The position numbers were made by a program, and so were the translations under genes. Below the pieces are notes generated by a model that was given only the letters and a program-made list of their open reading frames with translations, made no database searches and was not told the origin of the DNA. Below, piece by piece: positions 1-64,000 of a stretch of DNA of 64,000 nucleotides (the stretch's first letter is position 1; the number at the start of each line of letters is the position of its first letter). The DNA comes from Curvularia clavata (taxonomy: Eukaryota): NCBI GenBank assembly GCA_023920165.1, contig CP089276.1:4216001-4280000 (forward strand). The letters are read 5' to 3'.

Positions 1-605
1 CTTAGGGCCGACCCCCATGACGTTGCCGAGCCTTGTTAGCTCCGTCCACGAGTCAGCATCCGGGGTATGGAGAACCTTTTCGCGTGCTAGCATAGTCTTC
101 AAGCCAGATACTTGGCGCAGAAAAGAAGATTTACCCATGCAACTCGCGGTAACGTAGGCCGAAAACAGGGACAGGTCTCCAAGTCTAGCAGACGTGTCAA
201 AATAATGATGGCTGGGGTGGGTGCAACCATCCGAGTTTGCGCCAAGCCATTTTTTTTTTTTCCTCTACACGCTCTTCTTCACCGACACGTTGCATGGCCC
301 AGGGTAAGGAAACAAATCTGCATTGGGAACGAAGAGCTTGTGCGGAGTAGGCGCGTGACCGTTTGTCCTGCAGGTGGAAAAGACTAGGCGGTCCCTGGCT
401 GCTTGCACCCCGCAAAACTAGTTTATATCGCAATCATTAAAGTTCTATAGCGAGCGGCTGTTCTTCTGGAGCCGATAAGGCCCTTCGGAACCACTTGAAG
501 CCATGCAGGGGTATTTCATTTTCGGGCTAATAGATGACGCTTAGAGAGTATGCTAGTGTCTGTCTCATACAGCCGTATCGTTAGGTTCTTGTGCCTTTGT
601 CGCAT

Positions 606-1337
606 TCATTGTTCCAGCGCAGCAAATTCCATCTCAACAGCATCCGCCATCTCGGCCAGTGTATCAAATCTCCAATTGTAGACCGGATCGTCGCGGTTGC
701 CCATGACTGCACCTGGCCTATAGATCCAGGAACTCTTAATGCCCATATCCTTGGCTGGATGGTGATCATGGTATTGAGACTGCGCCGTTTGAAGTACCTG
801 GTGCTTTTCTACTCCAAATTCTTCCTTGACGTGGCTGAGCATGTACTCAAAGTTCCTGGGATCCGGCTTGTAAGATCCAATATCCTGGGCAGTATATACG
901 GCATCGAACTTGTATCCCTTAAGTCCGTTTGCATTACCCCTCTTGAAAGAGTCGCGGTCCACGTTGGACAGGACAACCAATTTGTAAAACTTGGAAAGCC
1001 GCTCCAGCGCCGATGGAATATCGGGAAATCCAGGCCAATCTCCAATACTTGCTCCGAACCTCGTGCACTCTTCTTCGCTCGGCTTCTCCAATCCCAGTGA
1101 TTCGCATAGCTCAGGAAGTACCATTCCAAGGACCTCGGAGTACTTGAGTTGACCATGTTCCCTCTCAACACGGGCCTCGATCTTGTGCATGACTTGCATG
1201 ATGTGCTTACGGTCCATGTTCTCTTGACCAGATTTCTTAAAATGGGGCTGGAGTGCAGTTAATGCTCCAGCTTCCCAGTCTATCAGGGTGCCATAGACGT
1301 CAAATGACAGGAGCTTGAAGTCTGTGAGCTTGGCCAT
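606..1337 (-). CDS. HAD-superfamily hydrolase, haloacid dehalogenase type II-like
   Basis: Single-exon 243-aa ORF with FDVYGTLIDWE (motif I), LSNVD, SYKPD and AQSQYHDHHPA. Confidence 0.9.
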   Translation of the reverse strand: MAKLTDFKLLSFDVYGTLIDWEAGALTALQPHFKKSGQENMDRKHIMQVMHKIEARVEREHGQLKYSEVLGMVLPELCESLGLEKPSEEECTRFGASIGDWPGFPDIPSALERLSKFYKLVVLSNVDRDSFKRGNANGLKGYKFDAVYTAQDIGSYKPDPRNFEYMLSHVKEEFGVEKHQVLQTAQSQYHDHHPAKDMGIKSSWIYRPGAVMGNRDDPVYNWRFDTLAEMADAVEMEFAALEQ

Positions 1338-1847
1338 ATTGGATAGTCTTGTTAGATGCCTCGTTGTAGAACGTTATATGTATAACAAGATGAGGCCGGT
1401 CAACTAGAGTAAATGCTGGTGCTTCAGAAAAGTTGTTGTGTGGTTGTACAACTGCGAGTGATGCGACAATAAGGATATATGTTTAGAGCTTCTTGGGATG
1501 ACCTACCCCTCTCGATACAATGACGTTGGATTGTGGGGTATCGCCGAGACAACGCGCCCTTCGAACTACATCTCGGATATTTTGTTCCCAACATAATATC
1601 GAATGGCTATAGCCGTTTGAGAAAGACGCGGTATACGCTTCGTGCGTGTAGATCATAGATTATGACGTGCCATCTGATTGGTACCAGACCGGATACCCTA
1701 GATACTGGTCGCATACCATCCAACAAATTTTGCTATGATTCATCAAGCCGTTGTAGAAACACGCATGATTGTCATTCGAAATCTCCGTGGAATGCGATAG
1801 CTTTGTGCGGTATTATGCCGCAAGATTGACTCGTTATTTGTCTCTAA

Positions 1848-3036
1848 CTACGCACTAACAACATCGGCCTTCATCTCATACGGCAAGCTACCGAGCTTTG
1901 ACTCCAACACTTCTTTTGTCAATCTCCATAGATTTGACTGTAGCTTCTCATCCTTAGCCTGCTTTGAAGGCTCTTGCACCTTCTTATCAGGGACAATATA
2001 CGAGTTCTATAGCTGTTTTAGCTTGAGTCACACAACAACAAGTGGGGTCCAGTGATGCCTAGTCATTATGGTGATTCATGCTGACAGGGATATCGGCATG
2101 AAGAGTCATATGCATCAGTTGGTTTACAGCTTACCTGAATTTGATCCTTCACGACATCTGGTGATGTCGCCGCAAACAGCGCGGGGCGGCAGCCTTGGGC
2201 CACTGGGTCTTTCATAAAAGGCCGTACCGCATTCACACCAATCTTTCCCACAGTGCCGTATGCTTCTACGGCCTGGTTTTGTTGATCCGTGACTACGCCT
2301 CCAGGGTGTGTTGCGTTGATCCACGGCATGTTCAAACTGTTTGTCACTTGTCCGTATTCACCCGCCTTGATCAGAGAATAGAGTTGGCGGAGGAAAAGGA
2401 TCTGAGCCAGCTTGGTTCGGTTATAGAGTTTCGTGGCGCCGATATCCTGATTGATCTCCTCGATTGACTCAAACTTCATGCTTGAGTCTGCGCCCCTGTG
2501 TAGGTCGGATGACTGGTGTACAATACGGGAGTCTGGGGTCTTTTGCAAGATGGGCAAGAGAACGAGGGTGAGATGAGCCTGTGAGAACACATTGACTTGC
2601 ATATGGCTGTCCAAGCCATCGCGCGTTTCGTTGTATACACCAACACCAAGACCGGCATTGCAAATCAACGCGTCCAGCCTGTCTAGCTCATTTGCCAGCG
2701 ATTTGGCTACTTCGTCCACTTGCTTCAAGTCTTCGAGATTGCACTTCCGCCACTCGACTTTGCTTACATCGCCCCACTCTTTAAGAGCCTTTTGAGCTTC
2801 ATCAGCATGATCTTCCTTATTCGAAAGAAGATAGATCTTAGCAGGGTTGTGTTGGAGGAGATGAGCGACGATGCCGTAGCCAATGCCAGCGGAGCCGCCA
2901 GTCACTACATATACCTGAAGTTGAATTAGTACCTAATTATGTGAGGTGTAATCAAGTGCCTCACCTTTCCGCTCAGGTCAGGAATGTCGGTATTAGGATC
3001 GAAGGCGCCACCAATTGCTTTCTTGATTGTTTCCAT
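1848..3036 (-). CDS. Short-chain dehydrogenase/reductase (retinol dehydrogenase/WWOX-like), 3 exons
   Basis: ATG at 3036 (METIKKAIGGAFDPNTDIPDLSGK), intron ~2915-2964, then VTGGSAGIG, NAG and YNRTK motifs; intron ~2007-2134; last exon NSYIVPDKK...VVSA*. Confidence 0.85.
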
Positions 3037-4424
3037 GTTGGGTGAAGATTTAGTTAGACGCGCGAGTATTTTTTTAGTTCTGATAGATGGGCTTGAAGCT
3101 TTGAAAGTCTGGGTTTCAAGTGCTGTTTAAAACATTGTATACGAAGGTGTTATCCGTCATGTCGTCATGATGATTTGAACTGACGCAGGCAGAGCCTCCC
3201 ACTGTGGCGGTAACTGTGTGCTGCAGTGTGCACCAAGGCAATGCACAGAGTTTGCAGGGTCCAGGCCTCTTCTATTCGGCTGTTTCAGCTAGATACCATC
3301 AAGTGGGTAGCACAATGATTTGTGAAGCCTACGTGCCTACCCATAGGTACAAAGCGAAGCTTTCGATATGCAGCCCTACCTCTATTCATATACAACGCGA
3401 TGTTACGTACTCTGCGCAACGTATAATACGTTATCAACCGCACTTGATGTGAAATTTGCTAAGGTGTTTGAAGAAATCGTCATGTCGTAATTAGGAGAGA
3501 TTTTGGATGAGTGGCAACATCGCGCGTCGCGTCGTGGTAGCAGGTTGTCGAGGGTAACCCCGCAGTCTACAAAATAGTTTGGCTGGACAAGCTTCGACGC
3601 ATACTTCGACGTATCACATACCGTCTTAATTATGCTCTCTTCTGTACAGAAATAAGGACATTTTTCTGTTCAGCTTGGTCAATACGATTGCTTGAATGCA
3701 CCCTGACGTTATCATACGCAACACCCCACCTGCAACTACTCAAAGAAATCCGAATACCAACAGTTGATACGAAAAAGTCAATCCACTACCGTGACTATGG
3801 TCGCCAGACCGACATTCTGCTAAACGTTTAATTCTTGGTGCACCCATGGTGGGGTAATGACATGGGATGGTTGAGACCATGTATTGTATTTTGGGGAAAG
3901 CACGTGTCACACAAATGAGGTTTGATCTGAGAAGAACAGGTTGATTTCAATTGAGAAATGCTGTACCACTAATTTTTTCAGTATCATTCTCAGTTTCTTC
4001 ACCTATATCAGGTAACAGGGCTAAAACGAAGCATTACGATTAAAAAATATCTAGAGGCAGTGTTCGTTGGTCCAGCCATAAACACAATGAGCCGCTTTCA
4101 TGACGAGTGTGGCGATCCAGAGTGGGGTATATCTCAAACCAGCCGCAATGCGACCCAAGATCATCAAAATCCTCATCCAGGATTCCCTAGCGCCAGCGAC
4201 CAAGCCCGAAAAGCAGTAGAACGTGTAGCTCCAAATCATACATATCTTACAGTGAATGTGTTCAAATAAGAGAGCGAGCGATGACTCGCAGAGTGGATCC
4301 GAAACCGAAACGCCTCGCTAAATTAATGGTCCCGGATCCGATAGTGGTGGTGGTGTTACATATGTTACAATCGCGTGCTCTCGTAGGCACATTTCAGGAA
4401 GATTCTTGGAGAGTTTCCGAGCGC

Positions 4425-5354
4425 TTAGAAAAAGCCCTTACTCTTTCCAGGTTTAGGGCTCATAGGCCCAAAGAGCTTCATGTCCGTGTTCATCTTCTTG
4501 ACGAACACAAGGTAGGCTTCCAATGCCTCTTCTTGCGTATCAAATGTTTTGTCGCGGTTCATCCACATCTTGAGGTATTTGTCCGCACTGACGTCTTTCA
4601 ACGCCGCGTACCAACCACCTGATGACCGCTGTCGCAGGGAGATGGCTAGGTTCTTGCCTTTGAGGCCAGTGACCTTTGATACTTCGCGCAGACAGGCCTC
4701 GCGCAGGTCCTCGTCTTCGCTATCCTCCTCGTCATCGTCACTGTCAAGCGACGAAGATGATGAACTACGCTGTATTTTTGGGCGCGACGATGTACGTGTC
4801 TGGAGTTTGGGGCGCGCGGTCTTTTTGGGTTCCGGGGCGGGCTTTGATTCGGTCTTCTTTTTGGCGACAACCTTGGGCTCTGGAACCTTTTTCGGCGGTG
4901 CTGCTGCTGCTTTTGTAGTGGGAGGGCTCTTTGATCGCGATTTCTTTTCGCTGGGTCTGGAAGCCTTCTCAACCTTTTCTTTCGAAGGCTTGACCGTCTT
5001 GGATGTGGTGGAAGTAGCTTTGGCTGACTTGGATGAAGTAGTCTTGGATGAGGTTGGCTGTGTCGCCTTTGCTGGCGGCGGCGCTGCTCTCGATTTGAAC
5101 TGTTCGAATGGGCTCGGCCATGCGCCAATAGCCCTAGGCGTCTCTTCCACGGGTGGTGGCGAGTTCTTCTTCGATTTCGCGTCGGCTCTAGAGCCTTTGG
5201 AAGGAGTTTTGGGTTCCGGGGTCGACTTGGATGCTGATGTCGCCTTGATCGGGGGCCCTTTCCTGCCAGTCGAGACTGGAGGCGGAGGTGAGGTTGTGGG
5301 GACGGCGGCCTCTCCAAACAGTTGCCGCGCTCGGTCCTTTACGCTGGGAAACAT
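4425..5354 (-). CDS. Hypothetical protein: Pro/Lys/Ser/Thr-rich disordered region, acidic patch and ~80-aa C-terminal globular-looking domain
   Basis: 309-aa ATG ORF in good context (CACCATG) with coding-like composition; no family recognised. Confidence 0.7.
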   Translation of the reverse strand: MFPSVKDRARQLFGEAAVPTTSPPPPVSTGRKGPPIKATSASKSTPEPKTPSKGSRADAKSKKNSPPPVEETPRAIGAWPSPFEQFKSRAAPPPAKATQPTSSKTTSSKSAKATSTTSKTVKPSKEKVEKASRPSEKKSRSKSPPTTKAAAAPPKKVPEPKVVAKKKTESKPAPEPKKTARPKLQTRTSSRPKIQRSSSSSSLDSDDDEEDSEDEDLREACLREVSKVTGLKGKNLAISLRQRSSGGWYAALKDVSADKYLKMWMNRDKTFDTQEEALEAYLVFVKKMNTDMKLFGPMSPKPGKSKGFF

Positions 5355-6520
5355 GGTGTATGAGAAGCCAGGATGTACTGACTCGAGTAAACTGTGCGCT
5401 TAATTGTGAAGGCGGTGGAGAGGGTGCGATTAGGATTGCGACGCACCACTTTTGCAGCAAAGACAGTGGGCATCAGAACAGTGCGTAAGGGAGAAGGCAG
5501 AGACAGTGCGCAGGTGATGGCGACATTTCTGGAGACGTCGGGATAAGATACGAACCATTCTGGCAGCCTAGTTGGATTGCCAGGACAAGCCACTCGGCGG
5601 CGCACCGGCCACCATGTGAGCCGGAATCTGTTTTTGAAATAAGTGGAACAAGTTAGCGGTCGCTTCTAGAACGCGTGCGATGCGAGCAACGGTAGTAGGG
5701 GTAGTATGTAGGACACATGTCGCGTGAGGCCGCACATGACATGTCCACACGACTCTCGAGCATGGCGGTGTCTTCATCCACAGAACCCAGACGCAAGGCC
5801 GCATGAGATGGCGGGCCTAGGGGAGGGCAATATGCGCAGGCGAGGGCGAAAAGACGAACATGTTGCTTGGACACGTTCAAGGGGCGATGCTTCAACGAGT
5901 GGCCCCTTTCTCGGAACACCGGGCTGTGCGGGAAATTAGCAACGGGATGACCAACGGCGCGGCAAACATTCCTCGGAACGAGGATGATCCCAAGGCTCCG
6001 CAATCTTGAGTTTTTGGATGTCCAGGGCGTCTGGCGCTGATGTTTGTCGAGTGAAAGAGACGACGAGGCATGGCGCGGCGAGCGCTGGTGAGATGCATGG
6101 TATCATGCACGTCAGTCGAGGTGCAGAAACGGGCTCTGCATGCGGTTTAGCGTGCTCCACTCGTGCCCCTTAGCGCCCTCGATTTGCAAGTCACGTTCGG
6201 TCTTCAACACTGCACACGCAACCGCACCAACCGCCTGAGCCTGCTTTGGCCCTCACAACGAGCTCTCACCACATCCGCCAAGATACCCCATCGATGCAGT
6301 GGCCCGTATCAGCTCTCTGCATGATCTCTGAGCGACATCTGAGCATCCCAACCGATTTGTTTCTCCTCTCTCAACGTACACGCCGGAATGCTAGGATACC
6401 CCATTGCGTATACTCATTCCGGTAGTACATGGCCATGCTCCAAAGAATACAGTTTCGTATTGCTCATATCAAATGCTCGTCAACAATGGTGCACTGGAAA
6501 GACTAATTGCTGCCAAATGC

Positions 6521-7989
6521 TCATGCTTGAGCACTCACTGGCTTAATTCCCACCTCAGCCATCTTGGTCTCCTCAACCTTTCCTACGGGACTATCCACCC
6601 TCTCCACAACATCCGTCAGCCCCAGGTACTTCAGGTTAGCTGCCCATCCCAGGTCCTCGCCGAAGTAGCTCTTCATAACCTCAACACCGTACTTGATACC
6701 GTTCTTCGGGTCGTAGGTTAGGCATTGCTTGCCAACAGCTAGACCAATGACAGCATCCCATGCCGGCAGCTCCGTCATCTTGTATGGCTCGGATGATGAT
6801 CCGAGTTCTGAGTTAAGGATGGCCGAATAAATGTTTTGTGCAGCTGCTTGGCCCATGACGGTAGCACTGCCAGCACGCTTGATGCCTGTCCAGGCAATCA
6901 CATCACCGACGCCAAAGTGGGACGATGCATTTGCAATGGTGTCTTTGAACATCAAAGACTGATGTACCATGACTTCCTTGTCTTCGTTGAGACATTGTGC
7001 TGGCAAGATATCGGTGGTAGGTGTGCCCTTGTGAGTCGAGTCGATAACGAAGTCTGCTGTTATTGTCTCATTGTTCGCCAATGTGACACTATACCCACCG
7101 TTTGGCAGATCGTTGACAGTCGCCCGGCTGCCGAGGCGGAGCACGACACCCTCCTCCTCGAGAAGTATCCTCGCACGCTCCTTGACTTCTGCAGGTAGCG
7201 GCTCCGATGACAGGACCTCATTTCGCGAATGCACCAATGTGACGGCAATTTGCGGGTAGTGGTTCTTGATCTCAGCAGCAAACTCAACTCCTACGGCGCC
7301 GGCGCCAATGACGACTATTCTTCTTCCCTCGCACTGGGATGCATCTCCACCAGTGATTTTCTCGATGAAGGCCTTTCCGTCTCTTTGGTATTCTTCGAAA
7401 CTTCCGGACTTTGGTACAGCAGGGAAGGTCCTCTTCAGTCCTGTCGCCATGACGAGGTAGTCGTATGCCTGCTGTTGCGTTTGGCCATTGCGGTCGCACC
7501 ACTCAGCAACCTTGGCTTCAGGATCAATGTTCTTGATGCTTCCATGCTTAAAATGCAGGTTGGAATGCTTCAGCTCATTCAGATGACTGAATCTCTTCCA
7601 CATATGCGAAGTGTACTTGGATGTGACATGCGCAAGCGGAGCGCCTACGGAGTGGACTGCAAAACTCAGGCATTAGTTATGGGATCCCATGATGCAGAGG
7701 TGACGATGGCAGTGGGGTCAATCCCGGATCTTGAGCCTCGGCTAGAGGGGTGGAGTAACGCACAATACCCATCGCGCTCATCGATGACTGTAATTTCGAT
7801 GCCTCTTCTACTTCGTGCGCCCCCGAAGTCTGGTCCTGGGTAAACGCTTTGTCGTGCTCTGCCCTGTGAATATTCAAGCAAATTGATAACAGCAGAGACA
7901 CCGCCGTATGCGCATCCGGCGACCAGGATTCGATGAGGACTTGACAGACTGATACCACCTAGTGTGTCGGTGACGCCCTGAAGTCTCAT
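6521..7989 (-). CDS. FAD/NAD(P)H pyridine nucleotide-disulfide oxidoreductase, AMID/AIFM2-like
   Basis: ILVAGCAYGG...VIDERDG, YDYLVMATG, IVVIGAGAVGVEFAAEI and GVGDV; one intron ~7658-7764 (GTGCGT...TTTTGCAG) joins ORFs 7666..7989 and 6521..7603. Confidence 0.88.
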
Positions 7990-8741
7990 TATGAAGCGTT
8001 GATCTGATAACAGAAGGTTCGTGGGGGTAAGGAGACGGGATGGAAGTGATTGAAGGTGGGATGATCTGATTAGATTAGAGACGACGAGCAGAATGCCCGC
8101 TTCTTATTGCTAGCCTCGGAACGCATCAGACACGACACCGACGTCAATGCATCAGCCAATACCCAGCATACCGGCAATTCTCATTCCCACAAGCAATCCA
8201 CTATCACCGCAGAAGTGGAGTGCAGCACGTTATTGGTGGACGTCACACCATCTTATCAGATCCGAAAGTCGGCCGGTGCAAATTTTATCTGATGCCCCAC
8301 TCAGCAAACATGTACTACACCAGTAATTGTAACTTGCCAAGCATGCAACCAGGGCTGTGCCCCTCAACGATAATCGCACCATCTGTTATTTTCGGGTCTT
8401 GCAACACCCGATTGACGGCCTCTTGTCCAAGTTACCCCCGGTTGATCATTGGGCTATCAAGTCTACACATGCATTCTTCAATCGTCCGGTTCACCTATAA
8501 ACGAACCTATAAACATTCTGAGAAGGTACCCAATCTCAAAAACCCTTAGTTACAGGATAGCTAAATAAGACTTCCGAGGACAAGATCCGTGAACACGCAG
8601 TCATCAAGTCATTAAAAATACATCATCAATTCGAACGCCATCATATAAAAATAATCAATTACAGTTTGAGAGGTCTGTTCCCAATGGATAATCTTCAAAA
8701 TCTGCGCAACAACCCCATGCTCTTTGCCAAGTATCGATAAA

Positions 8742-10484
8742 TCACTCTCCCTTGAATCCGTCCACCAGCACAACAGGGCCTTTGTACTGCTTCCTTCCCC
8801 TAATAACATAATCGATGAGACTCAGAACAGCTACAGCTCCAAACATAACAACAGCCCAGTTAAACGACTCCAACTCAACGGGGGTGGACTCGGGCCAGAA
8901 ACACCAGAAAAATGCATGAGTAGCATACAGCACACCAGCAACGTTGACAGGAACACCCCATTTACCGAGGGACCAACGGCACGATGGGAGAAGTTCGGGG
9001 TGTCGGATGCGGCGATAGAGAACAGCGCCAATGGAGAACATGTATGTTATCATGAGGGCAACCACGTTGAGCGAAATGACTGAAGCCATAGTTAGTAAAG
9101 TCGACGCAATCAAGACGTAGAATACTGACTAGCGTTGAAAGCAACATCCGACCCGATGTTGATGAAGCTCAGAACAATGGTAAGCAGGCACGTCACCGTC
9201 ACAGCATTAGCAGGCACCTGTAGCTTGGGATCCACATGCCCAATCCAGCTGCTAAAGGGCAGGCCTTGGTCTCTGGCAAATGCCCAAGTTTGGCGCGATG
9301 TCGACAGGTTGTACGTCAGGGTGCCGGCGAAGATGAGAACGGTGGGGATGGTGTTGAGGGCCACAACGCCGCCGGCGGAAACGGCTTGGCCAAATACCCA
9401 CATGTGTGGATAGCCGGTTGCGTCGTTCAGCGCGGCATCGACATCCGTGATCATGAACATGTAGCTGATGAGGAAGACTATGCCCAGAGAACCGTTCATG
9501 AGGTATGCGCCGATCATGGCGCGGGGAACAGTCTTTCCCGCGTCCTTGATTTCTTCCGCCATGTGTGCCGCCGAGTCCGAGCCTGTCGGGCTTGTTAGTA
9601 TTCTTGCATAATATCGAAAACCATGTGGGTGAACGTACAGATGCAGGCATAGATGGCTGATAGCTGGCCCACCATGAGCGCCAGACCAGTCGAACTCCAG
9701 TTGCCGCCATTGGTGAATTGTGTAAATGTTACTTCGGCGGTAGCCCTGGGTGACAAGGTCCAGAAGATGATGATGATGGCCAGGAAACCAAATACGTGGA
9801 CTACCAACATGATGTTTTGGAAGACGGGCATGAATTTTGAGCCCCAGATGTTGAGAACCCACACCAAAATGGTTACAGCAATGACCATGAGTGTTCCTTG
9901 CCAGTTGGTGGGAGAGTAGTCGGGATACATGACAATGGCGGACGACTGGATCAGTGTGCCTACGAGAAACGGCCCGGACGCAGTTCCAGCCTGCCATGAT
10001 AGTGTCGACATCCATCCGATGAAGTAACTAAAGGGTTTCTGAACGCTGGGCGGGGAGAATTCGGACACCCAATGATACTGTCCGCCGGCCGTGGGTGCCA
10101 TAGAAGCCATCTCAGCGAGGGAGAGCATGACGGCGCTGAAGCCGAACCAGGTCCATACGAAACTCCAGATAAGGCCGGCTGGCCCTCCATCGACGAGACC
10201 TTGGGAGGTTGCACTGCTACTGTCAAATCTCGACCATTGGAAATCTACGACACGGTTACTCACGTCAAAAGAACCTCCCATGTACCCTGCAGAATAACAG
10301 TGAATGCCAACGCCGAAAGCGGACGATAATTTCTCTTCAGCTCCTGCACTTTTCCCATGCGCAACATGTCGGCTTGATCAGCCCTCGTGTGTCCCCTTAG
10401 AGACTGGTGGTATTCGTCGCTCTCGCCATCATGCGCAAGATCTGGCGCTTGAGCTCGCGACTCGAGCGCAACCTGCTTGTCCAT
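8742..10484 (-). CDS. APC-superfamily amino-acid permease (GABA/choline, UGA4/HNM1-like), 4 exons
   Basis: MGKVQELKRNY, GGPAGLIWS, SLAEMASMAPTAGGQYHWVSE, DSAAHMAEE, SRQTWAFARDQGLPFS; introns near 10215-10263, 9583-9638 and 9110-9130. Confidence 0.9.
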
Positions 10485-11752
10485 GGCTACAGAAGGTTGA
10501 TGGCGACAAGCAGCTATGGGCTAGCGTACACACTCACAGAGTCGCAGCGTGCCAAGGATGACTTTGCGGCAGTAGTGAACAGGGGAAGAAAAAAGAATAA
10601 GGGCGGAAGAAACGAAGGACCCGAGGAGCAGGATTGAAAAGGCCCGCGAAAGCATGCAAGAGAAGCAAAAGAAAAGCTAACGTGCGAACTGGAACACAGA
10701 CATACCGGCATTAGTGAAGGCCTACTAGCCTTGCTAACATTACATTACCTACACGGCTTGGATTGCCGCTTCCACGAAGTGGACCCCCGCTAGTCCTCTC
10801 CCCTCCCGCGTCTGTCATCCAGTACGATGCCCAGCCAGCCTTCTGATGTGGGATGTGTCAGGGTCACTCAGATGCACGTTTTGCCATCGCATGGATTGCG
10901 TGGCAGCCAGCCAACAGGAGCGTTGCGGCGATGCTGGCAGATACTTCACGCACGATGAATGGTTCGACGTTCAACCGGCCCTTTAACTCGCCAACCCTGT
11001 CACCACGCGGGCCGCTTCCCTCTTCCGGGGCTCAGCCGCGGCTAGACCCCTTGGCTTTTTGCAAGGCAAGAGTCGTGAGTTTGATTGCATTTGCCGCGGC
11101 TTTGTCACAAGAGGCAATTGGCGAGGCATGCTTGGAGCGAAGGCCTGTTGGCTCCGACTCTTGGCTAAAAACGTCGTAAAAAGAAACTTGGAGTTTGAAC
11201 AAGACCACATGTTCCGAGTGCATTTTCACTCTCCTTTATGTATTCCTTGTGAGTTTTCTGACAAAAGTTAATATTGCGTGTGGGACGGATAATCGGTGGC
11301 GGAACATTCCCGTGGGGGTGGTCCAACTCCACCAAGTCATGACCATCCGTACCGCCCGCGCGCGGCACAAAATGTGCCGCTAACGGGAGAGCAGTGCTAC
11401 ATGTCGTTAGCAGAATGGTCTTGGCACGCTTAGCATGGTAAGGCCTCGTCAACAGAAATATCGTATCCACAGAATAGAATTGATGGCCCCCTTGTAAGCG
11501 ACATGTCGCCTAGCATGGGCAAGGCGAAGAGGACGAGGTGCCGTGCCAGTGGTACATGTCCCCTCGACTGGGCGGAACGGCTGTCACCGTCAGCAACGCA
11601 TTGCAGTGGTACCCAGTGTGTGGTATTCCCACGCTTCGGCGGTATAGAGTCCTCCCAGGGCCGCTTACTGTCGCATCACACACTTTTGACGCCTGTCCTA
11701 TGGCATCTTTTTCAGCTGCACTGTCGCCCTGCTGTTCTTGCCGTCATTCTCC

Positions 11753-13261
11753 ATGGCAGGACATGTAATTCCTCCACCGTATGTCATCACAGAGCATGAC
11801 AAACGCGGCCTCATCGTTGTAACTGGCGCTTCCGTGTTGGCATTTGTCTGGTGCTGTTCTTTGATCCGGGTCTGGCTGCGCTGGCAATTGAAAGAATGGA
11901 GGTCTGATGGTGAGTATTTCTCATGCAACATTACACACAAAAGAATTGGCAGCACATACTAAGTATCTGGATCTGTGTGTATAGACTGGTGGCTGTCCGC
12001 GGCAACTTTGTTAGATACAGTTCAGACTGGCATCATTCTACACCTTGTTAGCCTGGGCCTTGGGGCCTCCGAGGAGGATATACCGTTGCCACAACGTGAG
12101 CAACTGGGAAGAGTGAGTTTCCGTCCTACCTGGGGACCATTATTGTGGATTTGCACCAGGATGTGAGACCCGAGTTCACGGAAACAGCAACTGACAGTTT
12201 GGATAGGAAGGTTTCGCGACCCAGATCATGTACGTCCTTGTGATCCTAGCCTCAAAACTATCCATACTGCTGCTTCACCTGCGGATATCGCCTGGAGGCT
12301 ACCATCGTGTTGCGGCACGAGCAATCATCGCCTTGTCGTGCATATGGGCCATTGTGGCCGTGGTACTTGTCTCAATACCATGTAACCCGACAGAGTTCTA
12401 CATGGATCCTAGTAAATGTACCAACATGGTATGCATATCTTCAGCCTTGTTCAAATGGCATGGTATAGCTGATTGTAACGGGCACAGTGGTCCAAATGGC
12501 TTGCAATCGGCACCCTCGACATCATCACCGAGTTTCTCATCTTTACCACAGCCATTCAACTGGTTCACTACCTCCAGATGCAGCGTTCGGTCAAACTCAT
12601 GGTCATATTCGCATTCAGCGCTCGGCTTCCCGTCATAGCCGTTGCCGCCGTCCGACTCTATTTTATTCGCCAGCGTGTCAACGGCTCGTATACCTTCGAC
12701 TACCTAATCGCAACGCAATGGCAAATGGGCTACGCGATTATGAGCTGCACAATCACTGGCCTGGGTCCGTTCTTGAAGCCCTTCGATAAGGAGTACGTGC
12801 AAAGCTACCATCATCACGGGCATAGCAGTACTCCTCGCTCAGCAAGCCAACACATGACGAGCTCAAACGTAAGCTCCATCTTGCCTCCGCGGCGGCAAGC
12901 CAGGAAGAACCAAGACAACATCTCCGAGTCCTACCTGATGGAGACCATGCCCTCTCGCAGTGACAGCAAGCGAACCATACCAGAGCCCCGCCGCTCTTCT
13001 TCTCCAGACCCATCTACGCCAGCCAACAGCTCGTCCCCAAATGCACCACCTGTGCTAACGGCAGATGAGTTCTTCCGCCCCATTCACCTCTACCGGGGCC
13101 ACGAAGCAGAAGTCTGGGTCGGAGAACGAAGTCCTAGTCTGGCACAAGAGGAGCTGGCAAAAGGCATGGGGGTATCAAGTGGTGCGAAACGGCCCAATCT
13201 CATCATTGGCAAGAAGAAGGAGTTTAAGATTGAAGTTGATCGGGCAAGTCGCGTGGTGTAG
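11753..13261 (+). CDS. Pth11-like fungal rhodopsin-domain integral membrane protein (no CFEM domain), 4 exons
   Basis: ATG 11753; introns ~11910-11983, ~12113-12205, ~12429-12487; SKLSILLL, IGTLDIITEFLI, FAFSARLPVI and QMGYAIMSCTITGLGPF; Ser/Pro-rich tail. Confidence 0.8.
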
Positions 13262-13877
13262 AGGAAAAAAAAGGGGGAGTTTTTTGGCTTGGAAAAGAAG
13301 GCGTGCTACAATACCCATCCACCCATTCGCAACTTGTTTCTCCTTCTTAGAATATGGGGTAGAAACCGAGCAGGACTTGGTTGCAGCAATGGTACGCACC
13401 AATGAGCTTATGACACCTAGAATAGATCCAAAAAAAGTATAATTCATTTGCAATAAGTAGTAGACTCTTCATGTGCTGGAAGAACTATGACACTGATTGG
13501 TGTGTCTCAAGTCCTGGTTCAAGTCACTCATAAAAGGCAAGAGAAAGAAAACACCCGTCAAACATAACTCCTCATTCCTATGCGAAAACCTATTATACAG
13601 CAAGCAAAACGAGCAGTCCCTGATCCTACGAGCTCCCCAATGTCCTGCTCGCTCCAAGTAATCGCAATGATATCATGGGTAATGGTGCTTTTTTCCAGTG
13701 GTTTCATGCTCTCTATAGCCCTGCCCTTGGTCCCAACACACAGTCAATGGAGAATCAGACACGGCTAATCGCAGATCGAGGGGGATATAGATAGTAAAGG
13801 CTACTACGGGAGAGTAGCTGCCTGAAAACAGGGGATTGGTGGAAGGTAAAAGAAAACAGCAACGAAGTTGCGCTTGT

Positions 13878-14685
13878 TTATGCGGAGAAACGGCGCATGA
13901 CCTTGGCAATGACTGCTAGCTGTCAGAATTGTTGTTTGCAAAGATGCGACTGAAGATTGCGTACCGTGAAGAGCGACAACGCTGAAGATGAAGACAACAG
14001 ACAGTGTCATGACGACCACGGGGTCGACCTTGAGTCCAGGAGACTCATCAGTGTACAGCCCTAAGGGGTTGAGGTTAGCAGCATTCCCAAGCAGTGTTTC
14101 TTCATTGCATTATTCCTAGTGTCTCTGCGTCGCAGACATGAAAGCTGAGGCATCGCCCATCTCGTATATTGGTACCCCATAGGCGTATAGAGAGTACTTA
14201 CTCAGCATAGTGCTTGAGCTGCCACCGGCACCGGCCGCCCTTGTGCTGCTTGGTCGCTGGTTGGCCGTCTTCTCGGCGCGGTCAGCAGCTGCCTTCCTGC
14301 GCATAACCGTCGCAGGGCCGCCCGGGGGCTTTGGCGACGCAGGACGCGCCGTTGTTGAGCCTGAGGAGGCAGCGTTTGGTGAGGTGGCGCGAGGGGCAGA
14401 CTGTAGTTCCAGTTAGCGGAGATGTTAGGGTGTGGTGAGGTTTGGGTCGTCGATTGGCATGTGAACATTGTGCAAAGGATACTGATTGCGCGCTGATTGT
14501 ACTGGCAGGAGGGCGAATAGATCCAGGCCTTTGCAAGGCGGAATAGCATAATTGCCCTTCCACCCTCTGTTGGCAATGACCTGTCGCCCTCCACGTCCAC
14601 CACATGCTCCTGTGTTGCAATCCACGTGCCGCTTCTCCAATGTCCAATGGTTTCGGGTGCGCTCGAGAGGGGTACAACTGACCAT
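13878..14685 (-). CDS. SBH1: Protein translocon Sec61 beta subunit, 110 aa, 4 exons (not a single ORF in the track)
   Basis: Exons 14683-14685 (ATG only), 14202-14400, 13965-14060 and 13878-13912 sum to 333 nt and give ...RPSSTRAAGAGGSSSTMLRLYTDESPGLKVDPVVVMTLSVVFIFSVVALHVIAKVMRRFSA*. Confidence 0.93.
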
Positions 14686-15457
14686 GATGGGCGATTTGAA
14701 CGGTGACCGGTGCGAGATGGACTGGGTGTGGAAGATGAAAGGTGTCGTGGAGGCTGCTGGCGATAACTCCAACCGAAGTCAAAGGCCACGATTCTGGAGC
14801 TGGGGTTGCCGCGGCGCGCTAACCCTGATCTCGCTTGCGACTCCGCTAGCAGAGGTCACGTGCTAGCTCCCTCATTACCCCGTTACATGAGCAGCAGCCA
14901 TTACTCCCAAACGGGCTGTTTTGTTCAATCGTCAACATATGCATGGTATTATCAGAGCAAAGGCTATGATCATCCGATAACAAGGAATTGTCCCAAACCA
15001 ACTTTTTTTTCCCATTAGACAGTTCCGTTAAATGTACCAGCCATCATAGCCTCCCATGACCATCGAGGCAGCGCCATGCCTGTCGTTCCTTGGTTGTCGG
15101 CGCTCTCGACCCGATTCTGAAAAGCTAGTAATCGATGACCGAAAAGACGTGGTTAGAAAAAGAAAACTCCCGCAAGCACCCATAAACCAACCCATGCCAA
15201 TCCTTGAACCTGCCAGCAGACACCAGTGTAACCCCGCTCGCGAAAAGGTATAATCATCTTCAGCAAGACCCTGAGAAGTGACCCGGCATGCCAATGGTGC
15301 ACTTTGAACCCACACAAAATATTCGCCGACCGTCCCGTTGATCTGCTCCGCCCATGGTAGTAGAAGTAGTTTAAAGACCGACACAGCATGAATGGGACAC
15401 CTGAAATGCAGTAACTCCGGATGTGCATCCTATCCCCCCAAAACAAAACTCCGTTTT

Positions 15458-17017
15458 CTAACCCCAGACTGAAGCCTGCACGCCCTGCGTGGGAGTGTTG
15501 CTCCAGGGTCCATTGTTCCAAATCCCAACGCCCTTGTCCGTAACTGTAGAAGAAGAATTCATAGAAGCCGATGTCGTGGCCGGGTTGTTCTGCTCACTAG
15601 CGCTGTAAGAGTTGTAGCCCAGAGGCGAGGGCAGGGGTGAGTTTGTACGCTTGCCCATGGGGGCACCGCCAGGCTGCTGCAGGTTCTGGTTCTGGGGACG
15701 GGTGCCGATGGGGGCTACGCCAGAACCGTTTGCCTTTTGGCCCGGGACGGGAGGAGAAGCACCAGGCGACGAGTTGGAGGTTCGGCTGGCTTGCTGAGCC
15801 TCGAACAGGTTGAACGTAGGGGCCTGGCCGGCCGAGGGCGAAGAAGTGCTGTTAGCACGCGCATCCTGGCCACTAGCGGCAGCATCCTTGTCGCGCGGTG
15901 GCATTTGGACGGAGCCTTCCCCCGCAGCGTTCTGACCCTGCATACCAAAGGGGTCAAAAGCGAGGGGAGAAGGGCCACGGCCGGCGGCCGAGGTCTGAAC
16001 ACGAACATCCTGGCTCGAGGTTGGGTTGTTGGTATTGTTGTTATTATTGTTGTTATTGGCGTTGCTGTAGAGAGTGGAGGTCTCGCCATATAGGGCACGG
16101 TGCTGGCGGGCGATGAGTTCGCGGCGCTCCTCTTCATTCATGGCATTGGGGCTCATGGAGCGGTCCGACTTGGAGCCTGAGCCCGAAACGTCTGCATTAC
16201 CCTAGTCAACCAACTGTCCTGATTCTATTGTTGCCCAGATTCCGAGTCCTTACTTCTGTGATATTGCTGCTCCTGGTGATAGTTACGTAGCTCACGCTCG
16301 CGCTGGGCCGCCATCCGTCGCTTCGCCTGTGCCATCTGGTCTGCATCGTTGGGCCTGGGCGCATAGCGCTGGTTCTGGTAGAAGCCCTGTACGTTGGAGG
16401 CCGAGTGGGAGCGGGAGCCGTCATAGTCGCTGACCGAGTGATGGCGCTGGGAGCCTCCCATGCGCTGTTGGTCTGTGTATTGTGTCAGTGTGTGTGTATA
16501 TATAATGGATATGGCTTGGGGAGAGGCATACCGTAGTCGGGGTATGGACGAGGGCCAGCTCCCATCATGGGCATGGATTCGCGACGGGCAGCGCCCATGG
16601 GGGTAGGAGGGAATCCAGGACCAAAGGGCTTGCCGCTTTTGGCAAGGTTCTCGATGGCGCGGTCGACCTCTGTGAGTAGTGTTAGCGCAACAAAAACCAT
16701 GTGTTGCAGTGTGCACCAAGATGCTTCATGTAGTGCCACGGCACGGCCATGTAAAAAAGGGTGGCATTGGGCAGACAACATGACAGCAACAGGACATGTT
16801 TGTAAAGAATGGCAACGTACCCTCAAACTGAGAGGCATAAGCATTGGCGACCTCGGTATTGACGGTGGAGCTGGTGCCTATGTTTGGGTAAATGGGTGTT
16901 TATTGGAATATGGGAGCGCATTGGTGTACCTGATCGCGAGGGTGGGGGAGGCTGCTCCCATGAGGACTGTCGGCCAGGAGCTGGGGCGTTCCAGGAAGCG
17001 TCGTTGTAATAGGACAT
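15458..17017 (-). CDS. Hypothetical protein, Q/N/P/S-rich and largely disordered, about 5 exons
   Basis: MSYYNDASW...PPPPSRSG / FEEVDRAIENLAKSGK / QAKRRMAAQRERELRNYHQEQQY / MNEEERRELIARQHRALYG...QASVWG*; canonical introns join ORFs 16823..17131, 16485..16844, 16225..16719 and 15458..16156. Confidence 0.75.
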
Positions 17018-18673
17018 GTTTGTGAGCGTGGGTGCGTATGCGGACTCGGAGCAGTAGCGCCAAAAGGTGGTGGGACTCGATGTTCTGAACAAGGTGGTCA
17101 GCACTGACGGTCTGAGCCAAAACGGGCGCAAACGTCAATTGCAGTTTGCGGCCAGTGACAAGTTTGCGACGGGCGAGTCGAGTCGGCAGAGAGGTGAGGA
17201 GCCGTTTGCGCTTTAGGAGGGGTGCGGGAAATTAGGACGAGGCGGGCAGCGGAAAATTTTGGTGGAGAGGGCGCATGTGGGAGGGGGATACCGAGGGCAC
17301 TCACCTCGAGCGTGCAAAAGGAGCGACAGCTGTCCGCTCAGCAAACGGGCAAGAGTGAAGTCAGCACGAGAAGGACAGCTGGGAGCGGTAGGGTATGGTA
17401 TGGTAGGGGTTGGGAGGGACTCGGGAGATATCGCGGGACTGGGTGAGGATTATGTCGAAAGGGGACACTGGGGACGCTCGACTGCTCGCGCTAGGCAGGC
17501 CGAGCAACGACCTATCCACTTAATTCATCTCCGCTTGGTAGACACGGGCCTCAGCACCTGCAGGCAATTACTTACTTGGTTGCCTCTGTTGCTGCTGCCC
17601 CTCGTACCATGGCGGGCTGGGCCAACGACGGTCGCTTACATGGACGGATACATTGATTCATTGGCAGCCCCAGCGGCCGTGTGCGAGAAGGTGACGGGCG
17701 GGCGATGCAGACGGAGCCATGTGTGGATGACGTTCACGGCGGACAGCTGCAAGGCGTCGTCTTGTGTTGCACGCGCAGCGGGACATGGATCAGATGCGAT
17801 GCAGTGCGGTGTAGTTGGCAGCGCGGTTAGCGAACCGTTGTTCGGCCTTTCACAGCATCGGTTATTCACACCATGCGCGCCTCCTCCTTTTCCCATGGAC
17901 GACACGCGCACATGGCCAGACGCACATGGCTGTGTCTGAGACGCCCTCTGCGCTGGCGCTCGACCGTCTGCGAACGCTGGGTTCGCAGCTCGAGGGAGCG
18001 GCAACAGGCAACGCGACGGCGGGCAAAAGGGAGGGATGCATGCCGTGCCGGGCCATCTGACCATGACCGTCGGCCATGACGGAGCCAACTGAGGGCCTTG
18101 GGCTGCCATGCGGGGCATCCAGCGTCCAAGTGGGCATGCTCGCCAATAGCCACTCTCCAACGACACATGTCTGCAAGAAAAAGTCCACCACCTCTCCTTC
18201 TGCCATCCACATGGCCGGCCGTCTTGCCGCTTGAGGCACCCAATCCGCGCATGGGGCGATGGCATGGAGCGTGGCTACTATCGGAGCCCAGTGCCGACAG
18301 ATATACGACGCTTCCGATTCTATGCTCCTACTTTAGCACATACTAATACCCGTCTACACATTATATTGTCCTTGTAGACGTCCCCACCCCTAGAGCACGT
18401 ATTACACACGGAGCAGGCTTTTGCTTTGTTCGGCTAGCCACGCGCTTCCCGTCTATTTACCCCAGCTTTGCCGTTACGCTAATGGTATACACAGCTAATC
18501 CCCTCCGACTAGTCATCACACGCCTGTAGTTGTAACGGGAATCCGTGCTCCATCACACGTCGCGGGTGCTTCTTTCCTCTCCTCTCCTCTTCTCTTCCTG
18601 CCCGTTTGGGCACGCCTTCTCAACGGCTGCCTCGCTCCTTCCTTCCTCACTTCCTTCCTTCCTTCTCGGCAAA

Positions 18674-18716
18674 CATCGTCTTCGCCATCGTCTTCGCCAT
18701 CGTCTTCGCCATCGTC
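18674..18716. repeat. 12-bp tandem repeat (CATCGTCTTCGC) x3.5
   Basis: catcgtcttcgc catcgtcttcgc catcgtcttcgc catcgtc read directly. Confidence 0.9.
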
Positions 18717-19290
18717 ACCCTCGCTCTTTGCTTTCCCTTGCTTTTCTCTTATCAGACATGCAGCCTTGTTTGTTTGCTTTTTCGTCTCCATGGCTACCCT
18801 CCGACTGTGCGACGTCACGCGCCACCCTGACTCTTAGACGGTTTGTCTCAAGAGCCACCTACGACATCAGCCACTCCAGCGGCGTGATCACCTCCAGCCT
18901 CATCCAACATGAACATACGCCCCATTCCCAGTCATGCATCCGCTGGTGCAACACGCACCGCAACCAGGCCAAATGAAACACGGTCATGCCAAACAACCAG
19001 CAACCAAAGACTTGTCCATGTCAAGGGCCGTGTCCCTCGATACTACAACTCTGTTTGCTTTTACCTTTCGCTTCAAAATATCCAACGGGTCACTAACACG
19101 TAGTACCAAACCAATGCAGCCCAAGGGACTGGTAAAAGAATGGCCTGCCTGGTCATTGCCAGTAAAACGTGCTTTCTGCTTCCTGAGCCTTTTCTCCAGA
19201 CCGATACAATACACTTCTCCCGACCACCGTCCCATACACAGATCACACACTCCTCCAGACCGCCTGTCCACGTACAAAACACCCTCTCTC

Positions 19291-20049
19291 ATGTTGCCCT
19301 CCTTCGCGTCGTTTCGTGACCTACCCGCAGAGCTCATCCTCGACATATGCAACTTCCTTAGCTTAGACGCTCTACTCGCACTCAAGCTCACAGCTCCGCG
19401 ACTCAACGCCATCATACGCCTTGATCCGCGCCGCTGGCAGGCCCCACTTTCAAACTGTGCCCGACGCACTATCCGAGCCTCCTTGAAATCTTCATTGCCA
19501 AAGTCCGACCATCATTACTGTTTCCTCTGTAATGCTACCTATCCCATCGACATGTTCGACTCATCGACTAGCCCGGAATGTGTCTCCACCAACATCACCA
19601 CGATGCCCCAGGACATAATCCAACTTCCGCCCAAAGTCTGCTCGCTTCACGTAGGCAGACTGGCCAGAATCATCCGCACAGGCGCCGGCGGCAGGAATGA
19701 ATGGGTCACCGGTACGGACAGAATGTGCATGCATTGTGGAAATATCACGACTTGGTCAAAGTGCAACTGCAGGTGCGATAGCTGTTCCTTTTGGACAGTA
19801 CGGACCTACACTCGCTATCTCAACAACAGCAAAGAGTGCCGCAGATTTCTCTTTTGGAGAGGTGCGTCTGCATCGACTGACGGTGGGGCTGGTCGGCTTT
19901 GGGTTCGGGAGTCTTGTCTCGACGTCGGTAAGTCTTTTGCTTTTCTGCAGGGCAGATATGCAAGCCAAGGCCCCCCCTTGCCAACGTTGACTGTGATAGA
20001 TGCCATTGGCCAGAGTTCAGAAATCGATTTTCCAGTCGAACCTGCGTGA
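19291..20049 (+). CDS. F-box protein with Cys-rich C-terminal region
   Basis: SFRDLPAELILDICNFLSLDALLALKLT F-box signature just after ATG 19291; CxxC clusters; probable 72-nt in-frame intron 19928-19999. Confidence 0.75.
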   Translation: MLPSFASFRDLPAELILDICNFLSLDALLALKLTAPRLNAIIRLDPRRWQAPLSNCARRTIRASLKSSLPKSDHHYCFLCNATYPIDMFDSSTSPECVSTNITTMPQDIIQLPPKVCSLHVGRLARIIRTGAGGRNEWVTGTDRMCMHCGNITTWSKCNCRCDSCSFWTVRTYTRYLNNSKECRRFLFWRGASASTDGGAGRLWVRESCLDVGKSFAFLQGRYASQGPPLPTLTVIDAIGQSSEIDFPVEPA

Positions 20050-20159
20050 CATGACGAAGCCCACCTGCTTGGCCATGAGAGATTAATGAGACTATTCTTC
20101 AGATGCACCATGTATCGCGCGCCAGTCGTGTCTATACTTTTGAATTCGTTTTGTGTCAT

Positions 20160-20972
20160 TTAGAATCCAGTCTTTTTATCGTAAATCTTCCTCTCCTCTT
20201 CCAACCCAAGGCCTGCCTTTTCCACGTCTCCTCGGACCGTCTGCTGCCAAGTTCGCAGCTCTTGCCCCCATCTCCGTACACTGAGTAGAGCCCACCATTG
20301 CGCGAGCATCAACATCATGGCAAAGCACGCCCCTCCAAACTTGATCATCTTCAGGCTTTGGGAGCACTGCTCCAGCCACTCGGTATCCCATCCAAAGCCC
20401 GCATCAATGTCACGGCAGATGGCTGATTCGTCAACCGCATAGCTCGGAGTTACCGGATTTAGCGTTCGGAAGTCCAAGGGAAGAACCAAGCTGGCAACGG
20501 CCATGGTTACAAATGATAGAGTCATGGTGTGCAGTAGCGTGTAAGCTGACACAAGACTGGGTATTGCCTGCATTCCATGGTCAGCAGCTGTGCATCATTA
20601 CAAACATGTCTTGCAGCAACTCCCGGACCGCCTGACAGCCGGTAGTACCAAAGGCGGGGCAAAAAAAAAACAAGAGTTGCTTGACTTACCCTCAATGCAC
20701 CGATCAGGCCCAGGATGCTTGCACAGCAAGCAAGTACATTGTAGATAACGGGAAAGTAAGCACGTTCGAGATCCGAGCCCGGCAGCGCAAAGGAGAAGGC
20801 GAGGAGGCCATGTGCGCAAAATGTAAGGATAGGAAGCACAATCGCCAGGAATCTGTAGATGCGACCGTCATGTTAGCAAGAGCTTGTTCCGAAACGTGCA
20901 TGGGTGCTGGGCAATCGACGCGCGACCAAGAACGTACCTCATTTGACTCTGCTCCGTCGATAATGCCATCAT
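20160..20972 (-). CDS. Hypothetical four-TM membrane protein, 3 exons
   Basis: MMALSTEQSQMR, then an intron (GTACGT...CTAAC...CAG), FLAIVLPILTF...LGLIGALR, an intron (GTAAGT...), then AIPSLVSAYTLLH...AQWWALLSVRRWG. Confidence 0.65.
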
Positions 20973-23352
20973 CGAGACGTCGTATATGGTTTCCGGTCCA
21001 AACCAAGCTTTACCCTTACCAGCGTCGCAACGCCCCAGCGACGAAAACGCTCAAATGCGGGTGTGGTGTGAGCAAAGGAAAAAGGCGAAAGGGCGAGAGG
21101 GCGAGCGGCAACAGTCGCGTGGTTTAAGCAGAATTTATAATAAGAAAAAGCAATCAGACAACAGCGCAAAGGCCAGAAAACGACGACGTCAGTTTGCGAT
21201 CGGTCAGGTCCAAGCCATTCAAAATATGTCGAATAGGGTTCGAATGTCGAGCGAGATATGTCCGGGCTGGTGATCAATAAGCTGGGTACATACACGCCCG
21301 TTCAGGAAGGACCGCAAGATCCAAGTGCTTGGCCCAAAAAAGAAGACGATACGACTTTGGGTTGATAATATAATCAAGACTTTCCACAAAGAATGGTCAT
21401 GGAACACAAAAAAGGTGAGAAAAAGAAAACGTCACAACGTCGGGCTTTTGCCTGACTTGGCCGGCCGGGCAGCGCGGGAGAGAGAGGGGGTGGGCACAGG
21501 ATTGATAATGCGATGCGACTTCTTGGTTTGGGTTTACGGGGCGTTACTCTGTATGTACGTAGCCAGGCCAGTCAGTCGGAAGCCTAACGTGACTGGCGTG
21601 TGGGCGGGCGTGGGCGTGCACGCACACGCCCTGTGTTTGGCGCGTAGGTGTGTGTGAGTGTCGTGTGTCGGTGTCGTCGATTTTAGCGTCTAGCTTCGGG
21701 ATCCACGGATGGCCGTGCGTCGTTAAGGTCGAAAGAGGGAAAAGCAGTGATGTCACTGATTGCTCAATTGCAACAAGCTTTCGACTTTCGGGGTTGCAAC
21801 ACGTGTCAACGGGTAAGGAAGAGGGAGGGAGGACTAGAGGGAAGAAGAAAGAGAGCGTGATACAAGGCTATACACTTTGATTAACAAGCAGTCCTGGGAC
21901 TACCACGAGATAAGGGCAACAAAGATGTGGGGAAGACGCAAATCCAGACATGGATAGCAAGTTATTCCTAGTAAGCTCAGTGGCGTAATCTCCGTGGATA
22001 AACAAGTCCAGTCGTCTCGCGCCACGAAGAGATGCTGTGGTATAGAGCAAGACAAGCAAGCATTGACATGCGAAGACCTCTTTAGCGCGCCTCATGCAGC
22101 AGCATCTGTGCGCCGGATGCGGATCATCGCGGCTGGATTCTGCTAGGGCAAGCCTCCGCAGGTGGGGAAGGGAAGGGAAGAGCAGGAAAGGGACACACGC
22201 CATACCACTCGGAGGCAAGCGGATGGTCGTGCATCACGAGATAAATGGACATGGCGGACGAAAAATGGACTTTGTTGCTGAATGGCTTGTCTCGACTGCC
22301 TCGTTCCTCGCAATTGTCTTACTTGCGAATATCACAATCTGCCACCGAACACGACCTGCCATGTTCGCCATAGCCAGTCGACTTGGGAAAATGCTGATCT
22401 ACTATAAATATAGTACTTCGTTGTGCCAGGTATACGACGGCGCTGCCTCGTGGTCTCGTTGGCTCTCCCTAGCTTCATCGCCGCCCCCACAGATCCTATA
22501 GTCGATTTTCGTGTTTTGTTCCTGATACGACTTTGCAATGCGAATGTGCCATTGAGAATGTGGGGTTCATGACCTTGTTTTGCGCGCCGGCCCTAGCATC
22601 GAATACGGAGTAGAAGCTCATGTGTCGGATGGTGACACGGAAGCTGGTGGTTCCTGGTTCCGACATGAATCACGTGAGGTTGGTTCGGTGTCTCAATGCT
22701 GCCGTCTCGCCTCCGACCCGGGGATCCACTGTACTACTAACTGATCAGAGCAAGCTCACGTATCGAGACGTATACGGAGTACGGATACGATATAAAACTC
22801 CATACACCTGCATCTGGTATCGGCGCCAAGGCTCCAAGCACTCATATGTTGCATTTAATGGCGAGACAGGCCAACAGAGTACTTTGCCATGCTGCAAGGC
22901 TACACGGCTAGTTCACAGTCTGCGACGACTGGCTTTGCATCGTTGGCCAAAGCTTTTCCCTCTTTCCATGATGCCAGCCGTTCTAGTTGCCGAACGTCTG
23001 CCGAGTGGTCGCCGCCGCGAGTGGATGAGAGACATGTGATAGCGCGCCGACCGACATATTGTGTCATGACGTGAGGGAAAATAAAACCCAAAAAGTTTAC
23101 TAAAGTAATAGGTGCACAGGTATTCGTATTCAAGCTTCACCTTTTCTCCGTTCACAGTTGTCTGCAAAAAAAAACAACATCACCAACGAACCAAAGGCGC
23201 CAGTTGATTGAGCATTGTGTGTTTTTTCATTTTGTTGGTATCTGTTGTATTCCTCCCAGTCTGCCCTATCAGGCTATCCGTCCGTGAAATATTCATAACT
23301 TCATACTTGATGTGCTCTTCAAACCGCCTCGAAAACAATAACGGGTATGCGT

Positions 23353-24612
23353 TTATGCGAAGACGTAGCAAGGAATGCCGTACTGCACACAGTGTTAGCA
23401 GAGTCACTGGACAAACAGGACAAATGATATCACGTACGTTGGTAGGAGCGTTAAACTTGAGGTTCTTGTCCAGGCCCGAGATCTCCTCAATCTCGCTGTC
23501 CTTGAGGTCGAAACTGGTGACGTCCAAGTTCTGTGCCAGACGGTTGGGAGAGTTGGACTTGGGGATGACGCTGAGTCCACGTTGTGTGGACCAGCGGAGC
23601 AGGACCTGTGCGGGTGTCTTGCCGTGAGCGTCGGCAATCTTCTTGATGACGGGGTGGTCAAAGAGAAGAGGTGTGTCGGCCGCAACCTTCATGTCGCACT
23701 CGAGGAAGCTCTGAGGGCCGAACGATGAGTAGGCAGTCACCTTGATGTCGTGCTGGCGGGCCAACTCGAGGAGGTAAGGCTGAACGTAGTATGGGTGGTG
23801 CTCAATCTGGAGGGTGGCAGGCTTGATCTTGGCGTAGGTGAACATGTCGAGAAGCAAAGCTCCGCTGTAGTTGCTCACACCAATGCTCTTGGACAGGCCC
23901 TTGTTCTTGAGCTCCTCGAATGCCTCCCATGTGCTTTGCAGGCTGGCATTGCTGTGCTCGATCTGGCTCTTGCCATCGTAGTACCAACCAGGTGGGTAGC
24001 GCACCTTGGGATCGACGTACTTGAGGGCGACGGGGAAGTGGATGAGGTACAGATCGAAGTAGTCGACGCCCCAGTCAGCAAGCTGCTTGCGGCAGATGGG
24101 CTCGACTTGCTCGCGGTCGTGGAAGGTCTGCCAGAGCTTGCTGACAATGAAGAGGTCTTCACGCTTTACAAGACCGTCCTTGATAGCACGAGCGACACCC
24201 TGACCGCACTCGACTTCATTGCCGTAGTCTGCCACATTCTCATGTCAGTCTGGGCACACAGATATGATTGCACGCGAAGGCGCGTGCGTCGTTCCGAGGA
24301 ATGGCGCTAGCATTCCGATGCAGAGCCAAGCATGTATACAGCAGCCACCGGTAATTCGGGACGTTTCGCGGCAACAGACGCCGATTCTGCTGACGGTTGC
24401 CAACAGTGGGGTGCAGAAAAAAAAAGAAGAAGAAAATGGTGGTGTAAGGGATTGTACATACCGCATGCACCATCAAATAGCCTATATCCAGCCTTGATAG
24501 CGTTGTAGACAGTGTCGGCGCAGGTAGCATTGTCGACTTTCCACAGTCCGAAGCCAACCTGGGGCATCTTGTTGCCATCGTTGAGGGTAACGTAGGGGAC
24601 GTTGGTAGCCAT
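23353..24612 (-). CDS. xyl1: NAD(P)H-dependent D-xylose reductase (aldo-keto reductase family 2B), 3 exons
   Basis: [65 protein letters not shown]; introns ~24230-24461 and ~23383-23437. Confidence 0.93.
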
Positions 24613-25784
24613 GGTAGCGAAGAAGCTGCGATTTGCAAGTCTAGTCTTTATAAATGGTGCGGTAGGCGCTCGTCGTGCAAGGCAAGTTTTGTTTGCCGAT
24701 GAAAAAGTAGAAACAGATCTGAAGAAAGGAACAGAGGCAGCAGAGGAAGAAGAAAAGCAGGCGGCGGAGCGCAGTGTATTAATACTACCGGCACGGCAGA
24801 TGGGCCTAGCAATCATGGCCCTGATATCGACGTGTATTTTGCAGACGGAACTTGACAATTCTGCCCCAGGCACAACAGCCTACCGTCTATATACGCCGTG
24901 TTAGAGGCTAGCTTGACCATATGACCCTGCGTCTTCAACCGGACGACTGGGTAACCATGCTTGATTTGCATCTTTACCCTCATTCGCCATCGGCCCGCGT
25001 CTCATTTACCCTCCTTGACATTCTAGGGATCCACGGCGGTTACTTGCATACCTATGTTGCTAGTAGCTAAGTCGCCTTGATGCTCGATTTGCATCATCGC
25101 CGCTTGCTCTTTTCTTTGTGCTGTCCGGCAATTCTGGCCACAAGGATAAATAACGGCTCCTCTCAACAGACTCGTACAACAAGTCGTCGCTCATGGTGAA
25201 ACTGGGTATCGTCCCACGTCGCTGGTAAAAAGAGTGCAGCAGCATATCAGAATGTCCGTAGTTTGCGTGGTGGGGTAACATCTGCCCCTCCGGACCCACA
25301 ATGTGGCTCTACTCCTGCGCGGTGGACGGATAAAGTAGGCGTTAGTTTCAAGGCACCGGATAATTATTTCGCGCCAAAGGACTGAGGTACCGATACACAT
25401 TGGACAAGCCAAATCCCGCCTTCGGGTTTCGGACACGGTGTTCGTTGGGCGGCGTTTGGAAAAAAGATTTCATGTCCACGTGCTTTGCAGGGCAAGCTGC
25501 TGAACGAAGCCGCAGGCGAGACGCCATGCTTTCCATGATACTGTTTAGTGTAACTTCATCTATACCTTAGTAGGTAAGGGCTGCAGAGGGGGTTCGAATG
25601 CAAGAGAAAAAGATAGCTTTCGTTGACGGACGCTAAAGGCGATGACAATACACTATTCATACTAAAGACATAATGGCCACTGGTGACGCTGTCGTATATA
25701 TATTCTTTTTCGTTCTGCGCCTTGCCCATCGTGTGCCAGACCAAACACCAAGTAAAATGCTCTCTTCGCTGCAAAACGTCCGCC

Positions 25785-28700
25785 CTATTTCCGCGAGCTT
25801 GCCATTTCCCCATATCTTCCTCTCTGTTGCGTAGTGTCGTATGCCTGTAGGACCCTCGCCTGCGACTCGTCCGTCTGCGAGAAGGCGTAACCTCGCTGTT
25901 TGCGCATACGTTGAACCTGTCGCACCTTTCGAATGGCTTTTTGGAATTGCTCCATCCTGCATATGCATGAGTACAAAACTATGAGCACAAGAAAAGGTAG
26001 AGGAAACATACCGTGGTCGATAATCCTGGATGTTGTACTTTTGAATCTCCTGAACATGGTGGTAGCTTTGCGGGAAGTACATTCTCTTCGCATACTTCCA
26101 TGCGAAGTCTCTGATCAAGCAAAGCGGCGGTAGTACTACTACCATGGCCCAGAATCGTGGGTCAGGGAAGAGTCGCTCAATAACACCAACATACTCGTTG
26201 GAGATGCCAATCTTTGGCGCTACAGTGGCGTAGATGGGCATGAGGATGAACCAGAGAGCCATCGAACCAGGGATAGCTAGCACGGTGTATTTTGTCCAAA
26301 TGTTGGTGATGAGCGAGGCCTTGAGAAGCACAGTCGCAAGATTAGCAGTGTAAGCCGCGGTGCCCCAAACCCAATGACCTGCATTACGTCCATCCCACTG
26401 TGGCCAATCCCAGAGGATGAACGCTTGGGCACCAAAGTAGAGAATGAGTGAGTGATAGAAGCCGTTACCGACCCAGGACCAGAATGAGTGCATCCTGAAG
26501 AACACACCCGACTGACTGAGGCGATAGAGTTGTGGGTACCGGTCCAACAGCCGCGCGCTTACGAACTGATCGAAGATACCAAGGACAAATGGCGGCGCTG
26601 CTGTGAAGAAGACGTTGTAGAAGGTAAGCGTCCACGATTCGTAGATGATTTGACCAGAAAAGCCGTTTTGGAAAGAGTACCAAAATTGGGTCATGAACAT
26701 GGCAATGTTCTTGTAGAAAGAGTATAGAATGACCTTGCTAACACGCTGGTAACTCCATGCGCCGTGGACAAGTAGAAGCTTGCGTAGGTAGCGAAATTGG
26801 CCAATTGCAATGTCTGCGCTGCGAGCTGCCTGAAGACCTTCGACACCGCTGATACCGACACCGACATGGGCAGCTTGGATCATAGAGACGTCGTTAGCTC
26901 CATCACCAATTGCCAACAGGATGGACTTGAGATGGCGCTTAACAAGCTTGACAACTAGCGCCTTCTGAAGGGGAGAAACACGGCAACAGATGACAGCCTT
27001 GCACTTGATAGCAAGATCTAGGAACTCCTTCTCTAGATCACGCTCAAGAGCGTACGTCAGTGATTTCCCGTCAATGACGAGGGCGAGTACATCCATCTCT
27101 GCTCCGCCTTGGCTCTGGCTGGTAATTGCTTGGTACTTTTTGCGAATGTTGTCGCGGGTAGCTTCCTTGTTCTCTTCGTTGATGATGAGAAGACTCATAT
27201 CCTCGCTAATCAGCTTGCAACTCATACCGATGTTGATGGCGGTTTCCTGACGATCACCAGTCAAGACCCAGACCTTGATACCTGCGGACTGTAGAGTAGC
27301 AATAGTGTCGGGAACACCGTCCTGCAACTTGTCCTCGATAGCGGTTGCTCCCAGAAGCGTCATGTCACGTTCAATGAGTTCAGCAGCCTTGTCCAGCTCT
27401 TCGGCACGGTTACCGCTGACTGTTGTCTGTGCAGTGTTGAAAATTGACCACCATTCTTGGAACTCATCCTCTGGGATCTCACGCATAGCCAGACAGAGAG
27501 TTCGGAGTCCTTCGGAAGCGTATTCTTCCAGATGCGTCAGCGTCGCTTCTACGTATGGATTTTCCTTTGACAGTCTCTCCAAGATGACGGTATCGGCACC
27601 CTTGGTATAGCATACAATCTTGCCTTGGGGCGTGCGGAAGATGGTAGACATTCTCTTTCGGGTGGAGTTGAATTCGCAGACGGCCAGAAGCTCGTATTCT
27701 AGTTGGCGGCCGTCAACCTCGATAATGACGGCGCGCGGTTTTCTGGCAATGAACCTGTAGCCCAGAGTCACGGCACCCTCCACCAACGCACCCTCGTCTG
27801 GAGAGGCGGCTTGGTACTTGATGGCACCTTTTTCGCCCTTCATTTCGGGGATGACTGTATGACATGTTGCAAGAAGGGTGAGGAACTGGTCGATTATATG
27901 CTTATTGTGATGGGTTTGCCGGTTCTGCTCAAGCTGTTTGAAGTCGTGAATTCCAACCTCAACCCCGTCTTCCACTGTCGCACGTCGATCTTCAGGGATT
28001 TCGTCGGCATACTGAATACCCGCAATGGTTGATTGCCTGAACTCCATCATGTTGCATGTCAAGGTACCTGTTTTGTCAGAGAAGATGTATTCAATCTGGC
28101 CTAGTTCCTCGACTAAAGACGAAGTTCTGCATTTGGCAGGAGTGTCTGTCGGTTCATAGTAGATGTCAAGGTCAGAATCAATCAGACTTCCAGTGTAGTA
28201 CTTTACAATTTCGATTGTGACGAAGAGCGAGATGGGGACCAGATTGGAATACAGAACCCAGTAGGTTAGCAGATCCCGGAAGAACTGCTTGGCGCCGTTG
28301 AAACCAGGGAGACGGAGGTAAGTAAGTTTTTCTCCTTGGGTAGATTGCACGACTACGTCTCCAATGGAACTGATGATACTAAGACAGACGAGGATAACAA
28401 CCAGCATGAGAATTTGCTTGTTGACCATCCTCTCCACGGCGGTAGTCTTGATGGGGGTAGCTGTAGCGTTCCTCATAAGCTTGGTTTCGTGTCCGGTGAA
28501 GACGACTACACCGTGGATCCATGGCGTGTTTCGCAGCGTGGCTCCACGCAGCAAAAGTTGATCGGGTGCCAAAGGCAGCTCCCTCTCGCCTCCGCCCGCA
28601 GCCATGGTCAAGGTGGCTTCATACGTGTAGAGACTGCTGTTGGGTTGTTCGGAACGGATGCGGCCGCCTAGTCTGGCTAGTTCTGCGGGACTGACAAAAT

Positions 28701-29910
28701 CGGCAGTCTCAGGAATGGCCTGTTTGATTTTGAGATTTGTCTCGCCGTCCAAATTGGCCGTCTCGATGTAGCAAAGACCCTCAGGTTCGGAAGACGCAAG
28801 AAGGACCAGGTCTGCGGGGAACGGTTGTTCGGACTCGACGCGCACAATGTCTCCCACTGCAACGTTGACCCACTTGGTGTCTACGAAGGTTGAGCCTTTA
28901 AGGACCAGGGCTTTGGAATTGTTAAGTTCTGAATCGGACTGTTTTCGCCGGTAGTCTTCGATGTATTCCTTAACAGCCGATACGAACAGGACGATGCCGA
29001 GGGGAACAATGGTAGTAAATCGAGATGTGGGTGAGATACCAGGAATCTGCTGGAGGATAGCGGTAAAGAGGAAGAAGAGGTTTGCGTATTTGGAAAACTG
29101 CTCGTAGAGGAACTTGGGGAGGAAAGTGACAATGTTGTATTTGGACGTCGAGATGTGGTTGTCGACATACTTGTTGGCCGAGTTTGCGGGTGGGTTGTTG
29201 AGGTGAATGATGCGGGGACCGAGTGTCGATGGGTCGGGCGCGCTTCCCCCAAAGCCAAACTTGAAGGTGCCGAGACCCTTTTTCTTCTTCTTGGAGGATG
29301 TGGCATCGTCGTATGGACCGGCAGCCTCACTGGTGCTCGGTTGCTGCTGCTGGTGGGCGGCGTTCTCAGTCAAGGGCATGTCCATCTCTGAGTACTCGGA
29401 GCCGCGACCCAGCATGTTCTTAACCCTTCCTGTCAGGCCGCCACCGAGACTGAGGATGCTGTTCCTGTTGTGTGCGTTCTTGGATGCACCGCGCCTTACG
29501 CCTGGCGAGGCCTGGTCGTACGCACCGCCAGCCGCATAGTAGCCCTGTGCGGAGGCATCGTCATCGTGCGGAATGTCTGCGTCCGAGTATCTCTGGTAGT
29601 TGTTGAGGTCGGAGGTTTGCGAGTAGGCCCTATTGTTGCCCGGTCCTCCCATATAGGGTGAACCTGCAGGAGGAGCACCTGGCCCTCCCGGCAGGCCCTG
29701 GGTGGACCTCGCACCACCGCCCACAAAGTCGTCGTACGAGACCGAGGGCCGGCCCTGGGGCGCCGTATCTGAGGCATCTATGTCATAGCGGTGGAGAAGG
29801 TTGTGGTCGCCTGTCGGGGGCGGTGCGCCCGAGTGATATGCGGGTTGGTGGTCGTCGAAGTCGATTAGGTTGTCGCTATGAGGCGGTCCACCTGGCGGCC
29901 TGCTGGCCAT
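25785..29910 (-). CDS. DRS2: P4-type ATPase phospholipid flippase, Drs2/ATP8A type
   Basis: DGETNLK, PISLFVT, DKTGTLT, SPDEGAL, LTGDRQETA, GDGAND and QISS-like QFSK; last intron ~25957-26011 gives the RGYAFSQ C-terminal tail. Confidence 0.96.
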
Positions 29911-31380
29911 AGCGGCCGTCTGTCGTCGAGGGCGTCCTTTCTCCGCTCAGCGCGCCTGGTCTGCTAATTCATCGGAGAGGCGCTCCTGTGCTGCTGCCTT
30001 CTCTTTGGGATGCGTGCGAGGCCACGGACGTCTCGTCTGGTCGTGTCTGGTTGTGTCACCGGGTTGGCCGGCGGTTGGCGTGTCAGGTGTGTATGCGAGA
30101 GCGTGTGGGAGCGTGTGGGAGCGAGGACAGGTGTGCGCAGTGGACGGCGCTGGCGCTGGCAAACGGAGCAGAGGGTCACGGGAGTAGTTGCAGGCCTAAC
30201 CGTGGGCTGGCTGGCTGTGTCGTCGTCGTCGAAAGATGTTAGGCACGGGCCCCGGGTGCTGAGGCGAGGCAGTGCAGTGCCTACGACTATTACCTCGCAC
30301 ACCCTGGGCCGCCTGCTGCAGCCGTGCCCCTGGTGTCTCGACGTACCAGCGAATCCAGCCCACCGCTGTCGACTCTAGGCCCAGAATTGCGCCCGCGCCA
30401 TCTGCATGCGCCAGACTGCCCTCCTGCTCGTCTCCTGTCCTGGGCCATTACGCGGCGCTGTCGTTGCTTAAGATACTGGGTGGAGCACACTGACGTTGCG
30501 CCAAGCGCCTTCTATTCTACTCGACTCGACGGTAGCAGTGCAATGCATGCAATTACCAGTACACAACATGCAGGTACCGTACATCAATGCTATTGCTTCA
30601 CATTGCACGCACTCGACATACCATGTGGCGCCTCCATCCTGAAACTAACATGCGTACAGATGCCTACGCTTCGTTGCTGCACCCAACATACACCTCCAGC
30701 CACCCTCGCCCTGCATCCTCTGAGGCGGACACATCCCAATTTAACCCACATATGCACTGTCTTTCCCACTCATTGTAGACGCCTACGTTATCGCGGTGCC
30801 TCTGTTACCAACTCGATGTGGCTCGTCACCTCGTAATGCTACTCTAGCGGCGGCGTGGCCTCTCTTAAAATAGCTGTTAGCAGCGCCTTGCCGTGGATGC
30901 ATCCACAACAAGCTCAGGAGGCCACATTTCACTGCCTGTGCCCCGCATGTCCGGCTTATGTACACACTGCGTATATGTGCTCCCTACATAGCTTCAGCAA
31001 TGGCTGTGCACGCATTCTTCACAGTACATAAAGCTCTCACTTCCACCACGTGGTCCCGCACGCGCGGCAATCTTACCATTACTAATACACATCTTCCATC
31101 TCCCCAATAACTGGCCTGAACACCCTAATCTCGCTTTGTCTGGGCCTTAGTTCTTCCATCAGACTACCCATCTGCCGAGTTCGCCCATGGTTACAAGTCC
31201 CGCTAGCGCGCACCTCGGGGACCCTTGGTGAGAATTTTCCTTCACCCCACCATTTCCTGCACAACCCATCGCTCATCTGGACTCGATCGCTACCACATCC
31301 CGTCTTGAATCATTACGTCTCGCTTTTACTCCTTTCATATTATTTCTATTTGTTTCGGTTGTCATCGAACAACAGCAATA

Positions 31381-31488
31381 GCCCGGCTAGCTCAATCGGT
31401 AGAGCGTGAGACTCTTAGTCTTCACGGTCTGACAGACTCGATAACTCAGTACATCTCAAGGTTGTGGGTTCGACCCCCACGTCGGGCT
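31381..31488 (+). tRNA. tRNA-Lys(CTT) with 35-nt intron at 31418-31452
   Basis: GCCCGGC/GTCGGGC acceptor stem, D arm GCTCAATCGGTAGAGC, anticodon stem TGAGA-CTCTTA^A-TCTCA, T loop GGTTCGACCC. Confidence 0.95.
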
Positions 31489-31497
31489 TGTACATTC

Positions 31498-31503
31498 TTT
31501 TTT
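31498..31503 (+). terminator. Pol III oligo-T terminator of the tRNA gene
   Basis: T6 run 10 nt after the tRNA 3' end. Confidence 0.75.
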
Positions 31504-32495
31504 GGCTTCCATGACTCTCATGGGGGCTTTTTTTTGTTGCCATTGTAGCCATAGTGAAGCAAAATCTCTAGGGTTCCACTTCTATCGCATCCGTATAGGT
31601 TTATTATTGAGAGATTAAGGACTTGAATTCCAAGTCCCTGCTACAACATTCTACAGGACTGCTTTCAGTAATTCTGTGGCGTATCTACACCTACTGGCCA
31701 ATACCCAATTTTTCTTTCCGATGAAGAACAATATCAATGTATCAATTCCTAATTTGAGAGCTTTCTACCAGATCGTCAGACAATTATACGCGGCTGTAAG
31801 GGTCACACGGAAAGTCAGTTGCACTTGAAGTGTTCATAGTAGTCGTGAAACAGAACGAGCAAATCGCATCTGCTGGACACCCCCTCCTTAGGACATTGTC
31901 AGCACACATGCCAGCATGCTTCAAATAGTACAAAACCACTATTATGCTAGTGTAGAGAAAAACCGCCCAGAATTTCTGCAGTGCGTAATTGAATCTCCAC
32001 AAGACCGATAGGTTTTATAGCTATAACATATCATACAATCATGTTGCAGAGTTTATCCATCTGTGATTAAGGAGCGCGACATTAATGTTTTGATAAAAAG
32101 GGCTTGGAGGCAGATAGCGCTATTCCACCTCCACGTCGACTGTTGGTAAAAGAGGGTGACCATCAAAATACAGGGTTATCACCATCGGTCGATAAAGTAA
32201 CAAACCTTTAAATTACTCAAGAGAATGCTCATAGCTCTCTAGAATCTGAGAAAAAGGGTTAAAGATTGCCGATTTAGAAGTCATTGGCTAATGGACATTT
32301 CCCTTCACTTCACTCAATCGAAACACGCTCCACTGTTAAACCCCTTCACGATGACCCATCAGTCTCCACAAAGGGTGCAAAAACAGGCACCCTGTTCTCC
32401 TTAAAAGGTTAAATTTCTACTCTCTATCATATGATAACCTCACACAATCGTATTCTCAACCACGTAACAACCTCAACACCAACCCTACTCTCAAG

Positions 32496-33487
32496 ATGGC
32501 TCTCGGTCTCCTCCAGCAACTTATGATCGACCGTCTGAAGAAAAAGATTGTCAAAGGATCCATACTCAGAACTCGCTGCCCACTAAACAACGGTAGACAC
32601 AACTGTAAGAATCCGGCTCATGCGTACGTAGGCAATTTGCATACCCTTCCCGTCGAGATTCAGCACCGTATCCTCTCCTTTCTTGATATCAAATCACTCC
32701 TCGTTTTTCGTCGAGCCAGTAAGTCGGCAATGAATCTTGTCAACGCTGATCTGGACTACCCCACAGGGTAGTTACCAACGCGCCCATGGCACTGCGTATG
32801 GCTATTGCCATTGGTATGCACGACAAGTATACCGTTGCCGACCTCTTTGCTGCATTGTGCAACCGCACATGCGCCAAATGTGGTACACTGGCTCATTACC
32901 TTTGCCTCTTGACCTGTAAGCGTATCTGCCTTGGCCAGAATGGATCCTGTAGAGGTGAATTGGGACCCTGGAAGTTGGTGCGTCGGGATGGTGATAACTG
33001 GACAAGCCATGCCCACGACAATGGCGAAATCGACATCAACACTGAAGACTTTGGGAATCCGCTGAGCTTCAAGCCCGTACCAGGTCTCTATAAGTCCGCT
33101 CGGCCCGAAGACGATCTGAGCATGGCTAGGTCACGTCGTGTCAACCCTAGCGATATCTTCATCCACTGGGATGGCGCCAAGTATCAGGATTGGGATGAAT
33201 TGGATGACGTGAGGAAAGGTTTTATCGGTGTAAACCTGACGCTGAACAAGAGCCTTAGCGTTGTATTTGCTCCGTGGCTGAGCAAGCATAGCTTGGCCGG
33301 AGTCTACGGCACGCAATGTCTCGTCTGCAAGACAGAAGACGAGAAGCGAAACAGGAACACTGCACCTAACACAATCAATTTGAAAGACTACATCAACATG
33401 CGGCGGTACGAGATCTGGACTGAGGAAGGTTTGGTCCAGCATATGCGTGAGGTGCATGGGTTGGCCGAGAGTGAGTGCGACAGCTGA
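32496..33487 (+). pseudogene. F-box protein gene split by a frameshift (pseudogene or sequencing error)
   Basis: ORF 32496..32771 has LHTLPVEIQHRILSFLDIKSLLVFRRASK; a frame shift in the C4 run at 32759-32762 continues HRVVTNAPMALR...CAKCG...LLTCKRIC into ORF 32786..33487. Confidence 0.75.
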
Positions 33488-34949
33488 CCAAAGGCACGGC
33501 AAGGCTTTCCATTCTGTGGGATTTTCCACTAGGTGATCAAAACACAGCATATGCTGCAAGTGCCTAGTGTAGATTCTATCATGCTAGAGATGTTTTTAAC
33601 AGATGCGACTTGGGATTTCAAATAGTTCATCCTGATCAGGGAGGGCAACAACGGGACAAGAAACATTCACGTTGACTCTCACGTTTACACAAACTCGTGT
33701 AGTCTCGAGAGAAAATAAGACACATAGATAAAAAAAGGAACATTACTTTTTCCAAGATGAGATCTGTCTTGATTCACACTGGTCATGCTTTTTGGCAGCT
33801 ACCACAGGACGTATTCATTGTGAATCTACATTATAGAAAGACTGCGAACTAGTCTTACAACTACCCTTGGATTTTCGACCCCAAGCCTGATACGTAGAAT
33901 GTATGACTTCACTAACGGATATTAATAGCCCCTGCAAATGACAGCACTTGCTTTTTTACTACAAAGGGGCGGAAGAGGCTGCGCTAAGCAGTTTTCAGAA
34001 GGCGAATCAAACCCCCGTGTTTGTGTGTAAAGTGAACTTGGCATCTTAGCTTTCTCATTCAATACGAGTATTGCCATTGTCCAAGATCTGATTCAGCGAA
34101 TGATAGCAAGGTTTTCGGGAACTAACCAGATCGTGCTGCCTTTCCGGCGCAGAAGCCCCTAGGGAAAATCTAGGCTACACACGACAATGTCTTGTGATTG
34201 TAAGCCACGTATTGCTTTTTGCATGTGTGAGACATTCTCTCACCTACTTCTGATGGCTTGCAACATATTCCGAGTTCAGGTTCCGATTGGTGTTTGCAGC
34301 TGAAATACCTATACTCTAGAATACTGCAGCGTATCTATCTGTTGATTGAATGCTGAGCTGAGTAAACGGCACACTGTGGATGGCGATTTATGATCAGATA
34401 CCATCATACGATGGTGCCAAGATTTCGCCATTTGACTTCAGCAGAGCCACCATCTTTGTGGCGTCAATGTTCTGTCACGGTGTGTGATGGATAATCAAAA
34501 GTTCAACTCACCGGTCGTACAAGCCACAAGCAGTGGTGTTCTCAGCCAGATTAAACCCATCTCCGAAAGCATATGGAATCGACGTCCGATCCAGCCATAG
34601 GCGCCAATTCAATAACCTGAAGACTGGGTTTGAGCTAGTTTTGTGGTAATCAGTGGCTGGAGGACTGCTCATGTGTTCACGCCACAATCGATAGTGACAA
34701 TCCAAATCTTCACGGAAAAGCTCCGGAATGCCAGTAGGTAGAGTACATCCCTGAGATCTCCATACTAACACAGTTAAGAGAATGAGTCTTAGTCGTCTAC
34801 ATTCACCGATCAAAGATTCAACACATGGTGTGCCAAAGACTAACATCTGATGGGATGCCTGCACTTAAACGGTATATCTACTTATATAAGGCAACCTCGA
34901 TATACATGTTTGTTCTATAACTCATTTCAAACCCACAATACAATACATC

Positions 34950-36066
34950 ATGACGCGCTTTCTTCAAGTTTTACTCGCAGCCGCGAGTCTTGTCGCTGGC
35001 CAATCGCCAATTTGTCCGAATGAAGTCGCAATATATAACCAGCAAGACCGAACCATGGCGATAACTAACAGTGAGTATTTGCAGAAGCTCCACCGAGAAA
35101 TGCACATCTGACAAACATTCTAGACTGGTTCTTAGTTCCTGTACCAAGGGATCAGGTTAAGAAAGCCGTCCAGGAGTCGTTCCCAACTCTGTTCAATTTG
35201 AGAGGATTGAACATGTTGCCTCTTCCTGCCGAATTGAACTTTCCTGCAGGTATGCATCCCGTCATGGTGACTGTTGGCTCAGCCAACGATGTCCGTCAAG
35301 ACGGTCTGCAGCTGGCCACAGGATTGATGCTGGCTACTACTATGATCCCATACATTGGTATTGGGGATTCCCAGACGCCACTGAATATACCACTTATTTC
35401 GCATATCGCCGGTATCGACACAATCACTCAGAGCTATGTGCAGGGGCTCATCCCTTCTGTGGTTGGTAAGTACATCACACAGAAGCTTCTCCTTTTTCCA
35501 AACATTTCCCGCTTACATATAAAACTCTAGCTACAATTGCCGGGATTCTTTTTAGAATTGGAGCCTTTCTTCCCACTAACGCACCATACCAGTCTTACAG
35601 TGATGGATCACTGGGCGCCAACTCCAAATGGGCACAAGCGCCCAATCCCGTTAGCGGTCCCGGCCTTTACTCGGAAGCCATTGACCTGAAGTTTGTCAAT
35701 GAGCCCAATCAGTCCTCGCCCCGGTACTCTCTTAGCACCTGGAAGAGAATGATCAACCAGCCATGGATACTGGCCAATGCCGCTAGCCTTGTCAACCCGA
35801 AGTGTCAGCGAAGCACATTCTACTTCACCAACAGCACTGCACAGCCCACTTTCCGCACTGGCAATGCAACTCTAGGACCTTCGGCGGGTGTCAACGTATT
35901 TACAGCAGTCCTGCAGAAGGGTAGCCCAGATGGGTCAGGCTTCTACCAAAGCGTCTACGGCTTCACAGCCTGTGCGCAGAATGTAGGCTACGGTGCTGTG
36001 GTTCCACAAGGCGAGGATTGCGAGGTTGCTGCACAAACCGTCGCTAACACACCTGGTGCTTGGTAA
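34950..36066 (+). CDS. Secreted protein of unknown function, 332 aa, 3 exons
   Basis: Signal peptide MTRFLQVLLAAASLVAG; exons 34950-35070, 35124-35465 and 35531-36066 sum to 999 nt in an open frame; TATA-like TATATAA at ~34884. Confidence 0.8.
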
Positions 36067-36683
36067 GTCATTTCATATAGATGAGAAATTGGTTGGAAAT
36101 CTTGTCGACACTGTATGTGTACTCCATATGTCCATGAGTCATCACCTTGGCTGAGATAGTCGTATTGACTTTGATGAATCTACTCAAACTACTTTGGCTG
36201 TTTAGAGTAATGCGGTTCTCTCGCGAGGTGTGATTAGGCAGCTGGCCCTGATCCATAGAGAACTTTTCCGTGGTGACTACTTGCGCTGCTTTTCCGCTAA
36301 GCACTAGCACCCTTTTCCGTTGATTGACGCGTATTCCTCATGTTCAGCTTCGTACGAGCGATAGTATGCGCTGCTTGCTAATGGCGAGTTTTCCGGGCCT
36401 TACGGAAATAATGGCTATGCGATGGAAAGGACTGAGGATACTATACCATGGCGGGTTAGTCTATCTGCTTAGTAGATAGACTTGACGTCACACTTACCGG
36501 AGTTATCTCTTGATAATTGATGGCTAGACTGTCCTCCCATGATAAAAATATCAACCCGTTGTTCATTTGTTATTCGGTGGCTTCTGAAGTGATATATCAA
36601 GTTGAAGAGCGCCACAGTCATAAGTGAGAATTAGAAACACTTCGTTAGCATCGCTTAGTGTACAACATACAACCATTGACACT

Positions 36684-38468
36684 ATGGACCCGGAAAGCGA
36701 GAAGGGAAAAGATATGCATCCATCACCACCCTCCAATGCAAGTATAGACCTAGAGAGCGGAAGAAAATCAAGACCCAGAAGGAGAAGCGCATCGACTATA
36801 GAGACGGTATCGACCAGTACCGAGGATGAGTACGACCCCAATTACGATGGCCACCGACCTACAAGAAAGGAGCTATCCGAGAGCATTTCTCGATCGCGGA
36901 GCCGGCGCAGTGAACTACGAGCAGGGCCCGCAACAGCTAGCGGCATCAATCAAACTCTAAACCGTACCATATCACGCAGAGAGACTGTTCTTTCGCGAAT
37001 CCGCTCTCGACCAAATGTTGCGCCGTTTTCACATCCGCTATCAGGTCAGCCTACATCGACAGATGTCCTAGTCGATTTCGACGGTGAAGATGATCCGTAT
37101 CGTCCGATAAATTGGCCCACAAAGAAGAAGGTCCTGACGACACTTATGTACGGCTTGACGACCATGAGCGCGACATGGGCTTCGTCCTCATATTCTGCCG
37201 GTACCAGACAGATCGCAAGAGAATTCCACGTCGGCAATCAGGTAGCTATCCTAGGTACCACAATCTTTTTATTCGGATTTGGCCTTGGTCCACTCCTCTG
37301 GGCACCCTTATCCGAAGTGTATGGGCGAAGGATAGCGGTTTTAACACCAATGTTCGTCGCAATGTGCTTCAGCTTCGGAAGCGCGGCCGCAAAGGACTTT
37401 CAGACGCTCATGATTACGCGATTCTTTGGCGCCTTCTTTGCCAGTGCACCCGTAACGAATACAGGAGGTGTGCTCGGAGATCTGTACAGCCCTGCATGGC
37501 GAGCAATGGCCATGGCCGGCTATGCAATGGCAGTCGTCGGAGGTCCATGCCTTGGTCCCATTGTCTCCGCAGCTTTTGTCGCGGACCCATCCTTAGGCTG
37601 GCGCTGGACCGAGTACTTTACCGGCATTCTTCAAGCCACTACCCTCGTCATTGACGTCATATTCATCGACGAATGCTACCCACCCAAACTGCTCTTGTAC
37701 AAAGCTCGTCGTCTACGCCACGAAACAGGTAACTGGGCACTGCATACCAAGTTCGAAGAATGGGACGTCAGTATCAAAGAGTTGTCAAAGAAGTTTCTGC
37801 TCCGCCCGGTCCAGCTTCTCACAACACCAATCTGTTTCCTCATGGCACTTTATGCTAGCTTCTGCTACGGAATCTTGTACATGCAACTTGGTGGAATCCC
37901 CATCATCTTCGGGGAAATAAGGGGCTGGCCTGCAGTTAGTGCCACACTGCCCTTTTTGGGCATACTCGTCGGAGCCATCATCGGTTGCAGCATCAACGCC
38001 TACAACCAGATCCTCTACAATAAAGTATACCATGCTGCTGGAAATAGGGCCGTTCCCGAAGCGCGCTTACCTCCCATGATGCTGGGCTCAGTCCTATTTT
38101 CTGCAGGCCAGTTCCTGTTAGGCTGGACAGCGGACCCAAAATTCCACTGGATCGTGCCTATCATAGGGCTAGTCCTAATGGGAACGGGATTCTTTACCAT
38201 TTTCCAGGCTGCGCTGAATTATCTTGTTGATACTTTCACCCTGTATGCAGCGAGTGCGGTGGCGGCAAATACGTTCTTGCGCAGCGCTTTTGCGGGCGCG
38301 TTTCCGCTGGTGGTCACGCCAATGTACCATAATATTGGTGTTGGGCCTGCGAGCACCATCACCGGCGGATTTGCAGCACTGCTCATTCCAGTGCCGTTTG
38401 TATTTTATATGTTTGGGAAGAGGATTAGGAGGGGGAGTAAGTGGAGTCGTCCGAGCGTGTTTGATTAG
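36684..38468 (+). CDS. MFS drug:H+ antiporter, DHA1 family
   Basis: VDFDGEDDPYRPINW, GPLLWAPLSEVYGRR, GGVLGDLY, LGWRWTEY, PEARLPPM, NYLVDTF and ASAVAANTFLRS; first ATG at 36684. Confidence 0.93.
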   Translation: MDPESEKGKDMHPSPPSNASIDLESGRKSRPRRRSASTIETVSTSTEDEYDPNYDGHRPTRKELSESISRSRSRRSELRAGPATASGINQTLNRTISRRETVLSRIRSRPNVAPFSHPLSGQPTSTDVLVDFDGEDDPYRPINWPTKKKVLTTLMYGLTTMSATWASSSYSAGTRQIAREFHVGNQVAILGTTIFLFGFGLGPLLWAPLSEVYGRRIAVLTPMFVAMCFSFGSAAAKDFQTLMITRFFGAFFASAPVTNTGGVLGDLYSPAWRAMAMAGYAMAVVGGPCLGPIVSAAFVADPSLGWRWTEYFTGILQATTLVIDVIFIDECYPPKLLLYKARRLRHETGNWALHTKFEEWDVSIKELSKKFLLRPVQLLTTPICFLMALYASFCYGILYMQLGGIPIIFGEIRGWPAVSATLPFLGILVGAIIGCSINAYNQILYNKVYHAAGNRAVPEARLPPMMLGSVLFSAGQFLLGWTADPKFHWIVPIIGLVLMGTGFFTIFQAALNYLVDTFTLYAASAVAANTFLRSAFAGAFPLVVTPMYHNIGVGPASTITGGFAALLIPVPFVFYMFGKRIRRGSKWSRPSVFD

Positions 38469-38714
38469 TTGTGTGGTCGGCAGGAGCATGCTTTTGTTAT
38501 CCAAGCGTATCAAGATAAAGTAAAAGTTTAGTTGAATGTTTTAGACTTAGTGTATCTTCCTAGCCGTCTTTTTGCTAAAATCAAGACCAAAATCGGAAAA
38601 GACTATGCTTAGAGCAAGCTCTCACTGTCTTGTCGACGTGTATGGGAGCTTGTCCCTTGAATTTCAAAGGCATCAGAGATTATACAGTTTCCTGTTTCGC
38701 CACATGCATGATAT

Positions 38715-40278
38715 TCACAAAGGGGGTACATTGGTTTGACTCAACATCATGTTTTTGACCTCAGGAAACACATTTGCAAAGCGATCTGGAAAAGTGCTTA
38801 CGTACGCAGTCCACTCGTCCTGACACTTAGCGCACAATCGAACACCTCCAAAACCATATGAAGGGTCCTCATGAGACTGGTTGTCCTGGCACTGTTGACA
38901 CTTGATAACGTCGCTGGACTCCAGGATCTCTGAGAGACCCTCGAACATCAATTCGGCACTCCTCGAGATAACGTCTTTGTAGCGCTCTACATCTTCAACT
39001 CTGGAGGCTTCGGTGCATCTAGTGTCCCTATGGCCCCAGAGATTGGAGCATTGGCGTGCTTTTTTCATTATGCTCGAATTGTCGGGATGACCAATCGTCA
39101 TGCCGTCTTCAACGAAGCGGTAGCGGCGCACCACTGTACCCGGATGAGTCAGTTGACGCATCTTAGATGAAAGCAAAATATAAGATAAACCTACTCATGT
39201 GGATAGGACCACCGGAAAAGCGCAGGAAATTGGTTATGACAAGGTGTTCGGGTCTGCCCACCCAAGCAACATCTAGAGCCCATAATAGCTGGCGGCACTG
39301 ATGGAAAGCCTTGATGCGAACACGAGGTGGCACATATGCAAATTTCGAATTCTGAATGTATGACAAATTAGTTAGCGCGTGTTTGGAAGGATTAGATACC
39401 AGGTTGTTGCTTACAGTTTCGCCTTCTGAGCGGTGCTTGAAGAAAGCAATGCTATCGTAAAGCGTGCAGCCAAGTTCGCTTAGCAATTCTGACTGCTCCT
39501 CGGTGAGCCAGCAATCATTGAGATCGTTGCAGGCAAGAGCGGCAGCGATAGTGAAACGCAGCAAGGCATCCGTGCCGCGCATACGGAACCACTGTCTGGG
39601 AGACTGGGCGAGTGCAGTGACATAGCGTTGGAACAGCAAGCCTTCACGTCGCGAACTTGCTTTGTCTCCAGTGAAAAGCAGACAGCAGCGTAATTCTCGC
39701 GCCATTTCCGCACTGATGAGATTCGTTAGCTTACTCCGTGTATGGTAAGCACAGACAAACGAGGAGTAGCATGCATCATGTGAATAATAAAAGCTTCGCT
39801 TACTGTACTCGAGTTCCTTTAAACAGCTGGGCTAGAACAGTACTAAGATTATATCCGAGCACATCGTCGGTAGCCGCAACTTGCACCATGGATCCTTTGA
39901 ACTCAGCAATGACTGCAATGATGATAACACGAATGGTAGCGATATATCGGTTCCAGTTAGTGTACTGTGGAACAACGCAACGCACATATTCCCAAGCACA
40001 CGCATATATCTCCTGCTTAATTCGTTCGGGAATGTCCACGCCGTCTAGATCATTGGCAATCTCTTGCGGGTAGTCTAAGGGGTTGGAGTATATTGTTAAC
40101 AAACGTCTTCGATAAGCAGTTGTGGAGACAACGTACACCACTTCTCTTGGATCACGGGTAACGATTGGTCCTGGTCTGAGGGTGAAGGTGTTGAGACGAG
40201 GCGCTAGTGAATGGTTAAAGCGAGATAACACAGAAACTTTAAATCAAAAGGTTGAAAGAAGAAACTTACGTCTTGCAT
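38715..40278 (-). CDS. BcABA3-like non-canonical terpene cyclase (alpha-ionylideneethane synthase family), 406 aa, 6 exons
   Basis: Exons 40270-40278, 40137-40203, 39804-40074, 39415-39712, 39195-39351 and 38715-39133 sum to 1221 nt; motifs WYYPQEIANDL, ACAWEYVRCVVPQYTNWNRY, ALAQSPRQWFRMR, ALACNDL, KHRSEGETN, GGPIHMMVRRYRFVE, CQQC...FGGVRLCAKC match ABA3 as I recall it. Confidence 0.88.
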
Positions 40279-41273
40279 GGTCAAGATTCGTTTGTTCAGT
40301 CTGACAAGGGACCTAGATCACTTGTTATCAAGTTTTATTCTGATACCCTCCTCCCTCACGGTATGTAGCAAACAAGTATAGAGCGTAGAATATGAGCAAT
40401 ATTGTCACGTGAGTCAATCTTTTATCGAGATAGCCAAGTCAGAAGTGAAGCAGGATCTGTCCGCAGTAGATTGAGGTTCTTCGAGGATTCTTGCGAAATG
40501 AAATAGAGTCAAGGGGTCTGATTTTGCTATCAATTAATTGATGAATATTTATGTCAGCAAATATTTTGCATGAGAAAAGCGACGTGAGTTGCTCAGCTAC
40601 GACAGCATCCACACATACCCACAAGAATTATTCATGAAAGCAACAATTCCAACAAATCAAAAAGCCCAGATAGGATATTGATGAAAGTAATGTGTGAAAG
40701 ATGATGTGGTTAAATGCTGCCGCCTGGCTTTCATAGTCTAACGAGATGCCGATAGCTGCACCTTGACGCAATTTCTGGTAACCATATCCTTTCATTGTGT
40801 GAGCAGCTCATGTTGATCAGAGCGCCCCTCGGCTATGAATTCTTTGTTGACAACTCTGCACACTCCAGCTTTCCTATAAACCGAGTAACTAAACTAGGGA
40901 CAACTGTCATGCGAATCTGGCTGGGGTCCTGGCTTGAGTTGGCTTGACTTTGGAGCAACCCCAGCTTGATCGTTAGACTTAGTGAGTTAGTATTACTAAG
41001 CTCAACTTTTCAGCTTGTTGGGCTTGGGTTTATAGCATATCCAAGGAGACTTCCTAGTCAGGGATAGCCCCATGCCTGATCGGAGTATTCACATGACGCT
41101 ATTCTTTTCAGCTCATCAACCAAGCTGAAGAACAGCTTGATTGACGTGTCTGGTCATGCGAACAGTAAATTGAGAAAAGGCTGAATGAACCTAGAATCGC
41201 CTCTTAATTGACGATAACTTGAATATTCATCTTGATTTGCGCGCGTTCTTCCATTCCCCGTGTGTGTAACACC

Positions 41274-42347
41274 TTAAACCTGAAATGCAACTCCCTCCTT
41301 TTTAACCATAGCCTTGCCGCCACTCGCAAACCCAGTCCCCTCGCTTCGAATCTCTACCAATCCGGGTTTCGGCGCCTTTTCCTTGTCCTTCTTCTTCTTG
41401 CCATCTTTAGGTTCCGGTGCAGTTGTGAGATCTGCATCACAGACATAGCAATGTATCGTGTCTGGATCAGGCCCCTCGTCATGCGCGTCTCGGTGATGTC
41501 GATGCTCTGGCTTGAGAAACTTGTCGACACAGGGCTTGCAGAGCACGTGGCCGCAAGGGATAGCAAACACGGCCTTTGTGCTATTTGATAGTGCCTTTTG
41601 GCAGCTTGGACATGTGCGTACAGCCTTGCCCGTCTCATTCGATTTTTCTTCATGGAAGTTGACGCTCGTTAAGCCTTTGAGCGTCAGGCTGTGAGGCTGA
41701 TCAGGAGAGCTAGACGGGCAAACAGGCGTATTTTTGGCCTTCTCTGCAGTCTTATGGTGCTGATCAGGTGTTTCGCCAGGCACCCAGAAACTTGGCAGAT
41801 GGCCTTTTGCAGCCTTGCGTTCTTCGTCCAAGGTGCGCTTTGCTTTTCGCTGTTCCTCCCTTGCGATACGCTTCAGCTCCTCCTCGTCAATCTCGAATTT
41901 TCTTTTGATGCCTCGGCTTTGCCCGGCTTGGGCGCCCTGCTCTTCTTCCACCATGATCTTGCCACCTTCTCTTCCTACCATTTTTGCTGACGCACCCGCC
42001 TTTACAGAAAGCCCTTGTTGTACGAGTTCAAACTCTTCAACGGCTCGCAACTTTGCCTCCTCCTCCTCCCTGAGCCTTTGTTCTTCTTCTTCAAGCTTTT
42101 GGCGCTCACTCAGCTTTTCCAGCCGCTTCATTTCTTTTCTCTGGGCTAGGAGATTTGTTAAGGCACACTCTCGGCAAAAGAGGTCGCCTTGCGGACAGCA
42201 TACTGGGTCTACTGATGGAAGGAGACAGAGCTGGCAGGAGCCGAATGGTAGAAAAGAGTCACGAGTGAGGCGTGTTGCTTGCGAGCCCCATCTGTCCTTG
42301 AGCGAATTCCGCTCGTACGATGTGAATATAGTCTTTGGCGGTGGCAT
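41274..42347 (-). CDS. NOSIP-like RING/U-box protein
   Basis: FTSYER...WGSQATRLTRDSFLPFGSCQLCL, GDLFCRECALTNLLAQ, LPSFWVP, CPSCQKALSN, CGHVLCKPC, EGTGFASGG. Confidence 0.88.
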   Translation of the reverse strand: MPPPKTIFTSYERNSLKDRWGSQATRLTRDSFLPFGSCQLCLLPSVDPVCCPQGDLFCRECALTNLLAQRKEMKRLEKLSERQKLEEEEQRLREEEEAKLRAVEEFELVQQGLSVKAGASAKMVGREGGKIMVEEEQGAQAGQSRGIKRKFEIDEEELKRIAREEQRKAKRTLDEERKAAKGHLPSFWVPGETPDQHHKTAEKAKNTPVCPSSSPDQPHSLTLKGLTSVNFHEEKSNETGKAVRTCPSCQKALSNSTKAVFAIPCGHVLCKPCVDKFLKPEHRHHRDAHDEGPDPDTIHCYVCDADLTTAPEPKDGKKKKDKEKAPKPGLVEIRSEGTGFASGGKAMVKKEGVAFQV

Positions 42348-42754
42348 CTTGAGTTGAGTGGACAATGGATTGGTTATGAGTAGAGGTGCGAACTGCTGGT
42401 AATGGGAAAGCGCGTTTCGCGCGTTTTGGCAGTTGGTGACGCGCCTTGCGGATAGTCACGTGTGCCGGTACCAAAGTCGAGTCTACAAGTATGGTGGGCC
42501 CTCAAGAGACACTACGGTACACTGGCCACTACGTCTCGACGGTTTACGTGCATCCAGCAAGGTCGGGGGAAGAAGAGCTTCGGGAAAGGCAGAGCCAGCC
42601 AGTGGCTGCACGTGCCGGGCGCGTTGCCGCTAATCCTTGTCTCCAAAATTATGCGGTTCCTGGCAGGCGGGCGGCCGGTGACGTTGGCCGCGAGGTGGCT
42701 CACTTGTCGAGCGCGAAATCTGCACATGTAGTTTCTGCGAACACACCACCCTCA

Positions 42755-44050
42755 ATGCGACCAGAGGACCAGCCGGAGGCGCCCAGCGGACCATGGCGCG
42801 CTGCGTCCGTCTTCACAATGGGTGCCGTAGGGCTGCTGTGCAAAGGATTCCTCAACGGACTGAGCAGAGTAGAGACTCATGGCATGGACAAGTTCCTGAA
42901 GCTGCTGGATGAGAGGGAAGACCCTGAGAAAAGGGAGAAGGGACTGATTACTGGTATGCCTTCCAAGATTGTCCAATTGTCCAAGGACCTGTTGAGGCTA
43001 ACTCGGTCGCAGTCTCAAACCATATTTCAGTGTACGTTCGTTTACCGTGACCTCGGCTTCGCGAGGCAAAGGACTGCGCTCATGCAACTCGGACAGAATG
43101 GACGATCCAATCCTTTGGGGCATACTTCCCCTTGGCTACATGTTTAACCCGGACAATTTGAGATGGGGACTTGGAAGCTACGACCTATGCTTCACGAACA
43201 AGTACGTTTGCGTCGGGTTGCGCGTTGCATAGCTAACGGCGACATCAGAGGGCTGTCAACTTTCTTCACCTTCGGGCAAGTTCTGCCTACGCACCGCTCT
43301 GCACACTCGCAATATGGAGGCTTGTTCCAACCCACGATCACGCAGGCGATCCGACTGCTCTCGCGTGGACCTTTTCTGCACGAGCAAGATGCACCGGAGA
43401 AGCCAGCAACATCACTCAAGAGCCCAGACCTCATCGATCCCTTCAGTAGCGGGCACCTTACCTTTTCCACAAACGGCCACGATACATTCCCCGCGCCGTC
43501 TGCATACCGAAACCGGCGCCATGCGTGGGTGCACATCTTCCCCGAGGGCATGATACACCAAAGCGAGCAAAGGATCATGCGCTACTTCAAGTGGGGTGTG
43601 TCGCGACTGATACTGGAGAGCGAACCTATGCCGGACGTGGTGCCCATTTTCGTCGAAGGGTTCGACAACATCATGCACGAGACACGTACATTTCCACGCT
43701 TCATTCCGCGTCCGTTCCAGAATGTACGCGTCACGTTTGGGGAGAAGCTTGATACGGAGGAGGTGTTTGGTGATTTGCGCAGGCGGTGGAAGCAGCTCAT
43801 GGACAACGAGGAACGCAAGGGAGAGAGGCTGGCGGTCGGAGTGCTCAATGACGCGCTCAAGTACTCGGACGAAGCCGTCAGGATACGCAAGGAGTGCACC
43901 CGGCGCATTCGACAGGCAGTGCTTGACGTAAGGCGGCAGCGTGGGTACCCTGACGATGACCCAAAGAACAGCCTTGCGGAAACATGGCTGCGGGAGGGGC
44001 CTCACAGGGAAGGTCGCAAAGAGGACAATACCATCACCAAGGATACCTGA
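42755..44050 (+). CDS. TAZ1: Tafazzin (cardiolipin transacylase), 4 exons
   Basis: GLITVSNHISVMDDPILWG (HX4D) assembled across a 19-nt exon; RWGLGSYDLCFTN, WVHIFPEG, RYFKWGVSRLILE. Confidence 0.92.
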
Positions 44051-44526
44051 GGCGCGCATTTGTAGTGTAGTATTGGATTTTGTGTGTGTACGTACATAGG
44101 CCCAGGGCCAGCCATAGAGAGGCAGAGTGTCGGATTAGATCAAGTAATTACACCCTCAGCGACGCCTGCGAGTGCGCGGCGATCAACCACAGCCGCAGGA
44201 CACGCCCGGGTCGGGTTTTGTCGGTGGGCGCAGAGGCAGGCACCGCGACGCTCGCTGTATGCTGGGTGTCGCGGCCACGGTCTCGGGCGTGCTCGTTATC
44301 GTCATCCACTGTGTGGAGGAGAAGAGTGTGGGTGTGGGCGTGGGCGTGTGTGTTTGGAGGGCGTCTGGGCACGAGTCACGTGCAAAGGGCGGCTTGGCGG
44401 TTGGGCAAGGGCGAGTGGGCAGATAAAACGCGTCCAATGCCCCGCTGGAGCGAGCGGAGCGGATTCGACGGACAGGCACAGAGTGGCAGAAAAGCATTTC
44501 ACCGCCCGCGCCTCAGCACGCTAGAC

Positions 44527-45272
44527 ATGCCCTGCGCTCCACCGTCGCCAGACCAGGACTTATCTTCATACCACGCCCACGCCCATGCCCACGCCCAGAC
44601 TGCTCACCTCCAGCAGCCTCCAGCATACCAGGCCTCTGCCGCCTTCTTCCGTCATTCACCGCCACAGTACCCGCACCCACCGCACCACCACATCCCCCGC
44701 CCCATGCTGCAGACCCAGCCTGCGCCACAGTCCTACATGCCTCGCCATCTAACCACCGAGGAGAGCATGCCAGACGCCGACTACGTACCAGACGCGTCGC
44801 TGCCCCTGGCGGCTGATGCGGGCAGCGGTCTTGGTGCGCCCGACATGCCCAACACCGACCACATCACCATCAAGAACCACTTCCCCGTTGCCCGCATAAA
44901 GCGCATCATGCAGGCCGATGACGACGTGGGAAAGGTAGCTCAGGTCACGCCCGTCGTTGTTTGTACGTACCTCCGCTGGCCCGCGACAATGTGGCTAACC
45001 CCTTTCCAGCAAAAGCGCTCGAGCTCTTCATGATATCTCTCGTCACAAAAGCTGCTGCCGAGGCAAAGTCGCGCAACTCGAAGCGCGTCGGCTCCATCCA
45101 CCTCAAACAAGCCATTGCGAAGACGGACCGCTTTGACTTCCTCAACGAGATTGTGTCCAAGGTCGCCGATGCGCCTGAGAAAAGCGAGGGCGACAATGCC
45201 GACGCCGATGGAAAGAAGAAGAAGACGTCGAGTCGGAAAAAGAAAAAGGCCGACAGTGACGACGACTTTTGA
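44527..45272 (+). CDS. BUR6: NC2 alpha (DRAP1/Bur6) histone-fold transcriptional repressor; start uncertain (44527 or 44767)
   Basis: [27 protein letters not shown] / [11 protein letters not shown]...HLKQAI...FDFL; intron ~44963-45009. Confidence 0.88.
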
Positions 45273-46323
45273 GTGGAGCAAAGGCCCAATGCTCACATGC
45301 GGTAACTGACGACAGCATTTTGCTACAAGCTCGCACCCATTGCTTCTTGTGCAGCTTTGTTCCGTCGATGCCTTATGTGTGCTGTCGCACCTCTATATTT
45401 GCCTCGCCACACTCTCCAGAAGCTGCTCGCCCCCCTGTTCGTGCTGCGGGCACTCTCAGTACCACTGGTTTTGGCACATTACCGACTATCTCTGTTTGCG
45501 CTCCAACCACCAACAGTGCGCATCGTCCTGCTTCAATTCGAACCAAGTGGCCCTGCGCTCTTTGTTCCAAGGACATGTGCAATTCTTGTCTTGGTCCACA
45601 CCAACTCCTTTTAATTTCCACCAAACGGGGCCTAATTGCGCATTGCGATAGAGCATCTTCAATGTGCCGGTCGCCAAGCCCCACCTCCTGTTCTTTTAAT
45701 GATGTAGTGCGTCAAGGCTGCATCGCGAGCAACTTTGAGCAAGTGAAGTTCTCTGTCCGTTCAACGTACAAAGCGACGTACCATGTCTACACATGGCGTT
45801 CTTGCTGGTGAGGGAACAACTACCTCAATAGGAATGCATGGATGGCGTTGTCTGGTTATTTTCTGCGTCGATTGATACGATACCAATGAATACGGATTCA
45901 CGATTTTTCTTGATCAGCTTCTCTTTCCATATACTACATACTACAATGATGCTAACGGAATAATTGTTACCGCGGTCCGAACATACTGGCCGACATCAAG
46001 GTGTAGTTTACGCGGTTTGCAGCCGATGGATAAACAAGTTGCCTCCCACCAACCAGGTTTCTTCGAACCACCCAATTTATCCGCTCTCTCCGCAGATCCC
46101 CACACTATCAACGCTCCCCGGATGCCTGTTCAGGAACAGGGCAGAGATCGGTTCCTGCGCTACTCTCAATGTGCTATAATGTCCCTCCTTAGCTCCATAG
46201 CTGCCCCATACGCCCGCAATCTGCGTGTTGTCGTCAAGTATTAAAGATGCCTGTCCCCACGCTGTGTGAAACTGTACGGTTCTCTCTCTTTACTATCGTC
46301 AGTCGCAGGGTGATTGAGCAAAG

Positions 46324-47737
46324 ATGATATTCTCAAGACTGGCATTGCTTCTTGCAGGCACTGCTGTATCTGTTCACAGCCAGGCAATCGAGAGCAGACA
46401 AAACAACAAACCCATCATCCGCCCCAACCCTTCAGATGGTCACTGGGTCGATGCGTTTGCAACTATGCCTCAGCTCACTGAGCCGGCAAATCTGCCACCA
46501 GCACCGTTTGTACGTTTGCTTTCCTATCCGGCTTGTAGTCATGGCATCCGGACTAACACAGTCAATGTAGAACCAAACTGGCGCCGTCTTCGTCAACAGC
46601 ACAGTCCGCCAAACACTCTATATGACTACCGATGCCCATCAGATCCGTCTCAAGTTCACCAACGTGTTTGGTGGTTCTGATCTTCCTATCACTGCTGTTA
46701 CCGTTGCACTTCCCGCAAATCAAACAGCAGGAATCTATGAAATCCAGCCCCAGACCCTGCAGAAGGTTACATTTAGCGGTGAAGACGGAATCACCGTCCC
46801 CAACGGCGCACTCGCTGTATCAGACCCTATCAACTTCCCAATCAAGGCACAGCAAATTGTCACCGTAACCATGTATCTTGCCAGTGGCCAGAAAACCAAC
46901 AGTATTACCAGCCATCCAGGATCGCGCACAACCAGCTGGTGGCAGTTTGGAAATGCAGTCAGCGCACCTAGTCTGACCATTACCGACTCGACCACACAAT
47001 CAGCAGCACACTGGTATTTCATCTCGTCCGTAGAAGCTTGGGTGCCGCAACGCGTCGGCTCCCTTCTCATCATCGGCGACAGCATCACTGACGGCCGCGG
47101 CTCAACCACCAACCAGAACGACCGGTGGCCTAATCAGCTCCTCGCCCGTCTCCAGAAGAACTCTGCCACCAAGTACATATCTATTGGCAATCTCGCCGCC
47201 GGCGGAAACCGTATTCTTGCTGATGGTCTCGGTCCTAATGCCTTTGGCCGCATCGACCGCGACATTCTTGCCCATCCAGGCGTCCAATACGCCATGATCT
47301 TTGAAGGCGTCAACGACATTGGCGTTGCGCCGCCTACGCCCGAAGCCCAAGCTGAAATTTACAGACGCCTTGTACAAGCCTACAAGCAAATGGTGACGCT
47401 CATCCACACTCACGGTATCCCCGTCTTTGGAGCTACCATCACGCCCTTTAGCGCGCCCGCAAACTTCACCGGACAGCCTTACTCCAGCCCCGAGCGAGAA
47501 AAGACCAGACAACGCATCAACGAATTCATCCGCACTAGCGGCGTGTTTGATGCCGTCATCGACTTTGACAAGTTTCTCGCCGACCCCAAGATCCCCAGTC
47601 AGCTCGCCCCGCAGTATGACAGCGGCGACTACCTGCATCCCGGACCAGCGGGCTACGCGTATATTGCGGAGAAATTTCCGGTAGACGTCTTTGCAAAGTG
47701 GAGGCAGGGTGCTATGGAGTTTGGCTGGGGCCAGTGA
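46324..47737 (+). CDS. Secreted SGNH/GDSL-family hydrolase
   Basis: Signal peptide; intron 46510-46570; IGDSITDGRGS, AGGNRIL, FEGVNDIG, GDYLHP. Confidence 0.9.
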
Positions 47738-48251
47738 GGACTTGCAACAGTTAATGAAGTGTACTGTAGATTAAAGGAACAATGCTCAGTAGGAATCATT
47801 CTGAGTTTGGTTTCTTGGAAAATTATTTAGCTTGACGTAATTCCATTCTTACATTGGGGGTTTTTTTTGGCTTTTAATGAAGAACCTTACTTTTCAACAT
47901 CTACACTTATGCGAGAGCAGAACCAGTGTTGTTTGTCGTGAGTTCTCTAGTCTGGAGACTATTTGTGCGGATAAAAAGATCCAGGTATATCGAATACGCC
48001 TCTATCCTTGAGTACAGAAGTGAAAAAAAAAGAGTCTACCCAAGCCTTGGTATCTCATGGCCTCAACTACTAGATCTCCCTCAAAACGCCAAGCGCAAAA
48101 TGAATAGTTGCCCTCATCATAAAGCAAGACATTGTCCCAATGTCTGTGATCATGGGGAATGAAAAGTAAATTCACCCCTGTCCGACATCAAACAATCCAT
48201 GAGTTCTCACAGACATCGTTTCCCCACCGGCTTGTTTCTCGTGTAGCGTAC

Positions 48252-50884
48252 CTACACAATACCTTCCTGGAACCTCTCGACTCCCTTCTTGATCTCCCTT
48301 ACAATTTCCACCGCCTCGTCCACACTCTGCGCCTCAAAGTCGTACCGCTTCGTCTCCCTCTCCTTGAACACAATGACGCGGAACATTTTGGGGTGCTTCT
48401 TGGACACTTTACTGCCAACTACGCTGCTAAAGTGTACAGTCGTCGTTTTGCCCTGTCCTTCGATGCCAAACCCGCCACGCGCGCCCGTTTTGGACTCGCC
48501 AGGCATAATGTGAATGTACTCGTTGTCAAGAGCAATGATTCGCGATGTGGATGATGCAAAAGACATGGGCTGTTTGCGGAGGACGGCATACCGACGGTAG
48601 TAATTTGTTGATGTAAGAGCGAGGGCACCCGAATCTCCGTTGCGAGCGAGTGGGTGGAGAAGACCTTGTCCCGACACGGCTGCATGTGTGCGGTCACCTT
48701 TCTTGGTCTTCTTTGGTGCCCCACCCGTGCTGATGATGAGTGGCGCATTGGGCGATGAAGAGCCTGGTGAGCCTGACAGTCCAAAGACACCATCGCCCAC
48801 AAAGCGCCGACGCACCAGGTCGAGATCCATACGTGTATCCAACGCTTCTACAGTGCGATCTGGTGGTGCCACCGTGGTACTGCCGCTTACCTTGAGGATG
48901 TAGAGCCCCTTCTCTAGCTGTAGATCGTGGCATACTTGGTCAAATAGATCAGCAATATATGTGTCCGTTGTACATGGCAACGAAAAATGCTTGGTGTTGA
49001 AGTTTTCATCCGTAAAGTGAATGTTGACAGTCCGTGGGGCCCCGGTACGACTAGCAGCATGCGACTGCGCAACTTTTGGGACATCTGCCAGATTGCTTGT
49101 ATCCTTGCGTGTCGCCGTAGGCGCAAAAGAGGGACCTGTTATCGGATTACGGAAGCTCTTAGCACGGCTTGGCATAGGCTTCACGGGTTTCTTTTCCTCG
49201 CTCTCTTCATGACCGTCAATACCATCGCCTTGCGTCGCAACAGCACTGGCAGCCTCTTGACTGTAGATGGGTGTGAGCTTTTCATTCTCGCCAAACTCCC
49301 GGTGTGTCGCTCCTACGAGAGCGAACTCGTCCCAAGGCTTGTCTCGGGCACGAGGTCGCATGCCACGAGCATTATTGGAGGCAAAGTCTTTGAGTGGCTT
49401 GTTCCTTGTCAAGGGTGGGAACTCGTCATCGACCTCACCATCGTCATACATGCGCATGACCCATCTATTGACATTCAACTGTTCGGCTGTCAACGGTGGC
49501 TCCAGCTTCTCCTCCTGGTATCGATGCAAAGCGTATCCAATAGCTTCTGCCACAGTAGGCCCCTCTCCTTTGTCGTTGAACTTCCTAATCAGCAACTCCA
49601 TTGGTTTGGACGGCTTAGAAGAAAAGGGGCAGTATAGCTTGATAAACAATGGGTTTTGTTGGGCCTCGCTGGCAGCATTCCACATGGCAAAACGTTGTAA
49701 AGGGTCAGATGGCTTCTGCTCCTTGGCTCGAATTGCTTGGGTCAAGGCGCTCACGGGCAGTACAAAACTGATTGGCCGTGGAGGTGGTAGAGCTTGGAGA
49801 GTAGGCTGAACTGGCTCGTTTTTCTTCTTCTTAGGGGACATGTTTTGAAAAGGCGTCAAATCAGGCATGGTAGGAAGATCACCTGCAGGAGATGAGTCTA
49901 GGGGGTCACCACCAGCGCCTATGAGAGAGGCACTGTCATCAGAGGCGGAGAATTCAGACGTCAAGGAATCGTCAGACTCATCTCCTTCGTCCAGAGCTTC
50001 CAAGCGACCACCAACTTCGCCTTGTTGCTCATCTTTCCGCTGGGAAAGCATGTGACTTGCACTAGTAGCCTTTCGAGGATTGACTCTCCTCTTTCTAAAG
50101 GAAGAGTTGTCGAATTCATTTTCCGACGACATCTCACTGCTGGTAATGGTATCTCGCCTAGCTCTTCCTTTGGACGACTCAACTGTGGGCAATGACGATC
50201 TTCGTGGAAGCTCTTCAGGGGGCCGCGATGGGGACGTGATCATGAGCGAAGGCCCCTCTCCGACCTCTGCAAGCTCGTTGCGCAGTGCTGATCCAGGCAT
50301 TGGCGACGAGCCGGAACGGGTACGCAGAGGCATTTTGGTGAACTTGATCTGGTTGGCTGGTCTGGCACTTAATCAGTCTTTAATGTTACGACATATGTAA
50401 TTCGCCTACCTTTGCGCATCGTCGTCATCGTCGCTTTCGTCGCTGAGGTCGCTGCTGTCGTCCTCTTCCAGCTGCTCCTTGCGCCGCCTGCGCTTCGCAT
50501 TCAAGGCAGGCCCGACTGTGTCGTTGCTTCCCCCTCCCGTGACCATGCCGCCCTCTTCTTCATCGTCGCCGAAGCCCTCCGGCGGCTTCAGGCCAGCCGA
50601 GCGCGGGGCCTGGAAGTATTCCGAGGTGATGGCGGTAGGAATGGGTGGAGAGTAGGTGCGCTTGATGTCGGATGCATTGGGGACCCAGCCTGCAGCGCGG
50701 AATGCTGGATTATTGAGAACACTCGAGTCGACATTGATCAGACGTTCGCCCACGCCGTCCTTAATGGAGCCCAGGTATGCAGTGCGCAGTTGGTAGAGCA
50801 CGAAACTACGGACGTCAGCGACTTGGGATATGCAATGCTGTGGCTATGGATGTGAGCTTACTCTTCGTTTTGAAGGAGGGACAT
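48252..50884 (-). CDS. SIN1: TORC2 subunit Sin1/Avo1 (SAPK-interacting protein 1), 3 exons
   Basis: MSLLQNE / YQLRTAYL...GVGERLI, SPPIPT, CRIM domain TVAEAIGYAL...DDGEVDDEFPPL, and C-terminal PH domain with YIHIMP...KRYDFEA. Confidence 0.9.
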
Positions 50885-51145
50885 GTTGGAAGGCTCAGGA
50901 TGTCGTCATGTCAAAAGAGAAGAGAAGCGAAAGTATGCTCAGACCAGCTGACGGGAATCACAAAACGCCATGGGCAGCAGAGACGCGGGTGTCGAGGCCG
51001 TGGGGAAGTGCATACGTGCCTGGACCCTGGCTTGGCTGCCGCGGCGGCGCCCGCTGGACGCGTGCATTGGTGATCTCATCGCCAACTTTCCGACCACACG
51101 TCTTTCTCTCAACCTCGACTTTGCGCCCGCACCCCACCCGACACC

Positions 51146-52402
51146 ATGAACCTCCTCGCCGGTTACTCCGACTCGGAATCCGATAGTGAAACGCCCACTG
51201 TGCCCCAGGTCGCTGCTAAGTCTGCGCCGAAGCCTGCTTTCCAAAAAGTCGTCGACCGCTCGAATCCAGGACGAATCAAGGTCAATCTCCCAGGCGCATC
51301 GCAGCCGCAACAAGAAAAAGATGACATCCAGGCAGATGCGCCGCCCGCGAAGAAGCCGCGACTAGGCGGAGGGAACTCGTTTGCTGGTTTCAATGCAATG
51401 CTGCCTGCGCCAAAGAAGCCTAACGCGAGTACCATCGTGGCGGCCGAGAGCGCAAAGTCTGGGAGCAGAGGACTGGGCAGAGGGCTCGCATCAGGCGTGA
51501 GCCTCAAGACTGGTGCTGAGCCTGCCTTCAAGCGGGAACCGAGGGCGGATACCGAAGAGTACGATGAGACCGGGAACCCAATCAAGAAGGAACCTTTGAA
51601 CAAGGACGATTTCAGAGCTATGCTGAACCTACCACCTCCAAAATCACAAAAAAAACCAAATGTTGAACCAGCATCATCAGCGCAAGACACAAAGGTAGTG
51701 CCTGAGCCGCTGCAAGCATCAAAGCCTGCAGCGCCGCGTTTCGTCCCCATGTCTATCGGCAAGGGAAAGAAGAAGAAACCCATAGCAGCCCGTCCCACGC
51801 ATACATCAACAGAGGCAGCCAGTATACCAAGCCAAGCTGTACCTCCCCCACCTCCTGTCGTAGAACCGAAACCACACAAGCCAAAAGTCTCCCTTTTTGG
51901 AGTATCTGGTGATGCTGAGCCTGTATTAAAGAGGCCTTCTGACGCAGAATACCAGCCACTGCTATACGGAGTTGAAAAAGACGAAAACGGAACACCTTCA
52001 AATACAACTATTGACCAGTATCCGATAAACCAGGTCACTCAGTATGCAGCTCTGTCTGCTGGGACTAACGTTTCGAGTGGACTCACAAACATTGCTTCTG
52101 AGCTAAATCTCTCGGAAGCAGAACGCCGCCAACTTTTTGGCAAAAAAGGTCGCAATGGGCCGGACTTTGCAGGCGCTAAGATCGTCGAGTTCAACACCGA
52201 TGAAGAGTATGCCCACAATGAAAGGTTGCGACAGCAGGGCGAAGCGGTGGCACACAACCCACTCAAGTCCATCTCTGGCACCGGCAAGAACAGTCTCCGC
52301 AGCCTAGTCAATGTGGCGACCACACAGAAAGATGCCCTCGAGGATCACTTTGCTGCCAGCCATCGAAATAAACGAGAAGCGGGCAACCGATATGGATGGT
52401 GA
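51146..52402 (+). CDS. PRCC-like proline-rich protein (mitotic checkpoint regulator family)
   Basis: MNLLAGYSDSESD N-terminus, LPAPKK and C-terminal GKNSLRSLV...LEDHFA...NKREAGNRYGW. Confidence 0.85.
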   Translation: MNLLAGYSDSESDSETPTVPQVAAKSAPKPAFQKVVDRSNPGRIKVNLPGASQPQQEKDDIQADAPPAKKPRLGGGNSFAGFNAMLPAPKKPNASTIVAAESAKSGSRGLGRGLASGVSLKTGAEPAFKREPRADTEEYDETGNPIKKEPLNKDDFRAMLNLPPPKSQKKPNVEPASSAQDTKVVPEPLQASKPAAPRFVPMSIGKGKKKKPIAARPTHTSTEAASIPSQAVPPPPPVVEPKPHKPKVSLFGVSGDAEPVLKRPSDAEYQPLLYGVEKDENGTPSNTTIDQYPINQVTQYAALSAGTNVSSGLTNIASELNLSEAERRQLFGKKGRNGPDFAGAKIVEFNTDEEYAHNERLRQQGEAVAHNPLKSISGTGKNSLRSLVNVATTQKDALEDHFAASHRNKREAGNRYGW

Positions 52403-52640
52403 GAGTAACTTCGAGTATTTTATTTCTTTTACAGATCTTGCTATCACACAAAGTGAGCTCAGGTATAAGCGTTTCAAAAAGCAATGTCTGAAAATGCTCA
52501 ACTATATATTTGTCTTTAAATTTGTGGACTTTGGTGGGCTGAGAAGCGGCCCGCCGTTCTTTTTTGTGATGCACATCATGGGCCCATCGCCGCACGCGAG
52601 CCACCATGTAGAACAAGATGAAATGAAACACTTTTTAGTA

Positions 52641-54509
52641 CAGTACTAGCTCAAAAGTCTGTTCCCCTGAGCACGGGCCTAACCCACCATCCCAATTCCC
52701 ATAGAGTAGTCTCTTCTTTAACACCAAACAACTCCATCTAAATAAGATCTTTTTGCACTAAGATTTCGCGTAATCGAATACTAGATAGTAAATTATCAGA
52801 AGCGCAACGCATATATATCTTAGCACAAGTAGAGGCTAGATACAGAATAATAGAAATTACAGCGCGTCTAAGCTGCTCGCGACGCGCAGTATCCAACGTT
52901 ATCTACTAATAGGAAACTAAAGGTATCTACACAAAGCGCAATTAGATAGGCCGTCTATCTAGATTAACTAGTAGAGATTATTATTAGCTACTTTAAGTTA
53001 TTAAATAAAATTCTAGAATTGAATATAGCGCTCTATATCGCGAGGCCAACTTATAGAATAGTAATACTAGCCGCTCTACTATCTCTCGAGCTATAATTCA
53101 ACGAGTACTTACTTAAATAGATTACTATAAATTTAGAGCAAAATACAGACCATTTATTACTAAAATTGTAGCTAAAAAACGTCTACTTTTTACGCAGCGT
53201 TAGCGTAATTTTATATAGAGTAGGCAGACTATTTTAAATTTTTAGATAAGTATAGTATCGCCTGCAGATCTAGCTATAACGCTACTTAGATATAGCAATT
53301 ACTAGAGTAAAAATAGTCTTATAAAATAATAGAAGCTATCTCTACTAGCTAGTAGCCCGCTTGTATAGTATAGGCTGCAATTTAGATAGATTCTAATAGT
53401 ATTATAGGCTATAGCCCTCTAGTAATTATAAAATAAGACTTATTACAGCGTCGAGCTAGATATACGGCATAGAGCTACTTAAAAGCGCTTAAGAAAGGGC
53501 TAATACCAAACTATAGAGCTAGCGAGCTATTTATATAGAATAACGCGCGTATCTACACTACTTAAATCTTGTAATAGTAGTTAAGAATTCATAGAATAGA
53601 AACGATCGACTAGCCACCATATTCTCTAGATCTCAACCCTATTAAGCACCTCTAGTAGACATTTAAAAAGAAACTTTATAAGCTTTATTCCGAGTTTAAC
53701 TATATAAATAATATAAATATTAAATAAGAGCAGTTTAAAAATAGGTTATGCGAGGTATAGTTAGCTATATCTAATTCTTTAATTATAAAGCTAGTTTTAA
53801 GTATACTGCGCCGCCTCGCCGCTATCTATAAAGTAAAAGGATACTAAACAAAATACTAAGATCTTTATGTTACAAGTAACAAAGAAGGATCTCTCCTTGA
53901 CGATGGCCGTAGGTAGGAGACCATTGGGCGACACGTCAGAAGGTAATGATCCCCGCGGAAGGGCGATCACGTGACTGGCCTTAGGCCAAGACCGGGAAAC
54001 CACGCTAATATGTGAGGACACGCTCACACGTGACCAAAGTGACTTTAGGGACTTTAGAGAGCACAGGGGTTATTCTGTGACGATAGTGAGGACAGGACCG
54101 AAAGTAATAGGTATAAGAATGTGTTGGATTTTATTATTACACTCGTTGTGGTCAACTTAGTAAAGTATCTTTCATAGTTACCTTTCATACTCAGATTGAT
54201 ACTAGTTATTCTATCTTCTAATAGAATTGGTTTTGTCTATCTTTTGTTAATCTCTACCACCGAATCGCCAGACAACTACCTCACGGTATACTTCGTAGAA
54301 ACTGGCCTCGCCCTAACCCGGAATCTAGGCTAGGTAAGTATATTCCCAACTAACCAGTAGGACCCCGTGTAACACTTTAGCTATAGTTTAGTTATTTTAA
54401 AATTATTTTTAGACTTAGTTTGGTGGAGTTGCACAGCGTTGAAATTGTAGGAAAAAAGTGGCGATGGTGGCCCGAGCGCTTAGCGGCACAGACTTTTGGA
54501 GTGTGACTG
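52641..54509 (+). mobile_element. RIP-inactivated Tc1/mariner DNA transposon (~1.36 kb excluding the nested LTR)
   Basis: TA at both flanks; imperfect TIRs starting CAGT with shared CAAAAGTCTGT; reverting RIP changes gives QDNARIH (~53536-53558) and DWPPYSPDLNPIEHLW (~53608-53655); TpA-rich with many TAG/TAA stops. Confidence 0.9.
53868..54374. mobile_element. Solo LTR, 507 bp, inserted in the Tc1 element
   Basis: Ends TGTTACA...TGTAACA; 5-bp target duplication CTTTA at 53863-53867 and 54375-54379. Confidence 0.9.
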
Positions 54510-55021
54510 TATAAGCTACTAGGATTCGATAAAGAGTTTTTCTTGAGAGATTCTTGACGCCGCTACAACCGGCTACTTCATGAAACCGGCCAGGAGTCTA
54601 GACGCACGGTGGAACGAGCAAAGAACATTTCAATAGGAAACAAGCTGATGTCAATCAAGATGTACCAGGCTGCTGATTCGGGTGACGATATACTACGGGG
54701 GAGAGCATGATTGGGCAATTTAATGAGGACATACAAGACTAAGTAACTATAAGAAAACCAAGCATAGCGTAGACTTTGTCATCTAATCATAGCTGCGTCT
54801 CTTAAGGGGAAATAAATACTAGGTCAAGAATCGTTAGTATGAAAGATTGGTGGTCGACAACAATAGAGATCTTAGGCTAGGTAGTGGTTTTGTCTTTGCA
54901 TGTGTAGATCAAATACGATTAGAGGTTCTAGCAAAAGGAAATACGCGCTAATAACTTAGATCGCATAATCTGATGCTTTGAAACCACTCGAATTGATTTC
55001 ATGATAGTTCACATAACATTC

Positions 55022-57581
55022 TCAACCCAAGTTTCCTGGACTAGGTGGCACATCACCTCTTTCCCATACTACAGGTTCCTTACCAAGATCAAATTCGATG
55101 GTGCCACCCTCATGGAAAACGTCATCATGGTTGAACCAGTTCTTATCCCACTGAACCCCATTGATCTTCACGCCTTGCACATAGAAGCTATCTTCGGCAA
55201 GCCCATTCGCCGTAATTCGCAAAGTCTTATCTCCACTAACCGTCATGTTGATATCGCTAAACCAAGGCGACTCGAGAAGGTATACTGGCTGTGTCACAAT
55301 TGGGTAGAGACCCAGCATTTGCCAGATCAGCCAAGAATTCAAGGCCCCAGCATCTGAGTTACCAGGCATGCCGTTCGTAGTGTTGCGGAAGCTGAATAGT
55401 CAGTGCACGTACAACTCCTTGGAGGCAGAGTGAGGCTGAAAACATACTATTGTTTGGCCTGTGAGCGTGATTGATTCACTGACTTCCACTGTTTGTTGAG
55501 ATAATTATATAGATAAGGCGTAGCAAAGTCCGGTTCATTGCTAAAAATATCCATTAGCATTGCCTTGAGTTGAAGCTTATGAAGACCTGAGGAGCATTTT
55601 CTTACCCGATGTTCATAATAGTATTGATTCCTGCACCATTTGGCCCAAGATCAGCTTGGCTGGTGTATGGGACAAAAATATAATCAAGGCGCTCCTCAAA
55701 CCCTTGAGGGCCGCCCATCTTCTCTATTAATGTCTTCATGTCGTGAGGGATGGTGAAAGAGTATTCAAAAGGTGTGCCTTCGTAGGTGATTGACGACCAT
55801 GAGCAAGCACCACATTTTGCTGGATTGTAGTCAGTCTGGTTGAATGTGCCATTTCTGTCCTTTGGAGTCAGAAAGCCACTGAAGTCTTTCGAAGTGTTTA
55901 CGCTATGCGTACTCGGATCCCATATCAATTGCCACCCTGCCGATCGCTTCAAATATCTCAACACGTCGCCAGGTTTTTCGCCCTTTGCCACTTGGCTGAG
56001 AGCAAAATCGTTTAGCGAATACTCAACAGTTCGTGATATACTCCTGGGCATAGAAGAGCTGACATATCCGTACTGTAACCAATCTCCGCCTGCACCTCGC
56101 CCCTCTTTGTTACTGCCATTGGTAGGCACTTCGGCATTTTTTACCATAGCCGCATAGCCGTCTGCCCAATTGATTTTGCCACGAAGGCCCTTGACATAAG
56201 CATCTGCGAGCACATTGTCAGAGTTGCTGCCGCCTTGTACTAGACCGTTGTCATTTCCCGAGCGCCCATCGGGCATGTAACCTTGATTCCTCCAAATATC
56301 GATAAGTGAGCGAATTTGGGATTCATATGCATCGGTTTGGATCAAATGGGAAAGGCTTATCGTGTTACGGAAAGTATCCCCTAGTGAACGTGGTTAGTAC
56401 TTGACAAGCAGAGTTGAGATAATGAACCCACATAAGCAATAGAAATCATCCCAGTACGGTTCTTCCGATTGCCAGAGGGGGTTTTCGCCAGTTCGATTAG
56501 ATGGAATGAGATGCATAAGATAGAGCGATGAATATAACAGCGTGAGATGCTCTTGGTTAGTATGATTCCTTGTATCCACGCGAATCGTGCTGAAAACTTT
56601 ACGGTTCCATTCTTCGACTGCTGCATCAACTGTATCCTGGATATTCCAGCTCTTTATCTCTTCATCTTTGAATCTACAAGCTTTTTCTTCCGAAATGAAT
56701 GATATCCCAATCTTGGAACGAATAGTCGTATGGTTCCCTTTCCATGTAAACACTGCTCCAACGCGTGAACCTTGGGGAGTCGTCATATTTTCTGAGGCAA
56801 ATACCGGCCACGGGATAGGCTCTGGGTTCATCGCATTGAAACCAGGGAACTGATTACGGCCAGCGAATGTCTCTGTTTCATCTGAGGCTGTCTCGAACTC
56901 GCCGCAGAAATAGACAGTATATGGCGCCCCCTCATTGAACCCTCCGGCGTAAGTTCCATAGCCTCGATAGCTCTTGCGATCTTGCGAGATCTTGATCTTA
57001 CCATCACGGAACGTTTGAGTGCAATATCCTCCAACAACATTTGGAAGGTAATGCGACACATCGACAAGGATGTGCTTCTTCTCATCTTTTGGGAACTCAT
57101 AATGCAAGATTCCTGCGTGTGCTGTCGCGCTCAGTTCCGTTGTGACACCATTCTCTAGGCTCGTCCGGAAATATCCAACGCTCGCAAAGTCTTGCCCAAC
57201 ACGTTCCTGCCAATATGTGCGATTATCCAAGAGATTGACCGGTGCTTCAATATTTGTGAGAGGCATTTGTGAAATAACGCCGTACTTTGAACATCCTCCT
57301 GTGCCAGACTCATGCATCATCGAGAAGCCCGTGATCAGGCCATTTGGAGTATACCCGCCTTGTAACGCCGCAATGCTTGTGTTCTTGACGTACGTATCCA
57401 TCGTCAATTTGACCACACCGTAAGGCACCGCCGCTCCCACAAAAACTGCACCACCCCCAAAGGTGTAATTTGGTATCGGTCCTTCAGTACCCCAGAATGG
57501 GTTCACATATCTTGAATAGTTGAACTGGCTGGCCGCAAGCGGCGACCAAGCCAATAGCGCAATTGTCAGCTTCCGTATCAT
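55022..57581 (-). CDS. Secreted glycoside hydrolase family 92 (putative alpha-1,2-mannosidase), 4 exons
   Basis: Signal peptide, YVNPFWGT, FSMMHESGTGG, EPYWDDFY/WDTFR, QGGSNSD, SRTVEYSLND, NEPDF and MPGNSDAGALNSW. Confidence 0.92.
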
Positions 57582-57939
57582 AATGTGAGCTTAGAGTGAA
57601 GTTGGGAGTGAAGTTTTCCCTCATTGTGCTCGAAGGGCTTTGTCCGAGACTTGCGGTTAAAGGTACCCTGGTCCATTCCATTTTCGTGCGTTGTTTAACC
57701 AACTTTGAAAATCTTCGGGGAACATTACCGCGAAGGGTAGTGTGCGCGCTTTACCCCACACCACAGATATTTCCCCACGGGCCGAGGATAGCTTTCTGGT
57801 ATTAGAACACTCTCTAAGTAATAATAGTAAGCTGTCGGAAATGCTAAAAAGTAATGCAAAAATATCGATGGGACATAACGATGTAGAGTGGGTGAGGAAC
57901 GTACCTCAACGGGTCGCGGGCCACCTCAAGTCTCTCTGA

Positions 57940-58340
57940 AATTCAAGAATTACAGGGGTCTATGTCTAGAGACATGACTAATAAATGGAATTTTCTAGGA
58001 ATTTAGTATATAGGGTACATTCATATACAGAATCCATATACAGATTTAAATCGCCACAGTTCTAAGGATAGAGCAGTAAACTAGAGATTTCATAACTATA
58101 CACGTGATTTGAGCGTATGTTCTAGTTATAACTAGGTGTAAATCGAGATACATATGATAGAATTGTCTACTGCTTTTATGTAAAACTAACTTGTATCTAT
58201 ATAGAGAGACTATATTGTGCCTTTGATGGCTATAGCTTCTATGATAGACTAACTTGTCTCTCTTAGAGTAGGTGAATATTTTAATTCAAGGATCATATTA
58301 ACTAAACTATTATGTATATGGAATGACCACCTATAGTATC
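57940..58340. repeat. AT/TpA-rich degenerate segment, probable RIP-mutated repeat relic
   Basis: TpA excess and many CTAG/TATA words, no ORFs; no termini recognised. Confidence 0.4.
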
Positions 58341-58570
58341 TCGCGACTCGCCCGACACTAACTCACGGAGTGTACATGATATTCTGTGAAGTCAACTAGG
58401 AAACGCGATGACACTGTGATTTACCGTATCATCCATGTTAGGTAGTTGGTAAACAATTCCGAAAGACCGTTCACACTCTGTGTACCCACACTATGTCAAC
58501 CAAGAGGACGAAAGCAGCTCATTTCAAGTTTCGCTATCTGTGGATGAAACCGTTAGCACACGACCGCAGG

Positions 58571-59314
58571 TTATTTGCCTGTGTGGAACTTACGTCTAGC
58601 CACCTTAATATGGCCATCACTCCGATTGATGATGCACGGAGTACCTGACCAACAAGCCCACTGTGTGATAGGCGGCTTGGATCCGTCTTCTAACTCAAAC
58701 GGGCTCTCCAGGCCATAGTGCCACGTCGTTGAAACTAAGGGATCTGATATGTTACCCGTGTTTGGGAAAGTAACGTTCGCAAATCCTTCCGTACCCTCAA
58801 CAAGGTTCTCCTCGGCCTCTGACAGCAGATAGAGGCCTAGGACACTGTCTAGACCATTTGTAGCGAGTATTGAAATGAACTTTTTCACGAATGCCAGTTC
58901 AAAACGCGGGCTCTCGCTCGCAAAACGCTGCTTGCTCTTTTCGATGGCGTTATCAAAGAAGAACTCGTACGGGCGCAACTTGTTTCCGGAAATCAGCCAT
59001 GAGCGCGGGCGGATGCAGCCTCCATACTTTTCAAATACGGTGCTGGAGTCAAGCGATGCTGCAGGAGAGGGAAGCGTCCAGGCGGTCGAGCAGCCATTGA
59101 CGTCCACGAGCACTTCGTTTGCCTTGAGCTCAAAGTGGCGATGAAGAAGGACTACTCCGTATGTTTTGGCCATCGAAGGATAATTGGCAAAGAGGTCGCG
59201 AATTGAATTGGCGAGAACCTCGGTGCCATTGTCCGCGGTGAGGATATCATTAGCAACTTGAAGACCAGACAACTGGTTGAAGGCATACACATCGTAAGGT
59301 TTATGGATCTCCAT
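58571..59314 (-). CDS. Hypothetical protein with YGVVLLHRHF and LRPYEF motifs
   Basis: Open frame from MEIHKPYD (59314) with globular composition; TATA-like element at ~59362-59369. Confidence 0.7.
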   Translation of the reverse strand: MEIHKPYDVYAFNQLSGLQVANDILTADNGTEVLANSIRDLFANYPSMAKTYGVVLLHRHFELKANEVLVDVNGCSTAWTLPSPAASLDSSTVFEKYGGCIRPRSWLISGNKLRPYEFFFDNAIEKSKQRFASESPRFELAFVKKFISILATNGLDSVLGLYLLSEAEENLVEGTEGFANVTFPNTGNISDPLVSTTWHYGLESPFELEDGSKPPITQWACWSGTPCIINRSDGHIKVARRKFHTGK

Positions 59315-60498
59315 AATGGTGAGACTGATTGACATTAGAGGTAATTTGTCAATCAAAGCTGTATATAAAGAAATTACTCCAGAGGCACGGCTACAATATA
59401 TATGTTGTAAAGGGCTAAAGTTTGGACTAACAGTGCTTGGTCTATAGTTTCTAGTCAGCCACCCAGGCTTCAGCCCTTTACAGCGACAGGGAAGACAAAA
59501 GAGGGGTACATGAACTTCAGCAACAATAGCCAAAAGCGTATTTCCTAACATGCATTTATTCACGTTCGATTTGTGGAGGTAAGGAGAGAGGTGAGGAGAG
59601 CGATGTAGTAAGGTTAACTAATTGGTGGGGAGCATACCCAAACAGTAATGATGTGGCAGACCTGTGTAGTGGGGCTGTTTGAGACTGGTGGGAATTGATA
59701 GACGCGCAGAAGTTCATGCAGTAAGATAAGGTATGTATGTCTAGAAGCGGACGCAGGGCCAACCTAACAAGGCTGCCAAGTCTCAAAACATCTTGGTCAG
59801 GATACCACTGCTTTCACCCTCCAAATGGTCGTAGCTCTCTCGAAAGCCGCTTGGACATAGTTACTATTTTTATACAACCGTATACTGAATAAAGATTCTA
59901 TGCTGAGGAATCTAGTAAATATGCAAGTAAAAGTTATTATAGGAGAAGAGGAAGGTAATGGTATGAAGAGAGCCATGAAAAGGGACTATATGCTCAACTA
60001 TAATAAGTCCTAAAGTTAAACAAAAAAATCTGACGTAAGATACATTTGAAAATGACGTACTGTACAGATAAGCCGGTACTATAACGATCACGTCATGAAG
60101 TCTAGGGTATCTTGTAATGGCAATAGTACACTGCTATTACAAGTAACAGATACAGGATCCTTACCCTAGATACTGACCACGAGTGGTCGCAAACTTGTAT
60201 AGGAATTTTAGTAGATAATATGCTTACTACGAAGTAGGGTTATATAATTTAACCTTCTACTGAAAACTAAGCTTCTACTAAGAACAGAATTTTGATAGAA
60301 TATAAAAATGTAGAGAGTAGGACTGGAAGTAGGAGAAACAAAGATAGAATAGATTTAATTAGTATATCTTTTATAGAGGAGTAGTGTAGTGATTGTTCTG
60401 CCAGCTTCTGTATCTACTTGCCAAGATCTATCTAGCTATAGATAATAAATTTAAATCCTGTAAGGCCCACTTCACACAGTGCAAGTGGACGAGCAGAA

Positions 60499-63400
60499 TG
60501 TTACGAACCTGACAGAGGGGAACAGCGCAAGATATGGAAGGAAAGAAGGATGAAGCCCATGTCGGGACCTCTTTAAAAGAGAACCATATTACCAGCCAAT
60601 AACGTATAAATAATCATACATCCCATATACTTGGCGGAACGCCACTATAAGACATATTATATATGTCCCACAGAATCCCATACAATCCTATAATATTCTA
60701 CGCATAGGACAACGCAAAACACTATAGGATAAAATAGAATATAGAATACTTACTTAGTATAAAGTAGTAGGCATCAAACCCTTATAGCTTAATATATTTA
60801 ACTTAAGTTACAAGTATAAATATAATATATAAGTTACTTATAGAACTGTTTATAATATATGTACTATTACTTTATCTATAAAAACTAACCTAAGAAAATC
60901 TTAACACTAGAAGTCTTATATTACTTCTACTTAAAATTATACTCTTAACACTTTAAATACTTTTATAATAAGTAATATTACTATAAATACTTCTAACGCT
61001 TCTTAGACTAGAGAATCCACTATCTATAGATATAAATCTAACTTATACTATAGAGAATGCAAAAAGTTTAAGACTTAGCTCCTCTAGATCAACTAATACT
61101 TCTATCTTAAAAGAGATAAGATTAATAATACTAATAAGATTATTATAGCTACCTTATACCTTCGCAGCGATACTAAGAAGTAGGCTAACCCTATCATTAA
61201 ACGCTATATAGATAACTCTATCTAGAACGCTAATAATATAGCCCTAGTTAAAGACTAGGACGTCTTTAAAACTAAAATACAATAGAACTTCTCACTATTT
61301 AAGGAATCAGTTATTGTGGAATAAAAGATCTAGAAACTTCGCCAGATATAGTCTACTACTAACTATACTATACTATTTTAGCAGTATACTATAGTTATAG
61401 AATAGGATAATAATACCCTTATACGTATATATAAGTAAGATTTTAAACCTACTATATATAAGGAACTTATACGAAGTGGAGCTAGTATTAGTATACTGGA
61501 AAAACTTATTAAAGAATCTATTCGACTAGACAACGAACTTTACGAACTTTTATTAGAAGAACGACTATTTAATAAAAGAACGCGCAACTAGAGATACACA
61601 AATAAATAGCCTAAAAAGCATAATTATTAATATACTTACTCTAATAAAAGACGCTAACAAAACTATACGTCTAGGACTCTAGGAGCCTATTATAGATACA
61701 GTACGGAACTAATATATCTTAATAATATTAATAAAAATAATAGATACTATAAGTCCTATAAAAAGCTATTTAAAGGTAAGAAGAAATTTAACTATTACGT
61801 CTGTAGTAAGGAAGGCCATATAGCCCGAGATTGTTAAAGTAAAAATACCAATAAAGTTAAATAACAACTTAACGTACTATATAGAAAATTAAAGCTAGAT
61901 AATAATAAAAAATAGAATATTATTATCTTAGCTAAAATCTAATATTACCTAGACGATAAAGAGCTTATCAGCAGGCTTAAGAACGTCACTCTTACTACGT
62001 CTGGGGATACTACTAAAGCTAAATTAAGTAGCGACGAGAGGTATAAAATATCTAGTAAGAAAAAAAAAACTTCTACGTATAAGACTAAATATAAGAAGAT
62101 AGCTAAGTTTAAAAAGAAATACTAACTAGCTACTCCGCGCTATAATAGCGCCTTACCAGAAATCTTATATATAAGAGATAACCTAAAATATATAGAACTA
62201 TAGACTAATATACTATAACAACTCTTAAGTTAACCTTTTTATAGATATAATTATAATAAGTCTAATATACTTCTTTATATATATAAAGATATATAGAATT
62301 TTAGATTAGATATTAACTTCTTTTCTATTATAACTAATTAGAAACTACCAGACTACACGCATATTATGGCCAATATCTAACGACTACAAGAAAATACAGA
62401 GTTCCCTAAGGATAAGAAGACACCCTAGAAGAAAAACTCCACAACGATACCTTAATGGGCCAAGAAGGTATAAGCCAACTAGACATGTAATAATTAGTAC
62501 TAACTTAGTCTTTATTAGTACTACGCTAATAACTATAAGTATGCGTGGATCTACTAGATAGGTTGCATCTATAACTTCTATCTAACGTATTAGTAAGTAA
62601 AATAAAGATCTAGCTAGAATCTAACTAACGCTTCTAGATATTCTAAATGTAACTAGTTATAGTTAGAATATACTAATATAGGATATATAAAGTATCTATA
62701 AGATAAGCGCATAGCCATACACTTTCTAGAAAGAGACAGCTCTAGAAAAGTAGTAGATATATAGACTACTTATATTACTTGAAGTAAGAATAACGTATAA
62801 TAAGTATATAAATAACTCTTATAGTATATCTATCTTTTAGATAAATATAAGAAATATAAAGTAGAGAAACTCTATAACAGATTTATAAAGGAATTATAGA
62901 CTTTTTTAAGCTAGCGCTATAAAGGCTAAGTACCTCTAGAGAAATCAACTTAGTAAACTTCCTAGGATTGATTAAGTTTATAGTGAAGCTTAATAGAATA
63001 TAGATATAGACATTAGTAGACTTAGAATTATAGACAAACTATATTTTAGCGCACGCCATATAACGAGCTAGACTTAAAATATAGTAGAAATAAGAGCTAT
63101 GTCTACTATATATCGCTAGCAGCGAATCTATATCTAAAGAAAATAATATTATAGAAGAGGTTAGATAAGTAATACTTAGTATTTAAAAGTATAAGAAGAA
63201 AGTAGATCTAGACATCCTTAGACTAGCTATCTATAATATTATTTTAGAACTCCTATAGCTACGAGAATATAACCCGCAGATTAACTAGAAGTCGAAAGTG
63301 TTCAAATTCAAATGCTACGGACTAGGCGCAACTGTAAGCTAGCCTACGCATTAGTAGAGTTCAATAGTAGATAAGAATAATATTACTAAATAGTATAATA

Positions 63401-64000
63401 ACGTAGAGAAACGAGCATACTTAAAAGGTAGTTTCTAGAGTAGAAAGCCGAATTTAGTAGATACTAAAACTAGACTAACAGACTATAAAGCTAGAGGAAA
63501 AGAGAAGAGCGCAACTCTAGAAATCTCTAAATAATATAGAGACCTAGAATACTTATTTTAGAAAGTAGTAGATAAATAAGTATTACTAAAGCATTAACTC
63601 TAGGACTATAGAATTGTAATCTAAAAAGAAAAGAAACTACTTTTTAGCTCTATATACTAATTAATAGAATAAGAACTTGAAGTACTATAAAAGTATTTAG
63701 ATAAAGCCTAAAAGAAAGGGTATATATAAAAATTAGAATTACTAGCTAGAGTATTAATTATATTTATACTAAAGAAAAATAGATTAGATCGACTATATAT
63801 TAACTACTAAGGGCTTAATAATATGACTATTAAAAATTAATACTCACTACTAAATATTATAGAACTAAGAAATTAACTAATATAAGTAAAGATCTTTATA
63901 GTACTAGATCTATAAGACGGCTACTATCTTATTAGAATTGCAGAAGGCGAAGAATAGAAAATAGCTTTTAGAATATAATATAGATGTTTTAAATATATAG
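60499..64000 (+). mobile_element. RIP-destroyed Ty3/Gypsy LTR retrotransposon, truncated by the window end
   Basis: 5' LTR starts TGTTACG and probably ends ~60857 (TATAATA as RIP form of CGTAACA); zinc knuckle C-x2-C-x4-H-x4-C relic ~61793-61833; protease LVDSG relic ~63010; RT relics RLCIDY..LN..TIKN.YPLP and LDL.DGY.LIRIAEGEEWKTAF at 63790-64000. Confidence 0.93.

Follow-up and report, generated by a model that had tools for sequence, protein, structure and literature searches.

The window analysed here is a 64-kb stretch of the Curvularia clavata genome, and the minus strand between positions 40278 and 38715 carries a gene of six exons separated by five GT-AG introns of 61-91 nt (Table 1). 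The coding sequence is 1221 nt (406 codons plus the stop), with an in-frame stop 13 codons upstream of the ATG. Read without splicing, the locus consists of three fragmentary ORFs at 39800-40243, 39163-39831 and 38715-39194, which an earlier, sequence-only reading had proposed to join with two small 5' exons into an intact 406-aa protein. This proposal was borne out, as the joints are GT-AG and the translation of the joined exons matches P0001, the C. clavata protein yc1106_05156, at every residue. The protein is thus already public, under the database label 'uncharacterized'. Because intron 4 can be read through in frame, exons 4 and 5 fall within one ORF. A model in which ORF 39800-40243 is one longer uninterrupted exon was rejected because contigs of three runs skip intron 2 and because the spliced N-terminus lines up with the WYYP motif of the family.

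Table 1. Features of the yc1106_05156 locus, in window positions.
Feature	Position	Strand	Details
5' untranslated region	40279..40600	-	Optional skipped stretch 40313-40552, in contigs of X1 and X5, not X2
Exon 1	40270..40278	-	ATG CAA GAC; Met1-Asp3
Intron 1	40204..40269	-	66 nt, donor GTAAGT..AG; skipped in contigs of X1, X2, X5 (joint 40203/40270)
Exon 2	40137..40203	-	67 nt; variable N-terminal region as far as the conserved WYYP
Intron 2	40075..40136	-	62 nt, donor GTACGT..AG; skipped in X1, X2, X5
Exon 3	39804..40074	-	271 nt; Y55, I76, V80 and Mg-binding Glu83 (codon 39902-39904)
Intron 3	39713..39803	-	91 nt, donor GTAAGC..AG, CTAAC branch-like site; skipped in X1, X2, X5
Exon 4	39415..39712	-	298 nt, most conserved core; Cys126 codon 39682-39684
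Exon 4 residues	39415..39712	-	Cys126 (BcABA3 Phe167), Q144, R161, G162, L166, Y201, K208, H209
Intron 4	39352..39414	-	63 nt, donor GTAAGC..AG; open and in frame, yet spliced out; skipped in X1, X2, X5
Exon 5	39195..39351	-	157 nt; Ser261 (39214-39216; BcABA3 Phe302)
Intron 5	39134..39194	-	61 nt, donor GTAGGT..AG, CTGAC branch-like site; skipped in X2, X5
Exon 6 and TGA stop	38715..39133	-	RY pair R271/Y272; cap loop N298/H302; Cys4 C346, C349, C368, C371

The intron joints come from assembled contigs of three public runs from two studies (X1, X2 and X5), which represent a relative approximately 99% identical to the window. The label 'RNA' for runs X1-X10 is a guess that is not on record, and the argument for transcription is the intron-skipping joints themselves. 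Contigs of X2 and X5 join over all five predicted introns at exactly the predicted borders, and those of X1 do so over four, with one X1 contig also reading through intron 3. At intron 5 the aligner reported the joint as 39130/39195 and left three letters between the two sides, an effect of a C>T change at 39131. The gene is intact and spliced, and apparently transcribed. In the 5' untranslated region, the borders of the optional skipped stretch are not clean GT..AG. Contigs of a further run, X11 (organism D), contain single-base gaps at 38722 and 39668, where the depth is 2.3-2.4 and the gaps are possibly errors.

The closest characterised relative of the protein in our comparisons is BcABA3 (P0022), with 55% identity over 92% of its length (E 6.7e-139), followed by abl3 of Leptosphaeria maculans (P0031), named alpha-ionylideneethane synthase in the database, with 53% identity (E 1.6e-135). 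Among 2884 candidates, 252 matched the family at E<=0.001. A search of PDB sequences matched four sequences, all of them ABA3 proteins, and exon 4 alone retrieved 8zad (E 2.2e-42) and 8zac (E 4.1e-42) from the PDB sequences using phmmer. The AF2 model was a confident prediction (pLDDT 84.6, pTM 0.87) and indicates an all-alpha fold with a terpene-cyclase-like core and extra C-terminal helices. Using this model in Foldseek, the best nine chains were all ABA3 structures (TMt 0.88-0.95; 8zac_A, TMt 0.94, E 8e-28), after which came CotB2 and pentalenene synthase.

We judged class membership by the criteria of Li et al. 2025 (PMC11695735). The Mg-chelating glutamate, E124 in BcABA3, is E83, and this column holds Glu in all 124 sequences. 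The diphosphate-recognition set is also kept (R161, Y201, K208, H209, R271 and Y272, corresponding to BcABA3 R202, Y242, K249, H250, R312 and Y313), as is the Cys4 zinc site (C346, C349, C368 and C371; BcABA3 C384, C387, C407 and C410), so that the alignment shows no loss among the 11 metal- and diphosphate-binding residues. A regex search of P0001 found no DDxxD/E, NSE/DTE or DxDD motif, and the Pfam terpene-synthase families gave no match at E<=1. The sequence-only reading had assigned the protein to the ABA3 family, and this assignment holds. yc1106_05156 is almost certainly a member of the ABA3 class and, judged by its sequence, is a non-canonical, class-I-type sesquiterpene cyclase. There is no Pfam model for this class, so mining pipelines that use classical terpene-synthase profiles will miss its members.

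The surroundings of the gene are a housekeeping setting, with genes for an MFS transporter, a RING protein, Sin1, PRCC, a flippase and Sec61beta. The MFS transporter gene is convergent and lies 247 bp from the yc1106_05156 stop codon. No P450 was found in the 64-kb window among 441 stop-to-stop ORFs of at least 60 aa (127 + 129 + 150 + 35), and the sole adh_short match occupies minus-strand positions 2069-2932, 36 kb from yc1106_05156; the sequence-only reading had described the window correctly on both points. This SDR is of the conserved bli-4 type, with 66-91% identity among Dothideomycetes, and was rejected as an ABA4 candidate on these grounds. No protein named ABA4 occurs among the 120 SDR matches listed. 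Among these ORFs the window shows no aba1/aba2/aba4-type clustering. Among the papers listed we found no report of abscisic acid in Curvularia; a review of Curvularia metabolites mentions the compound in a single passage, about plant genes.

Phylogenetic analysis placed yc1106_05156 in a Pleosporaceae clade of five (support 100/99), outside both the BcABA3 clade (96/87) and the clade in which abl3 groups with Pyrenophora tritici-repentis 09579 (99/97). FastTree on 124 rows returned the same separation. The other members of the clade are P. tritici-repentis 02409 (P0010), P. teres (P0011), Exserohilum turcicum (P0023, partial) and Alternaria ethzedia 002792 (P0018). As the supported clades are separate, yc1106_05156 and abl3 are paralogs and not orthologs. 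We take abl3 to belong to the ABA gene cluster of L. maculans. The tree shows that the Pleosporaceae hold at least three lineages of the ABA3 class that are paralogous by sequence, one of them apparently unlinked to ABA genes. The gene had been described from the sequence alone as divergent, and this stands in a moderate sense only, namely 55% identity to BcABA3, a separate and supported paralog clade and a long, accelerated branch.

The end branch of yc1106_05156 measures 0.7, against 0.42 for its sister and 0.06-0.11 for Pyrenophora. In relative-rate tests the unique changes in yc1106_05156 and in the sister numbered 48 and 20 (p=0.0007) and 52 and 18 (p=5e-5), while with the Alternaria outgroup the counts were 39 and 27 (p=0.14, not significant); overall, four of the five comparisons that include yc1106_05156 were significant. 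The protein departs from 12 of 116 columns that are at least 90% conserved (10.3%, rank 5 of 124, median 3.4%). Identity to Exserohilum is 91% for the flanking SDR and only about 63% for yc1106_05156. In Bipolaris there is no close orthologue among the 120 matches listed, and the two copies present, at 48-49% identity, fall in another clade.

Five of the seven listed coding differences between the window and the approximately 99% identical relative are non-synonymous and two are synonymous (omega ~0.7), although a test on these seven changes rejects only omega <=0.1 and is still compatible with 0.2-0.3. The relative also carries a 9-nt in-frame deletion. At three conserved sites the allele of the window carries derived residues (R144Q, D162G and M269V), whereas the close relative keeps the consensus there and the family majorities are 105, 115 and 116 of 123; these changes may lower activity. 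Read on the coding strand, the three are G>A, A>G and A>G, and a RIP-like origin of the strain differences was rejected for this reason.

Further differences lie in the predicted substrate pocket, where residues were assigned by alignment to BcABA3 numbering. In BcABA3, Y96, I117, F167, L207 and F302 form the hydrocarbon pocket and are needed for product formation, and the F167A and F302A mutants still ionise FPP but form no product apart from traces of beta-farnesene (PMC11695735). Y96, I117 and L207 are kept in yc1106_05156 as Y55, I76 and L166, whereas F167 is Cys126, F302 is Ser261 and, in addition, I121 is Val80, so the product-formation set is only partly retained. Of the 124 sequences, 106 have Phe in the F167 column and yc1106_05156 alone has Cys; in the F302 column 100 have Phe and four have Ser, and both positions are non-aromatic in only three. 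The cap loop is altered too, with BcABA3 K339 appearing as Asn298 and R343 as His302. Lys is found at the first of these positions in 100% of the other sequences and Arg at the second in 99%. The suggestion made from sequence alone that this copy may make a different terpene thus gains specific support, since the two sites at which Ala abolishes the BcABA3 product would correspond to Cys126 and Ser261. These pocket and cap-loop changes appear to be new observations, as does the faster evolution of the lineage relative to its sister.

Our reading is that the yc1106_05156 cyclase is expressed and that its product chemistry is altered or impaired, and we put the probability that it is an active cyclase with a product other than ionylideneethane at roughly 0.5. 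The enzyme would still bind farnesyl diphosphate and ionise it via the Glu-Mg cluster, and its hydrocarbon pocket would lack the two phenylalanines that BcABA3 uses in late cyclisation (F167C and F302S, with I121V in addition). Taken together with the replacement of K339 by Asn and of R343 by His, these changes make it probable that the product is something other than (2Z,4E)-alpha-ionylideneethane. An early-released acyclic olefin of the farnesene type, or a differently folded sesquiterpene, would be more likely, and in that case the gene would not be serving abscisic acid synthesis. A bolder version of this reading, which we regard as doubtful, is that of a naturally re-tooled ABA3-class cyclase. 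Cys and Ser in place of the bulky pocket phenylalanines would enlarge its cavity, and it would then form a new sesquiterpene skeleton or take a longer prenyl diphosphate as substrate, with the MFS protein as a possible exporter. The change of F113 to Thr, one helical turn off according to helix periodicity, would possibly widen the cavity as well. Were this version true, yc1106_05156 would be the first ABA3-class enzyme from a fungus to make a non-ABA product, and together with the MFS gene it would form a two-gene 'mini-cluster'. The identical pocket changes could also merely inactivate late cyclisation, as the BcABA3 Ala mutants indicate.

It is possible, though on balance unlikely, that the gene is instead a decaying or catalytically crippled paralog, transcribed and spliced under relaxed constraint and en route to loss, as perhaps happened in Bipolaris, where the matches listed include no close orthologue. 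The accelerated branch (0.7 against 0.42 in the sister, with four of five rate tests significant) would be expected of such a gene, as would the 12 altered columns of 116, the K298N and R302H changes at positions 100% and 99% conserved, and the gap between 91% identity to Exserohilum in the flanking SDR and about 63% here. The derived window alleles R144Q, D162G and M269V, at which the close relative keeps the consensus, the five non-synonymous against two synonymous strain differences, and the loss of product in F167A and F302A of BcABA3 (PMC11695735) fit as well. However, 1221 nt and five introns contain no stop, frameshift or broken splice site, none of the 11 metal- and diphosphate-binding residues is changed, the spliced form is seen in three runs of two studies, the indel in the relative preserves the frame, and the fold is predicted with confidence. 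Eleven other family members also differ at as many conserved columns (at least 11), and the omega estimate comes from seven changes and is compatible with 0.2-0.3.

At the other extreme, yc1106_05156 could be a canonical alpha-ionylideneethane synthase whose partner P450 and SDR genes for abscisic acid are dispersed elsewhere in the genome. The 53-55% identity to BcABA3 and abl3 and the complete retention of the ionisation residues agree with this, and four of the seven named pocket residues are unchanged (Y55, I76, L166 and Y201), with I121V conservative. The four clade-mates, moreover, retain Phe at both pocket sites where aligned, so the ancestral function of the clade may be canonical. We nevertheless consider this explanation improbable for yc1106_05156 itself. 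Its clade is separate from both enzymes tied to ABA clusters, and F167C and F302S fall on sites whose Ala mutants yield no ionylideneethane (PMC11695735). The 441 ORFs of the 64 kb include no P450, the sole SDR is of the widely conserved bli-4 type with none of the 120 matches listed named ABA4, and the one passage on abscisic acid in the Curvularia review concerns plant genes.

ABA3-class cyclases were structurally defined only in 2025, and according to the structural study (PMC11695735) no more than three have been assayed in vitro; the same paper already mentions ABA3 homologues that stand alone in organisms lacking ABA genes. Among papers on BcABA3, judged by title or the opening of the abstract, we found no work on divergent homologues besides that study. 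A natural double substitution at the two pocket sites that mutagenesis showed to control late cyclisation makes yc1106_05156 an inexpensive but informative candidate for finding new products and for working out how the pocket determines the product. It is also a warning that an 'ABA3' match alone is not evidence that a fungus produces abscisic acid.

Among known systems, yc1106_05156 most resembles BcABA3 (PDB 8ZAC), the (2Z,4E)-alpha-ionylideneethane synthase of Botrytis cinerea (PMC11695735), and RuABA3 (8ZAD/8ZAE), with which it shares the predicted fold (TMt 0.94-0.95), the glutamate, the diphosphate set, the Cys4 site and the lack of Asp-rich motifs. It differs from BcABA3 in its paralog clade, in having no adjoining P450s or SDR, in its short N-terminal extension, and in Cys at F167, Ser at F302, Val at I121, Asn at K339 and His at R343. 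It shares the order Pleosporales and the catalytic residues with abl3 of L. maculans (Plenodomus lingam), whereas abl3 keeps Phe at both pocket sites. With P0010, P0011, P0023 (partial) and P0018 it forms one clade (100/99) whose topology follows the species, at 60-63% identity; in contrast to yc1106_05156, these proteins keep Phe167, Phe302 (where aligned), D203, M310, K339 and R343, and deviate at 3.4-5.0% of conserved columns against 10.3%. SkABA3 of Shimazuella kribbensis (8ZAF/8ZAG) shares the class and the predicted fold (TMt 0.88-0.90) at 35-37% identity, but is bacterial, much more distant and has a Cys3Ser zinc site (PMC11695735). From FPP this enzyme makes a C15 compound of unsolved structure that is not ionylideneethane, and so provides a precedent within the ABA3 class (PMC11695735). 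Similarity to the canonical class I cyclases extends to the predicted alpha-helical core, for CotB2 with TMt ~0.52-0.59 and a probability of 0.99-1.0, and to the RY pair for diphosphate binding found in CotB2 and pentalenene synthase (PMC11695735). Unlike these enzymes, yc1106_05156 has neither DDxxD/E nor NSE/DTE and no Pfam terpene-synthase match at E<=1, and the ABA3 class as a whole is set apart from them by a single Glu for the Mg cluster, four extra C-terminal helices and the zinc site (PMC11695735).

Testing the splice borders by script gave a gene of six exons on the reverse strand, which takes in the three fragmentary reading frames of the sequence-only reading, identified here as the reverse-strand ORFs 39800-40243, 39163-39831 and 38715-39194. 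The coding sequence is 1221 nt, or 406 codons followed by TGA, and the ATG is preceded, 13 codons upstream, by a stop in the same frame. All five introns (66, 62, 91, 63 and 61 nt) are GT..AG, with donors typical of fungi and branch-like sites of the form CTAAC or CTGAC. Residue for residue, the spliced product is the database entry P0001 ('uncharacterized protein yc1106_05156 [Curvularia clavata]'), and the six-exon model agrees with the existing database annotation.

Coordinates of the cyclase exons and of two other genes in the window
Feature	Coordinates	Strand	Basis and remarks
Cyclase exon 1	40278-40270	-	Scripted splice-border test
Cyclase exon 2	40203-40137	-	Scripted splice-border test
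Cyclase exon 3	40074-39804	-	Scripted splice-border test
Cyclase exon 4	39712-39415	-	Scripted splice-border test
Cyclase exon 5	39351-39195	-	Scripted splice-border test
Cyclase exon 6	39133-38715	-	Scripted splice-border test
Sole SDR of the window	2069-2932	-	C. clavata yc1106_05144; Pfam
MFS transporter, polyamine/multidrug type	36624-38468	+	Pfam; convergent with the cyclase

Eleven public sequencing runs matched the locus; none is recorded as RNA, the run type being the tool's guess only. Contigs from four of them (X1, X2, X5 and X11) were compared with the window, the first three coming from two studies and from an organism approximately 99% identical to it, here called the relative. 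All five introns that had been predicted from sequence alone are skipped in single contigs of X2 and X5, with borders exactly as predicted, and the skipped stretches begin and end CT..AC on the plus strand, or GT..AG as the gene is read. The intron 5 joint, listed as 39130/39195 with three letters between, corresponds to a skip of 39134-39194 together with a C>T change at 39131. Four introns are skipped in X1, where other pieces run through introns 3 and 4, and the X11 contigs cover intron sequence with no splice joints seen. The simplest reading of these joints, with the run type guessed, is assembled spliced mRNA. In the 5' leader a further 240 nt (40313-40552, reverse strand) are optionally skipped in X1 and X5 contigs and present in X2. 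The ends are listed as CT..AT on the plus strand, giving no clean GT..AG, and either an alternative intron of the leader or an artefact of assembly could account for the skip.

Pfam returned nothing relevant for the single exons or for the whole protein, and no precomputed Pfam domain was present among the 120 relatives listed. Exon 4 compared with PDB sequences matched four ABA3 sequences and no others, namely RuABA3 (8zad, E 2.2e-42), BcABA3 from Botrytis cinerea (8zac, E 4.1e-42) and SkABA3 from Shimazuella kribbensis (8zaf and 8zag, E about 1e-21). Of 2884 candidates, 252 were related to the full-length protein at E<=0.001, among them the Leptosphaeria maculans protein P0031, named alpha-ionylideneethane synthase abl3 by its source, at 53% identity. 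When 1.84 billion cluster representatives were searched exhaustively with phmmer, 201 reached E<=0.001 and 59 reached E<=1e-30, which marks the ABA3 family as compact. An AlphaFold2 model built from a 60-sequence alignment is confident overall (pLDDT 84.6, pTM 0.87), with low values only at the N-terminus and at residues about 270-310, and the stretch matching the latter is disordered in the apo crystal structures (PMC11695735). ABA3 chains took the first nine ranks when this model was submitted to Foldseek (8zac_A, TMt 0.94, E 8e-28), with CotB2 and similar classical class I cyclases ranked far below. Sequence evidence argues strongly for membership of the ABA3 class, as first proposed, with 55% identity to BcABA3 (P0022, E 6.7e-139) and a closely matching predicted fold.

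The BcABA3 residues described by Li et al. 2025 (PMC11695735) were mapped onto the window protein through alignments of 10 and 124 sequences. The Mg-chelating glutamate, E124 in BcABA3, is kept as E83 and is Glu in all 124 sequences. The diphosphate residues R202, Y242, K249, H250, R312 and Y313 are likewise kept as R161, Y201, K208, H209, R271 and Y272, as are all four zinc cysteines (C346, C349, C368 and C371). The protein contains no DDxxD/E, NSE/DTE or DxDD motif, sharing the lack of DDxxD and NSE motifs that the sequence-only reading had given for BcABA3. The hydrocarbon pocket is altered. BcABA3 F167 is replaced by Cys126, in a column where 106 of 124 sequences have Phe and no other has Cys, and F302 by Ser261, where 100 of 124 have Phe and four have Ser; both sites are non-aromatic in only 3 of the 124. 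I121 corresponds to Val80. FPP is still ionised by the F167A and F302A variants of BcABA3, but they yield no ionylideneethane, and (E)-beta-farnesene only in traces (PMC11695735). Two changes fall in the mobile cap loop, with Asn298 where every other sequence has Lys and His302 where 99% have Arg. Wherever they are aligned at the altered pocket and cap-loop sites, the four nearest relatives have the family residues.

Trees were calculated with FastTree for all 124 proteins and with IQ-TREE (LG+C20) for 36 chosen rows, comprising the Pleosporales paralogs, the characterised enzymes and representatives of other groups, the remaining 88 being omitted for run time only. Both group the window protein with those of Exserohilum turcicum, Pyrenophora tritici-repentis 02409, P. 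teres and Alternaria ethzedia 002792 in a Pleosporaceae clade of five (support 100/99), and branching within it matches what we take to be the species tree. This clade is distinct from those of abl3 (L. maculans with P. tritici-repentis 09579, 99/97), of a Bipolaris/Alternaria/Pyrenophora group (100/100) and of BcABA3 (96/87), which makes the window protein a paralog; three of these lineages include a P. tritici-repentis copy. Within its clade no end branch is longer than that of Curvularia, at 0.7 against 0.42, 0.43, 0.06 and 0.11. Tajima-type relative rate tests gave more unique changes in Curvularia than in Exserohilum (48 vs 20, p=0.0007; 52 vs 18, p=5e-5) or Pyrenophora (56 vs 31, p=0.007; 53 vs 32, p=0.02). 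The excess was not significant with Alternaria as outgroup (39 vs 27, p=0.14), and a control pair without Curvularia was balanced (33 vs 26, p=0.36). At 12 of 116 columns conserved at 90% or more (10.3%, rank 5 of 124) the window protein departs from the majority residue, against a median of 3.4% and 3.4 to 5.0% in its clade-mates. The earlier description as divergent holds in moderation, with 55% identity to BcABA3, a separate clade and a long branch.

Two actinomycete proteins, P0065 from Umezawaea endophytica and P0007 from Spirillospora sp., share 53% and 38-42% identity with the fungal protein. In the trees they group next to sequences from Podospora and Trichoderma (100/99) and form no deep outgroup, which suggests that ABA3 genes have moved between the two kinds of organism; homologues from bacteria have been mentioned before (PMC11695735). 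Two further ABA3-class homologues, P0023 from E. turcicum and P0026 from Gnomoniopsis smithogilvyi, are labelled 'Molybdenum cofactor sulfurase' by their source. Plant ABA3 is a molybdenum cofactor sulfurase, and the label, wrong for the cyclases, looks like a confusion arising from the shared name.

A Pfam scan of all 441 stop-to-stop ORFs of at least 60 aa across the 64-kb window found no cytochrome P450, bearing out the sequence-only reading, as does the single SDR, distant from the cyclase (38715-40278, reverse strand). Most ORFs with Pfam matches are ordinary cellular genes: HAD hydrolase, SDR, pyridine-nucleotide oxidoreductase, amino-acid permease, fungal rhodopsin-domain protein, Sec61beta, aldo-keto reductase, P4-ATPase flippase, F-box protein, RING/NOSIP-like protein, GDSL lipase, Sin1, PRCC and GH92. 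The relatives of the SDR carry names such as 'oxidoreductase bli-4' and 'WW domain-containing oxidoreductase', and ABA4 is the name of none of its 120 listed matches. It is 66-90% identical across Dothideomycetes and 91% identical to its Exserohilum counterpart, whereas the cyclase is only about 63% identical between the same two genera, which at the level of sequence is a large rate contrast inside one 64-kb region. The sole neighbour of possible relevance is the MFS transporter, whose stop lies 247 bp from that of the cyclase (intergenic 38469-38714), although the pairing alone is weak evidence. Single contigs of X2 and X5 run from the MFS gene into the cyclase gene, the pattern expected when overlapping 3' ends are assembled without strand information. 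Two long ORFs without a Pfam match at E<=1e-4, 42440-44050 and 44071-45033 (both forward), resemble by eye a tafazzin-type acyltransferase and a histone-fold NC2/DRAP1-like protein, respectively. Runs of long ORFs without a Pfam family also occur at 14205-18332 (reverse) and on both strands of 4428-5400, where ORFs of about 300 aa are open in both directions.

Seven coding differences are listed between the window and the relative, two synonymous and five not (C51R, Q144R, G162D, V269M and S311F, window to relative). The relative also lacks 9 nt near codon 104, which leaves the frame intact, and carries one more difference in exon 5. At 144, 162 and 269 it carries the family majority residue (105, 115 and 116 of 123), the window allele being derived; at 51 the derived state is in the relative, and 311 is a variable column. 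None of the listed differences touches the codons of Cys126, Ser261 or Val80, so the pocket changes predate the split. The seven changes give an omega of about 0.7, with values of 0.1 or less rejected (p=0.015) and 0.2 or more not rejected. X11 (organism D, depth 2.3-2.4) has single-base coding gaps at 38722 and 39668 and several extra non-synonymous differences, including A151V, Y146H and T130P, which either errors of sequencing or a broken copy in a different strain could explain.

Every Mg2+- and diphosphate-binding residue known from crystal structures and mutants is present, together with the predicted fold. We infer that the enzyme would bind FPP, and that the Glu83-Mg cluster with R161, K208, H209, R271, Y201 and Y272 would trigger diphosphate loss as in BcABA3. 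With Cys and Ser at the two Phe positions that shape its late steps, the route of BcABA3, which leads from beta-farnesene to allofarnesene and then to C6-C11 ring closure, would be unlikely to finish, and we would expect either an acyclic olefin released early or a C15 product cyclised in another way. A cyclase feeding abscisic-acid synthesis would not be expected. It is possible, and a serious rival if an unlikely one, that the pocket and cap-loop changes simply cripple an enzyme under relaxed constraint; an unbroken frame, sound splice sites, the frame-preserving indel of the relative and the spliced contigs all speak against long-standing neutrality. Least likely, and in our view improbable, is a canonical synthase whose partner genes are dispersed. 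An active cyclase with a changed product is the reading we prefer.

The ABA3 family, with its odd chemistry and structure, has already been published, and homologues in organisms without ABA genes are also in print (PMC11695735). An ABA3-class protein in C. clavata, itself already in public databases, is a reasonable target for enzymology and no surprise. What is new relative to these known systems is its placement in a Pleosporaceae paralog lineage, the particular combination of pocket and cap-loop substitutions, the accelerated rate and the splicing evidence.
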